Source: Minisyncoccota bacterium (GTDB lineage: Bacteria > Patescibacteriota > Minisyncoccia > Phycocordibacterales > UBA1550). From it: a DNA stretch of 64,000 nt. Each line of letters begins with the position of its first letter. Position 1 is the first letter of the stretch. The notes under the pieces are model-generated. The model searched no databases. It saw only the letters and a program-made list of their open reading frames with translations, and had not been told where the DNA came from. The stretch covers positions 523-64,522 of the forward strand of contig JBAZWZ010000001.1 of assembly GCA_041660105.1 (NCBI GenBank), written 5' to 3'. Both the position numbers and the translations under genes were made by a program. This document shows positions 1 through 64,000 of this stretch, one piece after another.

Positions 1-10
1 CACCCCTATC

Positions 11-46
11 GTCCACTCAAGCACACTTGAGTGGACTTTTCTTTTA
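11..46 (+). terminator. Rho-independent terminator for an off-window upstream plus-strand gene
   Basis: Stem gtccactcaag / cttgagtggac with 5-nt loop, followed by ttttctttt. Confidence 0.5.
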
Positions 47-113
47 CTAGTGCAAAGCAAAAAAACCGCAGCGGTTGGCGTTACGTCCAAGATATGAATT
101 TGGTAATTTATGA

Positions 114-650
114 TTATTTGGGGTTACATTGCATCACACAATTTACTAAAGAATGGTTCCATTTTTCTTTGCTATGTACCTATTTGACCGATAGTATAAA
201 ATAGGTACATAGTGGAAGTTGGGCGAGTATATGGTTGCGGATTTTTGGGGTTACATTGCATCACACAATTTACCAAAGAATGGTGGCGGTCCCCTTTTCT
301 TGAGGAGTAAACAACATACACTTAATATATGCTATAGCATATATTAAGTGTATGTCGGGGAATTAAGAGTTGGACGTTGGATGAGTTTGGAGCTGGGGAT
401 TTTTAGGGTTACATTGCATCACACAATTTACGAAAGAATGGTGTCCCATTTTCACCTTCTGTTATCAATTTCCGCTATCTACTTATACGATACTATAGTA
501 CTGTATAAGTAGATAGTAGTATATATAACACTTTTAGGCGAATGAACGGCTGAAGATTTTTGGGGTTACATTGCATCACACAATTTACGAAAGAATGGTG
601 GCTGGCGCGGGGGCCTCTATTTTATACTCTTTATCAAAAAAGAATTGCTT
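114..650. repeat. Tandem array of 4 direct repeats, each followed by a unique palindrome-containing variable segment; not a canonical CRISPR
   Basis: Conserved core (ATTTTT)GGGGTTACATTGCATCACACAATTTAC[T/C/G]AAAGAATGGTG at 120-157, 247-284, 405-442, 562-599. Each core is followed by a degenerate gTCCcaTTTTCtt tail. Periods are 127, 158 and 157 bp. The variable segments each hold a different near-perfect palindrome: tgtacctattt..aaataggtaca, catacacttaatatatgctatagcatatattaagtgtatg, ctacttatacgatactatagtactgtataagtag. Confidence 0.8.
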
Positions 651-1454
651 TTCTTTTAAGACCAGGACGATGGCAAAAATAAGCAATAATACTGTTTGAA
701 TAATTTTGCTGTCAGGATTTGTTGCAAATATTTCATTAAAATAGCCAGCTGTAATATGGAATATTATTACTACAAGAATATTTCTATTGGATTTATAATA
801 AAGCCAATTCATAATTAATACATACGGAATAATGCTGACCATAAAGTTCGCACTGTAGATCCAGCCTGATGCTACTAGGTTACTTTGGTAGTAGTCTTTG
901 ATAAATGAGAGCGGAACATGCCATATGGCCCAGAAGGCACCAAATATCATTGAGGTGTTAAACAGGTTGAACTTATTTCTCAGAGCGTCAGTCCCATAGG
1001 TGTGCCACGCTAATTCTTCAATAGTCGGTGCAAGTATTAACAAAAACCAGACAGGTAAAATTCCTGACGAAAAGGTGAAGTGCCCAGTAATAATAAATTG
1101 TGAAGGGCTATATCCAAACAACAATGATACGGCTTGCGCCAAGAGAATGCTTATTAGCATCAAGAAACAAGCCAAATAAAAATAGACTGGCTGAGCCATA
1201 ACATTGAAGAACCTACCAGTTAAATCCTTCCATAAGTTAGAATCTTTTCGTATAAGCCCAAACGCCAATATCATGGGACTTATCAATCCGACTAGCCCAA
1301 GAACACTGGCAATACTCATATATAAATCCCTGTATGGAGTAATATGACTTACGTAACCTGCAGCAGACCAAAAAGACCAAGGAATAATTGTTGCAAGACT
1401 GTAAAACAATACTGGATGTTTAAATTTGTTTATCATAATGAGGAGTAGGTACAT
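585..1454 (-). CDS. CPBP family intramembrane glutamic metalloprotease (CAAX protease / Abi, PF02517-like)
   Basis: 289-aa polytopic membrane protein with the EExxxR-like motif (TIEELAWHTYG), FxxxH (FWAIWHVPLS) and HxxxN (IFHITAGYFNE). The stop codon lies inside repeat copy 4 of the array. Confidence 0.7.
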   Translation of the reverse strand: MYLLLIMINKFKHPVLFYSLATIIPWSFWSAAGYVSHITPYRDLYMSIASVLGLVGLISPMILAFGLIRKDSNLWKDLTGRFFNVMAQPVYFYLACFLMLISILLAQAVSLLFGYSPSQFIITGHFTFSSGILPVWFLLILAPTIEELAWHTYGTDALRNKFNLFNTSMIFGAFWAIWHVPLSFIKDYYQSNLVASGWIYSANFMVSIIPYVLIMNWLYYKSNRNILVVIIFHITAGYFNEIFATNPDSKIIQTVLLLIFAIVLVLKEKQFFFDKEYKIEAPAPATILS

Positions 1455-1456
1455 CC

Positions 1457-1705
1457 CTACTTTTTCTTACTAGTTTTATTTTTTAGTATACCAACACTGG
1501 AAAGAGTATTGAGCGCAAACTCTTTCATCATGCTTGATTTTGTGATGTACAAACCTTTTGAACTATCGCCTACGAGCACAACAGTGTCGCCCGATTTAAG
1601 TTGAAACAAGTCTCTTGCTTCCTTGGGGATAACTATTTGTCCCTTCTCGCCTATTTTAGCTACTCCAAAATAGTAACCTTCTTCCTCACTCTTTTGATTT
1701 TTCAT
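1457..1705 (-). CDS. AbrB/MazE/SpoVT-family DNA-binding protein
   Basis: 82 aa; GQIVIPKEARDLFQLKSGDTVVLV matches the swapped-hairpin AbrB/SpoVT motif. A 3-bp gap to the downstream CPBP gene suggests a two-gene operon. Confidence 0.6.
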   Translation of the reverse strand: MKNQKSEEEGYYFGVAKIGEKGQIVIPKEARDLFQLKSGDTVVLVGDSSKGLYITKSSMMKEFALNTLSSVGILKNKTSKKK

Positions 1706-1723
1706 TGTAATTTATATAGCTAG

Positions 1724-1768
1724 TTGTGTTGGTATAACTAGTATGATTAGTATAACAAATCATACTTT
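1724..1768 (-). promoter_or_regulatory. Putative promoter/operator of the AbrB-CPBP operon
   Basis: AT-rich region with inverted repeat agtatgatt..aatcatact and direct repeats tagtata / tagtataac just upstream of the AbrB start. Confidence 0.3.
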
Positions 1769-1785
1769 TCTTGTAAATACCCCCA

Positions 1786-1830
1786 AAAGAAAACTCCTCC
1801 CCTCTTGCAAGAGGGGAGGAGTTTCTTATT
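1786..1830 (-). terminator. Bidirectional rho-independent terminator after the TIR-like gene
   Basis: GC-rich stem ctcctcccctc ttgcaa gaggggaggag flanked by an A-run and a T-run. Confidence 0.7.
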
Positions 1831-1857
1831 AAAGGTACTTGATCCCTTTACTACATA

Positions 1858-2295
1858 CTATCTTCCAGCTTTTTTAGCAGCTTTCTCGATCCATGCACCC
1901 ATATTATTGTATCCATCCTCGTTGTTCCAAAGATAAAAATCGTAACCCTTAGGAATCATCCCGCATCGGTCTGTAGTATGTCCCTGTAAATCTTTAATTT
2001 TACTAACATCAATGCCAATTAGCCCGTTGCCAATTTCAATACTTTTTTCAATTTCGTATTTAACCCATTTACTTGAACAGGTTTTTTCTCCAACTAATAC
2101 AACAGTTACAGATGTCCCATTCAGTTGCTTGTCAATCCAGTTTTTAATTGCAGCATCGCCTTGTCTCTCTAATGTTTCAAAATCTGCAGCATCAATAAAA
2201 CCCGCTGACTCTTTCCCTTGGGTAACCCAACTATTTCTTACAACCATCGCCCGTGATACATCTTTATATTTGAAACTAAAAAATACTTTTCTCAT
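1858..2295 (-). CDS. TIR-like domain protein (DUF1863/TIR_2 family, ThsB-like)
   Basis: 145 aa. N-terminal VFFSFKYKD..VVRNSW and later TSVTVVLVG..SKWVKYEIEKS match the hallmark pattern of the prokaryotic TIR-like family that includes Thoeris ThsB. Confidence 0.65.
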   Translation of the reverse strand: MRKVFFSFKYKDVSRAMVVRNSWVTQGKESAGFIDAADFETLERQGDAAIKNWIDKQLNGTSVTVVLVGEKTCSSKWVKYEIEKSIEIGNGLIGIDVSKIKDLQGHTTDRCGMIPKGYDFYLWNNEDGYNNMGAWIEKAAKKAGR

Positions 2296-2305
2296 TAATT
2301 TATTA

Positions 2306-2698
2306 TTAATTCGTTACTAATATAACTGCGACAATTAGTGGCACATAGAAAATAAGAAGCGTAATTGAAAATGTTGAACAAATCCATCCGTTCTTTTCGT
2401 CTTTTTTATACTCACTAATATCCATTGAAAAATCAACGTCTTTTTCCTCCAATATTCTAACGTGATTATAAAGTGCCCTAAATGAACGCTCTTGAGAAAG
2501 AAAATACCCATCTAAAATCCAAAAAATAATAATTGGAAAATATATAACTAACGTGTGGCTGGAATCCAAATCCTTCATAAACAATGCAAGTAATCCTGCC
2601 ACCAACGAAACTGTCCACCCGCGAAGAAAAAACAGATTGCTAGCCATCCGACTTATAATAGCCTGTATTAATTCAAGATGTTTTATTTTGTTTCCCAT
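2306..2698 (-). CDS. Small 3-TM membrane protein, SLATT-like putative effector partner of the TIR-like protein
   Basis: Start reassigned to the internal ATG (MGNKIKHLELIQAI), because the longer ORF overlaps nrdB. 131 aa with predicted TM helices LFFLRGWTVSLVAGLLALFM, LVIYFPIIIFWILDGYF and ICSTFSITLLIFYVPLIVAVILV. 10-bp gap to the TIR-like gene. Confidence 0.45.
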   Translation of the reverse strand: MGNKIKHLELIQAIISRMASNLFFLRGWTVSLVAGLLALFMKDLDSSHTLVIYFPIIIFWILDGYFLSQERSFRALYNHVRILEEKDVDFSMDISEYKKDEKNGWICSTFSITLLIFYVPLIVAVILVTN

Positions 2699-2840
2699 AT
2701 TTTTTTGTTGACGCAAGGCGTAGTTATTTTGAATGCGATACAAGGCGTCGAGGGTGTGATATCGGGAAGCTGTACAACTAGTACTGCGACCCGATTCACA
2801 CCCGAAGACAACGCCGTAGCGCGTCAAAAGAACACGCCGA

Positions 2841-3875
2841 CTACCATTCGAGGGCGCCGCCAGTTTTGTATTCGGTAACCCTCGTCTCAAAGAAATTCTT
2901 CTCCTTACTCAAGTCTATCGCCTCTGACATCCACGGGAATGGATTCTCTACACCATACTGCACTGGCAAACCTACTGCCTCCAAGCGTCTATCTGCGATG
3001 TGCTCGATGTACTGCTTGAAGCCGTCGGCGTTCATCCCGAAGATACCACGAGGGAAAAGCTCGGTTGCAAAGGTGTACTCGAGTCCTACGGCACGCTTGA
3101 TGTGGCCGATCATCTTGTCTTGGAACTCCTTGGTCCAAAGCTCTGGTTGTTCCTCTTTGATCGTGTTGATGAGGTTGATACCGAAGTTCAAATGCTGTGA
3201 CTCGTCACGCATAATGTACTGGATCTGCTCTGCGGCGCCCGTGAGCTTGCCCTGACGCTGGAAGCCAAACATTACGGCGAACGATGAGTAGAAGAAGATA
3301 CCTTCCAAAATGAGCGAGAAGACGACGATGTTCTCGAGGAACTTCTGGTCGTTCTCGAAGGTGCCGGTCTTGAAGTTGTCGTCGAAGATGCCTTCGTTGA
3401 AGTTGAGGACGAAGCTGTCTTTGTTGTAGATAGCATCCACCTGACGATACATATTGAAAATCTTGCTCTCATCCATCGCGAGACTCTCTACGATGTACTG
3501 GTATGCGTGCGTGTGGATAGCCTCTTCGTATGCCTGACGGAGGATGTACATACGGCACTCAGGAGAGGTAATGTGCTTGTAGAACGCGAGGGCGACGTTG
3601 TTGGCGGCGATACTGTCCCCTGTCGTAAAGAAGCCAAGTACGGTCTCAAACGCCTGACGCTCGTCATCGGTGAGAACGTCCTTTGAGCGCCACTGCTCGA
3701 TGTCCTTTTGCATACTAATCTCCGTAGGAAGCCAGTGGTTCGCATTGCCCACAGAATACGCATCCCATGCGAATGTGTGCTTCATCGGATAGAGCTGAAT
3801 AACGTCAGCGTCTTTTCCGTTGATGATGCGGCGGTTGTTGATGTTTACTGGCTGGTCTCCTTTGGTAATTGGCAT
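2841..3875 (-). CDS. nrdB: Ribonucleotide reductase class I small (beta) subunit
   Basis: 344 aa; ferritin-like di-iron R2 motifs (EEAIHTHAYQYIVESL, RDESQHLNFG). Confidence 0.85.
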   Translation of the reverse strand: MPITKGDQPVNINNRRIINGKDADVIQLYPMKHTFAWDAYSVGNANHWLPTEISMQKDIEQWRSKDVLTDDERQAFETVLGFFTTGDSIAANNVALAFYKHITSPECRMYILRQAYEEAIHTHAYQYIVESLAMDESKIFNMYRQVDAIYNKDSFVLNFNEGIFDDNFKTGTFENDQKFLENIVVFSLILEGIFFYSSFAVMFGFQRQGKLTGAAEQIQYIMRDESQHLNFGINLINTIKEEQPELWTKEFQDKMIGHIKRAVGLEYTFATELFPRGIFGMNADGFKQYIEHIADRRLEAVGLPVQYGVENPFPWMSEAIDLSKEKNFFETRVTEYKTGGALEW

Positions 3876-4022
3876 GATAGTTAGTTTATAAAGTTTTTAA
3901 AGTTAATAAAGTTTCTAAAGTGGGGATAGTTTTTAAAGTAACAAGAGTATCTTAAGTGTCTGCATCCGTATCCACTTTATAAACTTGATAACTTTATAAA
4001 CTTTCTACTTGCGCCTCTGGCG

Positions 4023-6869
4023 CTATCCCTGACAACTCTCGCACAGACCCACTTCCTCTCCCCTCGCTACGCGGGCCATGAATTCGGCATCGGCTTTCTT
4101 CTGTAAATCAACTTGCGCCGACGGGGCTGCTGCGATTGAGATTTCTTCTTTGATTGATACTATGGTGTCGGCTGCCTTGACGGTAAAGTCGCGCTTGTGC
4201 GTGTTGCCGAACTCTGCGACGGACACGGTCGACTTCTCTACTTGTGATGCGCCGAGTGAGCGGAGGTAGTAGGTCGTCTTCAATCCTTTCTTCCAAGCGT
4301 AGAAGTAAATCTCTGAGAGCTCCTTGCCTGATGTGCCACGGAAGAAGATATTGAGTGACTGTGACTGGTCGATCCACTTTGCGCGACGTGCTGCGGCATC
4401 AATGAGCCAACGTGAATCAATCTCAAACACTTCCTTGTACTTCTTGCGTGTATCGCGTGGAATCTCGGCGATGCCTTGGATACTGCCGTCGTGGAACTTG
4501 ATCTTGTTCAACATATCGCGGCTCCAGAGTCCTTGGCGCTTCAAATCCTCGACGAGATACTTGTTGACTACGATGAAGTCCCCTTCTTTGTTGGACTTCA
4601 CATAAATGTTTTTGTAGATAGGCTCTACGCAAGGGATGCATCCTGCGAGGTTGGCGGTACTTGCGGTTGGCGCGATAGCCATCACGTTGCTGTTTCTCAT
4701 ACCGTGCTTCTTGATACTCTCGCGTACAGGAGTCCAGTCGAGTACACCATCACGCTCTACTTCAATCTTCTCGCCACGCTCCTTCTCGAGGAGGTCGACG
4801 GTGTCTTGAGGAAGAAGTCCGCGATCCCACTTGGAACCCTTGTAGGTCGAATACACACCACGCTCGCGGGCCAAGTCTGATGATGCGAGGATGGTGTAGT
4901 ATGCGACGACTTCCATACTCTCGTCTGCAAACTTCACAGCCTCTTCTGAGTCAAAGTCGATACCGAGGAGGTAGAGTGCATCGTGATATCCACGAACACC
5001 TAGTCCTACTGGGCGATGGAGGGTGCTACCACGACGAGCGTCCTCTGTGGGATAGAAGTTGACATCGATGACGTTGTCGAGCATACGCACTGCGCTTCTC
5101 GTCACGCTCTCAACGAGCTTGTGGTCAAACTTGCCGTCCTTGATAAACTTTGCGAAGTTGAGTGAGCCCAAGGTACATACTGCGGTTTCATTGGCAGAAG
5201 TGTTGAGCGTAATCTCGGTACAGAGGTTGGAGCTGTGTACGGTACCTACGTGGTCCTGTGGTGAGCGTACGTTGCAAGGGTCCTTCCATGTAATCCATGG
5301 GTGACCTGTCTCAAAGAGCATCGAAATCATCTTCTTCCAGATGTCGGTTGCGGGGACACGCTTGAAAAGGTTGATTTTGCCCTCGTCTGCCATCTTTTCG
5401 TACTCTTCGTAGCGCTTTTCGAATGCTGCGCCGTAAATCTCGTGAAGTTCGGGCACTTCTTCGGGAGAAAAGAGTGTCCACTCCTTGCCATCACGAACAC
5501 GCTTCATAAAGAGGTCGGGGATCCAGTTGGCAGTGTTGACGTCGTGGGTGCGACGGCGCTCATCGCCCGTGTTCTTGCGGAGCTCGAGGAAGTCCTCAAT
5601 ATCGAGGTGCCATGTCTCGAGGTATACACAACCTGCGCCGCGGCGTTTGCCGGAGCGGTTGATGGCGAGGTTTACGTCGTTTGCGATCTTGAGGAATGGG
5701 ATAACACCCTGACTTCCTACACCTGTGCCCTTGATGAATCCACCCGTAGCGCGTAGTGGTGTCCAGCTCGTACCCGTACCGCCTGACCACTTCAAATACT
5801 GCGCATTGTCGCCAAATGTCTTGAAGATAGCGTCGAGGGAGTCGGGCACGACATTGAGGAAACAGTTTGCAAGCTGAGCTTTCTTTGAGCCTGCTTGGAA
5901 GAGTGTGCGGCCGCCTGGGGTGTAGAGGAAACGTGAAAGCACTTCGTAGAACTCAAGCGCGACACGCTCGCGGTCTTCCTTCTTCTCATTGAGCGCTGTC
6001 CCCATCGCGATGCGCATCCAGAACATCTGAGGAGTCTCCACAGGTTTCTTGGTCACCGTACTCTCTTGGAAATAACGTGACGCAAGAATCTCAAGTCCCA
6101 TATATTCAAAGAGCTCGTCGTTCTCAAGCTCGAACTTCTTCACGAGAAGGTCGAGATCGAACTCAAGCATACGTGGGTCGAGATTGCCCTCGGCGACTGC
6201 GTGCTTGATATTCTCGGGGAACATTTTTGCGTGAGCGGAGAGAATGTCCTTTGGCTCAAAGTTGGTGCCGAAGACGTCACGGTAGAGCTTCTGGAGGAGG
6301 AGGCGTGCTGCGACCTTGGAATATGCGGGGTCAAGCTCGATCATTGAGCGCACAACCTGAATAATCGCACGGGTAATCTCCGTCGTCGTGACACCTTCAT
6401 ACATACTGAGCTTGAGCTGAGTGAGGATTGATTCCTCATCGATGGTCTTTTCATAGCCCTCCGTCACACGGGAGAGGGTTTTCTTGATTTTTGCCTCTGA
6501 ATACGGCTCAGTCTTGCCAGAACGCTTGGTAATCGAGAGCTTTTTCTCTTCAATCTTCTCGATAACCTCTTCCTGCTTCTTTTCGCGGATCTTTTCGTGT
6601 TCGTAGCGATAAATAATATAGGCTTTTGCCACTTCGTGGTAGCCCTCGTTCATAATAACGAGCTCAACAACGTCCTGAATCTTCTCCACCGAGGGAATCT
6701 GCCCGTATCCACCGTCTTTTACTGCCATCAAAACGGCTGAGGTCATTTCAGCAAGCTTTTCCTCCGTTATGGGGGTGTTGCATGCACTGAAAGCTTTACT
6801 AATCGCAGTCGTGATTTTCTCCGGAGAGAACTCTACGATAGTACCGTTTCGTTTTTGGACCTGATTCAT
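4023..6869 (-). CDS. nrdA: Ribonucleotide reductase class I large (alpha) subunit with N-terminal ATP-cone
   Basis: 948 aa; ATP-cone (VQKRNGTIVEFSPEKI), catalytic NLCTEI and PGGRTL motifs, C-terminal CESC redox pair. Confidence 0.9.
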   Translation of the reverse strand: MNQVQKRNGTIVEFSPEKITTAISKAFSACNTPITEEKLAEMTSAVLMAVKDGGYGQIPSVEKIQDVVELVIMNEGYHEVAKAYIIYRYEHEKIREKKQEEVIEKIEEKKLSITKRSGKTEPYSEAKIKKTLSRVTEGYEKTIDEESILTQLKLSMYEGVTTTEITRAIIQVVRSMIELDPAYSKVAARLLLQKLYRDVFGTNFEPKDILSAHAKMFPENIKHAVAEGNLDPRMLEFDLDLLVKKFELENDELFEYMGLEILASRYFQESTVTKKPVETPQMFWMRIAMGTALNEKKEDRERVALEFYEVLSRFLYTPGGRTLFQAGSKKAQLANCFLNVVPDSLDAIFKTFGDNAQYLKWSGGTGTSWTPLRATGGFIKGTGVGSQGVIPFLKIANDVNLAINRSGKRRGAGCVYLETWHLDIEDFLELRKNTGDERRRTHDVNTANWIPDLFMKRVRDGKEWTLFSPEEVPELHEIYGAAFEKRYEEYEKMADEGKINLFKRVPATDIWKKMISMLFETGHPWITWKDPCNVRSPQDHVGTVHSSNLCTEITLNTSANETAVCTLGSLNFAKFIKDGKFDHKLVESVTRSAVRMLDNVIDVNFYPTEDARRGSTLHRPVGLGVRGYHDALYLLGIDFDSEEAVKFADESMEVVAYYTILASSDLARERGVYSTYKGSKWDRGLLPQDTVDLLEKERGEKIEVERDGVLDWTPVRESIKKHGMRNSNVMAIAPTASTANLAGCIPCVEPIYKNIYVKSNKEGDFIVVNKYLVEDLKRQGLWSRDMLNKIKFHDGSIQGIAEIPRDTRKKYKEVFEIDSRWLIDAAARRAKWIDQSQSLNIFFRGTSGKELSEIYFYAWKKGLKTTYYLRSLGASQVEKSTVSVAEFGNTHKRDFTVKAADTIVSIKEEISIAAAPSAQVDLQKKADAEFMARVARGEEVGLCESCQG

Positions 6870-7248
6870 ATGTGGAGGGAATTGTTAATGATGATTAAAA
6901 AAGGCACCTCGGGTGACGCAAGCTTGTTTAGTTGTTGAGGAACAAAAACAGTGGCTAACTTCACCTGAAAGATGCTTTAACTTCCCTATTTTAACATAAA
7001 GCAAAACAAGAGCGGAAGTAATTTTGCATATTTTTATGACTACGTCACATGCAAAAAAATCTGTCTAAAAATTTGGCAAACGAGGGCTGAAATTCTGCGT
7101 TTTCCGCGCGCGAATTTTGGCAAACAAAATTTTTCTTCACGCAAAATAATTTTGTGTAAAAAGTTTTCCACAGGAGATTGGCGAAGGGTGTATATTTTTT
7201 GAAAAAAGAAAAAGCGGAGCTCGGGGGCGTCCGCTTTTTTGATATTAA
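6870..7248 (-). promoter_or_regulatory. nrdA upstream regulatory region with an NrdR-box-like palindrome and direct repeats
   Basis: On the minus strand, TACACAAAATTATTTTGCGTG is a near-palindrome resembling the NrdR box. Direct repeat AATTTTGGCAAAC occurs twice (~7068 and ~7110), and there is an inverted repeat TTTTGCAT..ATGCAAAA. Confidence 0.25.
7198..7240. terminator. Bidirectional hairpin terminator
   Basis: gcggagctcgggggcgtccgc stem-loop flanked by an A-run and a T-run. Confidence 0.5.
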
Positions 7249-7563
7249 TTACTTCAAAGTTTCGTATTCGGCGAGTTCAGACATCGAAACTTGCTTAATA
7301 GTGCGATTTTCAGCACCGATGAGCTTTTCGAAGCCATTGCTCATACCGAGCTCGTCAACCCAGGCCTGCTCCTTGAGGGTGCAACGTGTACAAATCCTGA
7401 CCGAATGGTTGTTGGAGCCGCGATCGTGCTCGACAACCTCGGCGTGCTTGCACTTGTTTTGCAACTCAGCAAGCAAACCCGCTACCCGCTCCTCGAGGGC
7501 TGTGATTTGGCGAGTTTCTTCCAAAATACGAAATTTCACTGCATCCTTGGGTGTATTACACAC
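7249..7563 (-). CDS. Hypothetical protein (Cys-containing, 104 aa)
   Basis: ORF with flanking terminators on both sides; no recognisable domain. Confidence 0.4.
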   Translation of the reverse strand: MCNTPKDAVKFRILEETRQITALEERVAGLLAELQNKCKHAEVVEHDRGSNNHSVRICTRCTLKEQAWVDELGMSNGFEKLIGAENRTIKQVSMSELAEYETLK

Positions 7564-7651
7564 GTTTTTCTCCTTTTAACGATTGATGTTCGTACCCGAA
7601 TCTAGACTACTCTTCGGCACACAAAAAAGCAAGCCCCCCGATGATTGCGAC

Positions 7652-7682
7652 AAAAAAACGGAGCTTCTGAGCTCCGCTTTTG
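7652..7682. terminator. Bidirectional hairpin terminator
   Basis: cggagcttctgagctccg with a 5' A-run and a 3' T-run. Confidence 0.5.
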
Positions 7683-7694
7683 TGAATCCGATAA

Positions 7695-7880
7695 CTATCC
7701 TCGTATATTCACAGGGTGTTTGTAATTCTGAATTTCGAGTCTTGCGAGCTCTTGGAGTACGGGGTTTTTGTAGTTTTGTAACTCGCGGGCTGCTTTCAGT
7801 TGTAGTTTACTCCATATTTCATCGATACGCTTCTTGTAGAGAACGTTGAGCCTTTCCAATCTTTTTTTCTCTTTAAACAT
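7695..7880 (-). CDS. Hypothetical small protein (61 aa)
   Basis: ORF only. Confidence 0.3.
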   Translation of the reverse strand: MFKEKKRLERLNVLYKKRIDEIWSKLQLKAARELQNYKNPVLQELARLEIQNYKHPVNIRG

Positions 7881-8093
7881 GGTATTCTCCTATACAATGT
7901 CGTGGTATTCGAATCTCTATGTTCAATCTACTCCTTTACAGAAAGGAAGTAAACCCCGACACCAACTTTGGTGCTGCTTTTCATTTCGCCGTCATTCCAC
8001 CCTTAAATCAGACCTTGAGTAGTCGAGGGTAGCTAAATTTAGTAAAGTTTTCAAAAAGCGAAATTGCATCAATGTTGGTGTGGGGGTAAAGGA

Positions 8094-8825
8094 TTATATC
8101 CCCGAGAGTCCAAAGAGCCTACCGATGCCATACGTAATGACCATCGCGAGGATTCCACCTGCGACGACGCGGACGGTGGCGGTGCGCTTTGATGCGCCTC
8201 CTGCATGGGCGCTCAGACTGCCCGTGATAATAAGGGCAATAAGCACTGATATGAAGGTCGCCGTGACGCGCCAAGACTCAGGAGGAAGGGTGATGGCAAG
8301 AAGCGGAATAAGTGAGCCCGCAGTAAACGATGCTGCAGATGCGTACGCCGCGTGAAGTGGGTTGGTAAGGAAGTTGGGATTGATATGAAGCTCCACATCA
8401 ACGTGTGCTGCAAATGCGTCATGAGCGGTGAGCTCGATAGCAACGCGCTTTGCGGTATCCCGCGAGACGCCCTTACTCTCGTAAATACCAACTAATTCCT
8501 CGAGTTCGCTCTCGGGAACGGTATCAAGCTCGTGACGTTCCTTGGCGAGAAGTGCTTTCTCGGTATCGCGCTGAGTACTCACGGACACGTATTCCCCCAC
8601 TGCCATCGAGAGTGCCCCTGCGGTGAGTCCTGCGACTCCGGTAATAAGGATGACGTTTGAAGAGGCAGCAGCACCCGCAACCCCGAGAACAAGTGATGCG
8701 GTTGAAACGATGCCGTCGTTTGCGCCGAGGACGGCTGCGCGGAGTGCGTTGAGCTCGGTGTGTTTCTTTACTGATTGTTGGATAGGACTCATCCCCATAA
8801 GTATACCATCAAAAATACAAAACAA
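8094..8825 (-). CDS. VIT1/CCC1 family iron/manganese transporter
   Basis: 243 aa; SVKKHTELNALRAAVLGANDGIVSTASLVLGVAGA is typical of the VIT family, with multiple TM segments. Confidence 0.7.
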   Translation of the reverse strand: MFCIFDGILMGMSPIQQSVKKHTELNALRAAVLGANDGIVSTASLVLGVAGAAASSNVILITGVAGLTAGALSMAVGEYVSVSTQRDTEKALLAKERHELDTVPESELEELVGIYESKGVSRDTAKRVAIELTAHDAFAAHVDVELHINPNFLTNPLHAAYASAASFTAGSLIPLLAITLPPESWRVTATFISVLIALIITGSLSAHAGGASKRTATVRVVAGGILAMVITYGIGRLFGLSGI

Positions 8826-8874
8826 AGGGCGGTCCTTTTTTGCAAAAAAGGACCGCCCTTTGTTTTGTATTTTT
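8812..8874. terminator. 63-bp perfect palindrome / bidirectional terminator
   Basis: aaaatacaaaacaaagggcggtccttttttgcaaaaaaggaccgccctttgttttgtatttt. Confidence 0.6.
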
Positions 8875-9620
8875 TAACGAGGCATAGACAATGGAAAACT
8901 TTTTTGTGGAACCTTCTTTATCCCAAACACATTCACCACACCGCCTTTCATTTCCCCTGCCACAAAGACAGTGTCTCCTACAACAATCCCCGTGGAGGTA
9001 GCGTATGGCGCTTTGTCATCAAGGACCAGCGTGAGCGTCGTCGTACTCCTCGTGTCTCGCACAACGATAGCACCGTCAACAATTGATTTTACTTTGCACA
9101 AGCAAAGAGCACTTCCTGGTCCGATGGGGTGGCGCACCCCGCGGTAAATGTCAAAAGGCTGTGAATGTTGGCGTCCTGCGTCTGAGCGACGGAGCATTCT
9201 CTCGTTCATATCCGTACCTCGGTCAATAGCAAACCCAAGAAGCCCGATACTCGCGAGGAGCCCTAAGAGTAAATAAAGTACGGGGATCTTGTAACCAAAT
9301 CTGAAATGGCGAACCAATCGCTCAAGAATAAAAATTAACGCAATATCAAGAATAAGGAGCCCCCACGGGAAAAAGTGGAAGAAGGCTCCCCATCCCCGCG
9401 GACCAAAGGAAAGTAACATCTCGTGACTGTTGATACGAATGCTAAACAAAATAAAGTTAATTATAAAAACAGAAATGAGAAGCACCGCGAGCGAGAGAAC
9501 GGCGGTGGAAACTACTTTGATAGTGAAATATAATTTCGGGCGCATCGAAAGCTCCTTTGTATGTATCTTGTGAAGGATTGCGTCTTTTATACTGCTTTGT
9601 TTTGTTTCGTTATTATTCAT
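8874..9620 (-). CDS. Membrane-anchored anti-sigma factor-like protein
   Basis: 248 aa. Overlaps the upstream ECF sigma gene by 8 nt, so the two are translationally coupled. Cytoplasmic N-terminus, TM segments, extracytoplasmic C-terminal domain. Confidence 0.5.
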   Translation of the reverse strand: MNNNETKQSSIKDAILHKIHTKELSMRPKLYFTIKVVSTAVLSLAVLLISVFIINFILFSIRINSHEMLLSFGPRGWGAFFHFFPWGLLILDIALIFILERLVRHFRFGYKIPVLYLLLGLLASIGLLGFAIDRGTDMNERMLRRSDAGRQHSQPFDIYRGVRHPIGPGSALCLCKVKSIVDGAIVVRDTRSTTTLTLVLDDKAPYATSTGIVVGDTVFVAGEMKGGVVNVFGIKKVPQKSFPLSMPR

Positions 9621-10203
9621 AGTGCTTGTTCATTTTCTCATAAATTTCCTTCAGTGCCTCCTTTGCGCGCTTGAGACGTATACCGACCGTACCAGAAGGA
9701 ATTTGTAGGATGTCCGATATTTCTTTGTAGGACATCTCTTCAAGAAAGTGCAAGATGAGGACTTCACGATATTTTGGAGAAATTTTATCAAGCCCTTTAT
9801 CAATCATCACCCGCATCTCCTTCTGCTCACGCTCGAGCGGTGCGGGGTCATCATATACTGGGTGCGAAATCATCGTATCAAAATCAATAAGGATGAGCGG
9901 GTTGTATGAATTCTTTTTCAAACGGTTTACAAACGCGTTGTGTGCAATGCGATAAATCCACGGAGAAAAACGCTGTGCTGTATCAAAACTTTGAATATTC
10001 TGATATGCGCTCACGAAGACATCTTGCACGATGTCTTGGATATCCTCGTGACGCGCAAGGAACTTACGTCCGTATCGCAGAAGCTTAGCCTCGTATCGCT
10101 CAACGAGTACACCAAATTGGTTGATGTCCCCCTTTTGCACGAGGGAGACAAACTCTTCGTCGGTCATATCTCGATGTAGGTGGTCCATCTGAGTATTATA
10201 CAA
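9613..10203 (-). CDS. RNA polymerase sigma-70 factor, ECF subfamily
   Basis: 196 aa; region 2 (DIVQDVFVSAYQNIQSF..FSPWIYRIAHN) and region 4 (YREVLILHFLEEMSYKEISDILQIPSGTVGIRLKRAK). Confidence 0.85.
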   Translation of the reverse strand: MYNTQMDHLHRDMTDEEFVSLVQKGDINQFGVLVERYEAKLLRYGRKFLARHEDIQDIVQDVFVSAYQNIQSFDTAQRFSPWIYRIAHNAFVNRLKKNSYNPLILIDFDTMISHPVYDDPAPLEREQKEMRVMIDKGLDKISPKYREVLILHFLEEMSYKEISDILQIPSGTVGIRLKRAKEALKEIYEKMNKHYE

Positions 10204-10252
10204 TACTGTCTAATATATATTTCACACTACAGATTTTTCTATTGTTGCACTC

Positions 10253-10687
10253 TCATTGGGACTGTTCCAGCGGGCGGATCTGGACTGACTGGGCGGTGAC
10301 ACTGCCGTCGGCGTTTGTTGTTCCGATTACCGTTACACTTGTTCCTGTTGCGAGGTCAGCTTGCGTCCCTGTTGTGGACTTTGCAATCTGCGTTGTGCCA
10401 CTAACCAAAACAATCTTTGAACTTCCGTCTGGTGCCTTCACGGTGATACTCGTTGCATCCTTTGAAATGATTTCTCCTGCAACGACTCCGTTGCCACGCA
10501 TCCCTCGTGTTGCACCCCCTTGTCCACCAAACTGATTTCCTGAGCCCATCATCCCTGGCTGTCCGAATTGTCCACGTGCGGGGATGCTACTTTTTGAATA
10601 CATTGTTCCTGCATAAAAGGAAATGATCACTGCTACGACCAAGATACCAACATTTGTAATATTCTTTTTATTTTTAAAGTATTCCAT
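10253..10687 (-). CDS. Secreted/membrane-anchored hypothetical protein with a Gly/Gln-rich linker
   Basis: 144 aa; N-terminal TM or signal anchor, a GQFGQPGMMGSGNQFGGQGG low-complexity segment, beta-rich C-terminus. Confidence 0.45.
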   Translation of the reverse strand: MEYFKNKKNITNVGILVVAVIISFYAGTMYSKSSIPARGQFGQPGMMGSGNQFGGQGGATRGMRGNGVVAGEIISKDATSITVKAPDGSSKIVLVSGTTQIAKSTTGTQADLATGTSVTVIGTTNADGSVTAQSVQIRPLEQSQ

Positions 10688-10736
10688 ATTTTTATTATAA
10701 TTTTGACTTTAGGACTTTTGACTTTCGACTGGTTTC
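10688..10736. repeat. GACTTT-octamer intergenic repeat (family copy a)
   Basis: ttgactttaggacttttgactttcgact; the same motif family recurs at 48505-48540, 48600-48640, 50888-50960 and 53185-53229. Confidence 0.6.
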
Positions 10737-11963
10737 CTATTCGTATCGCATCGCTTCGATAGGATTCAAGTTTGCGGCGCGACGCGCTGGATAATATCCA
10801 AACACGATACCCGTCATTGCAGAAACTCCAAACGCCAGTATCACCGAAGTAAGTGAGACACTTGTTTTTACGAGCCCGGACAGGTTGACCACATACGATA
10901 TTCCCCACCCGAGCATAATCCCCGCGAGTCCGCCAATCACCGTGAGGGCGACAGCCTCGGCGAGAAACTGTGTCGAGATGTCTTTTTTCTTTGCACCTAT
11001 CGCTTTGCGAAGCCCTATCTCACGCGTGCGCTCAGTCACCGTCGTAAGCATCATATTCATAATACCGATACCACCCACGAGAAGTGAGATACCACCAATA
11101 GCAGCAAGGAGTGTCGTGAGTGTCGAAGTAACCCCTGACGCCGTCGCGAGAATATCGTTTTGATTCATAATACTAAAATCAGCAGCGGTGGAGTCACTTA
11201 TTTTGTGCCTATTCAAAAGAAGCGCTGTAATATCTTCCTGCACTTGGGACATTGCATCCTTGCTTGCTGCCTGTACCGCAATAGTGCTCAGATATTTGTC
11301 CCCCGAGAAGTATCGCTCAGAGCTCATCACGGGGATAAATATCACATCATCCTGACTCTGGAAACCAGTCCCACCCTTTGCGACCGTGACACCAACAACT
11401 TTGAACTCAAGCCCCTTGATACGGATACTCTTGCCCACCACATCAGTCGCATCAGCACCAAAGAGATCATCGCGCGTCGTCGGACCTATCACAGCAACTT
11501 TTGCTGCTGCTTCATTTTGCGCATCGGTAATAAAATTTCCCTCAGCAATTTCCACATTGCGAATCTGTGGATACGCTGAGGTAACACCCGTGACACTCGT
11601 GTTGGTGTTGGTCCCCTTCGCGGTTACTTGATACCTTCCTGACACTTGCGAATCGACCGCTAAAACATTTTCAATTTCGGTTGCAATGGCCTTCGCATCT
11701 TCGTTGGTGAGCGTTTTCGCGTTGCCACGTCCTCCACTCGCTCCAAATCCCTGCGTGCGCTGTGCCCCTGGCGTAACCTGAATCAAGTTTGAACCGAGAG
11801 ACTCGATACTTGAGGAGATACTGTTTGATGCGCCGGTGCCGATAGACACCATCGCGATAACCGAAGAAATACCGATCACAATACCAAGCATCGTGAGCCC
11901 AGAGCGAGCCTTGTTGGCAGAGAGCGCCGTGTATGTTTCGTGAATTATGTCGTTGACTTTCAT
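10737..11963 (-). CDS. ABC transporter permease, MacB/FtsX-like
   Basis: 408 aa; N-terminal TM, large periplasmic domain, C-terminal FtsX-like 3-TM module. Confidence 0.8.
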   Translation of the reverse strand: MKVNDIIHETYTALSANKARSGLTMLGIVIGISSVIAMVSIGTGASNSISSSIESLGSNLIQVTPGAQRTQGFGASGGRGNAKTLTNEDAKAIATEIENVLAVDSQVSGRYQVTAKGTNTNTSVTGVTSAYPQIRNVEIAEGNFITDAQNEAAAKVAVIGPTTRDDLFGADATDVVGKSIRIKGLEFKVVGVTVAKGGTGFQSQDDVIFIPVMSSERYFSGDKYLSTIAVQAASKDAMSQVQEDITALLLNRHKISDSTAADFSIMNQNDILATASGVTSTLTTLLAAIGGISLLVGGIGIMNMMLTTVTERTREIGLRKAIGAKKKDISTQFLAEAVALTVIGGLAGIMLGWGISYVVNLSGLVKTSVSLTSVILAFGVSAMTGIVFGYYPARRAANLNPIEAMRYE

Positions 11964-12670
11964 ATTGTTAATTGATGAATCTTCTGTTTTGTGTTTTTCA
12001 CATCAGAGACAATGGCTCCGTCGCGTACGGTAATGATACGCTCAGCGTACGCTGCGACATCAGGCTCGTGGGTGATGAGGATGATCGTGCTCCCTTGTTC
12101 CTTGTTGAGCTTTTGAAAAGTACCGAGGACGATTTCCCCAGTCTTGGTGTCGAGGTTGCCTGTCGGCTCATCAGCAAGAATAAGTGAAGGATTATTCACC
12201 AGTGCGCGAGCAATAGCAACACGTTGTACTTGCCCTCCAGAAATCTCATTGCTCTTGTGTCCAAAGTGCGTCTCGGTGAGACCCGCAGAATGAAGCGCCG
12301 CAACTGCTCTCTCTTCTCTCTCTCCCTCGGCAACACCCGCATACACGAGAGGAAGCATCACATTGCGAAGCACGGTCGTGCGTGGAAGAAGGTTGAACGC
12401 TTGAAAAACAAAACCAACTTTCTCATTGCGGATATCCGCAAGCGTCTCATCATCAAGTGTCGAGACATCGCGGTCGTCGAGATGATAGGTGCCACTCGTC
12501 GGCGTGTCGAGACATCCGAGGATATGCATGAGCGTCGACTTGCCCGAACCCGATGGCCCCATAATGGCAACAAACTCACCGTCTTTGATAGTAAAGGAAA
12601 CACCCTTGAGCGCTTGGAACGCCGTGTCGCCTGTCCCGTATTTCTTTGTGATGTTTTTTACTTCAATCAT
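11960..12670 (-). CDS. ABC transporter ATP-binding protein (MacB/LolD-like)
   Basis: Walker [13 protein letters not shown] signature LSGGQ-like ([15 protein letters not shown]), Walker [12 protein letters not shown]; overlaps the permease gene by 4 nt. Confidence 0.9.
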
Positions 12671-12674
12671 AAAT

Positions 12675-14447
12675 TTAGAGTCCTCGTAGTGCGCCCATCC
12701 CTGGTGCTCCGCCAGCGTTCGTCCTCGTGTTTCCTGTTGTTGTCGTTGTTGTTTTTGATGTAATCGTGCGTGTTATAATTTGTTCTCCCTCGGTGAGTCC
12801 TGATAATATTTCAACATTGGTATCATCTGAAATACCTGTCGTTACTTCAACTTGCTGTGGGGCTACCGCAGAGACGACGCCCTGAGTTCCTCCCGTCACC
12901 GCAAGCGCTGGAGAAAATACTTGCGCATAACTTACGCTATTTTGTGTCTTGATAGCGCTTGATGGCACAACAAGTACATCCTGTTTTACAGCGGTCTGAA
13001 TGGAAGCATTTACCGTCATCCCCGACTTGATGCGTGTGTCCTGAGTGTCAAAACCGATCTTAATATTGTACGAAACCACGCCACTACTTACTGTCCCCGC
13101 TGCATCAACCTCAGCTACCTTCCCCGTAAGGGTGAGGTCTTCAATCGCGTCAAAGGTGAGTGTCACCTTTTGTCCCACATTTACTTTTGCGGCGTCTACT
13201 TCGTTGAGCGTGAGCGCTGCTATCTTTTGAGTAGTGAGGAGGCTCGCGGCTGAAGTCCCCGTCGATACAGTATCAAACTGCTTCACATTGAAGGTCGCGA
13301 GAGTCCCTGCAAAAGGAGCGGTGATGGTGTAGTTGGCGAGGTCATCTTTGAGCTCGGCAAGCTTGCGCTCTTGGTCCGCAATACTGTACTGCGAAGACTG
13401 AAGGCTGATAGGATTGTTGCCGTCTGGATTACCTATTTTATAAATGGTAATGGACGTCTCATTGTCGCGAATTGTTTTCTTGGTCGCATCGAGTGTTTTT
13501 TGCTGGTTAAGGAGAGCGCTCAAGTTTGAGTTGGCCGTAGCAAGGTATGCGCGTGTGTTCGTGCGCATCGTATTCACTACTGTCGGCACGGGGCGTGAGT
13601 ATGTCGTGCCATAATCAATCACGGCATCGAGAAGATTGAGCTCACTCTGGAGAGCCTGCGCGATAGATGTCGTAGTGTCGATAGATGCTCCGAGCTGTTT
13701 CTCAAGTTCTGTTGTATTTGAGTAACGCGTAAGTGTCTTGTAGTCGATGATTGCTTGATCATACTTCGCGCGGGCAGTCGCATAATCCCGCACCGCAACA
13801 TCCGCGAACAAATTCATCGAGTCAGAATTGTTTGCAAAATTTCTAAAATAATCTACGTTATACTGACTCCTGTTGGGACTCAGGTCATATCCGTGAAGCG
13901 TATTATCCATTCCGGTAACCGCAGAGGGCAGATCGAGGTACGCCGTCGAGAGTGTATTAAATGTATCGTTGTATGTTGTCGTTAAATCTGTTTTTGCGGT
14001 CGCAAGTGACTCAAGTGATTTCTGGTAGTCGATAGGTGCTTGGGACTGGTCTTTTTGAAACTGGAGCCTTGCTTGAGCAAGAGAATTTTCTGCGTCAGCA
14101 ACATCCTGCTTTGCGGTCGTCGCATCAATCTGTGCGAGTGCCTGCCCAGCGTAAACGGTCTGCCCTGCTTTTACATACACGGCAGTGACTTCTCCTGCGG
14201 CCTTTGGCTTGAGGTCGAGCTGATTGAGAGCCGAAACCTGCCCGCTCGCTGATACAGAAGCAACGATAGTCCCCTTCGTCACGGTGCCCAATACATAACG
14301 AGGCTGTGCGGTCGTCGAGGTGAGATTGCCATACACGGTATAGCCGACCCAAATAACAACAACAGCGACTATTCCACTGATAATCTTGTGCGCTTTAATT
14401 TTTGCGACCATACCGCGCACCGGGACACGTGTTGAATGATTTTCCAT
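12675..14447 (-). CDS. HlyD/MacA-family periplasmic adaptor (membrane fusion protein)
   Basis: 590 aa; N-terminal TM, biotin-lipoyl-like hairpin (VKAGQTVYAGQALAQID), long coiled-coil, beta-barrel C-terminus. Confidence 0.75.
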   Translation of the reverse strand: MENHSTRVPVRGMVAKIKAHKIISGIVAVVVIWVGYTVYGNLTSTTAQPRYVLGTVTKGTIVASVSASGQVSALNQLDLKPKAAGEVTAVYVKAGQTVYAGQALAQIDATTAKQDVADAENSLAQARLQFQKDQSQAPIDYQKSLESLATAKTDLTTTYNDTFNTLSTAYLDLPSAVTGMDNTLHGYDLSPNRSQYNVDYFRNFANNSDSMNLFADVAVRDYATARAKYDQAIIDYKTLTRYSNTTELEKQLGASIDTTTSIAQALQSELNLLDAVIDYGTTYSRPVPTVVNTMRTNTRAYLATANSNLSALLNQQKTLDATKKTIRDNETSITIYKIGNPDGNNPISLQSSQYSIADQERKLAELKDDLANYTITAPFAGTLATFNVKQFDTVSTGTSAASLLTTQKIAALTLNEVDAAKVNVGQKVTLTFDAIEDLTLTGKVAEVDAAGTVSSGVVSYNIKIGFDTQDTRIKSGMTVNASIQTAVKQDVLVVPSSAIKTQNSVSYAQVFSPALAVTGGTQGVVSAVAPQQVEVTTGISDDTNVEILSGLTEGEQIITRTITSKTTTTTTGNTRTNAGGAPGMGALRGL

Positions 14448-14647
14448 TATATTTAGTATTTACCCACCTAACTTTTAGTTATTAAATATTGTTTCTAATA
14501 AATCTATATTCACCTGCCATTGTTATGTTACTAAAAGTTGGGCGGGTGAAAATTACTTGGAGTCAAAAGACTCATTACCCTGACTACTACAACTGAGCGA
14601 TAAAATATATTTCACTCTTATACATATAGTGTAGCACGTCGTTCGCT

Positions 14648-16783
14648 CTACCCGACTATGCTTTTGCGACGGAGGAGAAGTGCATTCAGGGCGACAACAA
14701 CAGTCGAAACACTCATAAGCACCGCGGCAAGCGCTGGCTCAAGAACAATTCCCCATGGTGCGAGCACACCCGCGGCAAGAGGAAGCGCCACAATATTGTA
14801 TCCCGTTGCCCAATAAAGATTTTGAATCATTTTAGTATACGTAAACTGGGATAGCCGAATAATTTTAGGAATATCGCGAGGGTCATTTTTTACGAGAATT
14901 ATACCCGCTGACTCTATAGCCACATTTGTCCCCGCGCCAATAGCAATGCCGAGGTCTGCCTGCATGAGTGCAGGGGCATCATTGACCCCATCTCCCACCA
15001 TAGCAACTTTGTGACCACGCTCTTGAAGCATTTTTACTTTTTCTGATTTCTCGCTTGGTAAGACTCGAGCAAAATATTCATCAATACCAAGGTCACGCGC
15101 TACCCATGCGGCAACGTCCGGAGCGTCTCCCGTAATCATCGCGGTGCGGATCCCCATATCACGGAGCTCTCGTATTGCTTCGCGCGATTCTTCGCGGATA
15201 ACATCTGCAAGCGCAACGGCCCCCACGAGACTTCCACTTGAGGCAACAAAGATAACCGTCTTGCCCTCACTTTCGAGACTATGTGTTTTCAAAAGCATTT
15301 CAGGTGGCAAAGCAATAGAATATTCCTGCATAAGTGTCTCATTACCTGAGACGACAACTCCTCCATCAGTATCACCACGTGCACCCTTCCCCGCAATGCG
15401 TTCGAAGTTTACTACGGGACGAGGAACAATATTTCTTTTTCGCGCCTCTGACACAACCGCTTTTGCAAGAGGATGCTCGGAGTCGTTGTTGAGTGATGCG
15501 GCTTTTGTTAGTACATCTTGTTCAGTAAAAAATGTTGCGGGAATAACTGCCGAAACCCCAAACGTTCCCTCCGTGAGTGTCCCTGTCTTGTCAAAAAGAA
15601 TCATATCTATAGTGCGCGCAGATTCAAGAGAAAGACGCTGGCGGACAAGGAAGCCATTGCGCGCGGCCATTGTCGTTGAAATAGAGGCAACGAGTGGCAC
15701 CGCAAGTCCAAGGGCGTGTGGGCACGCAATGACAAGCACCGCAACAAGTCGCTCGGTGGCAGTAGCAACACCCGCACCAAGGAGTATCCACGCAACAAAA
15801 GTAATCACACCAGACACCACTGCAATCATCGTCAAATAAAAGGCAGCACGGTCTGAGAGAATTTGTAACCGTGATTTGCTTGCTTCTGCTTCAGATACTA
15901 ACCGCATCACCCCAGCAAGGAACGTAGTCTCACCTATCTTCTCCACCTCTACAATCAAGCCCCCATCACCATTAATGGATCCTGCAATTACCACGTCCCC
16001 ATTCTTCTTTATGATGAGTTTTGACTCCCCCGTAATGATTGATTCATTGAGCTCTGACTGTCCTTCAATAACGACACCATCAGCAGGAACCTTTGCTCCC
16101 GGACGAACAAGAACATGGTCGCCCACTACAAGTTCAGATAATGGGATGGTGGATCTTGTACCATTACGCTCAACCACTGCGGTGTCGGGTAAAAGCTTGG
16201 CAAGTTCACTGAGCGCCCCTTGTACCCCCTGAACCGCCTTCATCTCTATGTAGTGACCGAGGAGCATTATTGCAATCAACGTCGAAAGCTCCCAAAATAG
16301 TGTATGTGATGTTCCCGACAATACAGCAAACACGCTGTATGAATATGCTGCAGTGATAGCGAGCGCAATAAGGGACATCATCCCTGGCAACCGCGCACGA
16401 AGCTCTCGATATGCACCTTTCAAAAATACTGAACCTCCATAAAAATATACAAATGAGCCGAGGAGGAATATGAAGTATTGTGCGCCTTCAAACTGTGGCG
16501 GCTGCCAAGTAGACACGAAAGCAAATATCTCTGAATACAAAATGATGGGAATTGTAAATATGAGTACAAACCAAAATTTTCTCAAAAAATCTTGTGCGTG
16601 ATGCCCTGCGTGTTTATTGACCGTTGCATGGTCATGCACCATATTCATCTTCCCGTGTTCGTGCTCCATATATGTATATGATACCACGAGCAAAACAAAA
16701 AGCGCGGGCCCAAAATCTGGGCACGCGCTTGTGATCACTTGCGGATCAATACGAACTGGATGTCCTCCTTCAGGGTTGCCCAC
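14648..16783 (-). CDS. Heavy-metal translocating P1B-type ATPase (CopB-like, CPH motif, His-rich N-terminus)
   Basis: DKTGTLT phosphorylation site, GDGVNDAPAL hinge, TM CPH motif (VIACPHALGLAVP), His-rich N-terminus (MEHEHGKMNMVHDHATVNKHAGHH). The true start may be the internal MEHEHG. Confidence 0.85.
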   Translation of the reverse strand: MGNPEGGHPVRIDPQVITSACPDFGPALFVLLVVSYTYMEHEHGKMNMVHDHATVNKHAGHHAQDFLRKFWFVLIFTIPIILYSEIFAFVSTWQPPQFEGAQYFIFLLGSFVYFYGGSVFLKGAYRELRARLPGMMSLIALAITAAYSYSVFAVLSGTSHTLFWELSTLIAIMLLGHYIEMKAVQGVQGALSELAKLLPDTAVVERNGTRSTIPLSELVVGDHVLVRPGAKVPADGVVIEGQSELNESIITGESKLIIKKNGDVVIAGSINGDGGLIVEVEKIGETTFLAGVMRLVSEAEASKSRLQILSDRAAFYLTMIAVVSGVITFVAWILLGAGVATATERLVAVLVIACPHALGLAVPLVASISTTMAARNGFLVRQRLSLESARTIDMILFDKTGTLTEGTFGVSAVIPATFFTEQDVLTKAASLNNDSEHPLAKAVVSEARKRNIVPRPVVNFERIAGKGARGDTDGGVVVSGNETLMQEYSIALPPEMLLKTHSLESEGKTVIFVASSGSLVGAVALADVIREESREAIRELRDMGIRTAMITGDAPDVAAWVARDLGIDEYFARVLPSEKSEKVKMLQERGHKVAMVGDGVNDAPALMQADLGIAIGAGTNVAIESAGIILVKNDPRDIPKIIRLSQFTYTKMIQNLYWATGYNIVALPLAAGVLAPWGIVLEPALAAVLMSVSTVVVALNALLLRRKSIVG

Positions 16784-17466
16784 AAAGAGATGAACTTTTT
16801 ATCAAACGAAGCTCCATTCCACGTGGCGGCGACAACGTGAGGCACGGAGCCGATCATCACGGTTGTCCCCACGAAGACATTTGCCTTGCCATTCTTGAAA
16901 TCACGAGGAACTTCATCGAGGTGCTCTTCGAGGTACATCAATTGCCTGATGTCGGAAGAATAATATTCAACATTCTTCACCATAACATCACAGGCAAGCT
17001 TGATGAGCTTCCCCGCATACATCGGCCCCACGCGTGCCACCTGACGGACAACGGAAACCTGATAGTGAGCAATCTCGCTTAGGGGAATATCAAACATCCC
17101 CTCTGTGAGCGTATACCCTCCCCAATGTTCTTCATCAGGCTTCAACTCAAACGCCTTGTTGTTGGGAAGGGATTGCCCCACGAGGCGTTCTGTTGCGACC
17201 ATTTCGTTGAGCACGCGCGTATACCAGCCAAGTGTGTACGGCACCAATGTTGGCACCGCAAGCATCTTGAACGGACAGTTATGGTAGCAGAAACGAATCA
17301 GCTCATCAACATACTTGTTGATACTTGCCAGCTGTTCTTTCCCCGCGAGAGATGGTTCCCTCTTTTCTTCGGGGGTTTCATTAAGCGGCAAAGACCCGGG
17401 TCCGAGCCATGGTTCCTTGTTCTTGAAACGCCGATTTGTTGCACTCACTTCATCGATTTCAGGCAT
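16735..17466 (-). CDS. Hypothetical protein (243 aa)
   Basis: Long ORF co-oriented with neighbours and overlapping the annotated ATPase start by 49 nt; no recognisable domain. Confidence 0.4.
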   Translation of the reverse strand: MPEIDEVSATNRRFKNKEPWLGPGSLPLNETPEEKREPSLAGKEQLASINKYVDELIRFCYHNCPFKMLAVPTLVPYTLGWYTRVLNEMVATERLVGQSLPNNKAFELKPDEEHWGGYTLTEGMFDIPLSEIAHYQVSVVRQVARVGPMYAGKLIKLACDVMVKNVEYYSSDIRQLMYLEEHLDEVPRDFKNGKANVFVGTTVMIGSVPHVVAATWNGASFDKKFISLWATLKEDIQFVLIRK

Positions 17467-17584
17467 TTTCGCCTCCTTTTGTTCGTTATTTACAAAGAAC
17501 CAAGATTGGTTCAGCTAATGCAATGATACCACAGGATTATCAATTCTGTCAAGTTGTCCACAGGTCCTAATTAAGATGAGGAAA

Positions 17585-17755
17585 CTACTCCTGCCCAAGT
17601 TTAAACCCGAGCCAGATACCAAGCAGACCGCCGACAAACGAAAAGAACACTGATGTATACGAGAAGCCATTATCTCCCCAGAGCATCGGCAAGTATGCAC
17701 CCGCAAATCCACCAATCGTCATAAAAATCCAAATGAGTGATTTCATATAACTATT
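17585..17755 (-). CDS. Small membrane protein (56 aa, two hydrophobic segments)
   Basis: Manual translation gives MKSLIWIFMTIGGFAGAYLPMLWGDNGFSYTSVFFSFVGGLLGIWLGFKLGQE; below the 60-aa ORF cutoff. Confidence 0.3.
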   Translation of the reverse strand, partial: NSYMKSLIWIFMTIGGFAGAYLPMLWGDNGFSYTSVFFSFVGGLLGIWLGFKLGQE

Positions 17756-17804
17756 GTATCATCACTCAAACAAAATGCCCCGACCTTGCGGTCGGGGCAT
17801 AAAA

Positions 17805-18200
17805 CTAGCGATGTTCAATAATGAGTCCAGGAACGAGCTCTGCGCACACTTCCGCCAAAATACGACGATGACAATGCTCGGCAGAATCTTCAATACACAA
17901 GAAAGTAAAGTTATCGTGTCGTGCCAAATACGCAATTTCCCACAGCTCACGCTGTGTCGTCGGATTGCTTAGTTGTTCGCGGAAACGTTCTTCATATACT
18001 TCCCACGATATTTCCTTGCGTAGATATGCACCAATGAGTTTTGGTGTCGGCGCAAACTGAGGATAGTGCAAATAGAATGATTCTTTCGTTATCCTGTTGT
18101 CAGGCGTCTTCCCATCCTGGAACGTGTGCCTGCTCATCACCGAGATTCGCAGACCATCTTCTTCCTCAACTGGTGCCAAAATACATTTCGTAATTAACAT
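17805..18200 (-). CDS. DUF488 family protein
   Basis: 131 aa; the pattern DGLRISVMSRH..GKTPD..WLK..APS..L resembles DUF488 (MTH938-like). Confidence 0.5.
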   Translation of the reverse strand: MLITKCILAPVEEEDGLRISVMSRHTFQDGKTPDNRITKESFYLHYPQFAPTPKLIGAYLRKEISWEVYEERFREQLSNPTTQRELWEIAYLARHDNFTFLCIEDSAEHCHRRILAEVCAELVPGLIIEHR

Positions 18201-18209
18201 ACCTTCCTC

Positions 18210-18479
18210 CTATTTTTGAAATTTCGGTTTACGAACAACAACAAACTCAAAATCAGGGTCGAGCCAGATTTTGTTGATGATTTTTGCAATCACATCGGGT
18301 GTATGGTTCCGAAAAAGAACGTGCCATGCACGATGCTTTTTAATGGGAACCTTCGAAATATTCTGGGGGATTGATTTCCCCTCACGAGAACGCGGCTTTC
18401 TGTGGTGCTCAGTCATCTCAGCTTGCTGTCGCCTGAAGGCTGATTCTTTCAACATCCTCTGCACTTTACCATTTGGCAT
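18210..18479 (-). CDS. Hypothetical basic small protein (89 aa)
   Basis: ORF only. Confidence 0.35.
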   Translation of the reverse strand: MPNGKVQRMLKESAFRRQQAEMTEHHRKPRSREGKSIPQNISKVPIKKHRAWHVLFRNHTPDVIAKIINKIWLDPDFEFVVVRKPKFQK

Positions 18480-18604
18480 ATTGCCTCCTTATGCTGACTT
18501 TTATTGACTACTGTTGACCTTCGCTCAGACTACCACGCAGTATGCCATTACGTCAATTACAAAACCCTCATCGGGTCAAATGCGCGGAAATGACCCGATG
18601 GAGC

Positions 18605-20275
18605 CTATTTCCCTTCACTTTTCGGTGTCAGCCCGAGGAGGGCGCGCGCGAGGCGAATATGGAGAAATGACACGTTGGGTCCAACGATATTTTTGATCGG
18701 CGAGAGGAGGAGCACTTTCCCCTCTTTCTGAAGTTCTTCGATTGCCTTCTCAATCTTCAAGAAATGCGGACGGGAAATCTCAAACTTTAAATACTCCATC
18801 GGCACGCGCGACTCCTCTTCCATAAGTTTTTCTATATGTGAAATGATAGTCTCCACTGTCATATCGCGCGCGTCGGCAATCTCCTGCAAACTTTTCTTCT
18901 CAGCAATGAGAAGCTCAGTCTCTTTGTGCGTAGGGAGCTTCTTCTCTTTTTCTTTTGGTTTTGAGCGCGCGAGAAATTCCTCCTGTTGTCGCTTGAGCTC
19001 TTTGGGGTCCATCTTTTTCACCTCGTCGCGCGCTCCACGGGAGAGCTCCTGAAACTCCGCATCGAGCTCACGCACTTCGGGATGCACCTGAAGAGCGTTT
19101 TCATTGATACCCAAAATGGTCAGCCCCTCGAGCGTGCGCACACGAGAGAGCGCCACGTACCCCATACCGGGCTCAAATGATTTCGAGAGATCCACCTCCA
19201 CAGCATCGAGGCTCATCCCCTGACTCTTGTGCACCGTGATCGCCCATGCGAGACGAAGTGGGTACTGGAGGATTTCTGCTTTCACCTTGCCATCTTCTTC
19301 AATCTTCCACGATGCTCGCGGAATAATTATCGTCTTGCCACTTACTGTGCGGATAACCGGGTCTTCCATTTCTTCGCACGACACCACAACACCGAGCGTG
19401 CCATTCACATATCCCGCTTCAAAATTATTCTTCACACACATCACGCGAGCGCCGGGCTTCAAACGAAGAAACTCAGGGGCAAGACAGGACTTCTTGAGCG
19501 TTGCGGCTATCTTTTCATTACCCCGTGTTGTCATCTCGTATTGAGTGACTTCACTATCGGGGATACGGTCGAGCTCGTCGTCGTTCAAAGAATCAACATC
19601 AGCGTTGTGGGTAAAAAGTTTTGTCGAAGTGGTGAACTTTGGTGAGCGTACATTGTGACGTGATTTGAGATGTCCACGCGCGATAGCTGACACTTGCCCT
19701 GATCGGATTTCATTGAGTATCGAGATGGCAGCATCATCCTGCTGACGAAACTGCTCCGACAAATAACACACCGTAAAGCCCGCATCTTTCCACGCATCAC
19801 TCGTATACACAAACTGTGCCTCAGGTTCACCAAAGCGCGCAATAGGCGGAAGCTGAAAAAAGTCCCCGCAGAGAATAACTTGGATACCTCCGAAAGGCTT
19901 ATCAGAATGTTTCATAGTCTTGAGAACACTGTTTACCAAGTCGAGACGAAAATGATGGAGCATCGATACCTCGTCGATGATAAGCACTTTCACTCTTTCA
20001 AAACGCTTGTGCAAATATGATTTCTCAAGCATCGCCTCAAGGTCATACGGCGAGAGATGCGCCGCAATCCCAATCCCCGCCCACGAGTGAATAGTCACCC
20101 CACCCATATGAGTAGCCGCAATCCCCGTTGAAGCCGTAATCCCCATATCAATATCGTGCTCGCGAAGGTACGCGATGTAGCGATTGACGAGATGCGTCTT
20201 CCCACTTCCTGCAGGCCCTGTCACAAAAACATTGCGTCCGGTCTTCAATATTTCAAATGCTTCGTCTTGGGTCAT
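18605..20275 (-). CDS. PIF1/RecD-like ATP-dependent DNA helicase with C-terminal HTH-like extension
   Basis: 556 aa; Walker A GPAGSGKTH, AAA_30 / UvrD_C_2-type motifs (IIDEVSMLH, VHKSQGMSL). Confidence 0.8.
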   Translation of the reverse strand: MTQDEAFEILKTGRNVFVTGPAGSGKTHLVNRYIAYLREHDIDMGITASTGIAATHMGGVTIHSWAGIGIAAHLSPYDLEAMLEKSYLHKRFERVKVLIIDEVSMLHHFRLDLVNSVLKTMKHSDKPFGGIQVILCGDFFQLPPIARFGEPEAQFVYTSDAWKDAGFTVCYLSEQFRQQDDAAISILNEIRSGQVSAIARGHLKSRHNVRSPKFTTSTKLFTHNADVDSLNDDELDRIPDSEVTQYEMTTRGNEKIAATLKKSCLAPEFLRLKPGARVMCVKNNFEAGYVNGTLGVVVSCEEMEDPVIRTVSGKTIIIPRASWKIEEDGKVKAEILQYPLRLAWAITVHKSQGMSLDAVEVDLSKSFEPGMGYVALSRVRTLEGLTILGINENALQVHPEVRELDAEFQELSRGARDEVKKMDPKELKRQQEEFLARSKPKEKEKKLPTHKETELLIAEKKSLQEIADARDMTVETIISHIEKLMEEESRVPMEYLKFEISRPHFLKIEKAIEELQKEGKVLLLSPIKNIVGPNVSFLHIRLARALLGLTPKSEGK

Positions 20276-20445
20276 GGGGGTAGTTAATAGTTGATAGTCA
20301 TTAGTCGATAGTGGGGATTGATATCTATCGTTCGATATATTGTATCACATCAAACTGGGTTTGACTTTTCATCTTCCTTGAGGCAGTATGACCTCAGTAA
20401 TGTCCCCTATTTTATAGGCCTACACAATAAACAAAGGAGAGCGCA

Positions 20446-20928
20446 ATGAACCAAGTAACCTTGTATTTGGCTGGTGGATTATTCAACGCAGCTGAACAGA
20501 TTCATAATCTCTACCTCGAAAAATATCTCGAGGAACTAGGGTATCATGTCATCCTCCCCCAGCGGGAAGCATTAAAATTCAAAAATGATGACTATTTCGA
20601 CATTCCGGGAATCGTCGATGACTGCGCAAAATGTGCAATCAGCCCACTCTATATTTACGTGGGATGTATTGACGGTACGGGAGCGGACGACGGAACTTGC
20701 GTTGAATACGGGATGGCTATCGCAATAAAAGGAGAGGCGATCGTATACCGGACAGATATTCGCACAGCCATCGACCGAGAAGTCGGCGTCAATGCAATGT
20801 TGCGCGCAAAAGGAACAAAGTTGGTTCTCTACCCGTGCTTCCTTACTGAACTCGAACAGATTGACGATTTCTATAAATCGCTCTCTCAAAAGATTCACGA
20901 AGCCGTTCGATCCCTCAATAACGTCTAA
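20446..20928 (+). CDS. Nucleoside 2-deoxyribosyltransferase-like protein
   Basis: 160 aa; N-terminal VTLYLAGGLFN matches the conserved YLAGPxF motif of PF05014. AGGAG RBS upstream of the ATG. Confidence 0.6.
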   Translation: MNQVTLYLAGGLFNAAEQIHNLYLEKYLEELGYHVILPQREALKFKNDDYFDIPGIVDDCAKCAISPLYIYVGCIDGTGADDGTCVEYGMAIAIKGEAIVYRTDIRTAIDREVGVNAMLRAKGTKLVLYPCFLTELEQIDDFYKSLSQKIHEAVRSLNNV

Positions 20929-20936
20929 TCAAATTC

Positions 20937-20970
20937 AAAAGCCCGCATTACGCGGGCTTTTTTCTTTTTC
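20937..20970 (+). terminator. Rho-independent terminator
   Basis: gcccgcattacgcgggc stem followed by ttttttctttttc. Confidence 0.8.
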
Positions 20971-20981
20971 AAATTCTATTT

Positions 20982-21524
20982 CTATAGTGAGATGGCACCA
21001 CTCTGATTTACGACAACATTAAAACCAATGCGGTAGTAATCTCGACCTACTTTTACACTACTATTTGGAACAGCAGGTGCATCAGTAATAGTGACGGTAT
21101 GTCCCTCAAATACAAATGCTTCTTTTCCAACCGTCATATCCTTTGTCTCTGATTTTGATGCAGTCGCGAGCGTGATATTTACCTTAAGTTCTCCTGCCCA
21201 AATACACTGCACATCTGCTGGGCAGCGACTGTCCGAAACAACTGAGTTTACTTTAATAGTCATATCCCCAACCTTTCCCGTTTCTCCGAGCCCCAACACG
21301 ACTTGCCCATTGTCTGGAGTAGGTGCTTGAGACACTGCAGGACATACAGCAAATTCACAGTTCGGTCCCGTGCGCCCGACCGCAGTTATTCCATCAGGAC
21401 AAATCTTTGCTTCCATCGTACACGCGATAGGTCGCTCGGAAGTGCTATCCCCAAATCCAACAAATGCCGCGATTGTAATCCCCACGACTGCTGTCACAAC
21501 AACAAGGATGTATCTTTTACTCAT
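20982..21524 (-). CDS. Secreted hypothetical protein (signal anchor, Cys-containing)
   Basis: Start set to the internal MSKRYILVVV (signal/TM). The upstream extension overlaps the opposite-strand gene. Confidence 0.45.
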   Translation of the reverse strand: MSKRYILVVVTAVVGITIAAFVGFGDSTSERPIACTMEAKICPDGITAVGRTGPNCEFAVCPAVSQAPTPDNGQVVLGLGETGKVGDMTIKVNSVVSDSRCPADVQCIWAGELKVNITLATASKSETKDMTVGKEAFVFEGHTVTITDAPAVPNSSVKVGRDYYRIGFNVVVNQSGAISL

Positions 21525-21617
21525 CTTTATATTATAGCAGAAACTCAATTTGACGCACATTGTTCTCAAGCGTATAGTGAAAACAGGGCACTTTCACTTA
21601 CCCAAAAGGAGGACATT

Positions 21618-21929
21618 GTGAACGAATCAATCTCTGCACTTTTGCTTTTGATTGTGTTTATTGGATTATCAATTTTAAGGACGGGCGTCGAAAACCGCGC
21701 TTCCCACGAGAACACCAAAGAAGGAATAGGTAGAGTAGTTGCTGTGTATTTTCGAGTCACATTTTTTGTCCTCGTGTGCGCGAATATCTTTGTTGTTGTT
21801 GGGCTCGCGCTCCCGCAAGTAGGGCATTTGTGTTTACACGGGCTTGCGCTCCTAATCGCGGTACTTTTGGGTCTTCTTGCTGGGGGCGAACCTCAGACAC
21901 CTCAAAGTTCTGGGTTTGAACGAAGTTGA
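21618..21929 (+). CDS. Small polytopic membrane protein (about 103 aa, GTG start)
   Basis: AGGAGG RBS 7 nt upstream of the in-frame GTG at 21618; three hydrophobic helices. The longer ATG-initiated ORF overlaps the minus-strand gene. Confidence 0.45.
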   Translation: MNESISALLLLIVFIGLSILRTGVENRASHENTKEGIGRVVAVYFRVTFFVLVCANIFVVVGLALPQVGHLCLHGLALLIAVLLGLLAGGEPQTPQSSGFERS

Positions 21930-21964
21930 GTTTTCCAAAGAGGCCGCACACGCGACCTCTTTTC

Positions 21965-22753
21965 TTATTCAAATGAAGTAATGGCGGACGATGGAACAGT
22001 GTCAAGATTTTCATTGTTGAGAAATTTTTTAATTTCTTCTAGGTTCCAGCGAACGCTCTGGAGTTCGCCATCGGTCAACCCTGGCATCAACGGCTTACTT
22101 GCAAACTCTGCAATATATCTGCGTGCATCATTAAATTCAGAATTAAAATATTTTTCCCTTCCCGCAATATATTTTGCCAACAGGCTAAAATCCCTATACA
22201 CAAACGCTTTACGATCAGTGATAAATATATCAGTATCAACTAAGTATATTTCATTTTGCTGCGCCTCCGCCGTGTGCCCATACACATATTGTTCTGGCCC
22301 ATAAATATCGTCTAAATAAAAGCCCCCAGATATTGATTTATCCAGAAGATACTTTGCAAGCGTGGCATAATGCGCCTCAACCTTTTCCGCAATTTCCTGA
22401 TTGTTTTTAACCCCGAAAAAATTTTGCCCTTCAATCTTATCCACTACTGAATATATTATCTCCTCTCCTTCTTCATTTTTCCCAACAATAAAATCTGCGG
22501 GGACGAGAATCCCGTATGATTCTTCAAGTTCCTGATAGAGCTTCTTCGCTATTTGTGCAAGTTCCAATATCCCAAATCTATTTTGGTAAATTTCATTTAG
22601 TTCGCTAAATTTCTCTGCGCGAATAATCTTTCCAGGGGCTTCCGCCAACTTATTTAGTTTCCCCTTTTCTCCACTATATCCGGAAACCTTACTCTCCTTG
22701 AGTATCCCGAGAAACGGCGTCCCTTCTTTCTTATTTGGTCCGATGTCTTCCAT
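21965..22753 (-). CDS. Hypothetical protein (262 aa), possibly kinase-like
   Basis: ORF with an IYLVDTD motif; no confident family. Confidence 0.35.
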   Translation of the reverse strand: MEDIGPNKKEGTPFLGILKESKVSGYSGEKGKLNKLAEAPGKIIRAEKFSELNEIYQNRFGILELAQIAKKLYQELEESYGILVPADFIVGKNEEGEEIIYSVVDKIEGQNFFGVKNNQEIAEKVEAHYATLAKYLLDKSISGGFYLDDIYGPEQYVYGHTAEAQQNEIYLVDTDIFITDRKAFVYRDFSLLAKYIAGREKYFNSEFNDARRYIAEFASKPLMPGLTDGELQSVRWNLEEIKKFLNNENLDTVPSSAITSFE

Positions 22754-22758
22754 ATATC

Positions 22759-23388
22759 TTATTCTATCACATCCATAAGAACTGGGGATACACGTTCGGC
22801 AATAGTCGCGTAACCTGCATCATTTGGATGAATAGCATCCGACATATATTTATCATTACCAAATAGCCCACCAAGCACGTCAGACACGTATGCTGTGTGA
22901 TACATATCGCGAAGTTCCTCAAACTCCGTATCAAATTTGTCGTTAAAAAGTCCACCACGCACGCCAAGGAGGAGCACGATCGCACCGCGTGACTGTATGT
23001 TTTGAATAAGCACCTCGAGATTCTTGCGCGTATCAGCAAGAGGGATTTTCTTCAAGTGATCATTGCCACCAAGAAGAAGAAGTACGACTTTTGGATTATA
23101 TTTATCGAGCTCACCCAGACGCGCGATGCCGTCCGCGGTCGTGTCCCCCGAATGCCCGAGGTTCACAATAGGCTTTCCAATCTTTTTTGAGACGAGCGAG
23201 ACAAAATCATTGCCACCAGTTGAACCCACTCCTGCAACAAGACTATCGCCAAAAGCAATGATGTCCGTGCCCTGCGAAGGATAATTTGCAATCGATGCAG
23301 GACGATTGAAATATATAATACCAAGCACAATAAGTGCGAGGACTGAGACAGTTAAAATTATTGTTTGAAGTTTCATTATTATTTCCAT
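22759..23388 (-). CDS. SGNH/GDSL hydrolase family esterase
   Basis: GDSL block (IIAFGDSLVAGVG), GGNDH block (LLLGGNDHL), DxxH block (DAIHPND); N-terminal TM anchor. Confidence 0.8.
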   Translation of the reverse strand: MEIIMKLQTIILTVSVLALIVLGIIYFNRPASIANYPSQGTDIIAFGDSLVAGVGSTGGNDFVSLVSKKIGKPIVNLGHSGDTTADGIARLGELDKYNPKVVLLLLGGNDHLKKIPLADTRKNLEVLIQNIQSRGAIVLLLGVRGGLFNDKFDTEFEELRDMYHTAYVSDVLGGLFGNDKYMSDAIHPNDAGYATIAERVSPVLMDVIE

Positions 23389-23987
23389 TCCTTAATACTT
23401 GCAGCGGTGCGCTCAACGGGATGAGCACTGCGAATGTGCTTCCTGTTTTTTTCGGGCACGGCGGGAATATGATGCATATTAAAAATGGCGTTACCGATAT
23501 CCCACAAATCATCCTCGGCACTTACCCACTTCGTACCAAAGCGTTTCAGGTTGATTGGGCGCGAATATCCTACCATTGTCTTCTTGCCATTCTTAGTCAA
23601 AAAATATTCATGAAAGTACGAGAGTGCGAGCTCGCGTGGCGTAAGGTAGACTGGGTCGCGGTAGCGGAGCACAGCGTGATTGGTCTTGCTTATGGCGCCC
23701 CAGTAACCATTCTTCTTATAGAGTGCCACAATGTGATCATCATCCCCTTTCGAAACTTTGAGACTCATAATGAGTGGCTTCTCGCCTTGGAGCCACAGCG
23801 CCACAGCCGCAAGCATCGCACCCTCGATACAGTGAGCCTTCTTCTCTTTGAGCACACGCGCAGGCGACATACAGGTCACGCCATTCTTCTCGTGGTTCTG
23901 GGGAAACGCATCCAAAAAATCCTGAATCTTGTGCGGGGTGTTCAGTCGAGCGAGTATTTTGAGATTATCTTTCGTAAGTGGAGGCAT
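23379..23987 (-). CDS. Hypothetical protein, transglutaminase-like Cys-protease fold candidate
   Basis: 202 aa; HCIEGAMLAAVALWLQG and a later His resemble the transglutaminase-like core. Weak. Confidence 0.35.
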   Translation of the reverse strand: MPPLTKDNLKILARLNTPHKIQDFLDAFPQNHEKNGVTCMSPARVLKEKKAHCIEGAMLAAVALWLQGEKPLIMSLKVSKGDDDHIVALYKKNGYWGAISKTNHAVLRYRDPVYLTPRELALSYFHEYFLTKNGKKTMVGYSRPINLKRFGTKWVSAEDDLWDIGNAIFNMHHIPAVPEKNRKHIRSAHPVERTAASIKEWK

Positions 23988-24038
23988 ACATATATTTTAG
24001 CACATACATTTTGATTTTTTGACGTTTTAGGATACTCT

Positions 24039-25097
24039 TTGTCTATTAACACTATGAACCAAGAATTATTGGCTACTGCCACAAAAAACGTTACTGATTT
24101 CCTTACGCTCGCTATTGAACACAAGGCGCCAGAGAGAGCCCTCGTTGTCTACGATACACGCCACGGACTTACTGACATAATGACCGCCGCATATAGGAAT
24201 GCCCTTCCCGATGCCCGCTTCATCGACTTCGACAAGACGAGTAAAGAAGACATTCTCGCTGCCTTTGATGAAATGAAGCCAAAGGATTTGGTTGTACTCA
24301 TCCAGTCTTCCAACTTCCTCCTCGACGCGTTTCGCATCCGCCTCCATCTCTTTGAAAAGGGTCTCAAAGTTATCGAACACCTTCATCTCCACCGCAACAC
24401 GGAAAAAGTGTGGGATGTGTATATCAACTCCATCGCCTATGATATCAACTGGTACCGCAATATCGGTCCTTGGATCAAGTCCAAGCTCGACCCTGCGAAA
24501 GAGCTCTGTATCGAAGGAGAGGATGCAGTCCTTACGGTCAGTGGTCCCCTCCTCCCCTCGCTTCTCAATATCGGCAACTATGCAGGAATGAAAAACGTTG
24601 GAGGTACGCTCCCTATCGGTGAAGTGATTAGTGAGTGTGTAAATTTTGAAGACATGAACGGTTCTATGAAACTCTTTGCATACGCCGACACTGACTTTGA
24701 AACAATGATTCTCAAGCCCTTCCGCGTGGACATCAAAGAAAGTTTAGTTGTTGGCTGGAACGAAAATACACCTGAGTCATTTGGACGAATGGTTGAGAAT
24801 GTGAAAAAATACGAGCGACCAATCATTCGCGAGCTCGGGTTTGGCCTCAATCGTGCGGTCACCAAAGAGCGCTACCTCGAAGACATTACCGCATTTGAGC
24901 GACTCGTGGGCCTCCACCTTTCACTCGGCGAGAAGCACAGCATTTACAAAAAAGAAGGCATTGTGGCACACAAGTCGAAGTTCCACATCGACATATTTCT
25001 TGTTACTGACAGAATGCTCGTCGATGGCGTACCATTCTTTGAAAATGGAAAGTTTTTGATGCCTGAAGATTATAAATCTAATTTATTTACCCGCTAG
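24039..25097 (+). CDS. Hypothetical protein (352 aa)
   Basis: Long ORF on the plus strand; a possible M29-like aminopeptidase fold, not verifiable here. Confidence 0.4.
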   Translation: MSINTMNQELLATATKNVTDFLTLAIEHKAPERALVVYDTRHGLTDIMTAAYRNALPDARFIDFDKTSKEDILAAFDEMKPKDLVVLIQSSNFLLDAFRIRLHLFEKGLKVIEHLHLHRNTEKVWDVYINSIAYDINWYRNIGPWIKSKLDPAKELCIEGEDAVLTVSGPLLPSLLNIGNYAGMKNVGGTLPIGEVISECVNFEDMNGSMKLFAYADTDFETMILKPFRVDIKESLVVGWNENTPESFGRMVENVKKYERPIIRELGFGLNRAVTKERYLEDITAFERLVGLHLSLGEKHSIYKKEGIVAHKSKFHIDIFLVTDRMLVDGVPFFENGKFLMPEDYKSNLFTR

Positions 25098-25201
25098 ACT
25101 TTTACCACTAATACATAAAGCTGATAAAAGGTGTATAATGTAATAAATTATTAATTAATAACCTAGTCTATCTTGGTAAAAGTTAGGCGGGCAAGCATAT
25201 T

Positions 25202-25438
25202 ATGGACGAAGATGAAGATGATGTAGTAGTGGTGAGGGATAGTAACGGTACCATCTTGAGTAAGGGCGACACGGTGGTTGTCATTAAAGATTTGAAGGTT
25301 AAGGGTAGCTCCTCGGTAGTAAAAAGAGGAACCAAGGTTAAAAACATTTCACTTGAAGATGACGGCGAGCATGTATCAGGTAGTGGTGACGGTGTGAAAG
25401 GTATCGCACTCAAGGCTGAATTCTTGAAGAAAGCGTAA
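25202..25438 (+). CDS. PhnA/YjdC-like C-terminal domain protein
   Basis: 78 aa; DSNGTILSKGDTVVVIKDLKVKGSSSVVKRGTKVKNI..GVKGIALKAEFLKKA closely matches the PhnA C-terminal domain. Confidence 0.7.
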   Translation: MDEDEDDVVVVRDSNGTILSKGDTVVVIKDLKVKGSSSVVKRGTKVKNISLEDDGEHVSGSGDGVKGIALKAEFLKKA

Positions 25439-25443
25439 AAATA

Positions 25444-25497
25444 CAAAAGCCCCACCGAGCACCAGTAATGGTGCTCGGTGGGGCTTTTGTGTTTTTG
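25444..25497. terminator. Bidirectional rho-independent terminator (shared-core family)
   Basis: gccccaccgagcaccagtaatggtgctcggtggggc followed by ttttgtgttttt. The core CCGAGCACCAGTA[A/C]TGGTGCTCGG recurs at 35228-35257. Confidence 0.8.
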
Positions 25498-26340
25498 CTA
25501 CCTTCCAAGAATTGCCGCGGCGGAAAAAATCACTATCACCACAATAGAAACAAAAAACATATTGTGCGCCCAACGTTTGTCATCTTTTACCTTAAACCCT
25601 TGTATTGAAAGCGCGAGCCACGAGAGCCCTACAACGAGCATTAATCCTGAGCTACTAAAATGACCATACGCAGAGAGCGCGAGGGTTGCCACAATAAACA
25701 ACGCAACAAAAACAACCATAATTATTTTTGTTGTATGAATACTTTTCTTAAAAGGGAGCACAAATACTCCTGCCTTAATAAAATCTTCCATACGATATAT
25801 TGCAAACGCAAACGAGTGCGGTATTTGCCATAAAACTAATATGCAGAACAAAATAATTGCCGAAATGTCTACCCTCCCACTTACTGCGAGATACCCCGCA
25901 ACGGGGGCCATCGCCCCTGCGATGCTTCCCACAAACACCCCGTACCCAGAGTTACGCTTGAGCCATAGCGTATACACAATCACATACACAAAGAGACCAA
26001 GAAGTGCTGCGGAAACAGTAAGAAGATTTGTATAAAAAGTGAGAATAGAAACCCCAAGAATCGCAAGGATTATCCCATACACGATAGCAGTACGGGGCGC
26101 AATGGTCCCCCTAATGAGTGCGCGATTTTTCGTCCTGTCCATAACCGCGTCAATATCACGATCGATATAATTATTGAACACACAACCCGAAGCCATCACA
26201 AGAGAGACACCGAGAAGCACCCCAAAAAGAAGTGTCCAATTTATAAAAACCTGAGATGCCAAGAAAAATCCTGCAACAACCGTAATAGCATTACCAAAAA
26301 TAATACCAGGTTTCGTAATCGAGATATAATCTTTAATCAA
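25498..26340 (-). CDS. cyoE: Protoheme IX farnesyltransferase (heme O synthase)
   Basis: 280-aa UbiA-family membrane protein with a NNYIDRDID motif; last gene of the cyo operon. Confidence 0.85.
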   Translation of the reverse strand: MIKDYISITKPGIIFGNAITVVAGFFLASQVFINWTLLFGVLLGVSLVMASGCVFNNYIDRDIDAVMDRTKNRALIRGTIAPRTAIVYGIILAILGVSILTFYTNLLTVSAALLGLFVYVIVYTLWLKRNSGYGVFVGSIAGAMAPVAGYLAVSGRVDISAIILFCILVLWQIPHSFAFAIYRMEDFIKAGVFVLPFKKSIHTTKIIMVVFVALFIVATLALSAYGHFSSSGLMLVVGLSWLALSIQGFKVKDDKRWAHNMFFVSIVVIVIFSAAAILGR

Positions 26341-26351
26341 ATTCGTTTCAC

Positions 26352-26735
26352 TTACTGCGGAATGTACCCTTCGTTCGAATTAAGCGGAGATGCATCTGCC
26401 ATATTCATATTGTATTTCAAATTATTCATAATCCATATAGACCCAATAACCAAAAAGACCACCATAAGAATAGTATAGATGAATACGATGAGGTTCCACT
26501 CTGGCTTGGACTTTCTGCTCAAATGAAGGAAGAAGATTACTTGCACCAAGAGCTGAGCAAGCGCAATCCCAACTACGGATACAACAGCGGTCTGAACAGA
26601 GAGCATATGATTGACCACCATCACGTACGGGATGAGCGTGAGCGCTATCGACAACACAAAGCCAATCACATAGGAGTTGATAGCATTTCGTCCTGCCTCA
26701 AACTGTTCATCTATTACTTTAAAATCGTTTGTCAT
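26352..26735 (-). CDS. cyoD: Cytochrome o ubiquinol oxidase subunit IV
   Basis: 127 aa, 3 TM; operon position after subunit III. Confidence 0.7.
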   Translation of the reverse strand: MTNDFKVIDEQFEAGRNAINSYVIGFVLSIALTLIPYVMVVNHMLSVQTAVVSVVGIALAQLLVQVIFFLHLSRKSKPEWNLIVFIYTILMVVFLVIGSIWIMNNLKYNMNMADASPLNSNEGYIPQ

Positions 26736-26745
26736 AGTAGTTGTT

Positions 26746-27378
26746 CTATAGTGCGCCCATTAAATACACGAAAGTAAAAATAAATATCCACACAATATCA
26801 AGGAAGTGCCAGAAGAGTCCGAGTGTTGATATCTTCCCGACCGTCGTCTGCGTGAGTCCGTATTTCAAAACTTGAGCAAGGAGTCCCCCCATCCAGACAA
26901 GACCAAGTGTCACGTGTACTCCGTGCGTCCCCACGAGGGTAAAGAACGATGACAAAAATCCGCTTGCCTGCCATGAATGACCTTCACTGAAAAGTTTTGC
27001 AAACTCACTAATCTCCATAGTGACAAAGGCGACACCAAGGAACATCGTCACCATCATCCAAAAGACAACCATATCCTTGCGGTCGTGATGACGCGCATAC
27101 ACCGAAGCGAGTCCATACGTGAAACTGCTTGTGAGGAGGATGAGAGTCTCAATGAGGACAAACGGCATACTGAACAAATCCTTCGCAGATGGCCCACCAA
27201 ATGTATTGTTGTGAAGCACTGCGTAAACCGCAAAGAGGCTTCCAAACAAAAGGATATCGCTCATAATGTATACCCAGAACCCAAAAAGTGCTTTTGCCTC
27301 TTTGTTGTGATGTAGCTCGTGAGCGTCCTCGGAGTGATGTAGTATTTCTGTTGTCATATTATTTATTTGTTCGTGCAC
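26746..27378 (-). CDS. cyoC: Cytochrome o ubiquinol oxidase subunit III
   Basis: 210 aa, 5 TM; heme-copper oxidase subunit III-like. Confidence 0.8.
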
Positions 27379-29320
27379 CTTCTATTGTTGCGACCTGAGC
27401 TGCCGACACGGTATATTCGGTATGATAATCAAATGATCTCACTATCGCAGCAATAATGATCCCGAGTATCCCAGCCCCAGCTAGCCACCAGATGTGCCAC
27501 ACAATACCAAAGCACATAAGAAATGCGATACCACCAATATAGAACCCGATTCCCGTATTCCTTGGCATATGAATATCTTCGTAATGCGGAGTTTCTTTCA
27601 CCGCATTACCATACTTCATATCCCAGAAAGCGTGGCGCCCGTGCACTGTCGGGATAACCGCGAAGTTATAAAATGGCGGAGGTGATGAAGTCGACCACTC
27701 GAGAGTCCTCCCCTCACCCCAGGCATCACCCGTAGTATCCATATTATTCTTACGCTGTATGACCCCCATTACAAACTGAAGTATCAGGAGTACGACACCC
27801 ACTGCGATGATGAGAACACCAATTGCAGAGATAATAAGGAGTGGCTCCCATCCCGTCCCTGCATCAATATGACTCAAGCGTCTCGTCATCCCTTGGAGTC
27901 CCAGTATGTAAACAGGGATAAATGTGACAAAGAAACCAATAATCCAAGCCCAGAACGTGGCCTTCCCAAACGATTCACTTAGTTTGAAACCAAAAATCTT
28001 GGGGAACCAATATATAAGTCCCGCAAAATACCCAAACACCACACCGCCGATAATAGTGTTGTGGAAGTGCGCAATGAGGAACAAGCTGTTGTGAAGCTGG
28101 AAATCAGCTCCCGGCACCGCGAGGAGTACCCCCGTCATACCTCCAATGGTAAACGTGAAGATAAACCCAATGAGCCAGAGCATCGGCGATGCAAACGTGA
28201 TGCGACCGCGGAACATTGTGAAGAGCCAGTTGAAGACTTTCACTCCCGTCGGCACCGCGATGATCATCGTCATAATACCGAAAAATGCGTTTACATCTGC
28301 TCCCGCCCCCATCGTAAAGAAGTGGTGCGCCCAAACCACGAACGACAAGAATGTGATGGCGATGACAGCCCATATCATTGTCGTGTAACCAAAAAGTTTC
28401 TTTTTTGAGAACATTGATACGACTTCAGAGAAAATACCAAATGCCGGCAAAACAAGGATGTACACCTCAGGGTGCCCCCACGCCCAGATGAGGTTGATAT
28501 ACATCATTGCATTTCCACCAAAATCAGCCGTAAAGAAGTGCATCCCCATAAGGCGGTCGAGCGCAAGCAATGAGATCGCCGCAGTAAAAATAGGGAACGT
28601 AACAATAACGAGTGCCATTGACCCAAACACTGTCCATACGAATACGGGCATTCGCATAAACGTCATCCCCTTGCAACGCATCATAATGATAGTCGCGAAG
28701 AAGTTTATTCCACCAATGAGGCTCGCGGCTCCCGAAAGCTGTAGTGCCCAAATATAATAATCCACACCCACCCCAGGACTAAAGAGGATCCCAGAAAGTG
28801 GTGGATATGCAAGCCAACCTACCGCTGCAAATTCTCCAATAGCCAAGGACACATTGACCAGTGCTGCACCCGCGACCGTAAGCCAGAGCGTGAGCGAGTT
28901 GAGAAAAGGATAGGCTACATCGCGTGAGCCAATTTGCAAAGGAAGAACTAGGTTAATCAGACCAAAGAGGAGAGGCATTGCCACAAAGAAAATCATCACA
29001 ACCGCGTGCCCGGTAAAGATCTGGTCATAGTGCTCGGGAGGCAAGTAACCATACGAAGTACCCACCGAAAAAACCTGCTGTGCTTTCATCATTACGGCAT
29101 CCGCAAATCCGCGCACGATCATAACAAACGCCAAAATCACATACATTATACCGATCTTCTTGTGGTCAACCGAGGTGAGCCATTCTGTCCAAAGCCATTT
29201 CCACTTCTTGAAGTAGGTAATGGCACCAATAATTCCTACTGCACAAATACCCATAAAGATACTTGCACCCAAAACGATGTGATCCTGGGGAAGCGCGGCG
29301 AGTGTTAAGTTTCCTAGCAT
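27359..29320 (-). CDS. cyoB: Cytochrome o ubiquinol oxidase subunit I (heme-copper oxidase catalytic subunit)
   Basis: 653 aa; conserved His ligands (WAHHFF, HFHNTI, HPEVY). Confidence 0.9.
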
Positions 29321-29338
29321 AGTATTATTATTTATTGA

Positions 29339-30262
29339 TTACATCCCTGTCATTTCCGGCATCGCTATTTCCGATACAGCTTGCCCAGCCATCAGCCTGT
29401 GCTCGCTTGCGGGCATCATAAACTTCATTATTATATTATCATACAAATCGCGATCAGGAGATGAATAAAAAGCCACAGAATTATCTTTGCTCTGCTTCGA
29501 GAGAGCATTGTATTCATTTTGGCTCAAAGCAACTGGCGATAGACGCACCTGCTCGACCCAACTGTTAAATTCCTCTTGAGAGGTTGCCTTCGCAATAAAT
29601 TTCATCCCATTAAACCCAAACCCACTGTAGTTGGAAGACATACCTGCATACTCCCCCGCCTCATTCGCCATTACATGAAGCTTGGTATCCATCCCCGGCA
29701 TCGCGTAGATCTGGCCCGCGAGCTGTGGAATCCAGAAAGAATTCATAGGCGCATCGGCAGTAATTTTGAAATTGACCGGCGTCCCCACAGGGAATTCTAC
29801 GAGATTTACCGTCGCAATATTGAGCTCAGGATAAATAAAGAGCCACTTCCAATCAAGCGCGACCACCTCAATAGTTATTGGCTTCACATTTGACTCAAGC
29901 GGTTTGTATGGGTCAAGAGTATGACTGCTCGTCCACGTGATAGTAGCGAGTATGGTGATGATGACGGCAGGGATCCCCCACCAAATGATTTCGAGGACCT
30001 TATTATTTTGCCAATCGGGCATATATTTTGCCTTCGTATTGCCCGCTCTATATCTCCACACAAACGAAAAGAGCATTATAAACACGGGGATGACCACGAC
30101 GAGCATCAGGCAAATCGCGGTGACGATAAGGTTTCTCTCTTCTATCGCCAACACGCCCTTAGGGTTGAAAACCCCCATATTATGACTACCGATGTATTGC
30201 GCAAAATAAAACACCATCCCAACAATTGTAACTCCCAGAATCGCAGATAAAATCTTTTTCAT
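29339..30262 (-). CDS. cyoA: Cytochrome o ubiquinol oxidase subunit II (quinol-oxidase type, no CuA cysteines)
   Basis: Start set to the internal MKKILSAILG. Cupredoxin-like C-terminal domain without the CxxxC CuA motif. Confidence 0.8.
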   Translation of the reverse strand: MKKILSAILGVTIVGMVFYFAQYIGSHNMGVFNPKGVLAIEERNLIVTAICLMLVVVIPVFIMLFSFVWRYRAGNTKAKYMPDWQNNKVLEIIWWGIPAVIITILATITWTSSHTLDPYKPLESNVKPITIEVVALDWKWLFIYPELNIATVNLVEFPVGTPVNFKITADAPMNSFWIPQLAGQIYAMPGMDTKLHVMANEAGEYAGMSSNYSGFGFNGMKFIAKATSQEEFNSWVEQVRLSPVALSQNEYNALSKQSKDNSVAFYSSPDRDLYDNIIMKFMMPASEHRLMAGQAVSEIAMPEMTGM

Positions 30263-30400
30263 TAGTTTATATTTTAGCACATTAAATACAAATAGCCACA
30301 ATAATCTCAAAAGATATACACAGTTGTCCAGATACCGTCTCTTATTGAAAAACACCAAACTATGCGGCGTTTGGTGTTTTTCGAGCTCATAGGGTGAAAA

Positions 30401-30877
30401 CTAGATGTACTTTCCCACGAGCGGGACCTGCCCCAAGAAAGTCTTTGCTCGCAAAACATTTCCAAGCGCAAACTGTTGAGCGGCTGGAGAGAGCGCTGAA
30501 AACGCAAAAATTACTGCATAAATAAAATGGTCTTCAACGATATACCCATGGGGAACAACAGGGAACGCATAGTGCGGGAAATAATAGATTATCATCATAA
30601 GTACGCCACACCACGCCGCAGGGCGAATAAACACCCCAAAGAAAAGTGCAATACCAATAAGAATAATCGCCGCGAGATTGAAGGGGTCAACCCACGCGAG
30701 ATTTGCCGGAGTTGCAAACCATGCATAAAATCCCGGAAATGTCTTTGCTCCCGCGAGGAACTTTGCCGCGGTGAACTGCGGATTAAGCGCGTTCAAAATA
30801 CCATCAAACAACATAAACCATCCGAGCGACATACGGAGCGCTACCGATGCAATCATTACTTTTTTGTTATTATCCAT
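30401..30877 (-). CDS. DoxX family membrane protein
   Basis: 158 aa, 4 TM; DoxX-like pattern. Confidence 0.55.
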   Translation of the reverse strand: MDNNKKVMIASVALRMSLGWFMLFDGILNALNPQFTAAKFLAGAKTFPGFYAWFATPANLAWVDPFNLAAIILIGIALFFGVFIRPAAWCGVLMMIIYYFPHYAFPVVPHGYIVEDHFIYAVIFAFSALSPAAQQFALGNVLRAKTFLGQVPLVGKYI

Positions 30878-30967
30878 AATGTTAGTTATTAATTACGACA
30901 CAATATATTATACAATAAATACACCGCTCAATATACTCACCCACCCTTCGCAAACACTACTCAGCGA

Positions 30968-33900
30968 TTATTTTGATTTCGGAATATGGAGCATAAACGT
31001 AGTTCCTTGTTTTGACGAGGTGAAGGTAATAGAGCCACCGAGCTTTATCGCGACCATCTTGGCGATATAAAGTCCGAGGCCTGTCCCCTCAGGGCGCATC
31101 ATCTTCGCATTTACAGCGCGGAAGAATCGATCAAACACACGAGACTGCTCATCCTCAGGGATACCGATACCAAAGTCCTGCACAACAAATGCAACACTGT
31201 TGTCCTCTTCCACGACATCAAAAATAATTTCTGTGCATTCTGGAGAATAATTTATTGCATTAGAGAAGAGGGTCCCGAGGACGATACCGAGGAAATTCAT
31301 ATTTGACTCCACAACAGGAACTGGGTGTTTCGAAAAATGCTCGCTGATTACGATTTGCTTGCTCTTTGCGGCAGCTTCTACTCCTAGCATAAGATCGGCA
31401 TAAAGTTCCGGCAGCTCGATTGGGTTCCTTTCAAAAGCAGTCTCTGTGCTTTCTATTCGAAGAGCCGCAAGCATATCAGAGACCAGTCGGGTCATACGCT
31501 CGTTTATTTTATAGATATCATCAAGATACTCTTTTTGTTTTTTTGTCAGTGGGCCGGGGATTTTCTTCTCAAGTGTTTCAATAAGCCATTTGGTGCCTGA
31601 GAGCGGAGTACGGAGCTGATGCGAAGCAAGAGAGAGGAAGTCAGAGCGCATCTTTTCAACTTCTTTTGCCCTCGTGACATCTTGTGCGGTTCCCTGCACG
31701 CCAATAAAGTTGTGCGCCTCGTCGTACTTTGCTTCTCCGCGTATGTTAACCCATTTCCTGACCCCATCAGGACGCACAAACTCGAGGTCCAAGCTATATG
31801 ACTCACCTGTTTTTATTATATTTTCCACCGATCTTTTCATCAAAGCTGAACTTTCTGGTGTATACAATTGCAAATATTCAGCAAGGGGGAGTGCCTTCTC
31901 TGATGGGTCTATGCCATATATGTGATAAAATTCTTCAGACCACACCGCGACGTCTGTCCTAGAATCCCAATCAAAACTACCGAAGTGTCCGATACGCTGC
32001 GCCTCTAGAAGCTCGCGCTCATTTTCGCGAAGTTCCTCCTCTGTTTTTTTGCGGTCTTCGAGAAGGCGAATGCGATCAAAGGCAACTGCTATATGGCTCG
32101 CCATCGCAACGAGATATTCTTGTTCAGATTTAGAGGGCACTTTCACACCCTCATCTCCAAACGTCCCCATCCCAATACTCCCCAGGTTGCGGTCAAAGAG
32201 GACAACCGGCACATTCACCAGCGTTCTGTTTTTCATTTTTTCGACAATCTCTCTATTTACATTTGGATCTGTCTGTGCGTCCTCAACAATCACAATCTCT
32301 TTTGCGTTTGCAATTGCTTCGAGCATCGGATCTCCTTCAATCTTGAGTGTCGCTGACACATCTTCCGACATAACCATGCCTGCGGTTGACCCCGTAGCAA
32401 CAATGGAGTGGGCATATTTCTTGTCCTCATCCAAGCGATACGCCCATACATTTGTGTATCCCATTACATCTTGTATCTCTTTTTGAGCTGCTTGAAGTGC
32501 ATCCCCGTATGTCCGCGCCTGCTCAAGGTCTCGCGAGAAACGAAGGAGGGATTGTGAGTGCTCTTGCTGTTCTTTCAATTCATCCTCAGCACGCTTACGC
32601 TCAGTAATATCTGTCACCATCCCATAAGACCCCATAAACTCTTTTTCTTTACTAAAGACTGGTACTGCAGAAATACTGCAAACGACGACACCTCCGTTTT
32701 TGTGAAGGAATTTTCGTTCGTAAATAGCTGACTTTCCTTGACGTCGTTCCTCATATTGACGCTCCTCGTCAGCATGTTCACTAGTATCAATAAACTCAAG
32801 GAGATCATGAAGGAGCATCTCTTTCGATTCGTATCCAAGCACATCTAGTATTCGTTTGTTTACAAACGTAAACTTGCGCCCCTGATCAAGCATCCAAATC
32901 CCTTCATTCGCAGTTTCAATGATACGGCTGTATTTCTCCTCGCTCTTTTGGAGCTCATGATATGCCAATAATATCCCGAGCGCATCGGCAATCCTGCGAC
33001 CAACTTCCTGAAAAAGTCTTTTCTCCTCAGTGGTCCACACACGCTCGTATGAGCACTGGTGCATCCCCACCATCCACGACGCTGCAACTCTGGGATGGAT
33101 TTCCATTACGAGTTGCGACTGAACTTGAAAATGAGTGGTGAGTTCTGGAGGAAGTGGCGGATTGGACTGTGAATTAAATACCACGGGGCCATCGTGCGCG
33201 CGAGTCGTTTGGAAGAGAACAGTCGTATCAGGGTCCACAGGGACTTCTATCCCAAAGGAACTTGCTCCTGGGTATTCTGGCTTCGTCCTTTCCATCGGCA
33301 CTTTATAGGAGAGGGTCCAAGGGTCACACGGAGTGATGAGCCATGCACGGTCGCAGTCGAAAATACGAAGCACTTCATCCAGTACATCGCTCATCATTTT
33401 ATCAAGATCATCAGATTTAATAATTACCTTATTGACTCTGTCCATACTCTCCATAAACCTAGTGTTCGCTTTGTGCTCCTCCTCAGAAATTATACGATCA
33501 GTAAGGTCCTCAAAGGTTACGACATTTCTATTTTCAAGAGAAGAAAGCGCAACTCTAACATAGCGGATTGTTCCATCCTTACACGTAACAGAAGTTTCTG
33601 GCGGCGCTGATTTTGTCTTTCCATTTGTTGCTTCTGCGATTCCTTGTGCAAATTTATCACGGGCGATTTGTCGATCTTCCTCGTTTGGATATGCCGCTGC
33701 CCACCAATGCTCTACGTCAGGAATATCTTCTATCGTATACCCAAAAAGCTCTGTGAACTTTTTGTTCATAATGAGCACCCTTTCTATACCGTCCTCAACA
33801 GTGTCAACAATAGTTGCGACGGGAGATTCTTCAATAATATTTCTTAGATTTTCCTCGGCCTCGCGACACACTTTCTCCGTTTGTTTGCTCTCAGTAATGT

Positions 33901-35215
33901 CCATAATAGCCCCCACGAGCCCTGCAGGCAAACCCTCTTCGTCAACAAACACTGCTTTACTGAAATGCACATCGTGCACGTTCTTGTCATAACCTTTAAC
34001 TTGAGAATCATATTCCTGCACACCACCACTCTTAAAAAGTTCATCGTCTTTTGCGTTATAAACAATCGCAAGCTCTGGCGGATTGATATCAAAAACCGTT
34101 TTCCCAATAAGTTTGTCTTTTGTAGCACCAAAGAAATTCTCGTATGCCTTATTGAAGCCGAGGTATCGCCCCACTCTATCTTTATAAAAGACAGGTACAG
34201 GGATAGCGTTGAGGAGCGTGGTGAGAAATGTATCATTCTCGCGTAATTTTTCCTCTGCCAGCTGGCGTCTGACAATATCTTGCTGGAGGGCAAACGACAT
34301 GTCTGAAAGTTTTTCATATGGCTCTTGAATCAAGACTATAAAAATCCCTTCATAAAGAAAGATGAATGCAGCAAACCTAAAAAGATGAGCGAGTACATTA
34401 AGCGTGTCGTATTGTGTAAACAAAAGGAACAGGAGAACATTGCTCATGAGAAGGAGAGTAAACGCAGCAAGATAGAGAAGATAAACTCTATTTTTTTCAT
34501 TTAGGTACATCCTCAGATACATAACATACGCAAGAATGAGCAATACTACAACAACCCCCTCAAGAACAAACGCGAGGGTTGTTGCACCCGTCCCATCAAT
34601 AAAGATAACGGGAAGTGAACTCTCAAAAAAAGTTACCCCGAGAATTACTGAGCTTGCGATAAGAAATGGGGCCGAAAATACAACTATTTTCCATAACCTG
34701 AACTTAGCGGGAATTCGTGAAATAAATGTACTAAGAAGGAAAGCAGCCAAAAAAAGAAGCTGTCCCATTATCCAAAATATAAGGGTTTTATTATTTGTAC
34801 TTGGCGTAATAAACATCGGCATTCCAGGGAACCCGAGGATATCCATCATATCAAGCATCCCGAAACCAATGAATGAGCTCGTTAAGAAAAAAAGATGTTC
34901 ATCACGGGAATGGAGATAGTGGAATACGCCAACCATAAAAATCGCGAATGAAATAACAATGGTAACAAGCTCAATGAAATCATGAAACAAGAGGTATGAA
35001 GCAGAACTAAAAACTATATAAAATTGTTCACTGAAAAACCATGCAATGAGTATGATCGCTAGGGGAACGAGCAAAGTTGCCACGAGAAACTGAACTGGTG
35101 AGGTAAGCTTCTTTGTTTCTTCTGGCGCTGTTTTGATTGGGGGCATATAGGTACTAAAAATAATATACCTATATTCTACTATTTTTATGAATATAATGAA
35201 ACAAGTAACGTGCAA
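30968..35215 (-). CDS. Multi-domain sensor histidine kinase (N-terminal polytopic membrane domain, multiple PAS/GAF, HisKA, HATPase_c)
   Basis: 1415 aa; H-box LASHQLRTPLS, N/G boxes (NAINYSP, GTGLGLYIAKMVAIKLGG), several PAS-like repeats. No response regulator adjacent. Confidence 0.85.
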   Translation of the reverse strand: MHVTCFIIFIKIVEYRYIIFSTYMPPIKTAPEETKKLTSPVQFLVATLLVPLAIILIAWFFSEQFYIVFSSASYLLFHDFIELVTIVISFAIFMVGVFHYLHSRDEHLFFLTSSFIGFGMLDMMDILGFPGMPMFITPSTNNKTLIFWIMGQLLFLAAFLLSTFISRIPAKFRLWKIVVFSAPFLIASSVILGVTFFESSLPVIFIDGTGATTLAFVLEGVVVVLLILAYVMYLRMYLNEKNRVYLLYLAAFTLLLMSNVLLFLLFTQYDTLNVLAHLFRFAAFIFLYEGIFIVLIQEPYEKLSDMSFALQQDIVRRQLAEEKLRENDTFLTTLLNAIPVPVFYKDRVGRYLGFNKAYENFFGATKDKLIGKTVFDINPPELAIVYNAKDDELFKSGGVQEYDSQVKGYDKNVHDVHFSKAVFVDEEGLPAGLVGAIMDITESKQTEKVCREAEENLRNIIEESPVATIVDTVEDGIERVLIMNKKFTELFGYTIEDIPDVEHWWAAAYPNEEDRQIARDKFAQGIAEATNGKTKSAPPETSVTCKDGTIRYVRVALSSLENRNVVTFEDLTDRIISEEEHKANTRFMESMDRVNKVIIKSDDLDKMMSDVLDEVLRIFDCDRAWLITPCDPWTLSYKVPMERTKPEYPGASSFGIEVPVDPDTTVLFQTTRAHDGPVVFNSQSNPPLPPELTTHFQVQSQLVMEIHPRVAASWMVGMHQCSYERVWTTEEKRLFQEVGRRIADALGILLAYHELQKSEEKYSRIIETANEGIWMLDQGRKFTFVNKRILDVLGYESKEMLLHDLLEFIDTSEHADEERQYEERRQGKSAIYERKFLHKNGGVVVCSISAVPVFSKEKEFMGSYGMVTDITERKRAEDELKEQQEHSQSLLRFSRDLEQARTYGDALQAAQKEIQDVMGYTNVWAYRLDEDKKYAHSIVATGSTAGMVMSEDVSATLKIEGDPMLEAIANAKEIVIVEDAQTDPNVNREIVEKMKNRTLVNVPVVLFDRNLGSIGMGTFGDEGVKVPSKSEQEYLVAMASHIAVAFDRIRLLEDRKKTEEELRENERELLEAQRIGHFGSFDWDSRTDVAVWSEEFYHIYGIDPSEKALPLAEYLQLYTPESSALMKRSVENIIKTGESYSLDLEFVRPDGVRKWVNIRGEAKYDEAHNFIGVQGTAQDVTRAKEVEKMRSDFLSLASHQLRTPLSGTKWLIETLEKKIPGPLTKKQKEYLDDIYKINERMTRLVSDMLAALRIESTETAFERNPIELPELYADLMLGVEAAAKSKQIVISEHFSKHPVPVVESNMNFLGIVLGTLFSNAINYSPECTEIIFDVVEEDNSVAFVVQDFGIGIPEDEQSRVFDRFFRAVNAKMMRPEGTGLGLYIAKMVAIKLGGSITFTSSKQGTTFMLHIPKSK

Positions 35216-35223
35216 AATTAAAC

Positions 35224-35263
35224 AAAAGAGCCGAGCACCAGTACTGGTGCTCGGCTCTTTTAC
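35224..35263. terminator. Bidirectional terminator (shared-core family)
   Basis: gagccgagcaccagtactggtgctcggctc flanked by aaaa and ttttac. Confidence 0.75.
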
Positions 35264-35281
35264 TTAATTTCGCACCACCCC

Positions 35282-36568
35282 CTACTTAAAAACTTCTGCC
35301 CACCATTCTGCAAATGCATTTCCCCACGACGGCGTCTTGCCCTTACCCCAGAAGAAGAGATTCTTGTAACGCATTTTGAGGAAGAAGTTGCGGCGACCAA
35401 AGCGAAGCTCCTGCGTAGGCCCTCCATACCAAGAGTTGGAACGGATGTAGAACGCCTTTCCATCACCCATATCTCCGATGCAGAGCACGACGGGGTTGAG
35501 AGGGATGTTTGCCTTCTCAGGGGTCATACGACCCACAGCAGCCGCGATTTGGCGACCAACGATTTCACATTCCTCGTGTCCGATTGAGCCGAGCTTTGGC
35601 ACCGTCACTGCTGCGCAGTCCCCCGCTGCAAAAACTTCAGGGTATTTTGGATTGCGCATCAAGAGGTCAGTAATCACAAATCCTTGATTGTCAGAAATTG
35701 AATTCCCCTTGAGAAATGCGTATGCCTCCCAATCAGGAAAAATGATTTTAATTTCCGCTTCAATCTTTTGCCCTCCCTCAAACTCGATGTGTGTCTCTGT
35801 GAGGCGCACGATATCGCGTGTGTTATTCACATAGTTAAATCCCATTGAGCCCGCAGCACCAAGAAGCGTCCCCACCACCTTCTCTCCCGCGTCTTCCGCA
35901 ATCACTGCAGCTGGCGTCGTGATGGTAATCTTCTTCGCGTCTCCCATATTGTGATTCTTGAGCCATGTCGCAAGGGCAAGTGATGTCTCTACGGTCGGAC
36001 CTTCGCATGCAGCGAGTGCCGCGGGGATACTTCCTGTTCCGTAAGGCTTCAAATTCTTCGCGCCATCACCCTGATGCCAGAGTGCAGAACCGACAACGAT
36101 AGGTCCGCCTTTATACCCCCCACCGTGAAGCTTCTTGCGAAGGCGATTTGCATGATAGAAGTCAGACACCGTATCGCCGTATTCAGCGAAGCCTGGAATC
36201 TTGTCAAAAGCGAGACGACACCCCACTGCGACCACCACGTAGTCATATTGAAGTGTGTGTGCTTCTGCTCCAGGACGCTCCGTCGGCACGTAGGTCACGG
36301 TCTTCGCATCAGCGTTGAGCCCCGTTACTTCTGCTTGGATAAAATTAATTCCATCCCTCTTGAGAGTCGACGGGATATCCATCTTGAGCGAATCTTCTGG
36401 GTCTCTGTTTTCGAAAACTTCGTTCGGAATATTTGGAACGAAGATCAAATAATCCTTGCGATCAATGACCGTGATGTCAACCGCATCTCCCGCATACTCA
36501 CGAACTTTCTGGGCACTTCCCATTCCTGCGAAGTTCCCGCCGAGCACAACCACGTGGGGCTTTTTCAT
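35282..36568 (-). CDS. FAD-dependent pyridine nucleotide-disulfide oxidoreductase (type II NADH dehydrogenase / sulfide:quinone oxidoreductase family)
   Basis: 428 aa; N-terminal Rossmann VVVLGGNFAG, second dinucleotide fold, GDCAAV motif, amphipathic C-terminus. Confidence 0.65.
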   Translation of the reverse strand: MKKPHVVVLGGNFAGMGSAQKVREYAGDAVDITVIDRKDYLIFVPNIPNEVFENRDPEDSLKMDIPSTLKRDGINFIQAEVTGLNADAKTVTYVPTERPGAEAHTLQYDYVVVAVGCRLAFDKIPGFAEYGDTVSDFYHANRLRKKLHGGGYKGGPIVVGSALWHQGDGAKNLKPYGTGSIPAALAACEGPTVETSLALATWLKNHNMGDAKKITITTPAAVIAEDAGEKVVGTLLGAAGSMGFNYVNNTRDIVRLTETHIEFEGGQKIEAEIKIIFPDWEAYAFLKGNSISDNQGFVITDLLMRNPKYPEVFAAGDCAAVTVPKLGSIGHEECEIVGRQIAAAVGRMTPEKANIPLNPVVLCIGDMGDGKAFYIRSNSWYGGPTQELRFGRRNFFLKMRYKNLFFWGKGKTPSWGNAFAEWWAEVFK

Positions 36569-36625
36569 ATTAAAGATATTTTAAGAACACTTGCCAGTAA
36601 TGTACATATTATACAGTAACTGCGG

Positions 36626-36685
36626 GCCAACTTACAACAGACACCGCGTGTGCCGAAGGCCACGCGGTGTTTGTTGTAAGTTGGC
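36626..36685. other. Long near-perfect hairpin (25-bp stem, 10-nt loop) without a U-tract
   Basis: gccaacttacaacagacaccgcgtg tgccgaaggc cacgcggtgtttgttgtaagttggc. Confidence 0.6.
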
Positions 36686-36700
36686 AATAGTAAACAATTA

Positions 36701-36919
36701 CTAACTAATTTTCCCCTCTTCTTCCTTCCTTGTCGAGATACCACATATTGTATAGAGCCCACAAAAACTCATCACGCTCGTAATCACGAGGACGCCCGCG
36801 AGAACGAGGAGCACTATCCCGAGTGTCCCGGTCACCGTGTTGGTGAAGTAAAGTCCTACAAAAACAAGTGCAAGAACGAGCCTAATTCCCCTATCCACAT
36901 TTCCAATATTTTTCTTCAT
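36701..36919 (-). CDS. DUF2892 family small membrane protein (YgaP-like)
   Basis: 72 aa; MKKNIGNVDRGIRLVLALVFVGLY is a typical DUF2892 N-terminus. Confidence 0.65.
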   Translation of the reverse strand: MKKNIGNVDRGIRLVLALVFVGLYFTNTVTGTLGIVLLVLAGVLVITSVMSFCGLYTICGISTRKEEEGKIS

Positions 36920-36983
36920 ATATTTTAAATTAAATTACCTAATGGACTCCCCTATAATTATACCCTTATTTTTCAAACAATGA

Positions 36984-37430
36984 TTAATTGTTATCCACAG
37001 CCTCCTTCTTCTCCTCTAAGTCGAGACAAACAGAATTCATGCAATACCTCTGCCCTGTCGCTGTCGGACCATCGTTAAAGAGGTGCCCGAGATGCGAGCC
37101 ACAACGAGCACATTGTACCTCGGTACGCAACATCCCACCGCTCATATCTTCGACAAGCCTCACTGCCCCAGGGAGCGCATCTGAATCAGCAGGTTCACGT
37201 CTTGGACGCAAAAAAGATGGCCACCCTGTCCCCGAGTCAAACTTCGCATCAGATGCAAAGAGCGGATTGCCGCACGCTACACATCGATAGACCCCCTCGC
37301 GATCATCGTGCAGAAGCTTGCCTGAGAACGGCGCCTCAGTCCCCTTCTCGCGCAAAACGTGATATGCCTCAGGTGAAAGTTTCTTCTTCAGCTCTTCATC
37401 GTCCATTGACGGGGAGAAATCATCTTGCAT
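36984..37430 (-). CDS. msrB: Peptide-methionine (R)-S-oxide reductase
   Basis: [24 protein letters not shown] Zn-binding and catalytic motifs. Confidence 0.9.
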
Positions 37431-37445
37431 AGTATTAATTAATAA

Positions 37446-38027
37446 TTACTTAACCGTTTTTAAAAGTTCTGTAAATTCTTTCTGTACCTTCTCAAGCTTC
37501 GGATTGATAATCATTTTGCAATATCCATTATTCACATTGTGTGCGTAATAATCTTTGTGACATTCCTCCGCAGGATAAAACGTTGAGAAATGCTCGACCG
37601 CAGTCACCACCGCTTCGCTATTGGTGGCTCCGTTATCAAGATCCTTAATAAATTTTGATGCTTCGTATTCTTGTTCAGGAGTTGTATAAAAAATTACTGA
37701 ACGATATTGTGTCCCAATGTCATTGCCTTGTCTGTTGAGTGTTGTGGGATCGTGTGAAGCAAAGAAAATAGTGAGGAGCGTATGAAAAGAAACGAGCGCA
37801 GGGTCAAACTCGATACGAACAACCTCAGCGTGCCCCGTTTCTCCCAATGAAACTTGCTCATACGTTGGATTTTCCGTTTTTCCTCCTGCGTATCCTGGTG
37901 TGACCGAAATCACCCCACGAAACATCTTAAACACCGCCTCAACACACCAAAAACACCCACCACCAAATACTACCACTTCCGTCTTTTGAGTTTCCATATT
38001 ATTACTAATAGTATACCCCCACCCCAA
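37446..38027 (-). CDS. msrA: Peptide-methionine (S)-S-oxide reductase
   Basis: GGGCFWCVE active-site motif. Confidence 0.9.
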   Translation of the reverse strand: MGWGYTISNNMETQKTEVVVFGGGCFWCVEAVFKMFRGVISVTPGYAGGKTENPTYEQVSLGETGHAEVVRIEFDPALVSFHTLLTIFFASHDPTTLNRQGNDIGTQYRSVIFYTTPEQEYEASKFIKDLDNGATNSEAVVTAVEHFSTFYPAEECHKDYYAHNVNNGYCKMIINPKLEKVQKEFTELLKTVK

Positions 38028-38190
38028 CTTTTAATACAGTACTTCACTACCACTACTATTATCGTCCACAATACCCCACTTCTCTCCTTTCTCCTCTCTT
38101 TTCTATTTCCTGAATAAATAGTTTTGAGATTTGTTTTTTCTTTTGAGCTTTCTTTTCCCTCTGTCCTTCTTTTTACTCTTTCTATCCTTA

Positions 38191-38230
38191 GAATTTCCAA
38201 TCGTGCCCTATAGTACCAAATTGGAAATTC
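38191..38230. repeat. Palindromic site, copy A (downstream of the PaaX-like gene)
   Basis: gaatttccaatcgtgccctatagtaccaaattggaaattc shares a 22-bp identical segment ctatagtaccaaattggaaatt with copy B at 38937-38974. Confidence 0.7.
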
Positions 38231-38308
38231 TGAAGGTAGAGAAAAAAGAAAATTAGAGTCTCAAATCAACCACTCCGTCGGCTTGCCACAGGGTGGTTGA
38301 TTTGAGAT

Positions 38309-38863
38309 TTAGATTTTGAAATGCTTTTTAATACTACCTACGTCCTCTACTTCCTTCGCGGTTATGATGCGAATATACTTGCGTACATCAAAACACTCAC
38401 CCGCAAAATCAATAACATCTGCACAAGGAAATGGGGTGATGAACACTGACTTCTGGTACTGGAGACACCCAAGTTTTTGAATAGCGTGTCCAATAGCGCG
38501 TCGCGCAAACTTCTTATCCTCAGGAATATCAAACATAACAATTCTCCACAAGCCATCCCACTTTTTTTGACGCATGATAGTCATCGACTTTAGCTTACTG
38601 CGCATTGCGCGCTCTTTGCCTGCTGCTGTTAAGACATAGTACTCTACTCCCTGCATCTTTCTTTTCCCTAAGTAGCCACGCTTCTCGAGTCGATCAGCCG
38701 ATCTCCGAATCCTCCACTGTTCTTGTGATGACTTTGGTCCAAAATATTTAAAGAGCTGAACTGCATTTGGCATCGTGACAGCGACCGCAAGCACCCCCAC
38801 CACCAAAAGTGTTGAAAGTAATATCTCAACAACATCTTCCTTTGTTGTATCTTTGAGTGCCAT
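38309..38863 (-). CDS. PaaX-family-like winged-helix regulator with N-terminal TM anchor and Cas2-like C-terminal domain
   Basis: 184 aa. N-terminal TM (VVEILLSTLLVVGVLAVAV), wHTH-like LEKRGYLGKRKMQGVEYYVLTAAG, then WDGLWRIVMFDIPEDKKFARRAIGHAIQKLGCLQYQKSVFITP, which matches the PaaX C-terminal (Cas2-like) signature. Confidence 0.5.
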   Translation of the reverse strand: MALKDTTKEDVVEILLSTLLVVGVLAVAVTMPNAVQLFKYFGPKSSQEQWRIRRSADRLEKRGYLGKRKMQGVEYYVLTAAGKERAMRSKLKSMTIMRQKKWDGLWRIVMFDIPEDKKFARRAIGHAIQKLGCLQYQKSVFITPFPCADVIDFAGECFDVRKYIRIITAKEVEDVGSIKKHFKI

Positions 38864-38892
38864 AGTTAATAGTTATAAATAGTTGCATTATA

Positions 38893-38974
38893 TGCATCTG
38901 TTACATTACTTGCATCTGTTACATTAAGAATAGCATAATTTCCAATTTGGTACTATAGTACCAAATTGGAAATT
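38893..38974. promoter_or_regulatory. Upstream region of the PaaX-like gene: direct repeat TGCATCTGTTACATTA x2 plus a 38-bp perfect palindrome (copy B)
   Basis: tgcatctgttacatta at 38893-38908 and 38914-38929. aatttccaatttggtactatagtaccaaattggaaatt at 38937-38974. Confidence 0.6.
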
Positions 38975-39086
38975 ATGGAAATAAGGGAACAAGAAAGGAG
39001 AACAGAGTGGTGTGGTGGGCGGGGAAATACCCTTGCGCATTTTTTACAATAAAGAAAACTCTGCACAAGCAGAGTTTTCCTTTGTC

Positions 39087-39332
39087 TTATTCGTTTTGTT
39101 TTTCTCGCCAGTCTTCATTCACGGTTGCCTCCGTGACACATCCGATGTTTGGATTATTCTTTGGATGAAACCCCATCTCTGCTTCAAACATCTTATCCGC
39201 TTCATCGATGGTCAGCGCCTTGCACTTGAAAACAGGTTCCCTGTCCCCCACCTCGTTGTGGTCAATGTAAATAAACTCGATAGGCTTCTCAGGAGTTGCA
39301 ATATTTTCAATTGCCTTAAAAAATTCTTCCAT
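39087..39332 (-). CDS. Hypothetical acidic small protein (81 aa)
   Basis: ORF, co-oriented, 5-nt gap to the upstream SPFH gene. Confidence 0.4.
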   Translation of the reverse strand: MEEFFKAIENIATPEKPIEFIYIDHNEVGDREPVFKCKALTIDEADKMFEAEMGFHPKNNPNIGCVTEATVNEDWREKQNE

Positions 39333-39336
39333 AGTT

Positions 39337-40098
39337 TTACTTCTGATTATCGCCTTGAATCATTTTGAACGCCTCTTGCACCGTAGACATAAACTGCGCG
39401 GGGAAAATGATGGTTGAGTTCTTTTCAGTGCTGATCTCTGCCATCGTCTGGAGCGTGCGGAGCTGGAGTGCAACAGGGTGCATAGTGATGATATCCGCTG
39501 CTTCGCCGAGCTTGACCGCTGCTTGGAACTCGCCCTCTGCTGCCACCACCTTTGCGCGACGCTCACGCTCTGCCTCGGCTTCCTTGGCCATTGCGCGTTG
39601 CATGTTCTCTGGGAGCATGATGTCCTTGATCTCCACCACGGTCACCTCGACACCCCAAGGCTCGGTGTGCGCATCGATAACGTCTTTAATCTTACTATTA
39701 ATATCCTGCGTCTGAGAAAGGAGCTCATCGAGCTTGAACTGTCCCACTACGTTACGCACCGTCGTTTGAGAAATCTGATTTACTGCCTTGTATACATCCT
39801 CAATAGAGATAACTGACTTCTGTGAATCCACCACGTGATAGTACGCAACTGCAGCAATGTCGATAGACACGTTGTCCTTGGTAATAATCTTCTGAGAAGG
39901 AATATCCATCGTCACGGTACGGAGAGTCACCTTGGTCATCTGCTCAAGAACAGGGATGAGAATAATGAGCCCCGGCCCACGCACACCCGTACACTTCCCG
40001 AGGAAGAAAATAACTCCACGGTCATACTCCTTCACGACACGAAGTGATGAAGCGAGAAGCGCAAACACAAGTGACCCAATTACAATAATGATATCCAT
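39337..40098 (-). CDS. SPFH/Band 7 (stomatin/prohibitin-like) domain protein
   Basis: 253 aa; N-terminal TM, SPFH core, C-terminal coiled-coil ([14 protein letters not shown]). Confidence 0.85.
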
Positions 40099-40167
40099 AA
40101 TGTTATTTGATTAGTTTGTATGGGAATATTGTAGCATAAAAAGATTAATCAATTATCCTTTTTAAAA

Positions 40168-40782
40168 CTATTTTTGTAATTCAATTTTAATAAATGCAAA
40201 CTGATCTCGAGGTGCCCCTCCAGTGCTTAAGTCCCATTTTATATTCCTAGGGAAATTTCCGTAATCAGTTTGAAACATATATGGGATATGAGACTTTTCT
40301 AAATCCTCCTTATTTATACTAATATCATACTGAAAATCGTTAATATCTGTAAAAGAATTTGGATAAACAGAATAACGAATTAAATCTCTCTGATGTCCTG
40401 GTTCTCCAGCTACAAAATAATGGAATCCTTTTCCTTTCGGTTTAAAATCGAGATATGTATTCCAATACCCCTCACCTGTTTTAATCGTTTTATTTCCAGT
40501 GTTTTTGATTGCAAAATTAACAGTTGCTACGTATTTTCCATTCTTGTCCGCGCGAAGAAGTATAGTATCTCGATAAAATCCATCCTGTTTTACGACAAGA
40601 CTAAGTTTTGGTGTTTTTAGTAAATCAGTAAACTGATTAAGAATTATTCCAAATAACGCAGCCACAAATACATCAGCCCAGAAATTTGGCCAGAACGCAC
40701 TCTGAAAATACTGTGATGCTTTGCAATTTATGAGCAACAAAAGACTCAATATTAATACAAAATATAACGTTGATTTCATCAC
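40168..40782 (-). CDS. Hypothetical membrane/secreted protein in an AT-rich island
   Basis: 204 aa; signal or TM anchor; local GC markedly lower than the flanks. Confidence 0.45.
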   Translation of the reverse strand: MMKSTLYFVLILSLLLLINCKASQYFQSAFWPNFWADVFVAALFGIILNQFTDLLKTPKLSLVVKQDGFYRDTILLRADKNGKYVATVNFAIKNTGNKTIKTGEGYWNTYLDFKPKGKGFHYFVAGEPGHQRDLIRYSVYPNSFTDINDFQYDISINKEDLEKSHIPYMFQTDYGNFPRNIKWDLSTGGAPRDQFAFIKIELQK

Positions 40783-41237
40783 TTATGCAAAATAATATAA
40801 TTTTTCAAAGCCTCAGCATCCTCACTTTCAAGAACAATAACACCGTCTGGTTTATGTTCTGTTTGATAACCTTGTTGTCGATTCTGAAATATCTGAATTT
40901 GAGCAGGTGAAGATGTCCATATTTCTACTGCTTCAATCCCAAAACGTCTCATAAGCCAGCCTGAGGTTACATTAACATTTTGTATAGTGTTATAGGGTAT
41001 TGTTTTCCGAGACTTACTAAGTATACCCTTATTGATTTCAATATTTTGTTCATTATAGATAAACGAGTAGTTGTTATAACTCGCCCTCGTAACAAAATAC
41101 GATACAATTATTACTATTGCTGGAAGAAACAACAAAAAATTTAACGGAAGGGTAACAACAAAAAGAATTACAAATAATGTATTTTGATACGAAAGAAGCT
41201 TCTCAGTTTCTTTGGTTGGTACGTTGGGTGAAATCAT
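40779..41237 (-). CDS. YdbS/YdbT-like bacterial PH-domain (bPH_2) membrane protein
   Basis: 152 aa; two N-terminal TM segments then WLMRRFGIEAVEIWTSSP, typical of PF03703; overlaps the downstream gene by 4 nt. Confidence 0.55.
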   Translation of the reverse strand: MISPNVPTKETEKLLSYQNTLFVILFVVTLPLNFLLFLPAIVIIVSYFVTRASYNNYSFIYNEQNIEINKGILSKSRKTIPYNTIQNVNVTSGWLMRRFGIEAVEIWTSSPAQIQIFQNRQQGYQTEHKPDGVIVLESEDAEALKNYIILHK

Positions 41238-41263
41238 GATTTAAGTATATACCAGATAATCAT

Positions 41264-41971
41264 TTATTTCATCGCCACCCTTGGTGCCTCCGTCGTCGTT
41301 GGGCGTATTACAATAAATCTCTGCTTCCATGATGCGAGGAAATCTTTGAGAGGGAGCGAGAGATTGCCACCCTCTTTTGATGCGGGGTCGTTATAATAAA
41401 CATTGTCACCATCGATGCCGTTGATCACCACAAGGTGGGGAATCTTACTCTTTGGGTCAAATTTGTAATGCACCGATGCCATCACGGGCCCGTCCATCAG
41501 AGAGACACTGAGCCATGCGAGCGCAATCTTTCTGCTTTCTTTTCCAAAATCAAAAGCCTGTCCGTCGAGACCATATTTCTGAGATACTTCAATAAGTCCA
41601 TCATATGTCCATCCTCCTGCCTTACTACTAAAAGCTCCTGCATCGAGACCTTCCCCAAGGAGTGTGTCCACGTCCACAGTCTTCGGCTTGTAATATTCAA
41701 TGAGCATCGCGAGGCTCGTGATGCCACAGCCGGCTGGCTTCCACTTTTTTGAGGTAATATCATCAAACTGAGAATAAAAAGGTACTACAGGAACTGACGA
41801 GGTTGCCATAGATACAGACTGAGCTGGCGCTACCACAGAAAAAGCCACAGTAGAGGTAGCCAAAGGAACAACAGGGCAAGCGGCGCCTGTCGAAGCGCTA
41901 AAGGTGAACCCTGGAAGACATCCGGGATTCAGCATAGCGGCTGCGTACGTCAACATAACTGTTGGCAACAT
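41264..41971 (-). CDS. Peptidase C39-like domain protein
   Basis: Candidate catalytic Cys in GCGITSLAMLIEYY and His in HLVVINGIDGDNVYYNDP, the papain-like C39_2 pattern; N-terminal signal. Confidence 0.6.
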   Translation of the reverse strand: MLPTVMLTYAAAMLNPGCLPGFTFSASTGAACPVVPLATSTVAFSVVAPAQSVSMATSSVPVVPFYSQFDDITSKKWKPAGCGITSLAMLIEYYKPKTVDVDTLLGEGLDAGAFSSKAGGWTYDGLIEVSQKYGLDGQAFDFGKESRKIALAWLSVSLMDGPVMASVHYKFDPKSKIPHLVVINGIDGDNVYYNDPASKEGGNLSLPLKDFLASWKQRFIVIRPTTTEAPRVAMK

Positions 41972-42038
41972 ATCTGTACATTATACACTATTTGGCCACA
42001 AACTACAACAAGGCGTCAATGATTTTGAGGTATTTTGG

Positions 42039-42911
42039 CTAGTCGCGCACAAGGACGGGCATCCCCAAAACTGCCCAATTATATAGCTTTTTTGCGTTTT
42101 CGGGGGACATATTCACGCACCCATGAGACCACTTTTTTCCAAAGTTGTCATGCCAGTATGCGCCGTGGATGACCGCCCCCTCGGCAGTGAAGTATAAGTT
42201 CCAAGGAACCCCAGGTAAATCGTATTCTTGCTCACTTACCCCGGGAATGGGCCCCTGCATATAGCGGCTTGGTGTTTTGTAATAGACGGCAAACTTGCCA
42301 CGAGGGGTCGGTGTGTCTATCAGTCCTGGCGAAACGGGCTCTTTCATAAAGAGTTGGTCACCGTCATAAGCATAAAGCATCTCTTCGGTGAGATTGACGG
42401 TGATGCGCTTGGTCGTCGACGCCCTATCTCCCACGGGGACGCGCATATCGCCAACATTGTCGAAAGCGCGAATTGCATCAGGGTTGACAGCGACATACCA
42501 GCCACTCGTGACGCGCTCGGGATAGCGGAGCTCTTGGTCTTGGATGACTTTGTACCACAGACTGCCGTCTTTTGCTTTGGTTGTTTTGCTTTGCACACGG
42601 AGGACGATGCCCGTGCGGAGCTTGGTCACCACAGGAAACTCTGTGCCTGCGCCCCCACGGATATTCACACAAACGCCCGTCGTATGATACGGGCCACAAC
42701 CGTCGGTGATTTCGATGTAGTGCGCGAGAGGAATAGGCGTCGGTGCAATGTTTGGGACGGTAGATGTCGCAACTTGCGAGGAGATGATTTGCGCAGATTG
42801 ATTGTTTTTTGTAGTTGTTTTGCTTTCGGAAAAGGCAAGAATGAGGAAGCCACCAAAAGCGATCACCGCAATCAAAACACCTAGAAATGGCTGCTCAATG
42901 TATTTCTTCAT
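42039..42911 (-). CDS. L,D-transpeptidase (YkuD) family protein
   Basis: Catalytic HGCVNM motif, YkuD domain, N-terminal TM, SH3-like middle region. Confidence 0.8.
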   Translation of the reverse strand: MKKYIEQPFLGVLIAVIAFGGFLILAFSESKTTTKNNQSAQIISSQVATSTVPNIAPTPIPLAHYIEITDGCGPYHTTGVCVNIRGGAGTEFPVVTKLRTGIVLRVQSKTTKAKDGSLWYKVIQDQELRYPERVTSGWYVAVNPDAIRAFDNVGDMRVPVGDRASTTKRITVNLTEEMLYAYDGDQLFMKEPVSPGLIDTPTPRGKFAVYYKTPSRYMQGPIPGVSEQEYDLPGVPWNLYFTAEGAVIHGAYWHDNFGKKWSHGCVNMSPENAKKLYNWAVLGMPVLVRD

Positions 42912-42995
42912 AGGAGTATCGTAGCACAGATTTTTGTTTCTGTGGCGGATGGGATTCGGGGGCGTTTGTTCGGCTGAACAAACGCCCCCGAATTT

Positions 42996-43232
42996 TTACT
43001 TCCTCCACCTTGGCGCACATCCAATCATCCATGTGTAAAATTTTGCCATAATAGGGTTCACGCCCTTTTTGCGCATTTCCTCATAGGAGCGCTTTTTAAA
43101 TTCATTCACATCACTACCTTCGTACGTGAGCTTCCCATCTTTAAAACAGTAGCTGCAATATTTATCCGACCCGCTTTCAACAGGGTCCTTCTCAAGTGGC
43201 ATCATACAACTTTCACAATATTTCGATTTCAT
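42996..43232 (-). CDS. Zinc-ribbon domain small protein
   Basis: 78 aa with CESC..CSYC and C-terminal Cys pairs. Confidence 0.5.
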   Translation of the reverse strand: MKSKYCESCMMPLEKDPVESGSDKYCSYCFKDGKLTYEGSDVNEFKKRSYEEMRKKGVNPIMAKFYTWMIGCAPRWRK

Positions 43233-43262
43233 ATTTTTTTGAGTTAGCTGTTAATATAGATA

Positions 43263-43766
43263 TTATAGCAAAGTTTTTGAGATAATTTCATCTGCAATTT
43301 CACTGGGCGTCTTGCCAGAAGTGTTTATAGTAATATCAGCAAATCGTTTGTACAAAAATTCTCGTTTTTCAAAAAGTTGCTGAAGCGTCGTTCCCTTCAA
43401 ACCAATAATGCCGCGCTCCTCAACGTCAATCCTTTTTTTGATCACATCAAGATCAGCATAAAGATACACGACGGTAGAATTATCCTTAAGAAGCGCCATC
43501 GCGTCCGGGGAGTACACCGCGCTTCCGCCGGTCGACACTACGGAACGCTGTATCGTATTTAATTTTTTTATTTCCGAGGATTCAATTTCCCTAAACTTTT
43601 CTTCGCCTATTTCATTGAGGATAATTTGAAGGGGGTTACCATACACTCTTTCAATGACTTTGTCTGTGTCGATACACGCCCATCCAAGTTTCTGCGCCAA
43701 AATACTACCGACCGTACTCTTGCCAGCTCCCGCCATCCCGATTAGGGTAATGTTTTGTTTCCCCAT
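43263..43766 (-). CDS. aroK: Shikimate kinase
   Basis: 167 aa; Walker A GMAGAGKST, the shikimate-kinase pattern ITLIGM..VGSILA..LGW..ID.D. Confidence 0.85.
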   Translation of the reverse strand: MGKQNITLIGMAGAGKSTVGSILAQKLGWACIDTDKVIERVYGNPLQIILNEIGEEKFREIESSEIKKLNTIQRSVVSTGGSAVYSPDAMALLKDNSTVVYLYADLDVIKKRIDVEERGIIGLKGTTLQQLFEKREFLYKRFADITINTSGKTPSEIADEIISKTLL

Positions 43767-43876
43767 ATTTTTCTATTCATCTTAGTTCACGCCTTGTTTC
43801 TCTTTTCGAGAAACAGCGACGCGAATTTCAGCTTTTTTGTATTTGACCGCTTTTGCTCGCAAAAAACTTAAATTCG

Positions 43877-43947
43877 GCTGCGAGACCTGGATTCGAACCA
43901 AGATAACCGCCTCCAGAGGGCGATGTCCTACCATTAGACGATCTCGC
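43877..43947 (-). tRNA. tRNA-Gln (anticodon CTG)
   Basis: Manual fold gives acceptor TGCGAGA / TCTCGCA (U1-A72 as in bacterial tRNA-Gln), D-stem GTCT/GGAC, anticodon stem TCGCC/GGCGG with loop CTCTGGA, T-arm CTTGG TTCGAAT CCAGG, discriminator G. Confidence 0.8.
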
Positions 43948-44078
43948 AATTCCACTGCTTTTGGCAATGTAGGGACACAATACCCCAAATTCACCAGTTT
44001 TTCAAGTTCACATAGGCGAGGCCTATGTATTTCTACTTGGGAGTACTTGGGAGTCGAACTCCCAAGTGAAGACAATCC

Positions 44079-44393
44079 TTACTCCGCCATCGAAATATCA
44101 AGCACCTCCTGCACGTTCCAACCGTTCTTTTTGAGCCCTACGAGGGGCGCAAACACGTGGTCTTGATCAAGTCCGTATACTTTGAAGGTTTGTTTGCTGC
44201 TGTTTACCACAACCACCATTTCAAAAGTGTGGTCATTGAGCTTCTTGAGTTTTACACTCTTCCCCTTCGCACGAGCGTTGGCAATAATAACACCAGGAGA
44301 AATCTCAACGCCAACTTTTTTATAAAGCCTGATTATCTCCATTGCACCCTCTATCACACTCGTATGTGGTCCTCGCTGATTGATGTGTACCAT
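44079..44393 (-). CDS. Hypothetical protein (104 aa), directly abutting the Cas4-like nuclease gene
   Basis: ORF starting 1 nt after the upstream gene's stop; no recognisable domain. Confidence 0.45.
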   Translation of the reverse strand: MVHINQRGPHTSVIEGAMEIIRLYKKVGVEISPGVIIANARAKGKSVKLKKLNDHTFEMVVVVNSSKQTFKVYGLDQDHVFAPLVGLKKNGWNVQEVLDISMAE

Positions 44394-45281
44394 TTATTTC
44401 TTTAAAACGTACATATCCTGACTGAAACCACCGACGCCGACAAACTCGACTGCGTCATCCTTCTTGAGGATATACTCGTACGGCATACAGTTTCTGCAAC
44501 CACCCTCTTTTGTCTCGTGATTGTACGCGCCTTCGGGGCAAACAAATGCCTTCTCGTGACCCTCTCTCTTCGCAACATCACGTGCCTCCTTCACCTTCAT
44601 TGCAACTTCTAGTACGGCTACACGCGCAGACTCAAGGTCGGTCAATTCCTTCTCTACCATCTTGTCACTCTCGAGATACCAGTAGCTCGCTTTGGTCACT
44701 TTGCGTTTCTTGTGAAGTGCATCACAGAGGAGAAGGTAAATAGGTAGCTGAAGCGAGCTCCCTGTCTCCTCTCGCTTGCCAGTCTTGAAGTCGATGATAT
44801 GAAGTGAGTCTGTCTCGGGCAAATATTCAATCCAGTCCACGAGTCCGTTCAAAATAATGTTGTGCTCTTCGCTAAGGAAAAAGTTGCAGGGCATCTTGTC
44901 TTGGGGAAGCTTGATGCATTTGTTTGGCAAGAAACGCGGGTCGCTGATAACTTTCTCAAGCATTACTTTTCCACGCTCCTTAAACTCTGCCTCTTCTTCA
45001 TCAGACAGAAAGCCCCCCTTCTTGCCCGTGACTTTCTTCCAACTTTTTTCAAAAAGTTCGAGGAGGTCTCTGTCCATTCGTTCATCCGAAGGAAACTCTG
45101 CGAGCCCTTCGAGGACCTCGTGCACGGCGATACCGAGCGACATATGTGGATTCACAATAGAAACTTTGTGTCCCGTCTTGGGGTCCTTGTACATATTGTG
45201 TAGGTAATACGAACGAGGACACCTGAGAAAGTCCCCCATCGAAGAATGCGACACCCACACTGCGGTATATTTATCTATCAT
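44394..45281 (-). CDS. Cas4-like PD-(D/E)xK nuclease with 4Fe-4S cluster cysteines (RecB-family, PDDEXK_1)
   Basis: 295 aa. N-terminal CPRSYYL, IIDFKTGK (D..K core), QLPIYLLL (QxxxY), C-terminal CPEGAYNHETKEGGCRNC (the Cx..CxxC of the Cas4/AddB Fe-S module). Confidence 0.65.
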   Translation of the reverse strand: MIDKYTAVWVSHSSMGDFLRCPRSYYLHNMYKDPKTGHKVSIVNPHMSLGIAVHEVLEGLAEFPSDERMDRDLLELFEKSWKKVTGKKGGFLSDEEEAEFKERGKVMLEKVISDPRFLPNKCIKLPQDKMPCNFFLSEEHNIILNGLVDWIEYLPETDSLHIIDFKTGKREETGSSLQLPIYLLLCDALHKKRKVTKASYWYLESDKMVEKELTDLESARVAVLEVAMKVKEARDVAKREGHEKAFVCPEGAYNHETKEGGCRNCMPYEYILKKDDAVEFVGVGGFSQDMYVLKK

Positions 45282-45286
45282 AATTA

Positions 45287-45838
45287 TTATTTTTGAAATA
45301 CTATTGGAATCTCAAGTGCATCATCATGCTCCGGAAGTCCTGAAGGATTATCTTTTTTCAAAATGAGCGAGCCGCGATTGCTATATGCCTTTTCATCTAC
45401 AGTAAACGTGAGTGTCGCTTCAAATGGCACAAACTCCGTGGTCATCCAGTCACCTTGAGCCTGTGCTATCCCCTGCGCAATAATGAGGCCATCCCAATTA
45501 ACGAGAGTAACGGGGAAGCTCGCTTCGAAAAACCAGTTGCCTCGAGCCTCGCCCGTGATAGCAAGCGGACTCTGGATTGATTGGTTTGGACGAGGACTGC
45601 TAATGCGGATGAGGTTTGCTTTCTCAATCTCGTTACCAATACCTTCAACAAACGTCTCACTGCCATAGCGACACTGACGAGGATAACTTTCCATGACGGG
45701 TGCGCCCGTTGCCACACATTCCTCGAAGGTTGTTACCGAGGACACTACTTCAATCTTGGGTGGATTTGGCAAGAGCCAGATAAAGGTCACAAGCACCGCA
45801 ATGAGAAAAAAATCAAAAATGTAGTTTGTCTTTGTCAT
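45287..45838 (-). CDS. Gmad2 immunoglobulin-like domain secreted protein
   Basis: 183 aa; signal anchor; ITGEARGNWFFEASFPVTL and the C-terminal pattern are typical of the Gmad2/GerMN-like family. Confidence 0.5.
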   Translation of the reverse strand: MTKTNYIFDFFLIAVLVTFIWLLPNPPKIEVVSSVTTFEECVATGAPVMESYPRQCRYGSETFVEGIGNEIEKANLIRISSPRPNQSIQSPLAITGEARGNWFFEASFPVTLVNWDGLIIAQGIAQAQGDWMTTEFVPFEATLTFTVDEKAYSNRGSLILKKDNPSGLPEHDDALEIPIVFQK

Positions 45839-45867
45839 ATTATTATTTTACACCAAAAATGTTTTTT

Positions 45868-47529
45868 CTACTTTAACAACTTTGAGCGCACAATCGCCGC
45901 TTTAACAAATGCGCTAAAAATTGGATGTGGAGTAAGCGGACGAGCCTCGAACTCTGGATGGAACTGTGTCCCAAGGAAGAATGGGTGCACACTCGTTGGG
46001 AGCTCAGCAATTTCCATCAAGGTGCCGTTTGGCGAGCGACCAGAGAATACGAGCCCCTCTGCCTCAATCATGTTGATGTATTCAGGATTCACTTCAAAGC
46101 GATGACGGTGACGCTCAATGATTTTATCTGTACCATACGCCTTCTGTGCGATAGTTCCCTTTTTAAGCACTGCAGGATACGCACCGAGACGCATACTGCC
46201 ACCGAGGTTGCCCTTCTCAATATTTTCTTTCTGTCCTTCCATAATATCGATGATGAGATGCTTTGACTTAGGATCAATCTCGCGTGATGTTGCATCTTTG
46301 TAGCCGAGAACATTACGTGCATACTCAATGACCGCAAGCTGCATACCATAACAAATACCAAAGTACGGAATCTTGTGCTCGCGTGCAAAACGAATCACGT
46401 TGAGTATCCCCTCGATACCGCGCGAACCGAACCCTCCCGGCACGAGAATGCCGTCAAAACCGACAAGCTCGGCGAGGGGCGCATTCTTGCCCTCAAAGGT
46501 GCTCGCCGTTAGCCACACAAGCTTTGCCTTCTTGCCTTGTGCTATTGCAGAATACTTGATTGCCTCAATAATAGAGAGGTACGAATCTGAAAGAACGAAA
46601 TCACCTGTATCAAAATATTTTCCTACGACTCCAATGCGGACTTCGTCTTTCACCTTTGTCGCCTTCTTTGCAAACGCTTCCCACTCTTTCCACTTTGCGC
46701 TCGTGCCACGACTCTTGAGCTTGAGACGCTTCAAAATCTTCTCCGCAAGTTTGTCCTTCTCAAAGTTCCCCGGGATATCATAGATGCTATCGACGTCAGG
46801 TGCAGAGATAACACTCTCAGGAATCACATTACAAAAGAGTGCGAGCTTTTCTTTGCGTTTTGCATCAAGCGCCACATCACTACGAGCAATAATGAAGTCT
46901 GGCTGAATCCCCGCGCTATTGAGTGCGCGAACAGCGTGTTGTGTCGGCTTGGTTTTCATCTCCCCCACCTTTGACGGTGTCGGCAAATAACTCACAATAG
47001 TAAAAAGCACATCGTCGGGATTTTTAATCTTGAGCATTCTCGCCGTCTCAAGAAAAAGAATGTTCTCGTATTCGCCGACGGTCCCACCAACTTCGATGAC
47101 CACAATTTCTGCGTTTGCCTTATCGCAGGCGCTGTTAATACGATCAATAACTTCATACGGAATATGTGGCACAACTTGCACGCACTTGCCCTTATATGCG
47201 AGTGCCCGCTCCTTTTGAATGACTGACTGATACACGCGCCCTGTCGTCATATAGTTGTCGCGAGTGAGCGAGGTACCAAGAAAACGCTCGTAGTTTCCCA
47301 TATCCTGATCTGTCTCATCGCCGTCCTTGGTCACAAACACCTCGCCGTGCTCTGTAGGATTCATCGTGCCCGCATCAACGTTTACATACGGATCAATCTT
47401 CATCGCCGTCACACGGAAGCCATGCGACTGTAGGAGCAAACCAATAGAGGATGTCGTCACCCCCTTGCCGACTCCAGAAATCACGCCTCCCACTACAAAA
47501 ATATACTTGCGTGTCTTTCCTTTTGTCAT
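45868..47529 (-). CDS. pyrG: CTP synthase
   Basis: 553 aa; synthetase domain plus class I GATase with GICYGMQ and catalytic His/Glu. Confidence 0.95.
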   Translation of the reverse strand: MTKGKTRKYIFVVGGVISGVGKGVTTSSIGLLLQSHGFRVTAMKIDPYVNVDAGTMNPTEHGEVFVTKDGDETDQDMGNYERFLGTSLTRDNYMTTGRVYQSVIQKERALAYKGKCVQVVPHIPYEVIDRINSACDKANAEIVVIEVGGTVGEYENILFLETARMLKIKNPDDVLFTIVSYLPTPSKVGEMKTKPTQHAVRALNSAGIQPDFIIARSDVALDAKRKEKLALFCNVIPESVISAPDVDSIYDIPGNFEKDKLAEKILKRLKLKSRGTSAKWKEWEAFAKKATKVKDEVRIGVVGKYFDTGDFVLSDSYLSIIEAIKYSAIAQGKKAKLVWLTASTFEGKNAPLAELVGFDGILVPGGFGSRGIEGILNVIRFAREHKIPYFGICYGMQLAVIEYARNVLGYKDATSREIDPKSKHLIIDIMEGQKENIEKGNLGGSMRLGAYPAVLKKGTIAQKAYGTDKIIERHRHRFEVNPEYINMIEAEGLVFSGRSPNGTLMEIAELPTSVHPFFLGTQFHPEFEARPLTPHPIFSAFVKAAIVRSKLLK

Positions 47530-47571
47530 AATTGATTTATTTTGATTGATCTTTAATTATTAATTGTTACT

Positions 47572-48498
47572 TTACCTCAAATATTTTCGCACTGCCAAAT
47601 AACTCGACACCGCACCAAGCGCAATACCCGAACAAACAATGATGAGGAAAATCTGTACGAAGTTTGCGACGAAGTAATGAAGCAAATCTACTCCGCCATA
47701 AAATACCTGGGTAGCGTTCTTGAGCCAGTAGGTAATCGGATAAAAAAGAATAAGCGTGAGAAATGCTGCGACTAGACCATAGAGAATCCCCTCAACAACA
47801 AAAGGCCCGCGAATATACCAGTTGCTTCCCCCTACGAGGCGCATCACATTGATCTCATCGCGCGCAATGAAAATAGCGAGGCGAATCGTGTTGAACGTAA
47901 TCAAAACAGAGATGGCGACCATAAGTGCGGTGATGATACTGCCGAGCTTCTTCACGCCGACAATGAGCTTTGTGAGACGGTCGATGGCGATTTTGTTGTC
48001 GTTGTAGTTGACCTTGCTTACGATGGAGAGCGAACCCCCCGCAGAAAGTTCTGATTTGTTGTCGAGGAATTTTGCAATACTTTCATATTGAGAAGGCTCC
48101 TTCGCTTTCACGGTGAGCGCTGCGGGAAGAGGGTTCTCCCCGATCTCATCGAGAGCCTGTGTGATGCGATGGTCGTCTTGATGACGTGTACGGAAATCAG
48201 CAAGTGCCTGCTCACGTGAAATATATGTCACTGATTTCACTTCAGGATTTTTTTCAATTTGCTCTTTGAGAGCTAGGATAGCAGATTCAGTCGCCGTAGC
48301 ATCCACATAAATGTTGATATCGATTTTGTCTTGAAGGTCACGGAGAGCGGTACCAAGAAATGCGGTCACAAGAAGCGTCGACGCAATCATAAAGAGTGCA
48401 ACGATCATCACAAAGACAGCAGAGAGCGAAACGCTGCCGTTTCGCCAAAAACTAATGAACCCTGCTTTGATAATTCGTTTGAGATTTGTCCAGAACAT
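47572..48498 (-). CDS. ftsX: Cell-division ABC transporter permease FtsX
   Basis: 308 aa; 4 TM with a large periplasmic loop; downstream of ftsE. Confidence 0.8.
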   Translation of the reverse strand: MFWTNLKRIIKAGFISFWRNGSVSLSAVFVMIVALFMIASTLLVTAFLGTALRDLQDKIDINIYVDATATESAILALKEQIEKNPEVKSVTYISREQALADFRTRHQDDHRITQALDEIGENPLPAALTVKAKEPSQYESIAKFLDNKSELSAGGSLSIVSKVNYNDNKIAIDRLTKLIVGVKKLGSIITALMVAISVLITFNTIRLAIFIARDEINVMRLVGGSNWYIRGPFVVEGILYGLVAAFLTLILFYPITYWLKNATQVFYGGVDLLHYFVANFVQIFLIIVCSGIALGAVSSYLAVRKYLR

Positions 48499-48637
48499 AG
48501 AAATTAGTCAGAAAGTCGAAAGTCCTAAAGTCGAAAGAGGGCTCACAAACTTTCATTCATTATACACAGTATTAACTCAGTAACAAAATTGAATTTCTTG
48601 AGTCCACTTTTGACCTTTGACTTTTAGACTTTAAGAC
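48499..48637. repeat. Inverted pair of GACTTT-octamer repeats in the ftsE-ftsX spacer
   Basis: agtcagaaagtcgaaagtcctaaagtcgaaag at 48505-48540, and ttttgacctttgacttttagactttaagactt at 48600-48640 in the opposite orientation. Confidence 0.6.
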
Positions 48638-49318
48638 TTATAACGCGTACTTGCCTGTGGCGTCATCGCGGATGATTCTCCCATGATCCATCGTAATAAC
48701 CCTCTTCCCCAGCGCCTCCACCACGCCCTTATTGTGAGTCGTGAGGATTACTGTCGTGCCCATATCGTTGATTTTCTTCAAAATCTGTACGATTTCGTAG
48801 GTGTTGATAGGGTCGAGATTCCCCGTCGGCTCATCCGCGATGATGAGGTCAGGCTGGTTTACGATAGCGCGCGCGATAGCCACACGCTGAAGTTCACCTC
48901 CAGAAAGCTGGCGAGGGAAATTCCACATTTTCTTAGTGAGGTCAACGAGCTCAAGCACGTGCGGCACGTCGTTGGCAATCTCCTCATCAGACTTCCCTGC
49001 CACTTCCATTGCGAACGCTACATTTTCATATGCGGTCTTGTTGGGAAGAAGGCGGAAATCCTGAAAGATGACCCCTATACGACGGCGAAGCTCTGGCATA
49101 TCATCTGGCTTAATCTTCTTGAGATTTGCGGAATCAAAAGAAACACTTCCTTGCGTAGGATGATCCTCTCCAAGAAGAAGCTTCACGAGCGTCGTCTTCC
49201 CCGCCCCCGAGTGTCCGACAATAGATACGAATTCCCCTTGCTTGACCTGAAGTGTCACTCCCTCAAGCGCCTTGGTGCCATCGGAGTAAGACTTTGAAAC
49301 ATTATCGAAGTAAATCAT
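48638..49318 (-). CDS. ftsE: Cell-division ATP-binding protein FtsE
   Basis: Walker A GHSGAGKTT, signature LSGGELQRV, Walker [12 protein letters not shown]. Confidence 0.9.
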   Translation of the reverse strand: MIYFDNVSKSYSDGTKALEGVTLQVKQGEFVSIVGHSGAGKTTLVKLLLGEDHPTQGSVSFDSANLKKIKPDDMPELRRRIGVIFQDFRLLPNKTAYENVAFAMEVAGKSDEEIANDVPHVLELVDLTKKMWNFPRQLSGGELQRVAIARAIVNQPDLIIADEPTGNLDPINTYEIVQILKKINDMGTTVILTTHNKGVVEALGKRVITMDHGRIIRDDATGKYAL

Positions 49319-49398
49319 TCTGGTATTTTAACAAATTTTTAAGAATGAGGGAAATAAAAAAACAGGCCTTTGGTAAGGCCTGTTTTGACACACAATAT

Positions 49399-49767
49399 CT
49401 AATCGTAAACAGAGAGAAGACAATCATCCCAGGACGCATCAATTTCAATAACGTCCTGCGTGTCATCTTTTATTTTTTGCTTAATCCAATCGGAAAGTTT
49501 AATTCCGCTCTCCATACCATTCCGATCGCCAAAAAAATTAATGTCGGAAGAATGACAGAATGCAACACCCAGACTTTTGTGGTGCTGACTAGAAATCGCG
49601 GGAGCGAGGAATGCGATATGGTGGCTTATCCCACCTATTTTCTGCTCTTTAAAATACTTGGCGACATACTTCTGGAACGCGCTCGGGTACTCTCCGAGCT
49701 TTTCAGTCCGAACAATCATCATTTTTGCGGATTGCTGTGACATTTTTCCCTCCCTCAATAAAGACAA
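49399..49767 (-). CDS. Hypothetical protein (122 aa)
   Basis: ORF; His-rich motif GGISHHIAFL..SSQHH; family not recognised. Confidence 0.4.
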   Translation of the reverse strand: MSLLREGKMSQQSAKMMIVRTEKLGEYPSAFQKYVAKYFKEQKIGGISHHIAFLAPAISSQHHKSLGVAFCHSSDINFFGDRNGMESGIKLSDWIKQKIKDDTQDVIEIDASWDDCLLSVYD

Positions 49768-49862
49768 GTTGTCTATAATGAAACTATCACATGATTTCTA
49801 ATTTGTAAAGAGCGCCGTATTTTTCAATATTCCATATTCCACATTCGATATTCTGCCCATCC

Positions 49863-50747
49863 CTACAGCTCCCTCTCTGCTTCAATGAACTCCATTATCT
49901 CCCCATCCTCGAGAACAGCGTCAACATTTGAGGTCTCTACATCTGTGCGATGGTCCTTTACCATCTTGTAGGGATGGAGGACATACGAGCGGATCTGGTT
50001 CCCCCATTCAATCTCCGTGGTCTTACTAATATACATACCACTCTCTGCTGCCTTCCTCTCGTCGTCCTGCTTTTTAAAAAGTTTACCTTTGAGAATTTGA
50101 ATTGCCTTCTCGCGATTCTGCTCCTGAGAGCGCTCAGTCTCTACGTGTACGGCAATATTGGTCGGAATATGCACCACACGCACGGCAGTCTCGCGTTTGT
50201 TTACATTTTGCCCTCCGGGACCTGACGAACGGCTGAATTCGATTCTAATATCGTCAGCAGGGATTACAATCTCATCGTTTGCGCCGTCCTTGAAATCGGG
50301 AATAACTTCAACCATCGAAAACGAAGTATGACGAAGGCTCTTCGCATTAAAAGGAGAGATGCGCACGAGGCGATGCACGCCCGATTCGTTTTTGAGCATA
50401 CCGTATACATTCTTCCCGTGAATCTCGAGCGTGATGTTGCGATAGCCACCGTGATCGTTTTTGTTTTCGTGGAGAAGTTTCACTTCGAAATTTTGTTTCT
50501 CAAAAAACTTGAGATACATACGCACGAGCATCCCCGAAAAATCCTCTGCATCATCCCCACCTGCGCCTGAGAAAATAGTCATCACCGCATTGCCACGGTC
50601 GTACTTGCCGACACCTGCGATTTTTTCCTTGAGCTCTGCGATTTCCTTGATGACAGCTTGCGCGCGAGCTTTGTCAGACCAAAAATCCACCGAGGCCATT
50701 TCAGCTTCGAGTTCTACAATTTTCGCTTGGAGTTCTTCTTTTGACAT
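49863..50747 (-). CDS. prfB: Peptide chain release factor 2 (short form, no frameshift site)
   Basis: 294 aa; SPF tripeptide (RISPFNAK) and GGQ (SGPGGQNVNK). Begins at the position that follows the frameshift site in frameshifted RF2s. Confidence 0.85.
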   Translation of the reverse strand: MSKEELQAKIVELEAEMASVDFWSDKARAQAVIKEIAELKEKIAGVGKYDRGNAVMTIFSGAGGDDAEDFSGMLVRMYLKFFEKQNFEVKLLHENKNDHGGYRNITLEIHGKNVYGMLKNESGVHRLVRISPFNAKSLRHTSFSMVEVIPDFKDGANDEIVIPADDIRIEFSRSSGPGGQNVNKRETAVRVVHIPTNIAVHVETERSQEQNREKAIQILKGKLFKKQDDERKAAESGMYISKTTEIEWGNQIRSYVLHPYKMVKDHRTDVETSNVDAVLEDGEIMEFIEAEREL

Positions 50748-50764
50748 AATGAGCAGTATAACAG

Positions 50765-50806
50765 AAAATGCCCCTGATTCGACAGAGTCGAATCAGGGGC
50801 ATTTTC
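50765..50806. terminator. Bidirectional terminator between the tRNA-Thr genes and prfB
   Basis: gcccctgattcgac agag tcgaatcaggggc with an A-run and a T-run. Confidence 0.8.
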
Positions 50807-50812
50807 ATTTAG

Positions 50813-50885
50813 AGCCAACCCCGGGAATTGAACCCGGAACCTACGGTTTACGATACCGTTGCTCTACCAGTTGAGCTAGGTCGGC
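50813..50885 (-). tRNA. tRNA-Thr (anticodon CGT)
   Basis: GCCGACC acceptor, D-arm AGCTCAACTGGTAGAGC, anticodon loop ATCGTAA, T-arm GGGTTCAATTCCCGG, discriminator T. Confidence 0.85.
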
Positions 50886-50887
50886 AA

Positions 50888-50960
50888 AAACAGTCAAAAG
50901 TCCAAAGTGTAAAGTCGAAAGTAAACTCAATAATGCATTTACTTTTACTTTATGAACTTT
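50888..50960. repeat. Inverted pair of GACTTT-octamer repeats upstream of tRNA-Thr(CGT)
   Basis: cagtcaaaagtccaaagtgtaaagtcgaaagt and acttttactttatgaactttatggactttcaact. Confidence 0.55.
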
Positions 50961-50978
50961 ATGGACTTTCAACTGTCC

Positions 50979-51054
50979 TGGAGCCGCTGATCGGGATTGA
51001 ACCGATGACCTCGTCCTTACCAAGGACGCACTCTACCAACTGAGCTACAACGGC
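50979..51054 (-). tRNA. tRNA-Thr (anticodon GGT), CCA encoded
   Basis: GCCGTTG acceptor, anticodon stem-loop CGTCC TTGGTAA GGACG, T-arm ATCGG TTCAATC CCGAT, 3' CCA present. Confidence 0.85.
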
Positions 51055-51149
51055 TTATTATACTTTTGTAACATTCTGGCATTATCAGCCAAAACAGTTA
51101 CAACGGCTTATTTTGACACTTGGTCACAATACACTATTCAGCCTCTTTT

Positions 51150-51190
51150 TTCAATAAAACAAAAAGGGTCGTACATGACGACCCTTTTAA
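51150..51190 (-). terminator. Rho-independent terminator of the small Cys-rich gene
   Basis: aagggtcgtacatgacgaccctt followed by a U-run on the minus strand. Confidence 0.7.
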
Positions 51191-51200
51191 TCTCCTACTA

Positions 51201-51380
51201 TTACTGAGCAGCTGCGAGGATTTCCCGCAGAGGCTCATTTGACCCTGCTTCAACTACACAGAGGACAGCCATCGCTTGATCATGGCTGACGGGGTGCCCC
51301 GACACACACGGACAAACCTTCATAATTTCGCTTTCCGGATCAAGATATTCCTTTGCATCTCCACAAAGACAACAATTCAT
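51201..51380 (-). CDS. Small Cys-rich protein (59 aa: MNCCLCGDAKEY..CPCVSGHP..)
   Basis: AGGAG RBS 7 nt upstream of the ATG; 6 Cys plus 2 His suggest metal binding; terminator downstream. Confidence 0.5.
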   Translation of the reverse strand: MNCCLCGDAKEYLDPESEIMKVCPCVSGHPVSHDQAMAVLCVVEAGSNEPLREILAAAQ

Positions 51381-51427
51381 TTTTTTCTCCTGTGAACAAA
51401 TCAGCCTGCACAATACCATAAATTATA

Positions 51428-51491
51428 CGACCGCGCAAATACAGAAAAACCTAACGAAAATTCATTAGGTTTTTCTGTATTTGCGCGGTCG
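51428..51491. repeat. Conserved-end long hairpin 1 (cgaccgcgcaaataca ... tgtatttgcgcggtcg)
   Basis: About 27-bp stem. The terminal 16 bp of each arm are identical to hairpin 2 at 51721-51780, while the interiors differ with compensatory changes. Confidence 0.75.
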
Positions 51492-51727
51492 ATGGTCCGC
51501 GGTCACGAGTTACTAAGTGTGCTCAGGTGAGTACACCCTGCGCGCACTAAGTACTCTCGACCCCGCCTCACTGTCGCCTTGCGACATGCTCCCGATTTCT
51601 TACACGGTACTCCGAGTGTTGAAATCGCAGTGCCCTAGATTTATCGTGGCTTACGGCTTTCGAGTCTCCTCGCGGTTCGATTTTCTAATCGCCAGCGCAA
51701 GTGAAGCAGTTCACTTGCTTCGACCGC
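51484..51727 (-). pseudogene. tRNA-Asp-derived element: tRNA-Asp-like 5' and 3' ends flanking a ~170-nt non-tRNA insert
   Basis: Minus strand begins GCGGTCGaAGC (10 of 11 match to the tRNA-Asp 5' end) and ends GGACCATCGACCGC G CAAATACA (tRNA-Asp 3' end plus trailer). The interior has no D or anticodon arms. Confidence 0.5.
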
Positions 51728-51780
51728 GCAAATACAAAAAATCACGGCAATTGCCGTGATTTTTTGTATTTGCGCGGTCG
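51721..51780. terminator. Conserved-end hairpin 2 / terminator immediately 3' of tRNA-Asp
   Basis: On the minus strand the tRNA-Asp acceptor 3' strand runs into UCACGGCAA UUGCCGUGA followed by UUUUUUG. The distal arm regenerates GCGGUCG. Confidence 0.75.
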
Positions 51781-51846
51781 ATGGGACTCGAACCCACGAC
51801 CCCTCACGTGACAGGCGAGTGCTCTAACCAGCTGAGCTACGACCGC
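51773..51846 (-). tRNA. tRNA-Asp (anticodon GTC)
   Basis: GCGGTCG TA GCTC AGCTGGTTA GAGC A CTCGC CTGTCAC GTGAG GGGTC GTGGG TTCGAGT CCCAT CGACCGC G. Confidence 0.9.
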
Positions 51847-51949
51847 AAATTGTACTTCTTCTGCAACCTGACCCTTCTCATTTAGTCCGATATGCACTCG
51901 CCGAGGCGAACGCTCGCTATCTTCTTAATCTGAGCTGAGCTACGACCGC
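51847..51949 (-). pseudogene. Degenerate tRNA-Asp-derived repeat unit A (103 nt)
   Basis: Starts with 17 nt identical to the tRNA-Asp 5' end (GCGGTCGTAGCTCAGCT), contains GAGCGTTCGCCT (D/anticodon stem remnant) and a mini-hairpin replacing the anticodon loop; no T-arm. Confidence 0.7.
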
Positions 51950-52052
51950 AAATTTTACTCTTTCTGCAACCAAACCTAACTCATTTAATCCGATATGCAC
52001 TCGCCTAGGCGAGTGCTCGCTATTTTCTTAATCTGAGCTGAGCTACGACCGC
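51950..52052 (-). pseudogene. Degenerate tRNA-Asp-derived repeat unit B (103 nt)
   Basis: About 90% identical to unit A; GCGGTCGTAGCTCAGCTCAGATTAAGAAAATAGCGAGCACTCGCCTAGGCGAGTGC... Confidence 0.7.
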
Positions 52053-52105
52053 AAATTTACTACTTTTGCATTCTAGCAGGAAACGTTCCGCGAAACAAAT
52101 GCGGG

Positions 52106-52177
52106 TGCCGATGAGTGGAATCGAACCACTGTCTAGGGCTTATGAGTCCCTCGTTCTGACCATTGAACTACACCGGC
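52106..52177 (-). tRNA. tRNA with CAT anticodon (Met/fMet/Ile2 type; three G-C pairs in the anticodon stem suggest an initiator)
   Basis: GCCGGTG TA GTTC AATGGTCA GAAC G AGGGA CTCATAA GCCCT AGAC AGTGG TTCGATT CCACT CATCGGC A. Confidence 0.7.
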
Positions 52178-52184
52178 TATAATT

Positions 52185-52865
52185 TTAATACTTCTTTTTT
52201 ACTGCATCAATCAACCCAAGTACTTCATATTTCAACCTAGAACTCTTTCGTACCTGCAAAGATAGGATACCATAATATGAATCATAATTCTCGTACACCT
52301 TTTTTTGCTTTATTTTTAGGAACACCTGATTCCCGAATTGCTCAATTGGTAGCTTCAACAGAACAGACCAGTATTCGATAACTTTCATAATCCTCGGACG
52401 ATGTATCTCGTTGATAAATATCCTCGGCATAAACTCCTCATCCTTTACGTTTAACACCCTCTCGTACCATTTCTTCATGACAAGAATAATTTCTGGATCA
52501 GAGTTAACAATCGCGAGTGCACTTCTGTCACTCTTTGTTCCCTCACCCCAGTAAAGACCTATGCCGAGCATGAGGAGATCCCTTTCAGTCATCTGACCAA
52601 CGGTCTCATAAGCTTTCTTTTTACAAACACTCATCCTATCCTGTTTCTTTTTGTGGTTCATTTCTGCACCAATCATTCTGCCCTTATGCCCAGCGCTTAT
52701 CGAATTCTGCGTAAGCTTATCTTTTTGCTTTTGAGATAAAACTATATCCTGACACCAGATACTCGCTGACCCTTTTGACACACCGAGTTCGGCTGCAATT
52801 GCTCCAATACTCCACCCTTTCTTTCTCAATTTTTGAGCCCTTATCTTTTCCTGGAACTTAGCCAT
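52185..52865 (-). CDS. HTH plus LAGLIDADG-like protein (putative free-standing homing endonuclease) in an AT-rich island
   Basis: 226 aa; N-terminal HTH (GWSIGAIAAELGVSKGSASIW); LLMLGIGLYWGEGTKS resembles a LAGLIDADG block. The stop is 8 nt from the tRNA-CAT 5' end. Confidence 0.45.
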   Translation of the reverse strand: MAKFQEKIRAQKLRKKGWSIGAIAAELGVSKGSASIWCQDIVLSQKQKDKLTQNSISAGHKGRMIGAEMNHKKKQDRMSVCKKKAYETVGQMTERDLLMLGIGLYWGEGTKSDRSALAIVNSDPEIILVMKKWYERVLNVKDEEFMPRIFINEIHRPRIMKVIEYWSVLLKLPIEQFGNQVFLKIKQKKVYENYDSYYGILSLQVRKSSRLKYEVLGLIDAVKKKY

Positions 52866-52906
52866 ATATACTATAATATCAGCTGTTCTAAAATAATCAA
52901 GGTGTG

Positions 52907-52954
52907 CGAATAAAGAATAACAGGTGTTATATGAACACCTGTTATTCTTTATTC
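52907..52954. terminator. Long AT-rich hairpin (21-bp stem) between the LAGLIDADG-like gene and tRNA-CAT #2
   Basis: cgaataaagaataacaggtgtt atatg aacacctgttattctttattcg. Confidence 0.6.
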
Positions 52955-52957
52955 GTG

Positions 52958-53029
52958 TTGCGGGGGCCCGAATCGAACGGGCGTCTTCAGGTTATGAGCC
53001 TGATGAGATACCGCTTCTCTACCCCGCTA
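52958..53029 (-). tRNA. tRNA with CAT anticodon (#2; A1-A72 mismatch)
   Basis: AGCGGGG TA GAGA AGCGGTA TCTC A TCAGG CTCATAA CCTGA AGAC GCCCG TTCGATT CGGGC CCCCGCA A. Confidence 0.65.
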
Positions 53030-53184
53030 TGTCTACCTATAACCAAATTTTCACTAAATCTCAATAGCGGCGAGATGACGCTTCCGAACCAGCTGGTTCG
53101 CCCCGGGTCATACCCGCTATGCTTCATTAATGAGAGACCCAACTATACCACCTTAGCCAAATTTTGCAAGGGTTAAACGCAAAG

Positions 53185-53229
53185 CGCTTTACCCACTTTT
53201 GACTTTAAGACTTTTGACTTTCGACTAGT
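53185..53229. repeat. GACTTT-octamer intergenic repeat (copy e)
   Basis: ttttgactttaagacttttgactttcgact. Confidence 0.6.
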
Positions 53230-53895
53230 TTAAAGATACCCCAACTCCTTAAACGCATTCTCAAACTTCGCGATAGTATCGCGCGCCACCTTCGCGGAAA
53301 GCTCTTCCCCTAGTGTTTCCCCGTGCGCAATTTTATTACGGAGTAGATGTGCTTCCCAAACTTGATCATATGAAGCAATCCTTGTGCGACTCATCCCCTT
53401 CAGTTTCTCAGCGACCGTCTCCCCCACATACCCCATATCTTCAAGTACCTCGCTCAAAATATTATCAGCCTCGAGTATCGCAAGTTTCCACTCTGCGGGA
53501 TTTTCTGAATTAAGATGCTCCTGTATGATTTGCCAATTGATTGACTTCCCTGTTGCCTCTGCTTCTGCAATTTTAATTGGCTTATACTTTTCGTGTTCTT
53601 TATGATGAATCTCACGAATACGCAGTGTCGCCCAAAATGCCCCCGCGAGAAATAAAATTCCAAGAACCGCAAGTGGGGTTTGAATAGATAAAATGAAATT
53701 TTGTATTACTTCTAGAGGAACTTTCCCCATGAGATACGCGAGGATTGTTGCGGGTGCCTCGCCTGACGAGATGGTGTCTGCATTGAGCGATATGATATTG
53801 TTACTTACCCAAATAAACAAAATAATACCAAGAACAACACTAACATCGCGAACGAGTGTGTCTGGAGCTAGAGCTGTTGGTGCGTCGTGAGCCAT
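53230..53895 (-). CDS. Membrane-anchored protein with C-terminal HEPN-like domain (Rx4H motif; DUF4145/Abi-like)
   Basis: 221 aa; two N-terminal TM helices, then an alpha-helical domain ending in AHLLRNKIAHGE, the R-x4-6-H HEPN signature. Confidence 0.4.
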   Translation of the reverse strand: MAHDAPTALAPDTLVRDVSVVLGIILFIWVSNNIISLNADTISSGEAPATILAYLMGKVPLEVIQNFILSIQTPLAVLGILFLAGAFWATLRIREIHHKEHEKYKPIKIAEAEATGKSINWQIIQEHLNSENPAEWKLAILEADNILSEVLEDMGYVGETVAEKLKGMSRTRIASYDQVWEAHLLRNKIAHGETLGEELSAKVARDTIAKFENAFKELGYL

Positions 53896-53912
53896 ATAAT
53901 AAATTATACCAT

Positions 53913-55337
53913 CTATTCTTGTGTTTTCTCAAAGTCCTTCCCTGTTGCAAAGAGAGCACTCTCTCCGAAATGAGGTGCGATGAACTGAATACCAAGAGGA
54001 AGCTTCGATCCCTCTTCGTCTACAAATCCCGAAGGAATCGAGATTGCTGGAACCCCCGCAATATTGACGGGTACGGTGAAGATATCAGCAAGGTACATAG
54101 CGAGCGGATCACTCGACTTCTCCCCAATCTTAAATGCTGGGGTTGGGGCAGTTGGTGTGGCGATAATATCCACTCCCTTAAATGCTTCTGCGAGATCGCG
54201 TTTGAGCATCTCCTGCACAGCGCGTGCACGACCATAGTATGCATCATAGTATCCTGATGAAAGTACATAGGTACCGAGGAGAATACGGCGACGCACTTCA
54301 CGGCCGAATCCTTCCCCACGCGACTTCATATAATCCTCAAGGAGGTTTGCACCATCCGCGTGATAGCCATAACGCACACCATCAAGGCGAGCAAGATTAG
54401 AAGATACTTCAGCTGGCATCAAAATATAATAAACGGAAAGTCCGTGTGCGAGTGTTGGCAGAGAAATTTCCTTCACTTCATAACCAGCTTTTTTCATAGC
54501 CTCAAGCGACTCTTCAAAGTTTTTCAAAACATGTGGATCCACACCTTTTGCGTGAACAAATTCTGTGGGAACGCCGATTATTTTTGGTTTGCTATAATTT
54601 TTCGACGCGAGATTATCTGGGTACGATGTACTATCAAGTGGATCATATCCCTTGATACAATCAAAAATTATTTCTGCATCTTCGACAGTCTTTGCAAAAG
54701 GGCCCGCTTGGTCAAGGGAACTCGCCATCGCGATGAGCCCTGAGCGGGACACACTGCCGTATGTAGGTTTGAGTCCCACTACTCCACAGAAAGACGCTGG
54801 CTGACGAATAGAGCCACCTGTGTCGGTCCCAAGGGCACCAAGGCAAGCGTTAGCTGCAAGAGCCGCAGCTGAGCCACCCGATGAACCTCCTGGCACACAC
54901 GTGATGTCGTGCGGATTTTTTGTTACCCCAAATGCTGATGTCTCCGTCGAGCCACCCATTGCAAACTCGTCCATATTCGTACGTCCGACAAACACTGCTC
55001 CCGCTTCGCGAAGCTTCTTCGTCACACCCGCATCATATGTCGCGCGATAATTCTCAAGCATCTTCGATGACGCACTTGCGATTTTACCCTTGATCAAAAT
55101 GTTATCCTTCATCGCGACAGGGATTCCTGTCATCATCGTTGCGCGACCTTCGTCAATCATCTTCTGTGCAACCTCGGCTTGCGCACGCACATCATCAAAG
55201 ATTTCGAGGTATGCATTGAGATCACGTGTGTCCTCTGCAACTTTGAGCACCACTTCAGCAAGCTCAAGCACACTCATTTTTTTATTAACGAGAAGTTCGT
55301 GCGCTTGCTTGATGGTGAGATTTTTAAGGTCAATCAT
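53913..55337 (-). CDS. gatA: Glutamyl-tRNA(Gln)/aspartyl-tRNA(Asn) amidotransferase subunit A
   Basis: 474 aa; amidase signature GGSSGGSAAALAA with the Ser-cisSer-Lys triad context. Confidence 0.95.
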   Translation of the reverse strand: MIDLKNLTIKQAHELLVNKKMSVLELAEVVLKVAEDTRDLNAYLEIFDDVRAQAEVAQKMIDEGRATMMTGIPVAMKDNILIKGKIASASSKMLENYRATYDAGVTKKLREAGAVFVGRTNMDEFAMGGSTETSAFGVTKNPHDITCVPGGSSGGSAAALAANACLGALGTDTGGSIRQPASFCGVVGLKPTYGSVSRSGLIAMASSLDQAGPFAKTVEDAEIIFDCIKGYDPLDSTSYPDNLASKNYSKPKIIGVPTEFVHAKGVDPHVLKNFEESLEAMKKAGYEVKEISLPTLAHGLSVYYILMPAEVSSNLARLDGVRYGYHADGANLLEDYMKSRGEGFGREVRRRILLGTYVLSSGYYDAYYGRARAVQEMLKRDLAEAFKGVDIIATPTAPTPAFKIGEKSSDPLAMYLADIFTVPVNIAGVPAISIPSGFVDEEGSKLPLGIQFIAPHFGESALFATGKDFEKTQE

Positions 55338-55338
55338 A

Positions 55339-55623
55339 TTACAAAATTTTCTTTACTGAGAGGAGATTGCCCTCACGCGCTGGCGCTTGGCTCAAGATGT
55401 CTTCAGTAAAGATTCCTGCTTCGTGAGCCCCCTCGTCCTCACGCATCACGTTATGAAGTTCCCCAGCCTCAGGAATAGGCATTTCAGCAGCAACCTCCTT
55501 TATTTGAGAAATGTACTCCAAAATCTCTTCGAGATCGTGCCTCAAAACCTCTTTCTCACTATCTGAAACAGCAATACGAGCAAGCCCCGCAAGGTGTTCT
55601 ACGTCAGTTAATGCAATGGCCAT
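55339..55623 (-). CDS. gatC: Glu-tRNA(Gln)/Asp-tRNA(Asn) amidotransferase subunit C
   Basis: 94 aa; typical GatC (LAGLARIAVSDSEKEVLRHDLEEIL); 1-nt gap to gatA. Confidence 0.85.
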   Translation of the reverse strand: MAIALTDVEHLAGLARIAVSDSEKEVLRHDLEEILEYISQIKEVAAEMPIPEAGELHNVMREDEGAHEAGIFTEDILSQAPAREGNLLSVKKIL

Positions 55624-55718
55624 ATTCGCGAGTATACCACGATTTGCGACTGTTTTGAAATTATTTATATAAAACCCCGAGACGATGTGTCTCGGGGTTG
55701 GGACTAAAGATTCTTATT

Positions 55719-56333
55719 TTATTGTTTTGGAATAACTAGACGATATTGACGTGCAGCAAGCCAGACGTTATTGTCCACATAAGGACGCGGGTAGGAAAGG
55801 ACCTCCATATCATAGGAGTCAACAGTCGCCACAGCTACGACAAGGTTGTCTTGTGTTGCGGGTTTCGATTCGTCCTTTTTGTGCAGAAAGAAGGTAGCGC
55901 CTGCACTCCTGGGCCCGCAAAGTTTGCCAAAATTCATCACGCAGAAGTCCTCTCTTTGTTGCTCAGTCATCCACAACCTCTCCAAATCAACCCCGACTGA
56001 GTTCAACAATCTCGAAAAGTTGGCATCTTCCACAATTTCAAACACCCAAAATTCCTTGTCAAACGCGGTGATTACCTCGTCGGCATAAAGCTGACGAAGG
56101 ATAATAGTTATTTTGGTAACCACTTTTACCCAGCAGGGTTCCTTGCGGTTGAATTTCTTGAGTTCCACAAGTACCTCTTCTCCAATTTCTGGATTGAGGA
56201 GATTTGTGATTAAAGTGATAAGCGGTTTGAGAAAGACCCAAAGCGCTTTTCTGAGCATGTTGAGTTCCATGGTCAGCTTCCTTTCCTTTTTATCCCCTCT
56301 TTCGTTCGGGTAAACGAGTGCCTTAAACTTCAA
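55719..56333 (-). CDS. Hypothetical protein (204 aa)
   Basis: ORF with a terminator hairpin downstream at about 55690. Confidence 0.4.
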   Translation of the reverse strand: MKFKALVYPNERGDKKERKLTMELNMLRKALWVFLKPLITLITNLLNPEIGEEVLVELKKFNRKEPCWVKVVTKITIILRQLYADEVITAFDKEFWVFEIVEDANFSRLLNSVGVDLERLWMTEQQREDFCVMNFGKLCGPRSAGATFFLHKKDESKPATQDNLVVAVATVDSYDMEVLSYPRPYVDNNVWLAARQYRLVIPKQ

Positions 56334-56361
56334 AGAACTAAAATCATTCTATATTAAATTG

Positions 56362-58455
<2,094 letters not shown>

Positions 58456-58893
58456 TTAAATACTAATCTTAAGCCCACGTTCCACAACGCGAGGATTTGT
58501 CGAGGTAGCTGCACAAGAAGTGTTGTACCCGCGAGCTGTGGTTGTCGTCGCTGTCCCTTCCATAGCAACTATCACATTCACACAACCACCTTGTGCTCCG
58601 ACGTCTACCGTAAACGACCCGATTTGCGCGATAGGGTCCCAGCCTGCTATCACCGCACCAAAACAAGATGCTGAAGGGGTTGGATGAAGCTCCCAATAGA
58701 GAGCACACTCAATCCCAGAATCAGCTGCAGCAAAAGCGATTTGTGTTTGTTTCCAAAATGAAGCAAAGAGCATCTCTTTGTAGGTGCGTTCATACACACC
58801 GAGCCCAATAGCCAACGCAGCGCCACCAACCAAAATAGCAATGAGTAGCACAGAGCCTCTGTTGTATAGTTTGTGTTTAATCATATTTGCCAA
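58456..58893 (-). CDS. Pilus-associated hypothetical membrane protein
   Basis: 145 aa; N-terminal TM; sits at the 3' end of the minor pilin operon. Confidence 0.4.
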   Translation of the reverse strand: MANMIKHKLYNRGSVLLIAILVGGAALAIGLGVYERTYKEMLFASFWKQTQIAFAAADSGIECALYWELHPTPSASCFGAVIAGWDPIAQIGSFTVDVGAQGGCVNVIVAMEGTATTTTARGYNTSCAATSTNPRVVERGLKISI

Positions 58894-59474
58894 TTAAAAA
58901 TATTCTCGGAAAAAGCGACGGTTCCCGTGTCTCCTCCTGTTCTCCATGTGACAGTCGAAGTAACATTCTTTTCAATCCCCGCCACAACATCTGCTATCGT
59001 CACTGTCCTCGTAAACTGAGTCGTGGTTGCGGTTACGGTCCCTTGCTCATATAGTCCTGTACCGCTGTCAATATACACGTTTGAATCAGTGAGTAATACA
59101 ACTGGCGGGTCGTTTTTTAGATTGACCATATAATTTCCAGCGGTGATATTTGTGTCCCATGCTCCCACTGCTAGCATGTTGCTATCTCTCACTTGCCGCA
59201 CGGCTTCAATCCCCTCTTGAGCAAGATTGATTGCGATCATTTGGTCTTTTGAATAATAAAGTTTATGAGTTGCATCTCCAATAAGTGAGATGGGCCCAAC
59301 AACCGCAACGAGTAATATTGAGATTGCGATAAGGGTTTCAATGAGGGTGAATGCGCGAGTACGCGCACAACTGACCACTGACAACTTACAACTTACGGCA
59401 GATTTTCGCATAGCGAAAATCTGCTTATTGGGTATCAGTTGTTCTTTATTAGTTGTTAGTTGTGTATTCAGCAT
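58881..59474 (-). CDS. Type IV minor pilin-like protein (A|FTLIE prepilin motif)
   Basis: RTRAFTLIETLIAISILLVAVVG. The true start is probably an in-frame GTG shortly before the motif. The upstream ORF extension covers a conserved hairpin and repeat leader. Confidence 0.6.
   Translation of the reverse strand: MLNTQLTTNKEQLIPNKQIFAMRKSAVSCKLSVVSCARTRAFTLIETLIAISILLVAVVGPISLIGDATHKLYYSKDQMIAINLAQEGIEAVRQVRDSNMLAVGAWDTNITAGNYMVNLKNDPPVVLLTDSNVYIDSGTGLYEQGTVTATTTQFTRTVTIADVVAGIEKNVTSTVTWRTGGDTGTVAFSENIFNWQI
59398..59424 (-). promoter_or_regulatory. Conserved leader hairpin upstream of minor pilin 1
   Basis: gcagattttcgcatagcgaaaatctgc, paralogous to 60721-60745, flanked by CAACTGAC / CAACTAAC repeats. 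Confidence 0.5.
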
Positions 59475-59515
59475 TTTGTCAGTTGTTAGTGGTCAGTGGT
59501 CAGTTGTTCCTATCC

Positions 59516-60118
59516 CTAATTATCATTTACTCGCTGTGTTATCGTGGTCTGCACTTTAAATCCAGTAGCGACACCTCCTGCATTAATATTACCATCAATA
59601 ACGACAGTCGCCATTGGTTGCTTGGTATCAGGCGCTAAAAAAATTGCACTCCCTGAAACATAGACTTGGAAATTTGTAATAGTGATCTCTGGGGAAGTCG
59701 CTTGAATTATGGGCTCCACTCCAACAGAGCGCCAAATGGCGCCGTCAGCCAAAGAATATTGTACTCTTTCTCCCGCCTGGTTGGTGAAAAATAATGTGTT
59801 TCCAGCCGCACCAGAAGTAGGGCAATCATTCACTGCATTTAGTGCTCCCCCGCCATCCCCACACCAATAACTTGTCCCTGTCTTAATATTTCGCGACATA
59901 TCCTCAAGAGCAATATTGAGATTGTCGGCTGCGATTCGCACTGCACGGGACTTCCTGTCTGATTGTACGACAGACAATAGACTGCTGGTTGCTATAAACA
60001 TTACAATAGTAAATAGCCCCAAGGATACGGTCATCTCAATAAGGGTAAACCCGCCTAAGTTTTTCTTTCGAGAAAAATTTTGGTGGGTGAAGCCATTTTT
60101 TGCGCGTAAATTTTTCAT
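59516..60118 (-). CDS. Type IV pilin-like protein (G|FTLIE)
   Basis: LGGFTLIEMTVSLGLFTIVMF canonical class III signal; the start codon is uncertain because the leader in the long ORF is 23 aa. Confidence 0.65.
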   Translation of the reverse strand: MKNLRAKNGFTHQNFSRKKNLGGFTLIEMTVSLGLFTIVMFIATSSLLSVVQSDRKSRAVRIAADNLNIALEDMSRNIKTGTSYWCGDGGGALNAVNDCPTSGAAGNTLFFTNQAGERVQYSLADGAIWRSVGVEPIIQATSPEITITNFQVYVSGSAIFLAPDTKQPMATVVIDGNINAGGVATGFKVQTTITQRVNDN

Positions 60119-60119
60119 A

Positions 60120-60845
60120 TTACTGGATCGAGATTTGTCCCGCTTTTGTTATCTTCACTACAGCAGTCCTTCCAGAAATGGAATCAGATATGGTAATAGA
60201 GACAAAACTGAAAGAGATAATTGGGTTCTCGACACTTTCGGCAATAAACGCGTCTGGATTGGGACGTCTAAAAGTAACATTTGCTATATTGTAACTACAG
60301 GGAGTTCCCCCGCACGAAAGCTCTGTAATAGCGATATTGTTTGTCCAATTCACGCTGACATTTTGAAGATTGGCGTCAATCCCATTGTCATACACACGGT
60401 TGCTATTAAGATCAGCAAATACAACAACGCCATTTGCTCCCTGAGAAAAGTGTACTCCATAGGAGCAATCAAATGTTGTCACGCCTCCTGCGCATACCGT
60501 TCCACTCCCCTTTGCCCCTGCTCCATACACTTGCGCCTGACGAAGCGCGAGGACAATATTTTCAGACGCATTGGCAAAAAGTGCATTTGAATCGTAATTG
60601 CGATAATTTGAAAGCACAACTCCTGTCAATAACATAAAGACACCGATGACGATAAGAATTTCGACGAGGGTGAATGCGCGATTACGCACACAACTGACAT
60701 TTGACAACTGACAACTGACCGCAGATTTTCGCGTCGCGAAAATCTGCTTGTAATATGTCCGCATAGCGGCCTGCCCCGTAGGAAGTAGGCTCTTTTTAGC
60801 CGTAAGTTCCAGCGGGGTGTCAGTTGTCAGTTGTTCTTTAATCAT
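60120..60845 (-). CDS. Type IV minor pilin-like protein (A|FTLVE)
   Basis: RNRAFTLVEILIVIGVFMLL. A GTG four codons upstream of the motif would give a 5-aa MRNRA leader. Confidence 0.6.
   Translation of the reverse strand: MIKEQLTTDTPLELTAKKSLLPTGQAAMRTYYKQIFATRKSAVSCQLSNVSCVRNRAFTLVEILIVIGVFMLLTGVVLSNYRNYDSNALFANASENIVLALRQAQVYGAGAKGSGTVCAGGVTTFDCSYGVHFSQGANGVVVFADLNSNRVYDNGIDANLQNVSVNWTNNIAITELSCGGTPCSYNIANVTFRRPNPDAFIAESVENPIISFSFVSITISDSISGRTAVVKITKAGQISIQ
60721..60745 (-). promoter_or_regulatory. Conserved leader hairpin upstream of minor pilin 2
   Basis: gcagattttcgcgtcgcgaaaatctgc with flanking caactgacaactgac repeats. Confidence 0.5.
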
Positions 60846-61651
60846 ACAAAGGTGAAGAAATTAATCGACCCGTCAAAAAAGTTTACCCCTGTAAAGTATA
60901 CAATAAATACGGCTAAAATAAGGAACGGCCCAAATGGGATTTCGCTCTGAAGAGTGAGGATGTGCTTTCTCTTGTGCATCACTTTTTGCGCGCCCATCAC
61001 CACGAGCGCGTACACTGCTCCAATCCAAAACGCGAGCATTATTGCCGAGCCACCGAGCGTCGCACCGAGGAACCAGCCGATGCCGAGCGCGAGCTTGCCA
61101 TCACCGAGTCCGAGCCATCGCCCCTGCGACACAAACCAGAGCGCCCAAAACGGAAAAAAGAGCATCGGCCCAGCAATAAGTGTCCAGTAGTATGGATTAT
61201 GAAATGCGAGGGCAAATGTGGGAACTTTAAGAAAAAACTGGGTAAGTCCAAGTACTGCAAAAAGTGCTGCAAGTCCATCTGGAATTATTTGATGACGAAG
61301 ATCGTACACCGCGATCACGATGAGTGTCGAAAAGATAAAAAGAAGAATAGTTGTTTCAAGTGCTGATTTGTTGAGCAAAAATACTGCGACAAACATAAAC
61401 CCCGTGAGCGCTTCCACTATAGGATACTGCCACGAGAGTCGCACTTTGCACATTGCACACCGTCCACCTGAAATGAGAAAACTAATGAGGGGAATGAGGT
61501 CTCGCGGAGTTAAAACCTTTCCGCACGAGAAACAATGAGATCGCCCCGTGAGTGGTGACGTGCCACTATTGTAACGATAAATCACAACATTCAAAAAACT
61601 ACCAATAATTGTACCGAAGATAAATACGAAAGTAAGTGTTAAAAAATCCAT
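60842..61651 (-). CDS. pilD: Prepilin peptidase (A24 family)
   Basis: 269 aa; N-terminal CxxC..CxxC Zn motif (CFSCG..CAMCK); polytopic. Confidence 0.85.
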   Translation of the reverse strand: MDFLTLTFVFIFGTIIGSFLNVVIYRYNSGTSPLTGRSHCFSCGKVLTPRDLIPLISFLISGGRCAMCKVRLSWQYPIVEALTGFMFVAVFLLNKSALETTILLFIFSTLIVIAVYDLRHQIIPDGLAALFAVLGLTQFFLKVPTFALAFHNPYYWTLIAGPMLFFPFWALWFVSQGRWLGLGDGKLALGIGWFLGATLGGSAIMLAFWIGAVYALVVMGAQKVMHKRKHILTLQSEIPFGPFLILAVFIVYFTGVNFFDGSINFFTFV

Positions 61652-61724
61652 ACTATTATATTATCACAAAATACAAAATCCCGCCCTGTTCAGCCGAACA
61701 GTGGCGGGATTTTGTATTACTAGA

Positions 61725-62228
61725 CTAATTACTACTACAGGTATCAATAGTGATTGCATCAGCAATATCCTCTCCAGAAGCATACGTATAAGACCTTGAA
61801 CTACCAACACTGTCAGTACACCATGAATCAGGGAGTGCGTCCGTATTATCTACAAACGTCTTAAGCTGCACCGCAACTGCCCAAGAGTCCGCAAGGGCGA
61901 CGCACTGGCTGTTCGCCCTACCACCTGCGAGTTCATAAGCAGCGCTGACCATTGAAAATATTTTTTCGTCCGCAAAAATGTTTCCTGTTGTGGTTGCACT
62001 TGGACACAAATTCAAAGCGAAGTCATTTGAGGGGGTCGCATACACTTGCCCATTGTCGTCATACCAGATACTCGACTGGATACGAATACTCGTAAGGTCC
62101 GACTTGATGCCCGCATCAGCACCTTTCAATCGTGCAGAGTTGAGTGACGCGAGAACTACTGATGCGAGGATACCGATGATTGCGATAACAACCAAGAGTT
62201 CGATAAGGGTGAATCCGCTTTTTTTCAT
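61725..62228 (-). CDS. Type IV major pilin
   Basis: MKKSGFTLIELLVVIAIIGILASVVLASLNSAR; C-terminal Cys pair. Confidence 0.85.
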   Translation of the reverse strand: MKKSGFTLIELLVVIAIIGILASVVLASLNSARLKGADAGIKSDLTSIRIQSSIWYDDNGQVYATPSNDFALNLCPSATTTGNIFADEKIFSMVSAAYELAGGRANSQCVALADSWAVAVQLKTFVDNTDALPDSWCTDSVGSSRSYTYASGEDIADAITIDTCSSN

Positions 62229-62410
62229 AAATATTTTGATGTGCTAACGGTTATTGAATAGTAACCTAATTGTACAAGAGAACAATATAAATGTAAACGG
62301 AAAACCTAAGTTATGCACACATACACAATAACACCCAGCCTATCCGTAGACAGGCTGGGTGTTATGTATGAGCGATTAACTCAAGAGAAAAGTGAATCTC
62401 TTAGACGAGA

Positions 62411-62941
62411 TTAAGGACAAACGTACTGGTTAGTTCCAGATCCTGTAAGTCCAGTAGTTGACGCTGACTTACCCGTACTGTCAACACACCAGAATGAAGC
62501 TCCGTTTACGGTCTTCAAAGGAACAGCTGCAGCCCACTGGGTAGCCTCGGCATGGCAAGTTGCAACAGTTGCTGATGATGCAGTTGTAGTTGCAGAATCA
62601 TATGTTGCTCCTGCTGCTGTAGCGGCTCCTGTTACCATAGAACTAATACCACCAGCAGCTGTACAAACACCAGTGTAAGTCTGGTTACCTTGAGTAGCAT
62701 TATCATAGAAAAGCTCTGCTTGTGCGCGAGCGTTTGCGAGACCTGACTTGATAGCTGCATCAGCACCCTTTGAACGTGCAGAGTTAAGTGATGCCAAAAC
62801 TACAGACGCGAGGATACCGATGATTGCGATAACAACCAAGAGTTCGATAAGTGTAAAACCTTTTGATTTCATATTTTTTATAAAACTAATAACCTTTAAC
62901 CTAATAAATACTTTTTGTATAAGAGAGAGCGGCATGGCCAT
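62411..62941 (-). CDS. Type IV major pilin paralog 1 (probable true start at the internal MKSKGFTLIE, about 62872)
   Basis: N-terminal 110 aa identical to paralog 2. The upstream 23 codons of the long ORF lie in the shared 5' UTR. Confidence 0.8.
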   Translation of the reverse strand: MAMPLSLIQKVFIRLKVISFIKNMKSKGFTLIELLVVIAIIGILASVVLASLNSARSKGADAAIKSGLANARAQAELFYDNATQGNQTYTGVCTAAGGISSMVTGAATAAGATYDSATTTASSATVATCHAEATQWAAAVPLKTVNGASFWCVDSTGKSASTTGLTGSGTNQYVCP

Positions 62942-62968
62942 CGGCCGCCCTCTCTACCATACCCAGAT

Positions 62969-62998
62969 ATTGTACCATTTGTGAGGTTTGGGGTGCAA
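62969..62998 (-). promoter_or_regulatory. Putative sigma-70 promoter of pilin paralog 1
   Basis: Minus strand TTGCAC - 18 nt - TACAAT; an identical element sits at 63658-63687 for paralog 2. Confidence 0.4.
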
Positions 62999-63099
62999 CT
63001 CCAAAAGGCTGTCAGTAAAACACCCAGTCTGTCCGTGGACAGGCTGGGTGTTTTGTATGAGTGATTAACTCAAGAGAGAAGTGATTCTCCTACGCGAGA

Positions 63100-63630
63100 C
63101 TAGTTACAAACTGAGTCATTAGAACCACCAAGAACAACTGCTGTCTGCTCTGACTTACCAGAACTATCGACGCACCAGAATAATGTTGTTGATGCCTTCA
63201 TTGGTACTGATGCTGCCCAGGCATCACCAGTTGCTGACTCGTGACAAATTGCCTCGCCGGCCGCCTGAAGAGTTGTTGTTGAGGTATCGAAGGTTGCCCC
63301 AGAAGCAGAGACGGCTCCTGCAACCATTGTTGAAATACCACCAGTCTCTGTACAAACACCAGTGTAAGTCTGGTTACCTTGAGTAGCATTATCATAGAAA
63401 AGCTCTGCTTGTGCGCGAGCGTTTGCGAGACCTGACTTGATAGCTGCATCAGCACCCTTTGAACGTGCAGAGTTAAGTGATGCCAAAACTACAGACGCGA
63501 GGATACCGATGATTGCGATAACAACCAAGAGTTCGATAAGTGTAAAACCTTTTGATTTCATATTTTTTATAAAACTAATAACCTTTAACCTAATAAATAC
63601 TTTTTGTATAAGAGAGAGCGGCATGGCCAT
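63100..63630 (-). CDS. Type IV major pilin paralog 2 (probable true start at 63561, MKSKGFTLIE)
   Basis: Tandem duplicate at a 689-bp period; C-terminal 60 aa diverge from paralog 1. Confidence 0.8.
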   Translation of the reverse strand: MAMPLSLIQKVFIRLKVISFIKNMKSKGFTLIELLVVIAIIGILASVVLASLNSARSKGADAAIKSGLANARAQAELFYDNATQGNQTYTGVCTETGGISTMVAGAVSASGATFDTSTTTLQAAGEAICHESATGDAWAASVPMKASTTLFWCVDSSGKSEQTAVVLGGSNDSVCN

Positions 63631-63657
63631 CGGCCGCCCTCTCTACCATACCTGCAT

Positions 63658-63687
63658 ATTGTACCATTTGTGAGGTTTGGGGTGCAA
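63658..63687 (-). promoter_or_regulatory. Putative sigma-70 promoter of pilin paralog 2
   Basis: TTGCAC - 18 nt - TACAAT on the minus strand. Confidence 0.4.
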
Positions 63688-63732
63688 GCCTTTTAGGTGG
63701 AATATGGGATTTGGAAATTGGAATATGGAGAA

Positions 63733-63765
63733 GGAACGCCGTTGCGCAAAGCGCAACGGCGTTCC
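63733..63765. terminator. Bidirectional terminator downstream of pilC
   Basis: ggaacgccgttgcgc aaa gcgcaacggcgttcc, set inside a longer symmetric region 63690-63800. Confidence 0.7.
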
Positions 63766-63801
63766 TTCCAAATCCCAAATCCTATATTCTAAATTCCACC
63801 C

Positions 63802-64000
63802 CTAAACATTCCCTGCGATCTGATAAATAGGGATGAGCACTGATGCAAGCACGCCACCCACGCCGATACCGAGCGCCACGATCATCACCGGCTCAATCAT
63901 AGAAATCACCGTATTAATAGCATTCTGGACCTCGCGCTGATAAAAGACTGAGAGTTTCTGGAGAATATTGCCGAGTTCTCCCGTTTCCTCGCCCACCTTC
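63802..64000 (-). CDS. pilC: Type IV pilus assembly protein PilC / GspF family, C-terminal fragment (continues beyond the window)
   Basis: MGEETGELGNILQKLSVFYQREVQNAINTVISMIEPVMIVALGIGVGGVLASVLIPIYQIAGNV matches the PilC/GspF C-terminus. Confidence 0.75.
   Translation of the reverse strand, partial: KVGEETGELGNILQKLSVFYQREVQNAINTVISMIEPVMIVALGIGVGGVLASVLIPIYQIAGNV

Follow-up and report, generated by a model that had tools for sequence, protein, structure and literature searches.

The locus and its genes

The window, the 64-kb stretch of a Paceibacterota-like (CPR) chromosome that was analysed, begins with a tandem array of repeated elements, which is followed by a variable, low-GC defence island and then by nrdB and nrdA (Table 1). 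The island carries genes for a CPBP/Rce1-like protein, an AbrB/MazE-family protein, a ThsB-like TIR protein and PDC-M50A, and all island-side genes lie on the − strand; with nrdAB, a sigma factor and an ABC transporter, they make up the first 12 kb. The first 2 kb of the window have a GC content of 37%, compared with 44–53% elsewhere. PADLOC reports a candidate two-gene system, PDC-M50, composed of PDC-M50A and the ThsB-like TIR protein as component B. This pair, as well as the pair formed by the AbrB-family and CPBP genes, are possible defence or toxin–antitoxin modules.

The array reaches into the last island gene. Its fourth copy holds the CPBP stop codon, in agreement with the first-pass annotation, and the last ~13 CPBP codons are read from unit-derived sequence, a hairpin remnant now coding for the C-terminal residues ..DKEYKIE... 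At the opposite end of the island, ~125–165 nt past the nrdB stop codon are conserved in the window and in the related contigs L007–L010, L015, L016 and L018. This flank contains a long imperfect hairpin, whose sequence differs by lineage and which has no Rfam match in the window.

Table 1. Positions of the array, island and nrdB-flank features in the window
Positions	Strand	Feature	Remarks
64–76	−	Intrinsic terminator, AACCGCTGCGGTT + TTTTTGC	Array end on the island-gene strand
86–111		Degenerate mini-palindromic copy (CGTCCAAGA..TGAAT..ATTCA)	Flanks copy 1; orthologous to the MAG unit flank
112–170	−	Unit 1	Box 112–157; T-rich/A-rich tail 158–170
172–212		Hairpin 1	14-bp stem, 13-nt loop with GATAG
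213–238	−	Linker 1	C-rich, G-poor; C12/G2 on − strand
239–302	−	Unit 2	Box 239–284 and tail
314–355		Hairpin 2	Perfect 42-nt palindrome, 21/21 bp, apex GCTATAGC
356–396	−	Linker 2	C19/G3 on − strand
397–455	−	Unit 3	Box 397–442 and tail; 55/57 identical to MAG unit
475–516		Hairpin 3	21-bp arms, 90% complementary, apex ACTATAGT
517–554	−	Linker 3	C8/G5 on − strand
555–616	−	Unit 4	Box 555–599 and tail; CPBP stop codon 585–587
617–638		Fourth-hairpin remnant	18/22 inverted match to 183–204 (hairpin 1 loop region)
585–1454	−	CPBP/Rce1-like (MmRce1-type) gene	Family profile ends at residue 276/289
639–2713	−	Variable low-GC defence island	37% GC
1457–1705	−	AbrB/MazE-family gene	
1858–2295	−	ThsB-like TIR gene	PDC-M50B match
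2306–2698	−	PDC-M50A gene	True start about 2698
2714–2840	−	Conserved nrdB 3′ flank	Ends in the left hotspot junction, directly after ..AACTACGCCTTG

Anatomy of the array

The 64-kb window contains exactly four copies of the 26-mer GGGTTACATTGCATCACACAATTTAC, all on the + strand, at 121, 248, 406 and 563, and no others even with three mismatches allowed; zero matches are expected in shuffled sequence. The four conserved copies described in the first-pass annotation are therefore present. The 26-mer is the invariant part of a box of ~45–46 nt, the four copies of which span positions 112–599. A repeat finder delimits 73-nt copies starting at 86, 213, 371 and 528, with spacings of 127, 158 and 157 nt, so that the period of ~157 bp proposed earlier holds for the last two intervals but not for the first. 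The segments between the boxes contain three hairpins of 41–42 nt. A palindrome had been assigned to every copy, which is correct for copies 1–3, whereas copy 4 is followed only by the remnant of a fourth hairpin.

The unit had been drawn as a box with its own + strand palindrome. The natural unit is instead read on the − strand, from box to C-rich linker to hairpin. In full, the − strand order is an A-rich tail with a small stem, the box, an optional mini-palindromic element, the linker and the long hairpin.

Contig L003, a metagenome sequence of the same strain (99.9% identity), reaches 473 nt to the left of the window start, and this extension contains one small convergent gene and zero additional box copies, indicating that the array consists of exactly four units. 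The near-identical strain differs by one substitution within the copy-2 box. In look-ups made to extend the window leftward, Logan contigs stop at or near the array, and contig look-ups found no database record for the window's own NrdB. Three contigs (L002, L008 and L009) end at a unit, which suggests that arrays are under-assembled.

A 28–60-nt mini-palindromic element (CGTCCAAGACGTGAAYCTGCTGATTCAG and longer forms) adjoins the box in some units. Copies lie in the window at 86–111, 37181–37208 (MsrB gene) and 58363–58422 (N-terminal region of a − strand gene), and in relatives at L004 10095–10125 and 11707–11745 (SDR gene) and L016 5258–5317. Inside unrelated protein genes the element stands in frame, in either orientation, and adds 5–8 extra residues (e.g. 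ESADSRPGRE) in loops, as judged against solved homologues. It resembles a small mobile or repeat element that coding sequences tolerate.

The unit borders a defence-gene hotspot between nrdB and SIMPL

To place the array among related genomes, relatives' contigs were fetched via NrdB homologues and then searched with a unit profile. Among 185,579 species-representative genomes, the box is found in one genome, a Paceibacterota MAG, at one site; in the collections searched, it occurs in this genome, one metagenome contig (the window's own locus) and five related contigs. A dispersed multi-copy intergenic repeat, which the first-pass annotation had set against its own reading, does not fit an element with one locus in the window and one occurrence in a single species-representative genome. 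We rate the element as a lineage-restricted, uncharacterised conserved non-coding element or small-RNA module.

The module is present once, at the same border, at five loci (the MAG locus L004/L006, L008, L009, L016 and L017), with an additional partial second copy in L016, and only a truncated copy is left in L007. The comparison of copy number proposed earlier thus gives four copies in the L003 strain and one at the related loci, apart from the partial second copy. The module is absent from the more distant relatives L011/L012, L015 and L018, the NrdB proteins of which are 88–90% identical. L007 has the same NrdB protein as the MAG and has lost the box, the hairpin and a zinc-ribbon gene; because it has lost the box, the module is dispensable. 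Judged from these sequences, a lineage-specific and apparently non-coding module, normally single in a small Paceibacterota clade, has been multiplied four-fold in tandem to give the array.

The MAG locus is syntenic with the window, nrdA and nrdB being 86–88% identical at the DNA level. Its island is non-homologous and low in GC, and encodes an N6/N4 methyltransferase and a DGQHR/DndB-like protein. Within the window, the MAG unit is most similar to copy 1 and the left flank of that copy (87% over 92 nt), which identifies unit 1 as its ortholog by flank similarity, and homology between window and MAG ends again past the unit. The cargo at the other loci consists of a methyltransferase and an EcoO109I-like endonuclease (L009), an Mrr-like protein and small genes (L016), HATPase_c_3 (L007), or small genes of no assigned family (L008 and L017). 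Past the unit, L016, L017 and the MAG share a conserved stretch, a small zinc-ribbon gene on the opposite strand, SIMPL and SDR. Since the cargo varies and the flanks are constant, the locus is a defence-gene hotspot between nrdB and SIMPL, with the unit inside it. The unit is a conserved element at the distal border of this defence-island hotspot downstream of nrdB, a feature missed by the first-pass annotation.

The junctions are tight on both sides. Cargo genes lie 0–25 nt from the unit, which often supplies their stop codon, and three alleles that differ in cargo (the window, L007 and L009/L010) have the left junction at the identical nucleotide, after ..AACTACGCCTTG. A second box or hairpin was not found at the nrdB side of the islands, and a comparison of the nrdB flank with the unit for att-like direct repeats gave only 8–9-nt A-rich matches, with no co-variation between lineages. 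Exact-pattern scans of viral contigs returned zero matches for the box and the hairpin arms, an exact-pattern scan for the 28-nt flank likewise returned zero, and a BLAST search with the array turned up no genuine match in phage or plasmid collections.

Two further stretches at related loci deserve description. In L016 (4655–4760 and 5883–5946), a partial unit ending in GTAAATTG is fused to a 64-nt duplicate of the SIMPL-promoter region (89%), which appears to drive a 134-aa cargo gene. In L009 (7144–8187) and L010 (4273–5144), ~1 kb without a called gene extends from nrdB to the methyltransferase/EcoO109I-like pair, and could be a non-coding component or contain an uncalled small gene.

Conservation and composition of the box

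In the four window boxes and the MAG box, 26 + 10 positions are identical, while the adjoining linkers are nearly saturated with changes. The box has therefore been subject to purifying selection or gene conversion confined to it. Boxes are of two types, one with ..TTTCGTAAATTGTGTGATGCAATGTAACCCCAAAAATCC (window and MAG) and the other with ..GTAAATTGTGTGGTG(C/T)AATTTCTCATTTT(C/T)AAAATCC (L008, L009, L016 and L017). Box type is uncoupled from nrdB relatedness: the NrdB of L008 is 99% identical to that of the window, yet its box is of the other type.

Folding of the units had been proposed as a check in the first-pass annotation. The box alone is no more stable than its shuffles, and RNAalifold on eight aligned units gives no consensus fold, no conserved stem and no covariation in the box. 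We therefore reject a structured-RNA box; the result fits a promoter/operator or an unpaired RNA segment. An Rfam scan, likewise proposed, assigned the element to no family, giving only sub-threshold miRNA-like hairpin matches at E ≤ 10 and only tRNAs at gathering score (window and L004). In a trans-target duplex-energy scan of the 64-kb window, shuffled boxes did as well or better.

Coding in any of the six frames is also rejected, because starts, lengths and frames are inconsistent among the units; the earlier statement that no small ORF is conserved thus stands. An apparent conservation of the peptide C-terminus ..PFFRKLCDAM-stop vanishes because of 1–2-nt indels in the tail, so conservation is at the nucleotide level. 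A six-frame protein query of the box against 5.8 billion predicted proteins returned only a spurious opposite-strand ORF on the MAG contig. An interrupted inverted repeat, TAAATTG-N7-YAATKT, is present in all box variants; an equivalent repeat arises in 23–49% of shuffles, so that recombinase- or operator-like symmetry of the box does not exceed chance.

Hairpins, linkers and strand signals

The long hairpins can be aligned with one another and with the hairpin of the related genome, and have a common apex, C(T/G)ATAG. Fifteen of 19 pairs are changed on both sides and 95.7% of cells are paired, compared with 27–45% in slid controls. The hairpins are thus homologous, with pairing maintained through compensatory stem changes. 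The earlier description of a different palindrome in every unit holds for the sequences, but the palindromes are not unrelated.

The linkers have no common sequence. Their totals on the island-gene (−) strand are C119/G37. The resulting skew, −0.53 compared with +0.08 for the background, was reached by 0 of 20,000 random pieces. This C-rich, G-poor bias is a single-strand signature.

Terminator-like signals lie on the same strand. In L016, a hairpin of 19 bp followed by TTGTTTTGCC stands after the box on the − strand, L009 has a shorter U-tract hairpin in the corresponding place, and the MAG hairpin is terminator-like with a U-tract, also on the − strand. In the window, the − strand terminator at 76–64 follows copy 1, and hairpins 1–3 have a U-tract on neither strand. 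Evidence from G·U versus A·C pairs on the strand of the hairpin is contradictory.

A sigma-70 promoter scan of the array gave fewer matches than shuffles. Sigma-70-like matches in the box are weak, with a spacing of 16 in one box type versus 18–19 in the other, and the sole promoter-like matches reported by the scanner are on the opposite (+) strand, in the L009-type box only (TTGAAA-16-CACAAT). The tail and stem of the unit have a paralogous counterpart immediately upstream of the SIMPL promoter, the tail being 64% identical to it over 33 nt, and the alignment sets the box (C/A)AAAAT opposite the TATAAT of that promoter. In the same genomes, the SIMPL promoter is far more variable than the box.

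Other palindromes occur in these genomes. At L017 5586–5722, a hairpin has perfect 21-bp basal arms (AATTTAGCAATAGTACGCTAT and ATAGCGTACTATTGCTAAATT) and a hairpin-forming insert of ~80 nt exactly at its apex, between CTAT and ATAG. The window has further long perfect or near-perfect palindromes at 8811–8874, 25437–25496, 35210–35275 and 51720–51781, which are bidirectional-terminator-like, with 28–33-nt arms that include A and T runs; given these, long perfect hairpins seem to be a house style of the genome rather than specific to the array. A perfect 44-bp palindrome at 38934–38977 has the apex GTACTATAGTAC, the same as in the array hairpins. Beside it (38893–38977) are two direct repeats TTGCATCTGTTACATTA, which have GTTACAT and TTGCATC in common with the box, and the whole lies upstream of a PaaX/Cas2-like regulator gene (38309–38863, − strand). 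The resemblance to the array may reflect a shared operator family or coincidence.

A proposed RNA-level module on the − strand

The first-pass annotation had offered small RNAs, recombination or binding sites and decayed cassettes. Of these, we favour a strand-specific module acting at the RNA level, with recombination as the main rival, and a simple decayed cassette array is unsupported. Specifically, our best reading, which we put forward tentatively, is a − strand small non-coding transcription unit or 3′ RNA module that would have been amplified four-fold here.

The module would act at the RNA level, on the − strand, in one of two ways. The box could be a promoter or operator from which a short C-rich RNA extends as far as the hairpin; alternatively, the whole unit could be a common 3′-UTR/terminator RNA module for any upstream defence operon. 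In the window, the four units would be transcribed serially, with a stop at the canonical terminator at 76–64, and the 21-bp perfect stems would be processing or termination points. We infer transcription, its strand and a possible regulatory role from the single-strand bias of the linkers, the covarying hairpin stems, the terminators on the same strand and the tail's paralogy to sequence upstream of the SIMPL promoter, and further from the selection on the box, its lack of structure and the presence of the same module beside unrelated cargo. Counted against an RNA module are the missing U-tracts of window hairpins 1–3, the weak promoter matches and the absence of a target in the window. Against a promoter role in particular, 45 nt invariant at nearly every base exceed what an ordinary promoter needs.

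Alternative explanations

The main rival treats the box and hairpin as DNA or ssDNA recombination sites, a landing pad for integrase-less defence cassettes resembling integron attI/attC or dif/IMEX, with the four copies as footprints of successive events. The hotspot itself argues for such sites, as the unit lies amid a hypervariable region with different cargo in every genome, box type does not track nrdB relatedness, and both junctions are as precise as described above, stop codons included. In addition, partial units exist in L016 (ending GTAAATTG) and in the MAG/L007, and two hairpins are broken at or near the apex, one by the 80-nt insert in L017 and one as the window remnant at 617–638. 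However, no recombinase or transposase gene was found among the genes checked near any locus, the nrdB side of the islands has neither a second box nor a second hairpin, and the inverted repeat of the box is at chance level. Moreover, no RYYYAAC/GTTRRRY pair frames the hairpins, the MAG unit lacks a GC-skew switch, genome compaction could suffice for tight junctions, and a double-stranded site leaves the G-depleted linkers unexplained. We regard a landing pad as unlikely. A narrower version, integron-like gene capture in CPR bacteria with a remote integrase, would add defence cassettes at a specific site lying between the box/hairpin and the nrdB flank, possibly the apex of an ssDNA hairpin, so that the array records successive captures; we consider this very unlikely.

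Alternatively, the array could be functionless, consisting of right-hand flanks orphaned by serial island replacement with DNA from diverged relatives, or produced by unequal crossing-over, so that only the single ancestral module has a function. The relatives do have single units, the divergence among copies is that expected of orthologs from different lineages, copy 1 alone keeps the MAG-like flank, the near-identical strain has its substitution in the copy-2 box, and the loss in L007 points to a dispensable module. Against this, the four boxes are identical over 26 + 10 nt beside saturated flanks and three hairpins are 90–100% paired, which implies continued selection or gene conversion on every copy. 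A functionless array is quite unlikely.

A gene for a + strand small RNA in each unit, antisense to the island, is a third alternative. The box would then be the unpaired RNA body, and the small stem with its T-run (the 'gTCCcaTTTTCtt tail') an intrinsic terminator convergent with nrdB, which would reduce the hotspot to a mere gap between two convergent terminators. A T-rich run does follow the box directly in most copies and relatives (not in L017), the stem before it covaries in L008 and L007 (GAACTGT/ACAGTTC and AATGGTGAC/GTCACCATT), the scanner calls the L008 stem a terminator, and cargo that ends exactly at the tail is accounted for. The stems are nevertheless weak: those of the window copies and the MAG do not exceed shuffles in stability, and RNAalifold finds no conserved one. 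The + strand promoter-like match of the L009-type box would give an RNA of only ~30 nt and is missing from the window-type box, it is the opposite strand that has the strong terminators, and the 64-kb window yielded no target. We consider a + strand small RNA highly doubtful.

An array of small bacteriocin-like peptides beside a CPBP immunity-type protease, read in the + frame (M)GLHCITQFTKEW.. or, in relatives, MRNYTTQFTKQ, is barely credible and largely refuted already. In its favour, both variable sites of the window box are synonymous in that frame, a 3-nt indel separates the box types and the L009-type ATG has GGGA 8 nt upstream (read by eye). Against it, copies 3 and 4 lack a start codon, lengths run from 11 to >37 aa with unrelated tails, between-type substitutions fall mostly at codon positions 1–2, the MAG unit adjoins a DGQHR gene rather than CPBP, and the 5.8 billion predicted proteins hold no such protein bar the one spurious opposite-strand ORF.

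Significance of the element

CPR/Patescibacteria have tiny genomes and few recognisable mobile elements. To our knowledge, almost no non-coding RNAs have been characterised in them, and little is known about how they acquire and exchange phage-defence genes. The element is a sequence landmark for an exchange hotspot between nrdB and SIMPL, which has unusually precise junctions and a different cargo in each strain examined. As an RNA, the module would be a candidate regulator or insulator common to whichever defence operon arrives there, whereas a recombination site would point to a new mechanism of gene capture. The module is found in a few tiny groundwater (CPR) bacteria.

Comparison with known systems

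The element fails the testable defining features of CRISPR, attC, dif, ToxI and REP/BIME. As in CRISPR, invariant repeats alternate with variable segments beside defence genes. Unlike in CRISPR, the repeat is 46–60 nt long and present in only four copies, relatives have a single copy, and the 'spacers' are 80–112 nt long, mutually homologous and self-complementary, whereas CRISPR spacers are ~26–72 nt long, unrelated and uniform. No cas genes are found in the first 12 kb, and the sole Cas2-like match is the PaaX-type regulator, 38 kb away. The first-pass annotation was thus right to call the array non-CRISPR, on account of the lack of adjacent cas genes, the homologous hairpins between repeats and the single units of relatives.

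Integron attC sites and CALIN likewise have hairpins conserved in structure and not in sequence in a hypervariable locus, and place an element at the 3′ end of co-oriented, packed accessory genes with stop codons inside it. In contrast to attC, the element has no R″/R′ boxes, no extrahelical bases and no IntI, its stems are perfect or 90% complementary, it follows only the last island gene, and it has an extra invariant, non-palindromic box. GTTRRRY-like strings are present in two linkers, with no RYYYAAC partner (read from the sequence); units are missing both from the TIR–AbrB gap and from the nrdB end, and no integrase domain was found among the neighbouring genes in the window and at the relatives' loci.

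The dif/IMEX systems and the pdif modules of Acinetobacter plasmids resemble the element in that repeated short conserved sites border integrase-less islands and form arrays with short modules between the sites. A dif site is 28–31 bp long, with two inverted arms that bind the recombinase on either side of a 6–8-bp centre. In the element, no significant dyad symmetry was seen, the skew does not switch, near-identical strains have different sites and the other side of the island has none. A dif or terminus role is not supported, since in the 20-kb MAG locus the GC skew on either side of the unit stays near zero or slightly positive.

ToxI of type III toxin–antitoxin systems also consists of tandem non-coding direct repeats with a terminator beside an abortive-infection-type gene. 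Here, however, the period is 127–158 nt versus ~36 nt (repeats of ~34–40 nt), conservation is limited to the box, the gene precedes the repeats rather than following them, the cargo elsewhere is unrelated, and there is no ToxN-like gene. REP/BIME (RIP) elements share hairpins that alternate with a conserved linker at operon 3′ ends and between convergent genes, but they are dispersed in hundreds of copies, whereas the element is found at one locus.

Tandem small-RNA gene arrays are known from Listeria (LhrC1–4), Pseudomonas (PrrF1/2) and Vibrio (Qrr). In contrast to these, the invariant part here lies upstream of a non-conserved body, the module is normally single-copy, three of the four hairpins lack a U-tract, and no target was found in the 64-kb window. 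Like them, the array consists of short, intergenic, apparently non-coding units arranged head to tail, each with a conserved segment, an unpaired C-rich stretch and a hairpin.

Follow-up and report, generated by a model that had tools for sequence, protein, structure and literature searches.

Thoeris anti-phage systems of types V to XI were defined in December 2025 in a preprint (Yirmiya et al., bioRxiv 10.64898/2025.12.03.692087), which is the sole source describing type V. As defined there, type V consists of ThsB, a TIR protein, and ThsF, an effector with three transmembrane (TM) helices that is labelled "DUF2270". Two such systems, from Bacillus thuringiensis DAR 81934 and Bacillus sp. 1NLA3E, were validated in B. 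subtilis, and both of their ThsB proteins produce 3'cADPR upon infection. In the B. thuringiensis case, 3'cADPR is toxic when supplied from outside, and defence is lost with the Tad1 sponge. The Bacillus sp. 1NLA3E system also makes 3'cADPR, yet the added molecule does not intoxicate, so the match between signal and effector is not uniform within the type V family. The AF3 model of ThsF given there is a heptameric channel with positive pockets between the protomers. The preprint keeps ThsH, the SLATT effector of type VII, whose signal is canonical cADPR, apart from ThsF; the published signal of type II is His-ADPR. In the literature beyond Yirmiya et al., no mention of ThsF or DUF2270 in a Thoeris context was found. 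A second catalogue entry of relevance here is PDC-M50, one of 145 "guilt-by-embedding" candidates (Payne et al., bioRxiv 10.1101/2024.01.29.577857); no text on it turned up when the literature was searched for its name.

The window, ie the whole stretch of 64,000 nucleotides that was analysed, was matched by exact sequence to a contig of 133,907 bp in a Candidatus Paceibacterota (CPR) MAG. Close to one of its ends lies a pair of genes with the following layout.

2306-2698, minus strand: thsF, three-TM membrane effector, 130 aa plus stop, ATG at 2698; PADLOC PDC-M50A.
2296-2305, minus strand: intergenic spacer between thsF and thsB, 10 nt, AT-rich, read from the sequence.
1858-2295, minus strand: thsB, predicted TIR-like sensor and signal synthase, 145 aa, ATG at 2295, stop at 1858.
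1785-1821, minus strand: intrinsic terminator closing the two-gene operon, from its stem and fold energy.

Both open reading frames were found where an earlier note on this DNA had placed them, on the minus strand and 10 nt apart. The two genes are co-directional, with thsF first and thsB downstream, and the shortness of the spacer implies co-transcription. For the partner of the TIR gene the note had given 131 aa, three TM helices and no enzymatic domain; the helices and the lack of an enzymatic domain stand, whereas the length is corrected to 130 aa plus stop. The start of thsF at ATG 2698 is backed by the alignment of homologues, which disfavours the alternatives, namely a longer ORF from a TTG and the 145-aa JGI call. 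The strong hairpin terminator that had been ascribed to the pair is present. It has a perfect, G+C-rich stem of 12 bp (1794-1805 / 1810-1821) and a 4-nt loop, is followed on the minus strand by UUUUCUUUU, and folds at -41.1 kcal/mol (z -6.0). A search upstream of thsF for a sigma-70-like promoter found none. NCBI labels the product of the window's thsB just "TIR domain-containing protein" (window proteins MFA5996859-64).

In all likelihood the two genes make up an anti-phage system of Thoeris type V (ThsF + ThsB), which the Candidatus Paceibacterota bacterium acquired horizontally. Its identity as thsF-thsB follows from three independent links. Firstly, window ThsB is 80% identical to IMG 2642724563, a TIR protein listed as 'DUF2270 - Type V' in Table S1 of Yirmiya et al. 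Secondly, two TIR proteins with that listing were found verbatim beside genes of the ThsF family, one in Nitrosomonas europaea ATCC 25978 (L061) and the other on a Klebsiella IncF plasmid (L082). Thirdly, a protein 100% identical to the validated ThsB of B. thuringiensis DAR 81934 is present on two contigs of the B. cereus group, and the gene directly 3' of this ThsB encodes a ThsF of 141 aa (L090:3773-4198), to which window ThsF is 52% identical over 126/130 residues (E 3e-46). The B. thuringiensis TIR protein and effector carry consecutive IMG ids in Table S2 of the preprint. As for the acquisition, segment 1-2800 has a GC content of 32-40%, compared with 50-55% in nrdAB, which is consistent with a horizontal origin.

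The architecture is already known, contrary to the novelty that the earlier note had implied: it is catalogued as PDC-M50 and has been experimentally validated as type V Thoeris. The window genes are adjacent and match PDC-M50A and PDC-M50B, the two models of the PADLOC candidate PDC-M50 (PADLOC-DB v2). For ThsF the match to PDC-M50A has an E-value of 5.3e-48 and covers model positions 1-128 of 134; for ThsB the match to PDC-M50B is at 1.7e-45.

The assignment of the 145-aa protein to the ThsB-type TIR proteins, which had been made from the letters of the DNA, was borne out by the Pfam model PF08937 (ThsB_TIR; 6.3e-23, with a score of 81.5 bits where the cut-off is 21.2) and by the PADLOC ThsB model (7e-56). 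Window ThsB shares 52% identity with the TIR domain of ThsB from B. cereus MSX-D12 (BcThsB). In the alignment F5 of the window protein pairs with F6 of BcThsB, and E81, in the sequence WVKYE, pairs with the glutamate of WVRYE, which is E85 by our own count. Ofir et al. 2021 and later work reportedly showed that E85 is the catalytic glutamate of the B. cereus protein and that BcThsB produces 3'cADPR. We infer that the catalytic glutamate of window ThsB, E81, is intact, and homology predicts an NAD+-consuming cyclase activity. Window ThsB falls in a BcThsB-like PF08937 cluster, whereas the validated type V ThsB proteins fall in other TIR clusters. The closest published relative of the window TIR is TIR 2 of P. 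aeruginosa L0872, which comes from a type III system.

Window ThsF was assigned to no family by Pfam or NCBIfam scans, and neither scan found an enzymatic domain in it. Hydropathy gives three TM segments, at about 22-41, 49-68 and 106-128. An AF2 monomer computed from 115 diverse representatives (pLDDT 97.1, pTM 0.86), which replaced a run on 25 close homologues (pLDDT 62), has helices at 3-40 and 46-81, forming a long hairpin, and a C-terminal TM helix at 112-129. Searches of the PDB by fold returned generic helical hairpins only. Two residues, R17 and E70, are invariant among the 115 diverse relatives, and the motif FWxLDxYFLxQERxFRxLY is near-invariant. The distribution of charge suggests an N-in/C-out topology, which would place the conserved N-terminal helix and the helix following TM2 both on the cytoplasmic face; the conserved basic residues K4, K6, R17, R26, R71, R74 and R81 are likewise predicted to be on that side. 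The family is large, with 783 matches in a word-indexed search and 4,797 clusters at 50% identity in an exhaustive profile search (E<=1e-3), and nearly all of its members are 130-140 aa long. In the records inspected, each ThsF homologue was annotated "hypothetical protein".

Rare natural fusions of ThsF were also observed. In P0140 an N-terminal SLOG cluster-2 domain (PF18163, 1.7e-15) precedes ThsF; P0141 resembles P0140 in sequence and lacks a Pfam SLOG match; in P0177 an 8xMP membrane domain lies ahead of ThsF (PF24838, 1.6e-27). These proteins may be single-protein variants that combine sensor and effector. The SLOG-ThsF fusion speaks for ThsF as a membrane effector under the control of a ligand derived from a nucleotide.

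The published label of the effector requires comment. Window ThsF does not match PF10028 (DUF2270) even at E<=10, and nor, by hmmscan at E<=10, does the validated B. thuringiensis ThsF, whose only match is a weak one to 8xMP (0.012). Among the 115 diverse relatives, 28 match PF10028 weakly, the best at 1.4e-5 and below the cut-off. Sub-threshold matches were also obtained to DUF3278 (PF11683, 36/115) and 8xMP (PF24838, 7/115). The window protein matched none of the three models, no member of the family reached a gathering threshold, and the homologue searches never returned a ThsF relative annotated with PF10028. "DUF2270" is therefore a loose label, and the relation of ThsF to DUF2270, DUF3278 and 8xMP would be one of superfamily level at best. 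Plasmid matches of the validated B. thuringiensis ThsB were examined for a neighbour with the Pfam label DUF2270, but the best of them (H34 and H35) lie in other Thoeris contexts, TIR+SIR2 and TIR+Macro. The practical consequence is for annotation: since the DUF2270 model is blind to ThsF, the validated protein included, HMM pipelines that rely on Pfam will miss type V systems.

Conservation of the pair was assessed by scanning one genome per GTDB species, which gave 80 loci from many phyla. About 34 of these are in Patescibacteria; the remaining ones come from Pseudomonadota, Planctomycetota, Chloroflexota, Actinomycetota, Bacteroidota and further groups. In 77 of the 80, a TIR gene with the orientation of thsF is found no more than 1.6 kb from it, usually 20-70 nt 3' of it, so the proposal that the pair is conserved as a unit in relatives holds. 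In two of the other three loci the contig breaks off directly behind thsF. Over these loci, identity ranges over 50-72% for the membrane protein and from 35% to 87% for the TIR protein. Eleven loci have two TIR genes, at least five TIR classes are in use, and ThsF proteins 64-72% identical to that of the window pair with several of them. One conserved effector combined with interchangeable TIR proteins is the pattern of Thoeris. The share of Patescibacteria among these closest species-level loci indicates that type V is common in Patescibacteria/CPR, which are episymbionts with reduced genomes.

Homologues of ThsF were also found on 141 plasmids, 40 of them from Klebsiella and 36 from Escherichia, as well as in small phage-like elements of Vibrio; in every case inspected they adjoin TIR genes. 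One such Vibrio element (L083, Vibrio phage 10N.286.55.A5_PE002), from Vibrio cyclitrophicus, is tectivirus-like, measures 14 kb, encodes an integrase and has a thsB-thsF pair at 1347-2635, and it follows that phage-like mobile elements carry type V Thoeris. In Aquincola agrisoli (L030, 4517-6898) a SLOG-like gene, recognised by eye, a TIR gene, thsF and a second TIR gene of another class stand in a row; the locus looks like a Thoeris cluster with several effectors, of the kind reported in the preprint.

Downstream of the pair the window contains the following further features.

1749-1777, minus strand (read from 1777 to 1749): promoter-like site ahead of the AbrB/CPBP pair.
1457-1705, minus strand: AbrB/MazE/SpoVT-type DNA-binding protein, directly upstream of the CPBP gene.
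585-1454, minus strand: CPBP/Rce1-like intramembrane protease, downstream partner of the AbrB gene.

The earlier note had grouped these genes with the TIR pair as a small defence island, a view that did not survive. The sole PADLOC match of the AbrB/CPBP genes is insignificant (0.0056, to a 2TM effector model), and the window neighbours AbrB, CPBP and NrdB are absent from all 80 other ThsF loci. From that absence it appears that the two-gene cassette moves on its own. On the other side of the pair, 147 nt (2699-2845, minus strand) separate the stop codon of nrdB from the start of thsF, and this spacer folds as a single long, imperfect hairpin (-63.7 kcal/mol, z -7.3). With about 50%, its GC content resembles that of the core genome and is unlike that of the island; the spacer could terminate nrdB, be a repeat element or mark the edge of an inserted cassette.

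Between the terminator of a 98-aa plus-strand gene and the 3' end of the CPBP gene there is a repeat array (86-600) of four direct copies with the core TTTTTGGGGTTACATTGCATCACACAATTTACNAAAGAATGGTG, spaced 127, 158 and 157 nt apart. Some 15-30 nt after each of copies 1-3 stands a palindrome that differs from copy to copy (172-212, 314-355 and 475-516). The spacing of the array is not CRISPR-like. The array has no Rfam match and its core occurs nowhere else in the window; from metagenome and viral collections, scans for the array returned only one other contig (L093), from the same metagenome sample.

On the type V reading, the system would work as follows. ThsB would be silent until phage infection is sensed, and once activated it would convert NAD+ to an isomer of cyclic ADP-ribose, of which 1''-3' gcADPR (3'cADPR) is the most probable. 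ThsF would probably be a ring-shaped homo-oligomer in the membrane. The signal would bind to its cytoplasmic face, where the conserved N-terminal helix, with R17, and the helix following TM2, with the sequence QERxFRxLY (E70, R74, Y77), are predicted to lie; R17, E70, R71, R74, Y77 and R81 are candidate residues of the pocket. Binding would open or disrupt the membrane, and the infected cell would die or arrest before phage progeny are released. For the window locus, homology to the validated systems is the ground on which we infer which signal is made, how ThsF oligomerises, where the signal binds and what defence phenotype results.

It is unlikely, though the chance is appreciable, that the pair is type V-like and either signals with a molecule that is not 3'cADPR, for instance a different isomer of cADPR or a conjugate of ADPR, or requires a second input. 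The Bacillus sp. 1NLA3E system is not triggered by exogenous 3'cADPR and the nearest published relative of the window TIR, P. aeruginosa L0872 TIR 2, is from type III, and the pairing of ThsF with at least five TIR classes points the same way. Against this, ThsF proteins as close as 64-72% to that of the window occur with several TIR classes, which is easier to understand if those TIR proteins share one signal. The 52% identity of the window TIR to BcThsB, reportedly a maker of 3'cADPR, also argues for that molecule. That a BcThsB-like TIR combined with ThsF in a CPR bacterium signals by a different or additional ADPR-derived molecule, and not by 3'cADPR, we consider improbable; the Bacillus sp. 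1NLA3E variant of type V is under suspicion of using such a molecule. If true, it would mean that subfamilies of ThsF are tuned to different signals.

Very unlikely, in our judgement, is an arrangement in which the TIR protein is itself a toxic NADase that depletes NAD+, the membrane protein serves as sensor, anchor or regulator, and there is no diffusible signal. Many bacterial TIR proteins are indeed NADase effectors, and this caveat on unverified TIR operons has been published. The window TIR, however, shares 52% identity with the TIR domain of BcThsB, a type I protein and the reported 3'cADPR producer, and the conservation of ThsF beside freely swapped TIR proteins is the effector/sensor pattern of Thoeris. 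Type V systems, moreover, showed phage-dependent 3'cADPR and a toxicity that was induced by the signal and dependent on the effector, according to the preprint. Hardly credible is the reading proposed in the earlier note, a TIR-SLATT system, which would correspond to Thoeris type VII, where canonical cADPR gates a SLATT pore-former. A small membrane protein does adjoin the TIR gene, TIR-SLATT systems exist and have been validated as type VII, and the SLOG-fused relatives of the effector echo the SLOG association that defines SLATT, but the Pfam models SLATT_1-6 matched neither the window protein nor its 25 + 115 relatives at E<=1-10, the PADLOC 2TM/SLATT effector models were unmatched, the effector has three TM helices where the SLATT core has two, and it shares 52% identity with ThsF, the effector of type V, to whose family it belongs.

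Both window proteins match the PDC-M50 models over their full length, PDC-M50 being a candidate to which no mechanism is assigned. With types VII (ThsH, SLATT) and II (ThsC, TM-Macro) the window pair shares a TIR sensor and a membrane-spanning effector thought to breach the membrane when the signal binds; its effector has neither a SLATT nor a Macro domain, and helix count and fold differ from those of both types. With type I (ThsA, SIR2-SLOG, and ThsB of B. cereus MSX-D12) it shares the ThsB TIR at 52% identity, the catalytic glutamate and probably the signal, 3'cADPR. The type I effector is a SIR2-SLOG protein that acts by NAD+ depletion, whereas the window effector is a membrane protein without SIR2 or SLOG from which membrane disruption would be expected; the pair is thus distinct from the type I and type II architectures, as had been maintained. 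The window adds one instance of type V Thoeris and opens no new biological question. With the validated type V systems it has in common the two-gene operon, a three-TM effector of about 130-140 aa (52% identical to B. thuringiensis ThsF) and an adjacent TIR gene on the same strand. It differs from them in host, which is Bacillus for the validated systems and Candidatus Paceibacterota (CPR) here, and from the B. thuringiensis locus in gene order, which there is thsB then thsF and in the window thsF then thsB.

What the first reader, a model, noticed from the sequence alone, without database searches (positions are those of the whole stretch)
38185..38985. PaaX-like (Cas2-like C-terminal domain) membrane-anchored regulator bracketed by direct copies of a 38-bp palindrome
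The 184-aa protein combines an N-terminal TM helix, a winged-helix-like segment, and a C-terminal WDGLWRIVMFDIPE...LQYQKSVFI block matching the PaaX C-terminal domain, which has a Cas2-like fold. The gene is flanked on both sides by copies of a palindrome sharing 22 identical bp (ctatagtaccaaattggaaatt), one 80 bp downstream and one 70 bp upstream. The upstream side also carries a direct repeat TGCATCTGTTACATTA x2. A gene bracketed by repeated palindromic sites may be an autoregulated unit or a small cassette-like mobile unit. The GTTACATT and TACTATAGTA words also occur in the 114-650 array core and in its unit-3 palindrome. That overlap is weak and possibly coincidental.
Basis: partly seen in the sequence, partly recalled or inferred. 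Interest (0 to 1): 0.55.

Follow-up and report, generated by a model that had tools for sequence, protein, structure and literature searches.

The report
Small regulator gene flanked by palindromes
A small, apparently membrane-anchored DNA-binding protein gene in an ultra-small (CPR/Patescibacteria) bacterium sits between two copies of its own ~40-bp palindromic site, and dozens of relatives share this layout, each with a private palindrome; this points to an undescribed self-regulating module, not a terminator motif or an actively jumping cassette.

Summary
Window 38309-38863 (-) encodes a 184-aa protein with a hydrophobic N-terminal helix, a partial winged helix and a Cas2-like PaaX_M domain. 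A perfect 44-bp palindrome (38934-38977) lies 70 bp upstream. A 38-bp copy with one altered inner arm (38192-38229) lies 80 bp downstream. Nothing similar occurs elsewhere in the 64 kb.

The layout is family-wide. Of 82 non-redundant homologous loci from Patescibacteria, 66 have dyad-symmetric sites on both sides of the gene. The centre is conserved (CTATAG; CGATCG or CGGCCG in distant clades). The arms are paralog-specific, and there are up to six paralogs per genome. The ~40-bp dyad matches the E. coli PaaX box (TGATTC-N27-GAATCA).

One paralog class has a third site in front of dUTPase-thymidylate kinase or SHMT genes. Mismatches show no G·U strand bias, so an RNA hairpin is unlikely.

Best reading: a mini-PaaX autorepressor with paired operators, upstream at the promoter/RBS and downstream as an auxiliary site for looping or insulation. 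The role of the downstream site and each site's "private" perfect symmetry remain unexplained.

The cassette reading is weak. Paralogs within a genome are divergent, and there is no recombinase and no target-site duplication. The "weak" link to the 114-650 array is real: its spacers are orphan palindromes of the same class.

The parts
38309..38863 (-). paaXL gene: 184-aa protein with N-terminal hydrophobic (TM-like) helix, partial winged helix (about residues 34-93) and Cas2-like PaaX_M domain (about residues 100-181). NCBI locus tag WC791_00205.
38934..38977 (.). Upstream site: perfect 44-bp palindrome (core 38937-38974), centre CTA|TAG, 70 bp from the ATG. A sigma-70-like match (TTTCCA-18-TATAGT, minus strand, 38981-38952) places a -10-like hexamer on the dyad centre.
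38192..38229 (.). Downstream site: 38-bp copy of the palindrome with one inner arm changed (CGTGCC). Weaker dyad symmetry extends to 38170-38251. It lies 80 bp past the stop, beyond the terminator hairpin, and about 195 bp upstream of the msrA ATG (37997).
38240..38317 (-). Probable intrinsic terminator of the gene, read from the sequence: stem TCTCAAATCAACCAC / GTGGTTGATTTGAGA (38260-38274 / 38294-38308) followed on the minus strand by a T-rich tract. It separates the coding region from the downstream site.
38864..38933 (-). 70-bp leader between the palindrome and the ATG. It contains the 18-bp x2.5 tandem repeat (38882-38926), a perfect TATAAT on the minus strand (38892-38887) and a 5-codon mini-ORF that starts at the ATG ending the palindrome. 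Most relatives lack this segment; their palindrome ends 2-11 nt before the ATG. It resembles the 46-bp repeat of the 114-650 array.
113..602 (+). Related array: a 46-bp direct repeat x4 (about 113, 240, 398, 555) separated by spacers that hold orphan palindromes of the same class (172-212, 312-357, 475-516). Their arms resemble those flanking other paaXL paralog classes in other genomes.

Best explanation
The gene encodes a truncated, membrane-anchored member of the PaaX repressor lineage. It has a TM helix, a recognition helix plus wing, and a Cas2-like dimerisation domain, but no C-terminal effector domain. It most likely binds as a dimer to a ~40-bp dyad-symmetric DNA site.

The site has a centre shared by the whole family (C-T/G-A/G | Y-A/C-G, mostly CTATAG). 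Its outer arms (positions ~10-18 from the dyad) are private to each paralog.

The upstream site overlaps the promoter and ribosome-binding region, so occupancy would shut off the gene's own transcription (autorepression, as for E. coli PaaX at Px).

The second site just downstream of the transcription unit would serve as an auxiliary operator. Two bound dimers could bridge the ~0.7-kb unit into a loop, or the bound protein could block transcription running out of or into the gene. Either way the unit would be insulated from its neighbours.

Shown: the protein homology, the existence, geometry and family-wide conservation of paired sites, their paralog specificity, and DNA-level (not RNA-level) symmetry. 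Inferred: binding itself, repression, looping or insulation, membrane insertion, and the signal.
For: Protein:
- PaaX_M E=1.9e-16.
- Foldseek top hits are E. coli PaaX 8a39 and Rv0674 3kfw, then many Cas2 and VapD.
- The family profile aligns residues 50-108 to the PaaX wing/recognition region.

Sites in this window:
- Only two in 64 kb, both flanking the gene.

Family-wide:
- In 59 of 80 loci, upstream-vs-downstream flank similarity exceeds the 99th percentile of a cross-locus null.
- 66 of 82 non-redundant loci have dyads of at least 14/22 on both sides, against 14% of control windows.
- Zero-loop palindromes with arms of at least 12 nt: 48 upstream, 44 downstream, 0 inside genes and 23 elsewhere in 532 kb. 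Of the 92 flanking ones, 70 are centred on CTATAG.

Bipartite profile:
- Symmetry is high at positions 1-5, dips at 6-9, peaks at 10-18 and is gone by ~22. This is the span of the E. coli PaaX box TGATTC-N27-GAATCA, and PaaX represses its own promoter (PMC9493321).
- Hybrid half-centres (CGA|TAG, CGG|TCG) occur, as expected for two independent half-sites.

Specificity and position:
- Arms differ between paralogs of one genome, e.g. six in JBBTUT01.
- The upstream centre is most often 22-31 bp from the ATG, so the arm covers the SD/start.
- One class has a third site directly upstream of SHMT (L031) or dUTPase-thymidylate kinase (L032), next to DHFR or dCMP deaminase.

DNA level, not RNA:
- Mismatches give G·U 42 vs A·C 39 (upstream) and 40 vs 37 (downstream), and half are transversion-type.
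- In the window the downstream site lies beyond a terminator.
Against: - No binding or expression data exist.
- The Pfam PaaX N-terminal wHTH model does not hit, and TIGR02277 scores 30.6 against a cut-off of 264.55. The wHTH region is modelled at only pLDDT 62-82 and residues 1-42 below 50.
- Classical autoregulation does not need a downstream site. The downstream neighbour is convergent in 36 loci and co-directional in 40, so that site's role is a guess.
- Each site keeps a private perfect symmetry that the other site does not share: four-arm patterns AABB 111 vs ABAB 34 vs ABBA 38, strongest at positions 16-21. Protein recognition alone does not predict this. It needs an extra process, such as quasipalindrome template-switch 'perfecting' (established mutational mechanism, my knowledge) or selection for cruciform extrusion.
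- Within 64 kb the protein's only visible targets are its own flanks, so its output is unclear.
- There is no effector domain.
- The conserved CTATAG centre could be a -10 element rather than a protein contact, although CGATCG and CGGCCG centres argue against that as a general reading.
Confidence: 0.55

Rival explanations
1. The palindromes are recombination sites, and the palindrome-gene-palindrome unit is a cassette. Crossover between the two flanking copies would excise a circle that carries one palindrome and leave a solo palindrome. Re-integration would occur at solo palindromes such as those in the 114-650 array.
For: - Proteins 79-85% identical to the query sit in at least four unrelated contexts besides the window's own: MacB ABC transporter, ATP synthase, PGK/TIM, and the window's SPFH...msrA.
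- A relative that keeps SPFH-p81...msrA-msrB-YgaP synteny (msrA 74% identical) has three other genes and no palindrome at that position.
- The same MAG carries a 91%-identical second copy on another contig.
- A few loci have reciprocal hybrid sites X|Y' ... Y|X' (L001, L030, L083, L065), as expected from a crossover at the dyad centre.
- L010 has a 45-bp direct repeat that includes the ATG.
- Orphan palindromes are clustered in an array with near-identical 46-bp repeats.
Against: - No recombinase or transposase lies in or next to the units, and there is no target-site duplication.
- In the GTDB genomes that hold four to six paralogs, these are 35-85% identical to the query and carry different arms, so there are no multi-copy near-identical elements.
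- One paralog class keeps its argS neighbourhood across genomes.
- No relatives were found on viral contigs.
- Overall, reciprocal (638 mismatches) and direct (650) relations between the two sites are no better than each other, and both are worse than within-site symmetry (325).
- The different contexts may reflect sub-paralogs, since the window genome has two class-I copies.
- The array's conserved repeat lies on the gene side of the palindrome in the gene locus, so simple excision would not leave it behind.
Confidence: 0.15
2. The palindromes act as RNA hairpins in the 5' and 3' untranslated regions. They would work as terminator, attenuator or stability elements, or as an RNA target of the Cas2-like (RRM-like fold) protein.
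For: - Both sites can form stems of 19-22 bp or more.
- The terminator scan flags the upstream palindrome on the minus strand.
- Within-site compensatory symmetry is strong.
- Some Cas2 and VapD proteins are RNases (my knowledge; fold hits).
Against: - G·U-type mismatches show no sense-strand excess (42 vs 39; 40 vs 37), and half of all mismatches are transversion-type.
- The exact two-fold symmetry runs through the centre, with zero loop, unlike the genome's other hairpins, many of which have 3-8 nt loops.
- No T-run follows the downstream sites.
- In the window a separate terminator precedes the downstream site.
- Symmetry dips at positions 6-9, next to the would-be loop.
Confidence: 0.05
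3. The sites are structural DNA elements, such as cruciform-prone palindromes or membrane-tethering and boundary sites. The membrane-anchored protein would bind or process them for a purpose other than transcription control, for example tethering loci to the membrane, or cleavage by the Cas2-like domain.
For: - The TM-like anchor is conserved in all 21 aligned homologues.
- Private perfect symmetry extends beyond the shared core, up to 36-nt arms.
- The centre is AT-rich in most classes.
- The Asp of the FDIPE motif (D112) is invariant and sits where Cas2 has its metal-binding Asp (position from my knowledge of Cas2).
- The downstream site has no promoter to control in about half of loci.
Against: - There is no evidence of cleavage, and PaaX_M in PaaX is regarded as a dimerisation module (PMC9493321).
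- CGGCCG and CGATCG centres are not AT-rich.
- The upstream site's tight coupling to the start codon, and the third sites in front of dTMP-synthesis genes, fit gene control better.
Confidence: 0.1

Closest known systems
E. coli / Pseudomonas PaaX (GntR-type repressor of phenylacetate catabolism) and its operator TGATTC-N27-GAATCA
   Same: Both have a recognition helix plus wing followed by the Cas2-like PaaX_M domain, and PaaX is the top structural hit. Both use a ~39-40-bp dyad with specificity in the outer arms. PaaX represses its own promoter (PMC9493321).
   Different: This protein is 184 aa against ~316 aa. It lacks the C-terminal helical effector domain and the first helices of the wHTH, and has an N-terminal TM-like helix instead. 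It has a conserved dyad centre, sites on both sides of the gene, many paralogs per genome, no paa genes nearby, and is confined to Patescibacteria.
Cas2 (CRISPR adaptation protein) and VapD
   Same: Ferredoxin-like fold. Sequence motifs (V/I)MFD(I/V)PE ... QKSVF resemble Cas2 YDI ... Q.SVF. Cas2 HMM scores are close to threshold.
   Different: The score is below the Cas2 cut-off. There is no cas1 and no CRISPR array next to the gene. It is fused to a DNA-binding segment and a TM helix.
Repressor genes bracketed by operators that cooperate by looping (lambda cI between OL and OR; lac O1/O2, gal OE/OI auxiliary operators) - my knowledge
   Same: The repressor gene or transcription unit lies between two copies of the repressor's site, 0.4-2.4 kb apart.
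   Different: Here a single dyad sits on each side. The downstream one often lies between convergent genes with no outward promoter. Looping is untested.
Membrane-bound one-component transcription factors (ToxR, CadC) - my knowledge
   Same: A DNA-binding domain is tethered to the membrane by a single helix.
   Different: Those have a cytoplasmic N-terminal DNA-binding domain and a periplasmic sensor. Here the helix is N-terminal, with about 10 residues outside and no sensor domain.
Integron gene cassettes (attC) and REP/RAYT units - my knowledge
   Same: A single gene is associated with imperfect palindromes, and there is an array of palindromic sites with conserved flanks.
   Different: No integrase or RAYT, no GTTRRRY core sites, palindromes on both sides with identical arms, and no genome-wide dispersal.

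Membership tests
PaaX family repressor (TIGR02277 / Pfam PaaX + PaaX_M + PaaX_C) | PaaX_M central Cas2-like domain | tested here: met
   PF20803, 60.4 bits against cut-off 24, residues 100-172. All 120 listed homologues carry PF20803.
PaaX family repressor (TIGR02277 / Pfam PaaX + PaaX_M + PaaX_C) | Full-length equivalog score, including the N-terminal wHTH (PF07848) | tested here: not met
   TIGR02277 scores 30.6 bits against cut-off 264.55 and matches only residues 51-153. No PF07848 hit at E<=1.
PaaX family repressor (TIGR02277 / Pfam PaaX + PaaX_M + PaaX_C) | C-terminal helical effector (phenylacetyl-CoA) domain PaaX_C | tested here: not met
   The protein ends at residue 184, right after the Cas2-like domain, and there is no PaaX_C hit.
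PaaX family repressor (TIGR02277 / Pfam PaaX + PaaX_M + PaaX_C) | Long dyad operator (~39 bp, outer 6-bp inverted repeats) at its own promoter | tested here: met
   A ~40-bp dyad with the most symmetric positions at 10-18, lying 2-70 bp upstream of the ATG across the family. Compared with TGATTC-N27-GAATCA. Binding itself was not tested.
PaaX family repressor (TIGR02277 / Pfam PaaX + PaaX_M + PaaX_C) | Control of paa (phenylacetate) genes | tested here: not met
   Neighbours are SPFH, an 81-aa protein, msrA and msrB, and in relatives MacB, ATP synthase, PGK/TIM and dTMP-synthesis genes. No paa genes.
Cas2 | Cas2 HMM at or above the curated cut-off | tested here: not met
   TIGR01573 scores 22.7 against 24.5; PF09827 scores 16.7 against 23.8. 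Only residues 106-143 match.
Cas2 | Ferredoxin-like Cas2 fold | tested here: met
   Foldseek hits to many Cas2 chains, probability 0.9-0.99, TM (target-normalised) 0.42-0.63 over 64-92 columns.
Cas2 | Adjacent cas1 / CRISPR array | tested here: not met
   Neighbouring genes in the window and in 10 annotated relatives include no Cas1. No CRISPR-type tandem array is near the gene.
Transposable element / gene cassette (IS, MITE, integron cassette) | Own or adjacent transposase/integrase | tested here: not met
   It is a single-gene unit. Neighbours are housekeeping genes. Conserved residues include no HUH motif or catalytic Tyr across the wider family.
Transposable element / gene cassette (IS, MITE, integron cassette) | Several near-identical copies per genome | tested here: inconclusive
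   In GTDB genomes with four to six paralogs, these are 35-85% identical to the query and have different arms. However, the window's MAG has one 91%-identical second copy, whose flanks could not be fetched.
Transposable element / gene cassette (IS, MITE, integron cassette) | Target-site duplication, or empty sites in close relatives | tested here: inconclusive
   No direct repeat lies outside the palindromes. A syntenic relative lacks the unit, but it is distant (msrA 74%) and has other genes there.
Intrinsic terminator / REP-like genome-wide palindrome | GC-rich stem plus T-run, or many dispersed copies | tested here: not met
   Only 2 copies in 64 kb. The genome's terminators are different A-run/GC-stem/T-run palindromes. 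No T-run follows the downstream site, and a separate terminator precedes it.

The most novel reading that the evidence does not exclude
The palindrome-gene-palindrome units are self-contained modules. Their wHTH-Cas2-like protein would act on its own flanking palindromes as DNA structures, binding or processing extruded hairpins or catalysing exchange at the conserved CTATAG centre. Units could then be excised, duplicated or inserted at solo palindromes. On this reading the 114-650 array (near-identical 46-bp repeats separating orphan palindromes of three other paralog classes) is a landing pad or record of such events: an integron- or CRISPR-like array built around a Cas2-fold DNA-binding protein.
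Probability: 0.08. Interest if true: 0.9.

Novelty: new variant of a known kind. Interest (0 to 1): 0.6.

Why it matters
Almost nothing is known about transcription control in CPR/Patescibacteria, which cannot be grown alone.

This finding gives a large family of small regulators: 2,483 representatives of 50%-identity clusters at E<=1e-10, a count that probably also takes in more distant PaaX_M-domain proteins. For each, a protein-to-site assignment can be read directly from the genome, because every paralog carries its own ~40-bp palindrome on both sides of its gene.

Regulons become computable in complete genomes. One example already visible is a paralog class tied to dTMP-synthesis genes.

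The family also offers a natural set of orthogonal repressor/operator pairs. It poses two concrete puzzles: why the operator is repeated downstream of the gene, and why each site stays perfectly symmetric.

It also shows a PaaX/Cas2-fold protein working without an effector domain and probably from the membrane.

Tried and rejected
- **Genome-wide terminator or REP motif: rejected.** There are only two copies in 64 kb. The window's terminators are a different kind of palindrome.
- **RNA family: rejected.** Rfam finds nothing but tRNAs at gathering score, and only spurious miRNA-hairpin matches in the array at E<=1.
- **Sense-strand RNA hairpin: disfavoured.** There is no G·U bias.
- **Downstream site as operator of the next gene: rejected as a general rule.** The neighbour is convergent in 36 of 76 loci.
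- **Integration or TIR signature across the family: not seen.** Reciprocal and direct arm relations are equal, and both are worse than within-site symmetry. Only 4-9 loci look reciprocal.
- **Phage or defence origin: no support.** No relatives on IMG/VR contigs, no PHROG hit, and PADLOC hits only Cas2 models weakly.
- **Empty-site test: inconclusive.** The closest msrA relative is only 74% identical. It lacks the unit but has three other genes there.
- **Flanks of the two other paralogs in the same MAG (WC791_02065, WC791_02495): could not be fetched**.
- **Scan for the array repeat in metagenomes:** returned only the same organism.
- **The array repeat as RNA:** it has no RNA structure signal, and relatives' loci contain no copy.
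- **Short contigs from other assemblies:** three (L089-L091) begin at or within the downstream palindrome, and a fourth (L088) ends about 30 bp short of it. This is best explained by the repeat itself and was not used as evidence.
- **Literature:** no paper links PaaX-like proteins, CPR and palindromes.
Full report
**1. What is in the window**

The minus strand carries a 184-aa ORF at 38309-38863. A perfect 44-bp palindrome lies at 38934-38977, 70 bp upstream of the ATG: CATAATTTCCAATTTGGTACTA|TAGTACCAAATTGGAAATTATG.

A second copy lies at 38192-38229, 80 bp past the stop. It is identical except for six inner bases of one arm (CGTGCC instead of TTGGTA). The shared 22-mer occurs nowhere else in the 64 kb even with three mismatches; 0 are expected.

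Several features lie between these sites and the gene:
- Between the stop codon and the downstream copy there is a separate hairpin, TCTCAAATCAACCAC...GTGGTTGATTTGAGA. On the coding strand a T-rich tract follows it. I read this as the gene's intrinsic terminator.
- Between the upstream palindrome and the ATG lies a 70-bp leader. It holds an 18-bp x2.5 tandem repeat and a perfect TATAAT.

The window's many other long palindromes are A-run/GC-stem/T-run bidirectional terminators. They are a different kind of object.

**2. The protein**

- Pfam gives PaaX_M, the "central Cas2-like domain" of PaaX (E=1.9e-16, residues 100-172).
- Cas2 models score just under threshold. TIGR02277 (PaaX) matches only residues 51-153 and falls far below its cut-off.
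- The AlphaFold model (pLDDT 74) shows a helix at 8-30 with low confidence. It then shows a short helix, a long helix and a beta-hairpin wing (34-78), and a confident ferredoxin-like domain (106-181).
- The best structural matches are E. coli PaaX (8a39) and Rv0674 (3kfw), followed by many Cas2 chains and VapD.
- The PaaX C-terminal effector domain and the first part of its wHTH are missing.
- A 19-residue segment with Kyte-Doolittle mean 2.0-2.9 is present in all 21 aligned homologues. It is followed by a basic stretch. This fits an N-out single-pass anchor, which is an inference.

The gene is WC791_00205 of a Candidatus Paceibacterota MAG. That MAG also encodes a 91%-identical copy (WC791_02065) and a 55% paralog (WC791_02495) on other contigs.

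**3. The layout is a property of the whole family**

Homologues are all from Patescibacteria (CPR). A profile search finds 2,483 representatives of 50%-identity clusters at E<=1e-10, almost all 175-235 aa. That count probably also takes in more distant PaaX_M-domain proteins.

I fetched 80 loci from GTDB species genomes plus 7 from other assemblies. Single genomes hold up to six paralogs. The evidence for paired sites:
- In 59 of 80 loci, the 250 bp upstream and downstream of the gene resemble each other more than the 99th percentile of cross-locus pairs.
- 66 of 82 non-redundant loci have a dyad of at least 14/22 on both sides, against 14% of control windows.
- Zero-loop palindromes with arms of at least 12 nt number 48 upstream, 44 downstream, none inside the genes, and 23 in the remaining ~0.5 Mb.
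- 70 of the 92 flanking palindromes are centred on CTATAG, and most of the rest on CGATCG or CGGCCG.
- The arms are specific to each paralog class and differ among the paralogs of one genome.

**4. What kind of element the sites are**

Position by position, dyad symmetry is high at 1-5 from the centre. It dips at 6-9, is highest at 10-18 and vanishes by ~22. The site is therefore bipartite and ~40 bp long: a family-wide centre plus private outer arms.

This is the span of the E. coli PaaX box, TGATTC-N27-GAATCA. PaaX is known to repress its own promoter by occluding RNA polymerase (PMC9493321).

Hybrid half-centres (CGA|TAG, CGG|TCG, CGA|CCG) exist, as expected if each monomer reads its own half-site.

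An RNA-hairpin function is unlikely, for three reasons:
- Transition-type mismatches that would be G·U in the sense transcript are no commoner than their A·C mirror images (42 vs 39 upstream; 40 vs 37 downstream), and half of all mismatches are transversion-type.
- The symmetry runs exactly through the centre.
- The window's downstream site lies behind a terminator.

The upstream centre is most often 22-31 bp from the ATG. The proximal arm therefore covers the Shine-Dalgarno and start region (e.g. TTGGAGAATTcattATG). In CTATAG classes the centre reads as a -10-like TATAGT.

The window is atypical in having the extra 70-bp leader. The ATG that ends its palindrome now opens a 5-codon mini-ORF.

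**5. Evidence that these are regulators with targets**

In one paralog class a third site of the same type lies in front of other genes.
- In L031 the order is DHFR | site | SHMT | site | paaXL.
- In L032 it is dCMP deaminase | site | dUTPase - thymidylate kinase | site | paaXL | site | argS.

All five enzymes were confirmed by Pfam, and all belong to dTMP synthesis. L059, L043 and L045 also carry additional sites 1.5-2.5 kb away.

**6. What remains unexplained**

(a) The downstream site. The next gene is co-directional in 40 loci and convergent in 36. The site therefore does not generally control a neighbouring promoter. I propose an auxiliary operator: looping, as for lac O2, gal OI or lambda OL-OR (my knowledge), or a roadblock that insulates the unit. 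This is inference only.

(b) Private symmetry. I compared the four arms column by column. Both arms of one site differ from both arms of the other in 111 cases. The two control patterns occur in 34 and 38 cases (p~6e-14), and the effect is concentrated at positions 16-21.
- In the closest GTDB orthologue, L009, the upstream arms are ATCTCCAATTTGG and the downstream arms TTTCCAATCTGG. The downstream palindrome is perfect over its 38 bp, and the upstream one has a single mismatch at its outermost position.
- Protein recognition does not predict this. Template-switch "perfecting" of quasipalindromes is a known mutational process (my knowledge) and could produce it without selection. Selection for cruciform extrusion is the alternative.
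- The centre was chosen by maximising symmetry, which biases this test somewhat but not threefold.

**7. Mobility**

For:
- Proteins 79-85% identical to the query sit in unrelated contexts.
- A relative with conserved SPFH-p81...msrA-msrB-YgaP synteny has three other genes and no palindrome at this position.
- There is a 91% second copy in the same MAG.
- A few loci have reciprocal hybrid sites (L001, L030, L083, L065).

Against:
- No recombinase, no target-site duplication and no viral relatives.
- In the GTDB genomes that hold four to six paralogs, these are 35-85% identical to the query and have different arms.
- One class keeps its argS neighbourhood.
- Family-wide, the reciprocal relation is no better than the direct one.
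- Because the window genome has two class-I copies, "orthologues in different contexts" may be out-paralogs.

I rate the cassette reading at about 0.15.

**8. The 114-650 array**

A 46-bp sequence (GATTTTTGGGGTTACATTGCATCACACAATTTACNAAAGAATGGTG) occurs four times. Between the copies lie three long palindromes:
- 172-212, with centre CCGATAGT.
- 312-357, perfect, with centre GCTATAGC.
- 475-516, with centre TACTATAGTA.

Their arms resemble those flanking other paralog classes in other genomes. For example, 475-516 resembles L012, L013, L016 and L024, and 172-212 resembles L041 and L042.

The 46-bp repeat aligns with the gene's own leader (GTTACATT...GCATC...AAGAATRG) in the same orientation relative to the palindrome. 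The array sits between two convergent gene ends. The repeat shows no RNA-structure signal. It is absent from the other loci. In metagenomes it is found only in the same organism. I could not fetch the other paralogs of this MAG to test whether their sites match. The array is real, related and unexplained.

**9. Verdict**

The protein works most like a PaaX-type autorepressor, but it fails the membership tests for PaaX proper: no effector domain, incomplete wHTH, and far below the equivalog score. It also fails those for Cas2.

It is a new variant of a known kind: a CPR-specific family of TM-anchored mini-PaaX proteins with paired, paralog-private ~40-bp operators. No description was found in the searchable literature.

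Noticed in passing
window 113-602: An array of a near-identical 46-bp direct repeat x4, separated by three orphan CTATAG-type palindromes (172-212, 312-357, 475-516). These belong to the same class as the sites flanking paaXL genes, with arms resembling other paralog classes. The array lies between convergent gene ends. The repeat resembles the paaXL leader. It has no RNA structure and no Rfam hit, and was found only in the same species (L095).
   Followed up: partly
window 38309-38863 vs NCBI MFA5997253.1 (WC791_02065) and MFA5997339.1 (WC791_02495): The same MAG encodes a 91%-identical second copy and a 55% paralog on other contigs (103 kb and 85 kb). Their flanks could not be fetched, so it is unknown whether the 91% copy shares the same palindrome (possible cross-talk or a recent unit duplication).
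   Followed up: partly
L031 1559-1616 and L032 1575-1624: One paralog class has a third palindrome directly upstream of SHMT (next to DHFR) or of dUTPase-thymidylate kinase (next to dCMP deaminase). This suggests a regulon of dTMP-synthesis genes.
   Followed up: partly
L092 2550-5001 vs window 37997-39087: A relative keeps SPFH - 81-aa protein ... msrA - msrB - YgaP synteny. Between them it carries an NMN-transporter-like gene, an AAA_28 gene and a cytochrome-b-type gene instead of the paaXL unit, with no palindrome. This intergenic position is variable.
   Followed up: yes
L088 end; L089-L091 starts (= window ~38220-38260): Three short contigs of this organism from different assemblies (L089-L091) begin at or within the downstream palindrome, and a fourth (L088) ends about 30 bp short of it, in the terminator hairpin. 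The repeat itself probably causes these breaks, but strain heterogeneity was not excluded.
   Followed up: partly
window 38934-38919 (minus strand): The ATG that forms the end of the upstream palindrome opens a 5-codon mini-ORF (MLFLM*). In several relatives the equivalent ATG is the real start codon. The window's 70-bp leader therefore looks like an insertion between the site and the gene.
   Followed up: partly
window 51428-51491, 51718-51783, 51830-52070: In the tRNA cluster there are two ~65-bp palindromes that share outer arms (CGACCGCGCAAATACA...) but differ in their inner parts. There is also a 103-bp x2.3 tandem repeat that overlaps a tRNA gene.
   Followed up: no
window 62328-62365 / 63017-63054 and 62922-62955 / 63611-63644: Pairs of near-identical hairpin-forming sequences lie 689 bp apart, which indicates a ~0.7-kb tandem duplication near the window end. 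Short 7-bp repeat runs (ACAACTG, GTCAGTG) lie at 59367-59504 and 60690-60719.
   Followed up: no
L043 550-591 and 718-1599: An extra palindrome of the L043 paralog's class lies 2.4 kb upstream of the gene, next to an ORF that I read as an rve/DDE-type transposase from its sequence (no domain search was run).
   Followed up: no
window 8809-8876, 25437-25496, 35215-35270: Very long (56-68 bp) near-perfect A-run/GC-stem/T-run palindromes lie between genes. They are probably bidirectional terminators, and they are distinct from the CTATAG class.
   Followed up: no

Follow-up and report, generated by a model that had tools for sequence, protein, structure and literature searches.

A family of tRNA-linked structured non-coding elements, apparently undescribed, and its degenerate copy at a tRNA-Asp locus of a Patescibacteria genome

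This work examines the surroundings of a tRNA-Asp gene in a 64,000-nucleotide (nt) stretch of DNA from a Minisyncoccota bacterium, referred to here as the window. ARAGORN detects six canonical tRNAs in the window, including an intact tRNA-Asp(GTC) at 51773..51846 that has no encoded CCA, and the genes neighbouring the locus are pyrG, ftsEX, prfB, gatA, and ligA. Each repeat, hairpin, and tRNA-like end listed around this gene in the initial annotation was found again at the same position, all of them on the minus strand (Table 1). An exact look-up of a protein encoded beside the locus gave no match; the prfB-related loci used for comparison are from Patescibacteria in 18 of 18 cases. In these relatives the tRNA order is Met-Met-Asp-Thr-Thr, with local inversions of tRNA genes and with extra pieces that are variably present. 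A conserved multi-tRNA operon in which all copies fold into canonical cloverleaves, the layout that the initial annotation had named as contradicting its view, was not seen. The sequence TGCTAGAAT is likely the promoter of the tRNA-Asp transcription unit, judging by its resemblance to an extended -10 element; a consensus promoter scanner made no call there, and TG(C/G/T)TAGAAT occurs at an equal distance upstream of tRNA-Asp in five relatives (L001, L005, L006, L008, and L010).

Table 1. Features of the tRNA-Asp locus in window coordinates
Feature	Position	Strand	Basis
Extended -10-like TGCTAGAAT, upstream of unit A	52070..52078	-	Read from sequence
103-nt unit A	51950..52052	-	Repeat family, alignment, fold
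103-nt unit B	51847..51949	-	Repeat family, alignment, fold (z = -1.1)
tRNA-Asp(GTC), intact	51772/3-51846	-	ARAGORN; Rfam RF00005, 67.4 bits
Hairpin 1, perfect 62-bp palindrome, 31-nt arms, 100% complementary, 0-nt loop	51720-51781	.	Repeat search
Accessory hairpin H1, stem GCAAGTG/CACTTGC, loop AACTGCTT	51697..51718	-	Comparison with relatives
Extra hairpin GGCGATT-AGAA-AATCG(AA)CC	51674..51693	-	Sequence and fold
T-complement GGAGACTCGAA	51659..51669	-	Antisense to TTCGAGTCCC (tRNA-Asp T-loop and T-stem 3' strand)
Helix H2, base GCC...GGC, GTA/GA internal loop	51565..51657	-	Compared with the parsed H2 of 92 members
Junction GGG and helix H3	51502..51564	-	Motif search, model match, covariation
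Distal sense copy of tRNA-Asp 3' end, C-GCGGA-CCATCGACCGCG	51484..51501	-	Sequence and repeat search
Hairpin 2, near-perfect 64-bp palindrome, 31-nt arms, 97% complementary	51428-51491	.	Repeat search

The 5' arm of hairpin 1 is the acceptor 3' strand of tRNA-Asp followed by the trailer, an origin that had been proposed earlier and with which the repeat search agrees. In full, this hairpin runs from the acceptor 3' strand through the trailer and an A-run/T-run terminator stem into the inverted complement of these, and it would serve as a terminator or as an RNase III site. Terminator hairpins that reach into a tRNA 3' end are also present in L005, L010, L015, L045, L046, and L120. Hairpin 2 combines a trailer copy with a terminator stem unlike that of hairpin 1 and an inverted copy ending in GCGCGGTCG. 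Its outer 16 nt are identical to those of hairpin 1, and the interiors are unrelated; the initial annotation was correct about the identical 16-bp arm ends, but the interior it called compensatorily changed is simply a second, different terminator stem. Together, the long hairpins represent the tRNA-Asp terminator palindrome, extended into the acceptor strand, and a repeat of it.

The segment of 244 nt at 51484-51727 (minus strand) starts with GCGGTCGAAGC, where 10 of 11 nucleotides agree with tRNA-Asp, and ends with CCATCGACCGCG and the trailer, 95 to 96% identical to the end of tRNA-Asp in the repeat search; both tRNA-Asp-like ends that had been reported for it are borne out by these measurements. 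Seven of the 10 matching 5' nucleotides are trivial because they are complementary to the acceptor 3' strand. The tRNA 3' part lies at both ends as a direct repeat, CCATCGACCGCGCAAATACA, with two occurrences in the window. D, anticodon, and T arms are all missing from the segment. Its predicted fold has a free energy of -101.7 kcal/mol (z = -5.5), and since 0 of 200 shuffles fold equally well, the structure goes beyond chance.

Known classes of RNA and mobile DNA do not accommodate this segment. A tRNA or pseudo-tRNA was rejected, as ARAGORN reports only the six canonical tRNAs and RF00005 has no match at 51484-51727 at E values up to 10. The "disrupted tRNA-Asp copy" of the initial annotation had to be given up: the ends are sense and antisense versions of the neighbouring tRNA's 3' third, in a layout found at at least 35 anticodons. 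A group I intron tRNA was likewise rejected, with no Intron_gpI match in 50700-53200 (E up to 10); in L041, this model picks up a genuine tRNA-fMet that contains an intron. Neither ARAGORN nor Rfam places a tmRNA in the window. In element-bearing loci, Rfam 15 returned only tRNA, tmRNA, and group I intron matches, and the search of 51484-51727 that had been suggested earlier found no known family. Self-cleaving ribozymes (hammerhead, twister, hatchet, pistol, hairpin, and HDV-like) gave no Rfam match in the window at E<=10 or in L083 at E<=1, and RNase P, SRP, 6S, group II domain 5/6, and hammerhead RNAs, compared by eye only, gave none either. An IS110 bridge RNA or other IS-associated guide was discounted for want of an adjacent transposase, two large guide loops, and an Rfam match. 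For box C/D and H/ACA RNAs, the consensus contains no boxes and sR44 scores 15.5 bits, below its threshold of 45; complementarity to the tRNA T-arm is present. An open reading frame on the plus strand (51517-51759) was rejected as protein-coding because relatives differ by indels of many lengths. TIGR-Tas systems in CPR are arrays of 36-nt guides (PMC12045711) and differ from the element in this respect. Full-text literature searches turned up no description of the element.

The segment belongs to a family of elements that have covarying core helices, a structure borne by the tRNA strand, and flanks tailored to the adjacent tRNA. From 5' to 3', a full copy comprises (i) the tRNA trailer and terminator hairpin; (ii) the antisense of the trailer and acceptor 3' strand; (iii) an optional hairpin, H1; (iv) the antisense of the T-stem 3' strand and T-loop, back to nucleotide 54; (v) a conserved three-way junction in which H2, carrying a GNA/GA internal loop, is followed by GGG and by H3, which contains a G·U pair and a bulged purine; and (vi) the tRNA again in sense, from nucleotide 56 onward to the end. 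The core, with its three-way junction, is ∼100 nt long. A motif scan of metagenomes returned at least 120 rows of matches, and model R1 recovers 132 copies in 100 of these motif-scan loci. Homologous elements are found behind tRNA-Asp, -Met, -Thr, and -Gln in relatives. We regard these as a family of small structured elements that are non-coding and apparently undescribed so far, in CPR/Patescibacteria, tiny groundwater bacteria, where the assignment to Patescibacteria covers the 18 prfB-related loci.

Covariation was assessed in two ways. On a MAFFT alignment that was not fitted to the structure, with helices 2 and 3 partly preselected by the parser, 90.9% of cells are paired, compared to 70.2% in shuffles and 33 to 46% with slid partners; changes on both sides of a pair occur in 240 cells, compared to 70 in shuffles. 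Across the 132 model matches, double changes are seen in 36 of 37 pairs (among the matches listed). G·U/U·G combinations exceed A·C/C·A combinations by 238 to 70, or by 116 to 70 when the near-invariant G·U pair is left out, and this excess modestly indicates that the tRNA strand is the one bearing the structure. The unpaired G-N-A/G-A, GGG, and bulged purine are 92 to 100% conserved among the matches listed, a range that is biased at motif positions, the family having been gathered with a strict motif. The loops of H2 and H3 measure 3x2 nt and 1 to 2 nt. For the GAGCGACGGCGAG tip and the GNA/GA loop, a K-turn or K-loop was considered, and we make no such claim.

The link to tRNA genes is strand specific. 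Among the matches listed, a tRNA on the same strand ends no more than 250 nt upstream of 81 of 110 cores (∼5.9 expected), and none of the 110 has an opposite-strand tRNA within that distance. At least 35 anticodons are represented, and one copy lies behind a tmRNA gene (L120; tmRNA by Rfam). The antisense segment agrees with nucleotides 54 to 65 of the copy's own tRNA at 10 or more of 12 positions in 49 of 86 copies, a level that no shuffle reaches; a clear antisense segment is present in only ∼57% of the copies next to a tRNA (both among the matches listed). Where the T-loop is the non-canonical TGCAATT, the antisense tracks it as GGAATTGCA. In 35 of 86 copies among the matches listed, nucleotide 56 is exactly where the sense copy begins. 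Surveyed from the tRNA side, 3' repeats lie downstream of 43 of 228 tRNAs, with zero in controls. As a test of a "guide" against a "closing helix," decay was scored in the antisense and sense parts (17 and 22 cases, respectively), with no clear asymmetry. In L004, at the tRNA-Gln of L015, and in the window, the antisense matches the real tRNA perfectly and the distal T-part has drifted. In L054 and L083, elements lie between tRNAs in operons, on the sense strand and without terminators.

In the window copy, H1 is present; its stem covaries around a constant loop in 10 loci (L004, L005, L008, L011, L013, L024, L026, L027, L042, and L058), and roughly a quarter of copies have H1 among the matches listed. 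A kissing interaction of the H1 loop (CUGCU) with AGCAG in the H2/H3 tips was considered and dropped, the partner being present in only 7 of 32 CUGCU copies; two suggestive covariations were seen by eye (L050 and L060). The extra hairpin holds AATCGAACC, the complement of a GGTTCGATT T-loop, from which the T-loop of tRNA-Asp differs. This hairpin also resembles the 5' start of "type 2" elements in L010 and L025. The T-complement is antisense to tRNA-Asp over an exact match of 8 nt, a 1-nt bulge, and 2 further matches; it occupies the family-homologous place, with A-GCC-GTA directly after it, as in the family. The base and GTA/GA loop of H2 are conserved, while the helix is atypical in containing ∼65 additional nt, along with another, imperfect GAAA-TCG-GGA start. 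H3 is composed of a lower stem, GUCGAGAG/CUCGUGAC, with the G·U pair, a bulged A, an upper stem, UACUUAG/CUUAGUA, and a variable tip, and the core motif GAGGCGGGGTCGAG lies at 51556-51569. In the distal sense copy, the last 12 nt are exact (CCATCGACCGCG, 51484-51495) and the T-loop part is altered; the odd junction GACC-GCGGA-CCATC is also found behind tRNA-Leu(taa) in L025.

Model R1 aligns to the inner part alone, at 51492-51608(-), with 29.7 bits (E = 6e-5), where typical members score 50 to 110 bits. The flanks are those of the family: a same-strand tRNA-Asp on the 5' side, the antisense GACTCGAA(+GG) at 51659-51669, and the sense CCATCGACCGCG. The 244-nt segment is thus a weak-scoring, degenerate, and rearranged family member. 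Given this score and an imperfect P1 helix and H2 base, the window copy may be non-functional.

The two 103-nt units upstream of tRNA-Asp have a different make-up. Unit A consists of tRNA-Asp nucleotides 1 to 17, filler, nucleotides 22 to 33 with their inverted complement as a hairpin (GCACTCGCC-TA-GGCGAGTGC), a G·U-rich antisense of nucleotides 1 to 20, and a copy of the leader; it folds at -33.4 kcal/mol (z = -3.6). In unit B, the pairing of the hairpin is kept via G·U pairs. The units had been described as ∼90%-identical tandem copies; the tandem is there, but the identity in register is 87%. A 22-mer, AGCTGAGCTACGACCGCAAATT (plus strand), recurs three times at 100% identity, 103 nt apart. 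Unit B is absent in the closest relative, L001, and in all other loci compared. RF00005 (E up to 10) has no match at 51847-52052 and ARAGORN calls no tRNA there. Partial 5' tRNA copies of this kind also precede other tRNAs in relatives, at 9 of 228 tRNAs, with zero in controls. Distinct from the 3' element and confined to this lineage, the units are a tandem duplication in which a 5' piece of tRNA-Asp folds back on its own antisense, and they may be a 5'-side counterpart of the process that yields the 3' elements.

Occupancy differs between relatives, and tandem copies exist (L026, L042, L062, and L041). At tRNA-Met, the window is empty and L010 is filled, with a 17-nt duplication, GATTCCACTCATCGGCA; at tRNA-Asp, L006 is empty and L005 is filled. 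In a Cys-Leu-Lys-Leu operon, L083 has 4 of 4 sites occupied, L025 has 3 (one by a second cargo type), and L113 has 1. In favour of movement from one tRNA to another, cores that are at least 88% identical occur at Asp/Pro/Arg, Asp/Cys, and Ala/Arg tRNAs, and an idiosyncratic junction is common to the window (Asp) and L025 (Leu-taa). Many tRNAs have no element. The empty and filled sites could be read as gain or as loss, the L006 site may reflect a deletion between 10-bp repeats, and the Met and Asp pairs give opposite insertion polarity. Across more than 100 loci, no recombinase family recurs within 4 kb of an element, and no integrase is encoded among the window open reading frames at 46 to 58 kb. 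Clustering of 512 neighbouring open reading frames gave housekeeping families and one HTH/LAGLIDADG-like family, and the loci examined showed neither a mobility enzyme nor a free form or transposition intermediate. A phage origin was rejected on the basis of the housekeeping neighbours, of phage records that match the tRNA itself only, and of 2.9 million viral contigs without a match to the core motif.

The best reading, to which we assign a probability of about 0.55, is that the 244-nt segment is a degenerate copy of a non-autonomous element that colonises tRNA T-loops, with the gene being restored. The element would enter the T-loop of a tRNA gene between nucleotides 55 and 56, with a second subtype at the extreme 3' end, and would bring or create a duplicate of the downstream part, leaving the gene intact. 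Because one and the same core occurs at no fewer than 35 anticodons and no recombinase is linked to it, recognition of the target probably relies on pairing with the built-in antisense or on conserved T-arm homology and not on a sequence-specific protein. Expression probably occurs by read-through within tRNA precursors, as the element lacks its own promoter and is located within tRNA operons. More tentatively, these could be nucleic-acid-guided mobile elements, in which the three-way-junction RNA would be a ribozyme or a scaffold for a trans-acting enzyme and the antisense a guide homing to nucleotides 55/56 of any tRNA or tmRNA, with the 3' end rebuilt.

A less probable but serious alternative is that the element is a host-beneficial, tRNA-linked non-coding RNA whose antisense pairs with the T-arm of the cognate (pre-)tRNA. 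Such an RNA would be co-transcribed with its tRNA and set free by the enzymes of tRNA processing, or else by RNase III cutting at the long hairpin. Through the pairing it could act as a chaperone, signal processing or quality control, or guide a protein that is bound to the three-way junction, and each tRNA would have its own copy because the RNA would pair with its cognate tRNA. Strong conservation and covariation of the core, its sense-strand position inside operons without terminators (L054 and L083), and the copies with a perfect antisense beside a drifted distal T-part (L004, L015-Gln, and the window) are in line with such a role; the conserved unpaired nucleotides (92 to 100%) suggest a protein or RNA platform, and conservation, co-transcription with tRNAs, and streamlined genomes fit host function at least as well as parasitism. 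However, occupancy is patchy among close relatives and many tRNAs go without, copies are found in tandem and nested, antisense and sense parts decay about equally (17 versus 22), the antisense is already paired in cis in full-length copies, and box C/D or H/ACA features are missing.

The initial annotation favoured an att-like duplication. The repeat of the tRNA 3' part that bounds the segment is real, running from the T-loop to the 3' end plus trailer, and could be the attL/attR-like remnant of integrase islands or prophages at the tRNA-Asp T-loop that were since deleted. T-loop and 3'-end sublocations, together with a tmRNA target, are said, after Williams in 2002, to be classical for tyrosine-integrase islands. 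An ordinary integrase-island scar is nonetheless improbable: the interior is one conserved, covarying core in 132 copies, no integrase recurs within 4 kb, the viral contigs lack the motif, phage records match only the tRNA, and at least 35 anticodons contrast with the single tRNA target that an integrase family normally has. Slippage, put forward in the same annotation, cannot account for a core common to many loci, and its further alternative, a structured RNA in the interior, gains support from the covariation. More broadly, palindrome template switching, fold-back synthesis, and slippage at highly transcribed tRNA genes might generate by-products without function or mobility. The zero-loop 62-bp and near-perfect 64-bp palindromes, the combination of sense and antisense copies at the 5' end (the 103-nt units) as well as at the 3' end, the 5' copies and 3' repeats counted at 9 and 43 of 228 tRNAs against zero in controls, and the local inversions of tRNA genes all speak for such events, which probably do explain the 103-nt units and the palindrome extension. 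As an account of the whole locus they are very improbable, and for the 244-nt element they are refuted, leaving the shared three-way-junction core, its covariation, and its recurrence at unrelated tRNAs unexplained.

If mobile, the family would represent a tiny element retargetable to dozens of tRNA genes with no linked recombinase, and pairing with a built-in antisense would be a recognition principle not yet described for insertion into tRNA genes, of interest for programmable systems. If the family is a host RNA, bacteria with minimal genomes would have a companion RNA specific to individual tRNAs, with a bearing on tRNA maturation or control in CPR. In either case, the family provides a new, covariation-supported RNA structure that is abundant in metagenome contigs and absent from Rfam 15, and it accounts for one recurrent source of the "pseudo-tRNA" fragments and long palindromes annotated beside tRNA genes in CPR genomes.

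Several known systems share features with the element. Integrative elements in tRNA and tmRNA genes, CIMEs, and satellites likewise insert at the T-loop or 3' end, keep the gene by duplication, accrete in tandem, and vary between strains; the present element, in contrast, is 100 to 250 nt long and non-coding, has no integrase nearby, shows one conserved folded core at at least 35 anticodons, and carries the target in antisense as well, a feature absent from att sites. The folded single-stranded att site of the CTX phage resembles it in that a sense/antisense fold, often in tandem, imitates a double-stranded target, but here there is no phage genome, no dif/Xer context, and no sign of a single-stranded DNA stage. 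REP/BIME, Correia/NEMIS, and MITE-like sequences are similarly small, non-coding, multicopy, hairpin-rich, placed behind genes close to terminators, and co-transcribed; unlike the present element, such repeats are not bound to one gene class, have fixed termini in place of target-derived sense and antisense flanks, and are not known to contain a complex covarying three-way junction. Plant tRNA-snoRNA dicistrons, mascRNA/MALAT1, and ROOL/GOLLD also place an RNA next to a tRNA, with probable release by tRNA processing, yet they are not known to carry copies of the neighbour's T-arm or to be repeated behind most tRNA species of a genome. Finally, IS110 bridge RNA, IS200/605 guides, and the exon-binding sequences of group I/II introns have in common with the element a target-complementary segment beside a folded RNA, which would permit the retargeting of one element to many sites. 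The element differs from these in having no transposase, reverse transcriptase, or intron core and no Rfam match to group I/II introns or IS RNAs; compared to bridge RNA, its H2 and H3 loops are far too small to hold guides, and the putative guide is instead the antisense segment.

The layout reported in the initial annotation was recovered from the window in all its parts: an intact tRNA-Asp(GTC) followed by a hairpin built from its acceptor 3' strand and trailer, a 244-nt segment with a tRNA-Asp-like start and end, a second hairpin with the same outer arm ends and a different interior, and two 103-nt tandem units, each opening with the first 17 nt of tRNA-Asp. ARAGORN and Rfam found tRNA-Asp intact and, even at E = 10, returned no tRNA, tmRNA, intron or other family for the 244-nt segment or the 103-nt units. 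The fold of the segment, earlier described as a disrupted tRNA-Asp-like copy, is much more stable than in shuffled sequence (z = -5.5). This genome seems prone to long palindromic terminators behind its tRNA genes, two further near-perfect hairpins of this kind having been detected.

Features of the tRNA-Asp locus and its neighbors in the window
Feature	Position	Strand	Remarks
tRNA-Met	52957-53028	-	
Hairpin directly behind this tRNA-Met	52907-52955		22-nt arms, 100%
HTH protein, 226 aa	52185-52865	-	between both tRNA-Met genes
tRNA-Met	52104-52177	-	empty site
103-nt unit A	51950-52052	-	fold z = -3.6, one closed hairpin
103-nt unit B	51847-51949	-	fold z = -1.1
tRNA-Asp(GTC)	51773-51846	-	ARAGORN, Rfam
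Perfect 62-bp palindrome behind tRNA-Asp	51720-51781		first arm is acceptor 3' strand + trailer
244-nt segment between palindromes	51484-51727	-	start GCGGTCGAAGC, end CCATCGACCGCG + trailer
Additional hairpin in window copy	51674-51693		includes complement of another T-loop
T-complement of window copy	51659-51669		agrees with actual tRNA-Asp
Second palindrome, 97% perfect	51428-51491		outer 16-21 nt common to first palindrome; inner stem different
Cysteine-rich ORF	51201-51419	-	
tRNA-Thr	50812-50885	-	
Hairpin directly behind this tRNA-Thr	50759-50811		25-nt arms, 92%
RF2 ORF	49863-50747	-	294 aa only

The genes around the finding, all on the minus strand, are ligA, gatA, tRNA-Met, the HTH protein, tRNA-Met, the finding itself, two tRNA-Thr, prfB, ftsE, ftsX and pyrG. 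The locus is bacterial chromosome; a phage origin was ruled out because matches in phage records are confined to the tRNA. An RF2 protein search (one genome per species) retrieved 18 related loci with 97-65% RF2 identity, all labelled Patescibacteria (Yonathbacteria, Paceibacterota, Nomurabacteria and Minisyncoccia). The order Met-Met-Asp-Thr-Thr-prfB is kept among them, with local inversions and highly variable spacer lengths. In loci L002, L012, L013, L015, L016 and L018, single tRNA genes or the entire Met-Met-Asp block have an orientation opposite to that in Thr-Thr-prfB order, consistent with recombination between inverted tRNA-end copies. The window RF2 ORF starts 65 nt past tRNA-Thr and matches the Pfam PCRF profile only from position 94; we located neither its N-terminal part nor the frameshift region usual for prfB. 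Small cysteine-rich ORFs with CxxC pairs, each with a -10-like box of its own, come after the tRNA-Asp element in the window, in L001 (4230-4530) and in L004 (4930-5160), and are missing where a relative has a short Asp-Thr spacer; Pfam, PHROG and NCBIfam gave no match for the window ORF.

Comparison with relatives placed sequence of the type of the 244-nt segment behind tRNA-Asp (L001, L004, L005, L010 and L013), tRNA-Met (L004, L008 and L013) and both tRNA-Thr and tRNA-Gln (L015). Along the tRNA strand, from 5' to 3', the elements comprise the trailer and terminator hairpin; the trailer and acceptor 3' strand again, as their inverted complement; often a hairpin, H1, whose stem covaries around the constant loop AACUGCUU; a T-complement, which is antisense to the T-loop and T-stem 3' strand of the immediately preceding tRNA; helix H2 (3-bp base, G-N-A/G-A internal loop, 2-nt bulge and variable tip); GGG; helix H3 (8-bp lower stem with a G·U pair, bulged purine, upper stem and variable tip); and a direct tRNA copy from the T-loop through the 3' end and trailer. 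The flanks derive from the local tRNA and vary with it (GCGGTCG for Asp in the window, GCGGCTG for Asp in L004, GGTGTCG for Met), and the core, a ~100-nt three-way junction of H2, GGG and H3, is constant.

An exact pattern for the H3 region gave at least 120 matches in metagenome contigs and none in 2.9 million viral contigs. R1, a covariance model of the family, retrieved 15 copies from the window and 18 genome loci and, among the matches listed, 132 copies with E up to 0.001 in 100 metagenome loci. Rfam 15, run on twelve family loci, reported only tRNAs, one tmRNA and one group I intron, leaving the elements themselves unmatched, and a full-text literature search found no description of the family.

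The core fold is real. In 32 members aligned by plain MAFFT, under a hand-written structure, 90.9% of pairing cells can pair, compared to 70.2% in column shuffles and 33-46% with slid partners, and 240 cells are changed on both sides versus 70 in shuffles. Helices 2 and 3 of this test were partly pre-selected by the parser; helices 1, 4 and 6, free of this pre-selection, behave the same. Among the 132 R1 hits, in an alignment fitted to the model, 36 of 37 pairs show double changes. The folding strand is most likely the tRNA strand, since G·U/U·G exceed A·C/C·A (238 versus 70, or 116 versus 70 without the near-invariant G·U pair). The unpaired G-N-A/G-A, GGG and bulged purine are 92-100% conserved, a figure biased for GA and GGG, which the search pattern included along with the C-stem 3' strand and H3 lower stem; the pattern did not extend to G-N-A or the bulged purine.

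H1 behaves as an independent module and occurs with the core absent behind tRNA-Asp (L011:5163-5192, loop AACUGCUU) and inside a 5' partial copy upstream of tRNA-Gln (L018, ~11090-11180, loop AUCUGCUU). A second cargo type, GCGGGCCGCAGCACYCGAAGAGRGTGCGTAGGTTTCGAGCTCACCAGAGCGAGAGGC, is nearly identical in L010:4196-4283 behind tRNA-Met and on the L025 minus strand (~6290-6380) behind tRNA-Lys; it carries the T-complement and T-loop-copy frame of the main family without H3. Smaller cargos follow tRNA-Met in L005 and L006 and form the first element of L029.

The association with tRNA genes is specific. A same-strand tRNA ends within 250 nt upstream of 81 of the 110 cores away from contig ends (5.9 expected), versus none on the opposite strand (4.6 expected). 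The tRNAs bearing elements span 35 anticodons and 19 amino acids, and a tmRNA gene precedes one top-scoring copy. The T-complement matches nt 54-65 of its own tRNA at 10 or more of 12 positions in 49 of 86 tRNA-adjacent copies, a level reached by no shuffled control. Because it follows even the unusual T-loop TGCAATT of an intron-bearing tRNA-fMet (T-complement GGAATTGCA), the GAA ahead of H2 is antisense to nt 54-56 rather than a fixed junction motif. This tRNA-fMet (L041:4310-4570) is split in its anticodon loop by a group I intron (Rfam Intron_gpI, 58.6 bits), and the family member with the matching T-complement lies downstream. The direct copy starts exactly at nucleotide 56, right after H3, in 35 of 86 copies; a second subtype lacks the T-loop parts and is closed by antisense and sense copies of the last few tRNA nucleotides and trailer.

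The window copy scores 29.7 bits with R1, versus 50-110 for typical members. Its closing helix is weak because the T-loop part of the distal sense copy is altered, and its H2 holds ~65 additional nt and a second, imperfect start. It appears to be an old, rearranged or composite copy.

Occupancy varies between loci. At the L010 orthologue of the empty window tRNA-Met, a ~150-nt second-cargo element is present and 17 nt of the tRNA end are duplicated. The tRNA-Asp flanks of L005 and L006 are near-identical, with an element in L005 only, a difference readable as insertion or deletion because it is bounded by a 10-bp repeat. In the Cys-Leu-Lys-Leu operon, elements lie behind all four tRNAs in L083 (two behind one of these), three in L025 (one of the second type) and one in L113. 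Tandem copies are common, whether identical (L026, L042) or diverged (L041, L062), and cores at least 88% identical occur on different contigs behind different tRNAs (Asp/Pro/Arg, Asp/Cys and Ala/Arg). The idiosyncratic junction CTCGTGACC-GCGGA-CCATC is common to the window copy and an L025 copy behind tRNA-Leu(taa), whose T-arm is the same as that of the window tRNA-Asp, suggesting one case of transfer between tRNA genes via T-arm identity.

Clustering of 512 ORFs within 4 kb of elements returned the housekeeping families RF2, ABC transporter, IF2, FtsX, GatA, cysteine desulfurase, RuvX and one HTH family, and no recurring integrase, transposase or reverse transcriptase. The window HTH protein combines an N-terminal HTH_23 with a C-terminal domain bearing an invariant LYWxEG motif. 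Its homologues number 181, the source-named ones coming from Paceibacterota/Patescibacteria, and its family lies within 4 kb of an element in 7 metagenome loci. Its AlphaFold2 model is confident (pLDDT 93), and the highest-probability Foldseek PDB matches are weak ones to the LAGLIDADG endonuclease I-DmoI (probability 0.87-0.96, E 0.18-0.4, TM ~0.3). The protein is a possible endonuclease or maturase; any link to the element would be hypothetical. An ORF between tRNA-Met and tRNA-Asp in L011 (4400-5000) shows LAGLIDADG-type motifs by eye; L004 retains only a remnant of the ORF 3' end at this place.

The 103-nt units are 87% identical to each other, and the 22-23-mer spanning leader and tRNA-Asp start occurs three times with 100% identity. 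Each unit consists of tRNA-Asp nt 1-17, nt 22-33 with their inverted complement, a G·U-rich antisense of nt 1-20 and a leader copy. They were found neither in L001 (97% RF2 identity), whose tRNA-Asp comes directly after the same promoter and leader, nor in any other locus compared. In the clade, partial 5' copies between promoter and tRNA occur at 9 of 228 tRNAs (including tRNA-fMet in three relatives) and 3' repeats downstream at 43 of 228, with zero in reciprocal controls. Given this recurrence, the units fit a general sense-plus-antisense partial duplication at tRNA genes; no shared core or sign of function was found in them.

We consider it somewhat better than even (roughly 0.55) that the family is a non-autonomous element. 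It would enter either between nt 55 and 56, in the T-loop, or at the very 3' end, keep the tRNA intact by duplicating the part downstream of the insertion, and be expressed through read-through of tRNA transcripts. Targets would be located by pairing or homology with the conserved T-arm rather than by a sequence-specific recombinase, and the core may act as a ribozyme, protein platform or single-stranded DNA structure. The main rival, a host companion RNA dedicated to each tRNA, is unlikely but deserves serious weight. Ordinary integrase scars at a tRNA gene are improbable, as they leave the shared covarying core unexplained. Pure mutational by-products, which probably account for the palindromes and the 103-nt units, fail at the same core and are, as an explanation of the whole, about equally improbable.

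The finding is real, and its significance extends beyond a local curiosity. On a conservative reading, the family would be a variant of tRNA-gene-targeting insertion elements; it may be a categorically new guided system.
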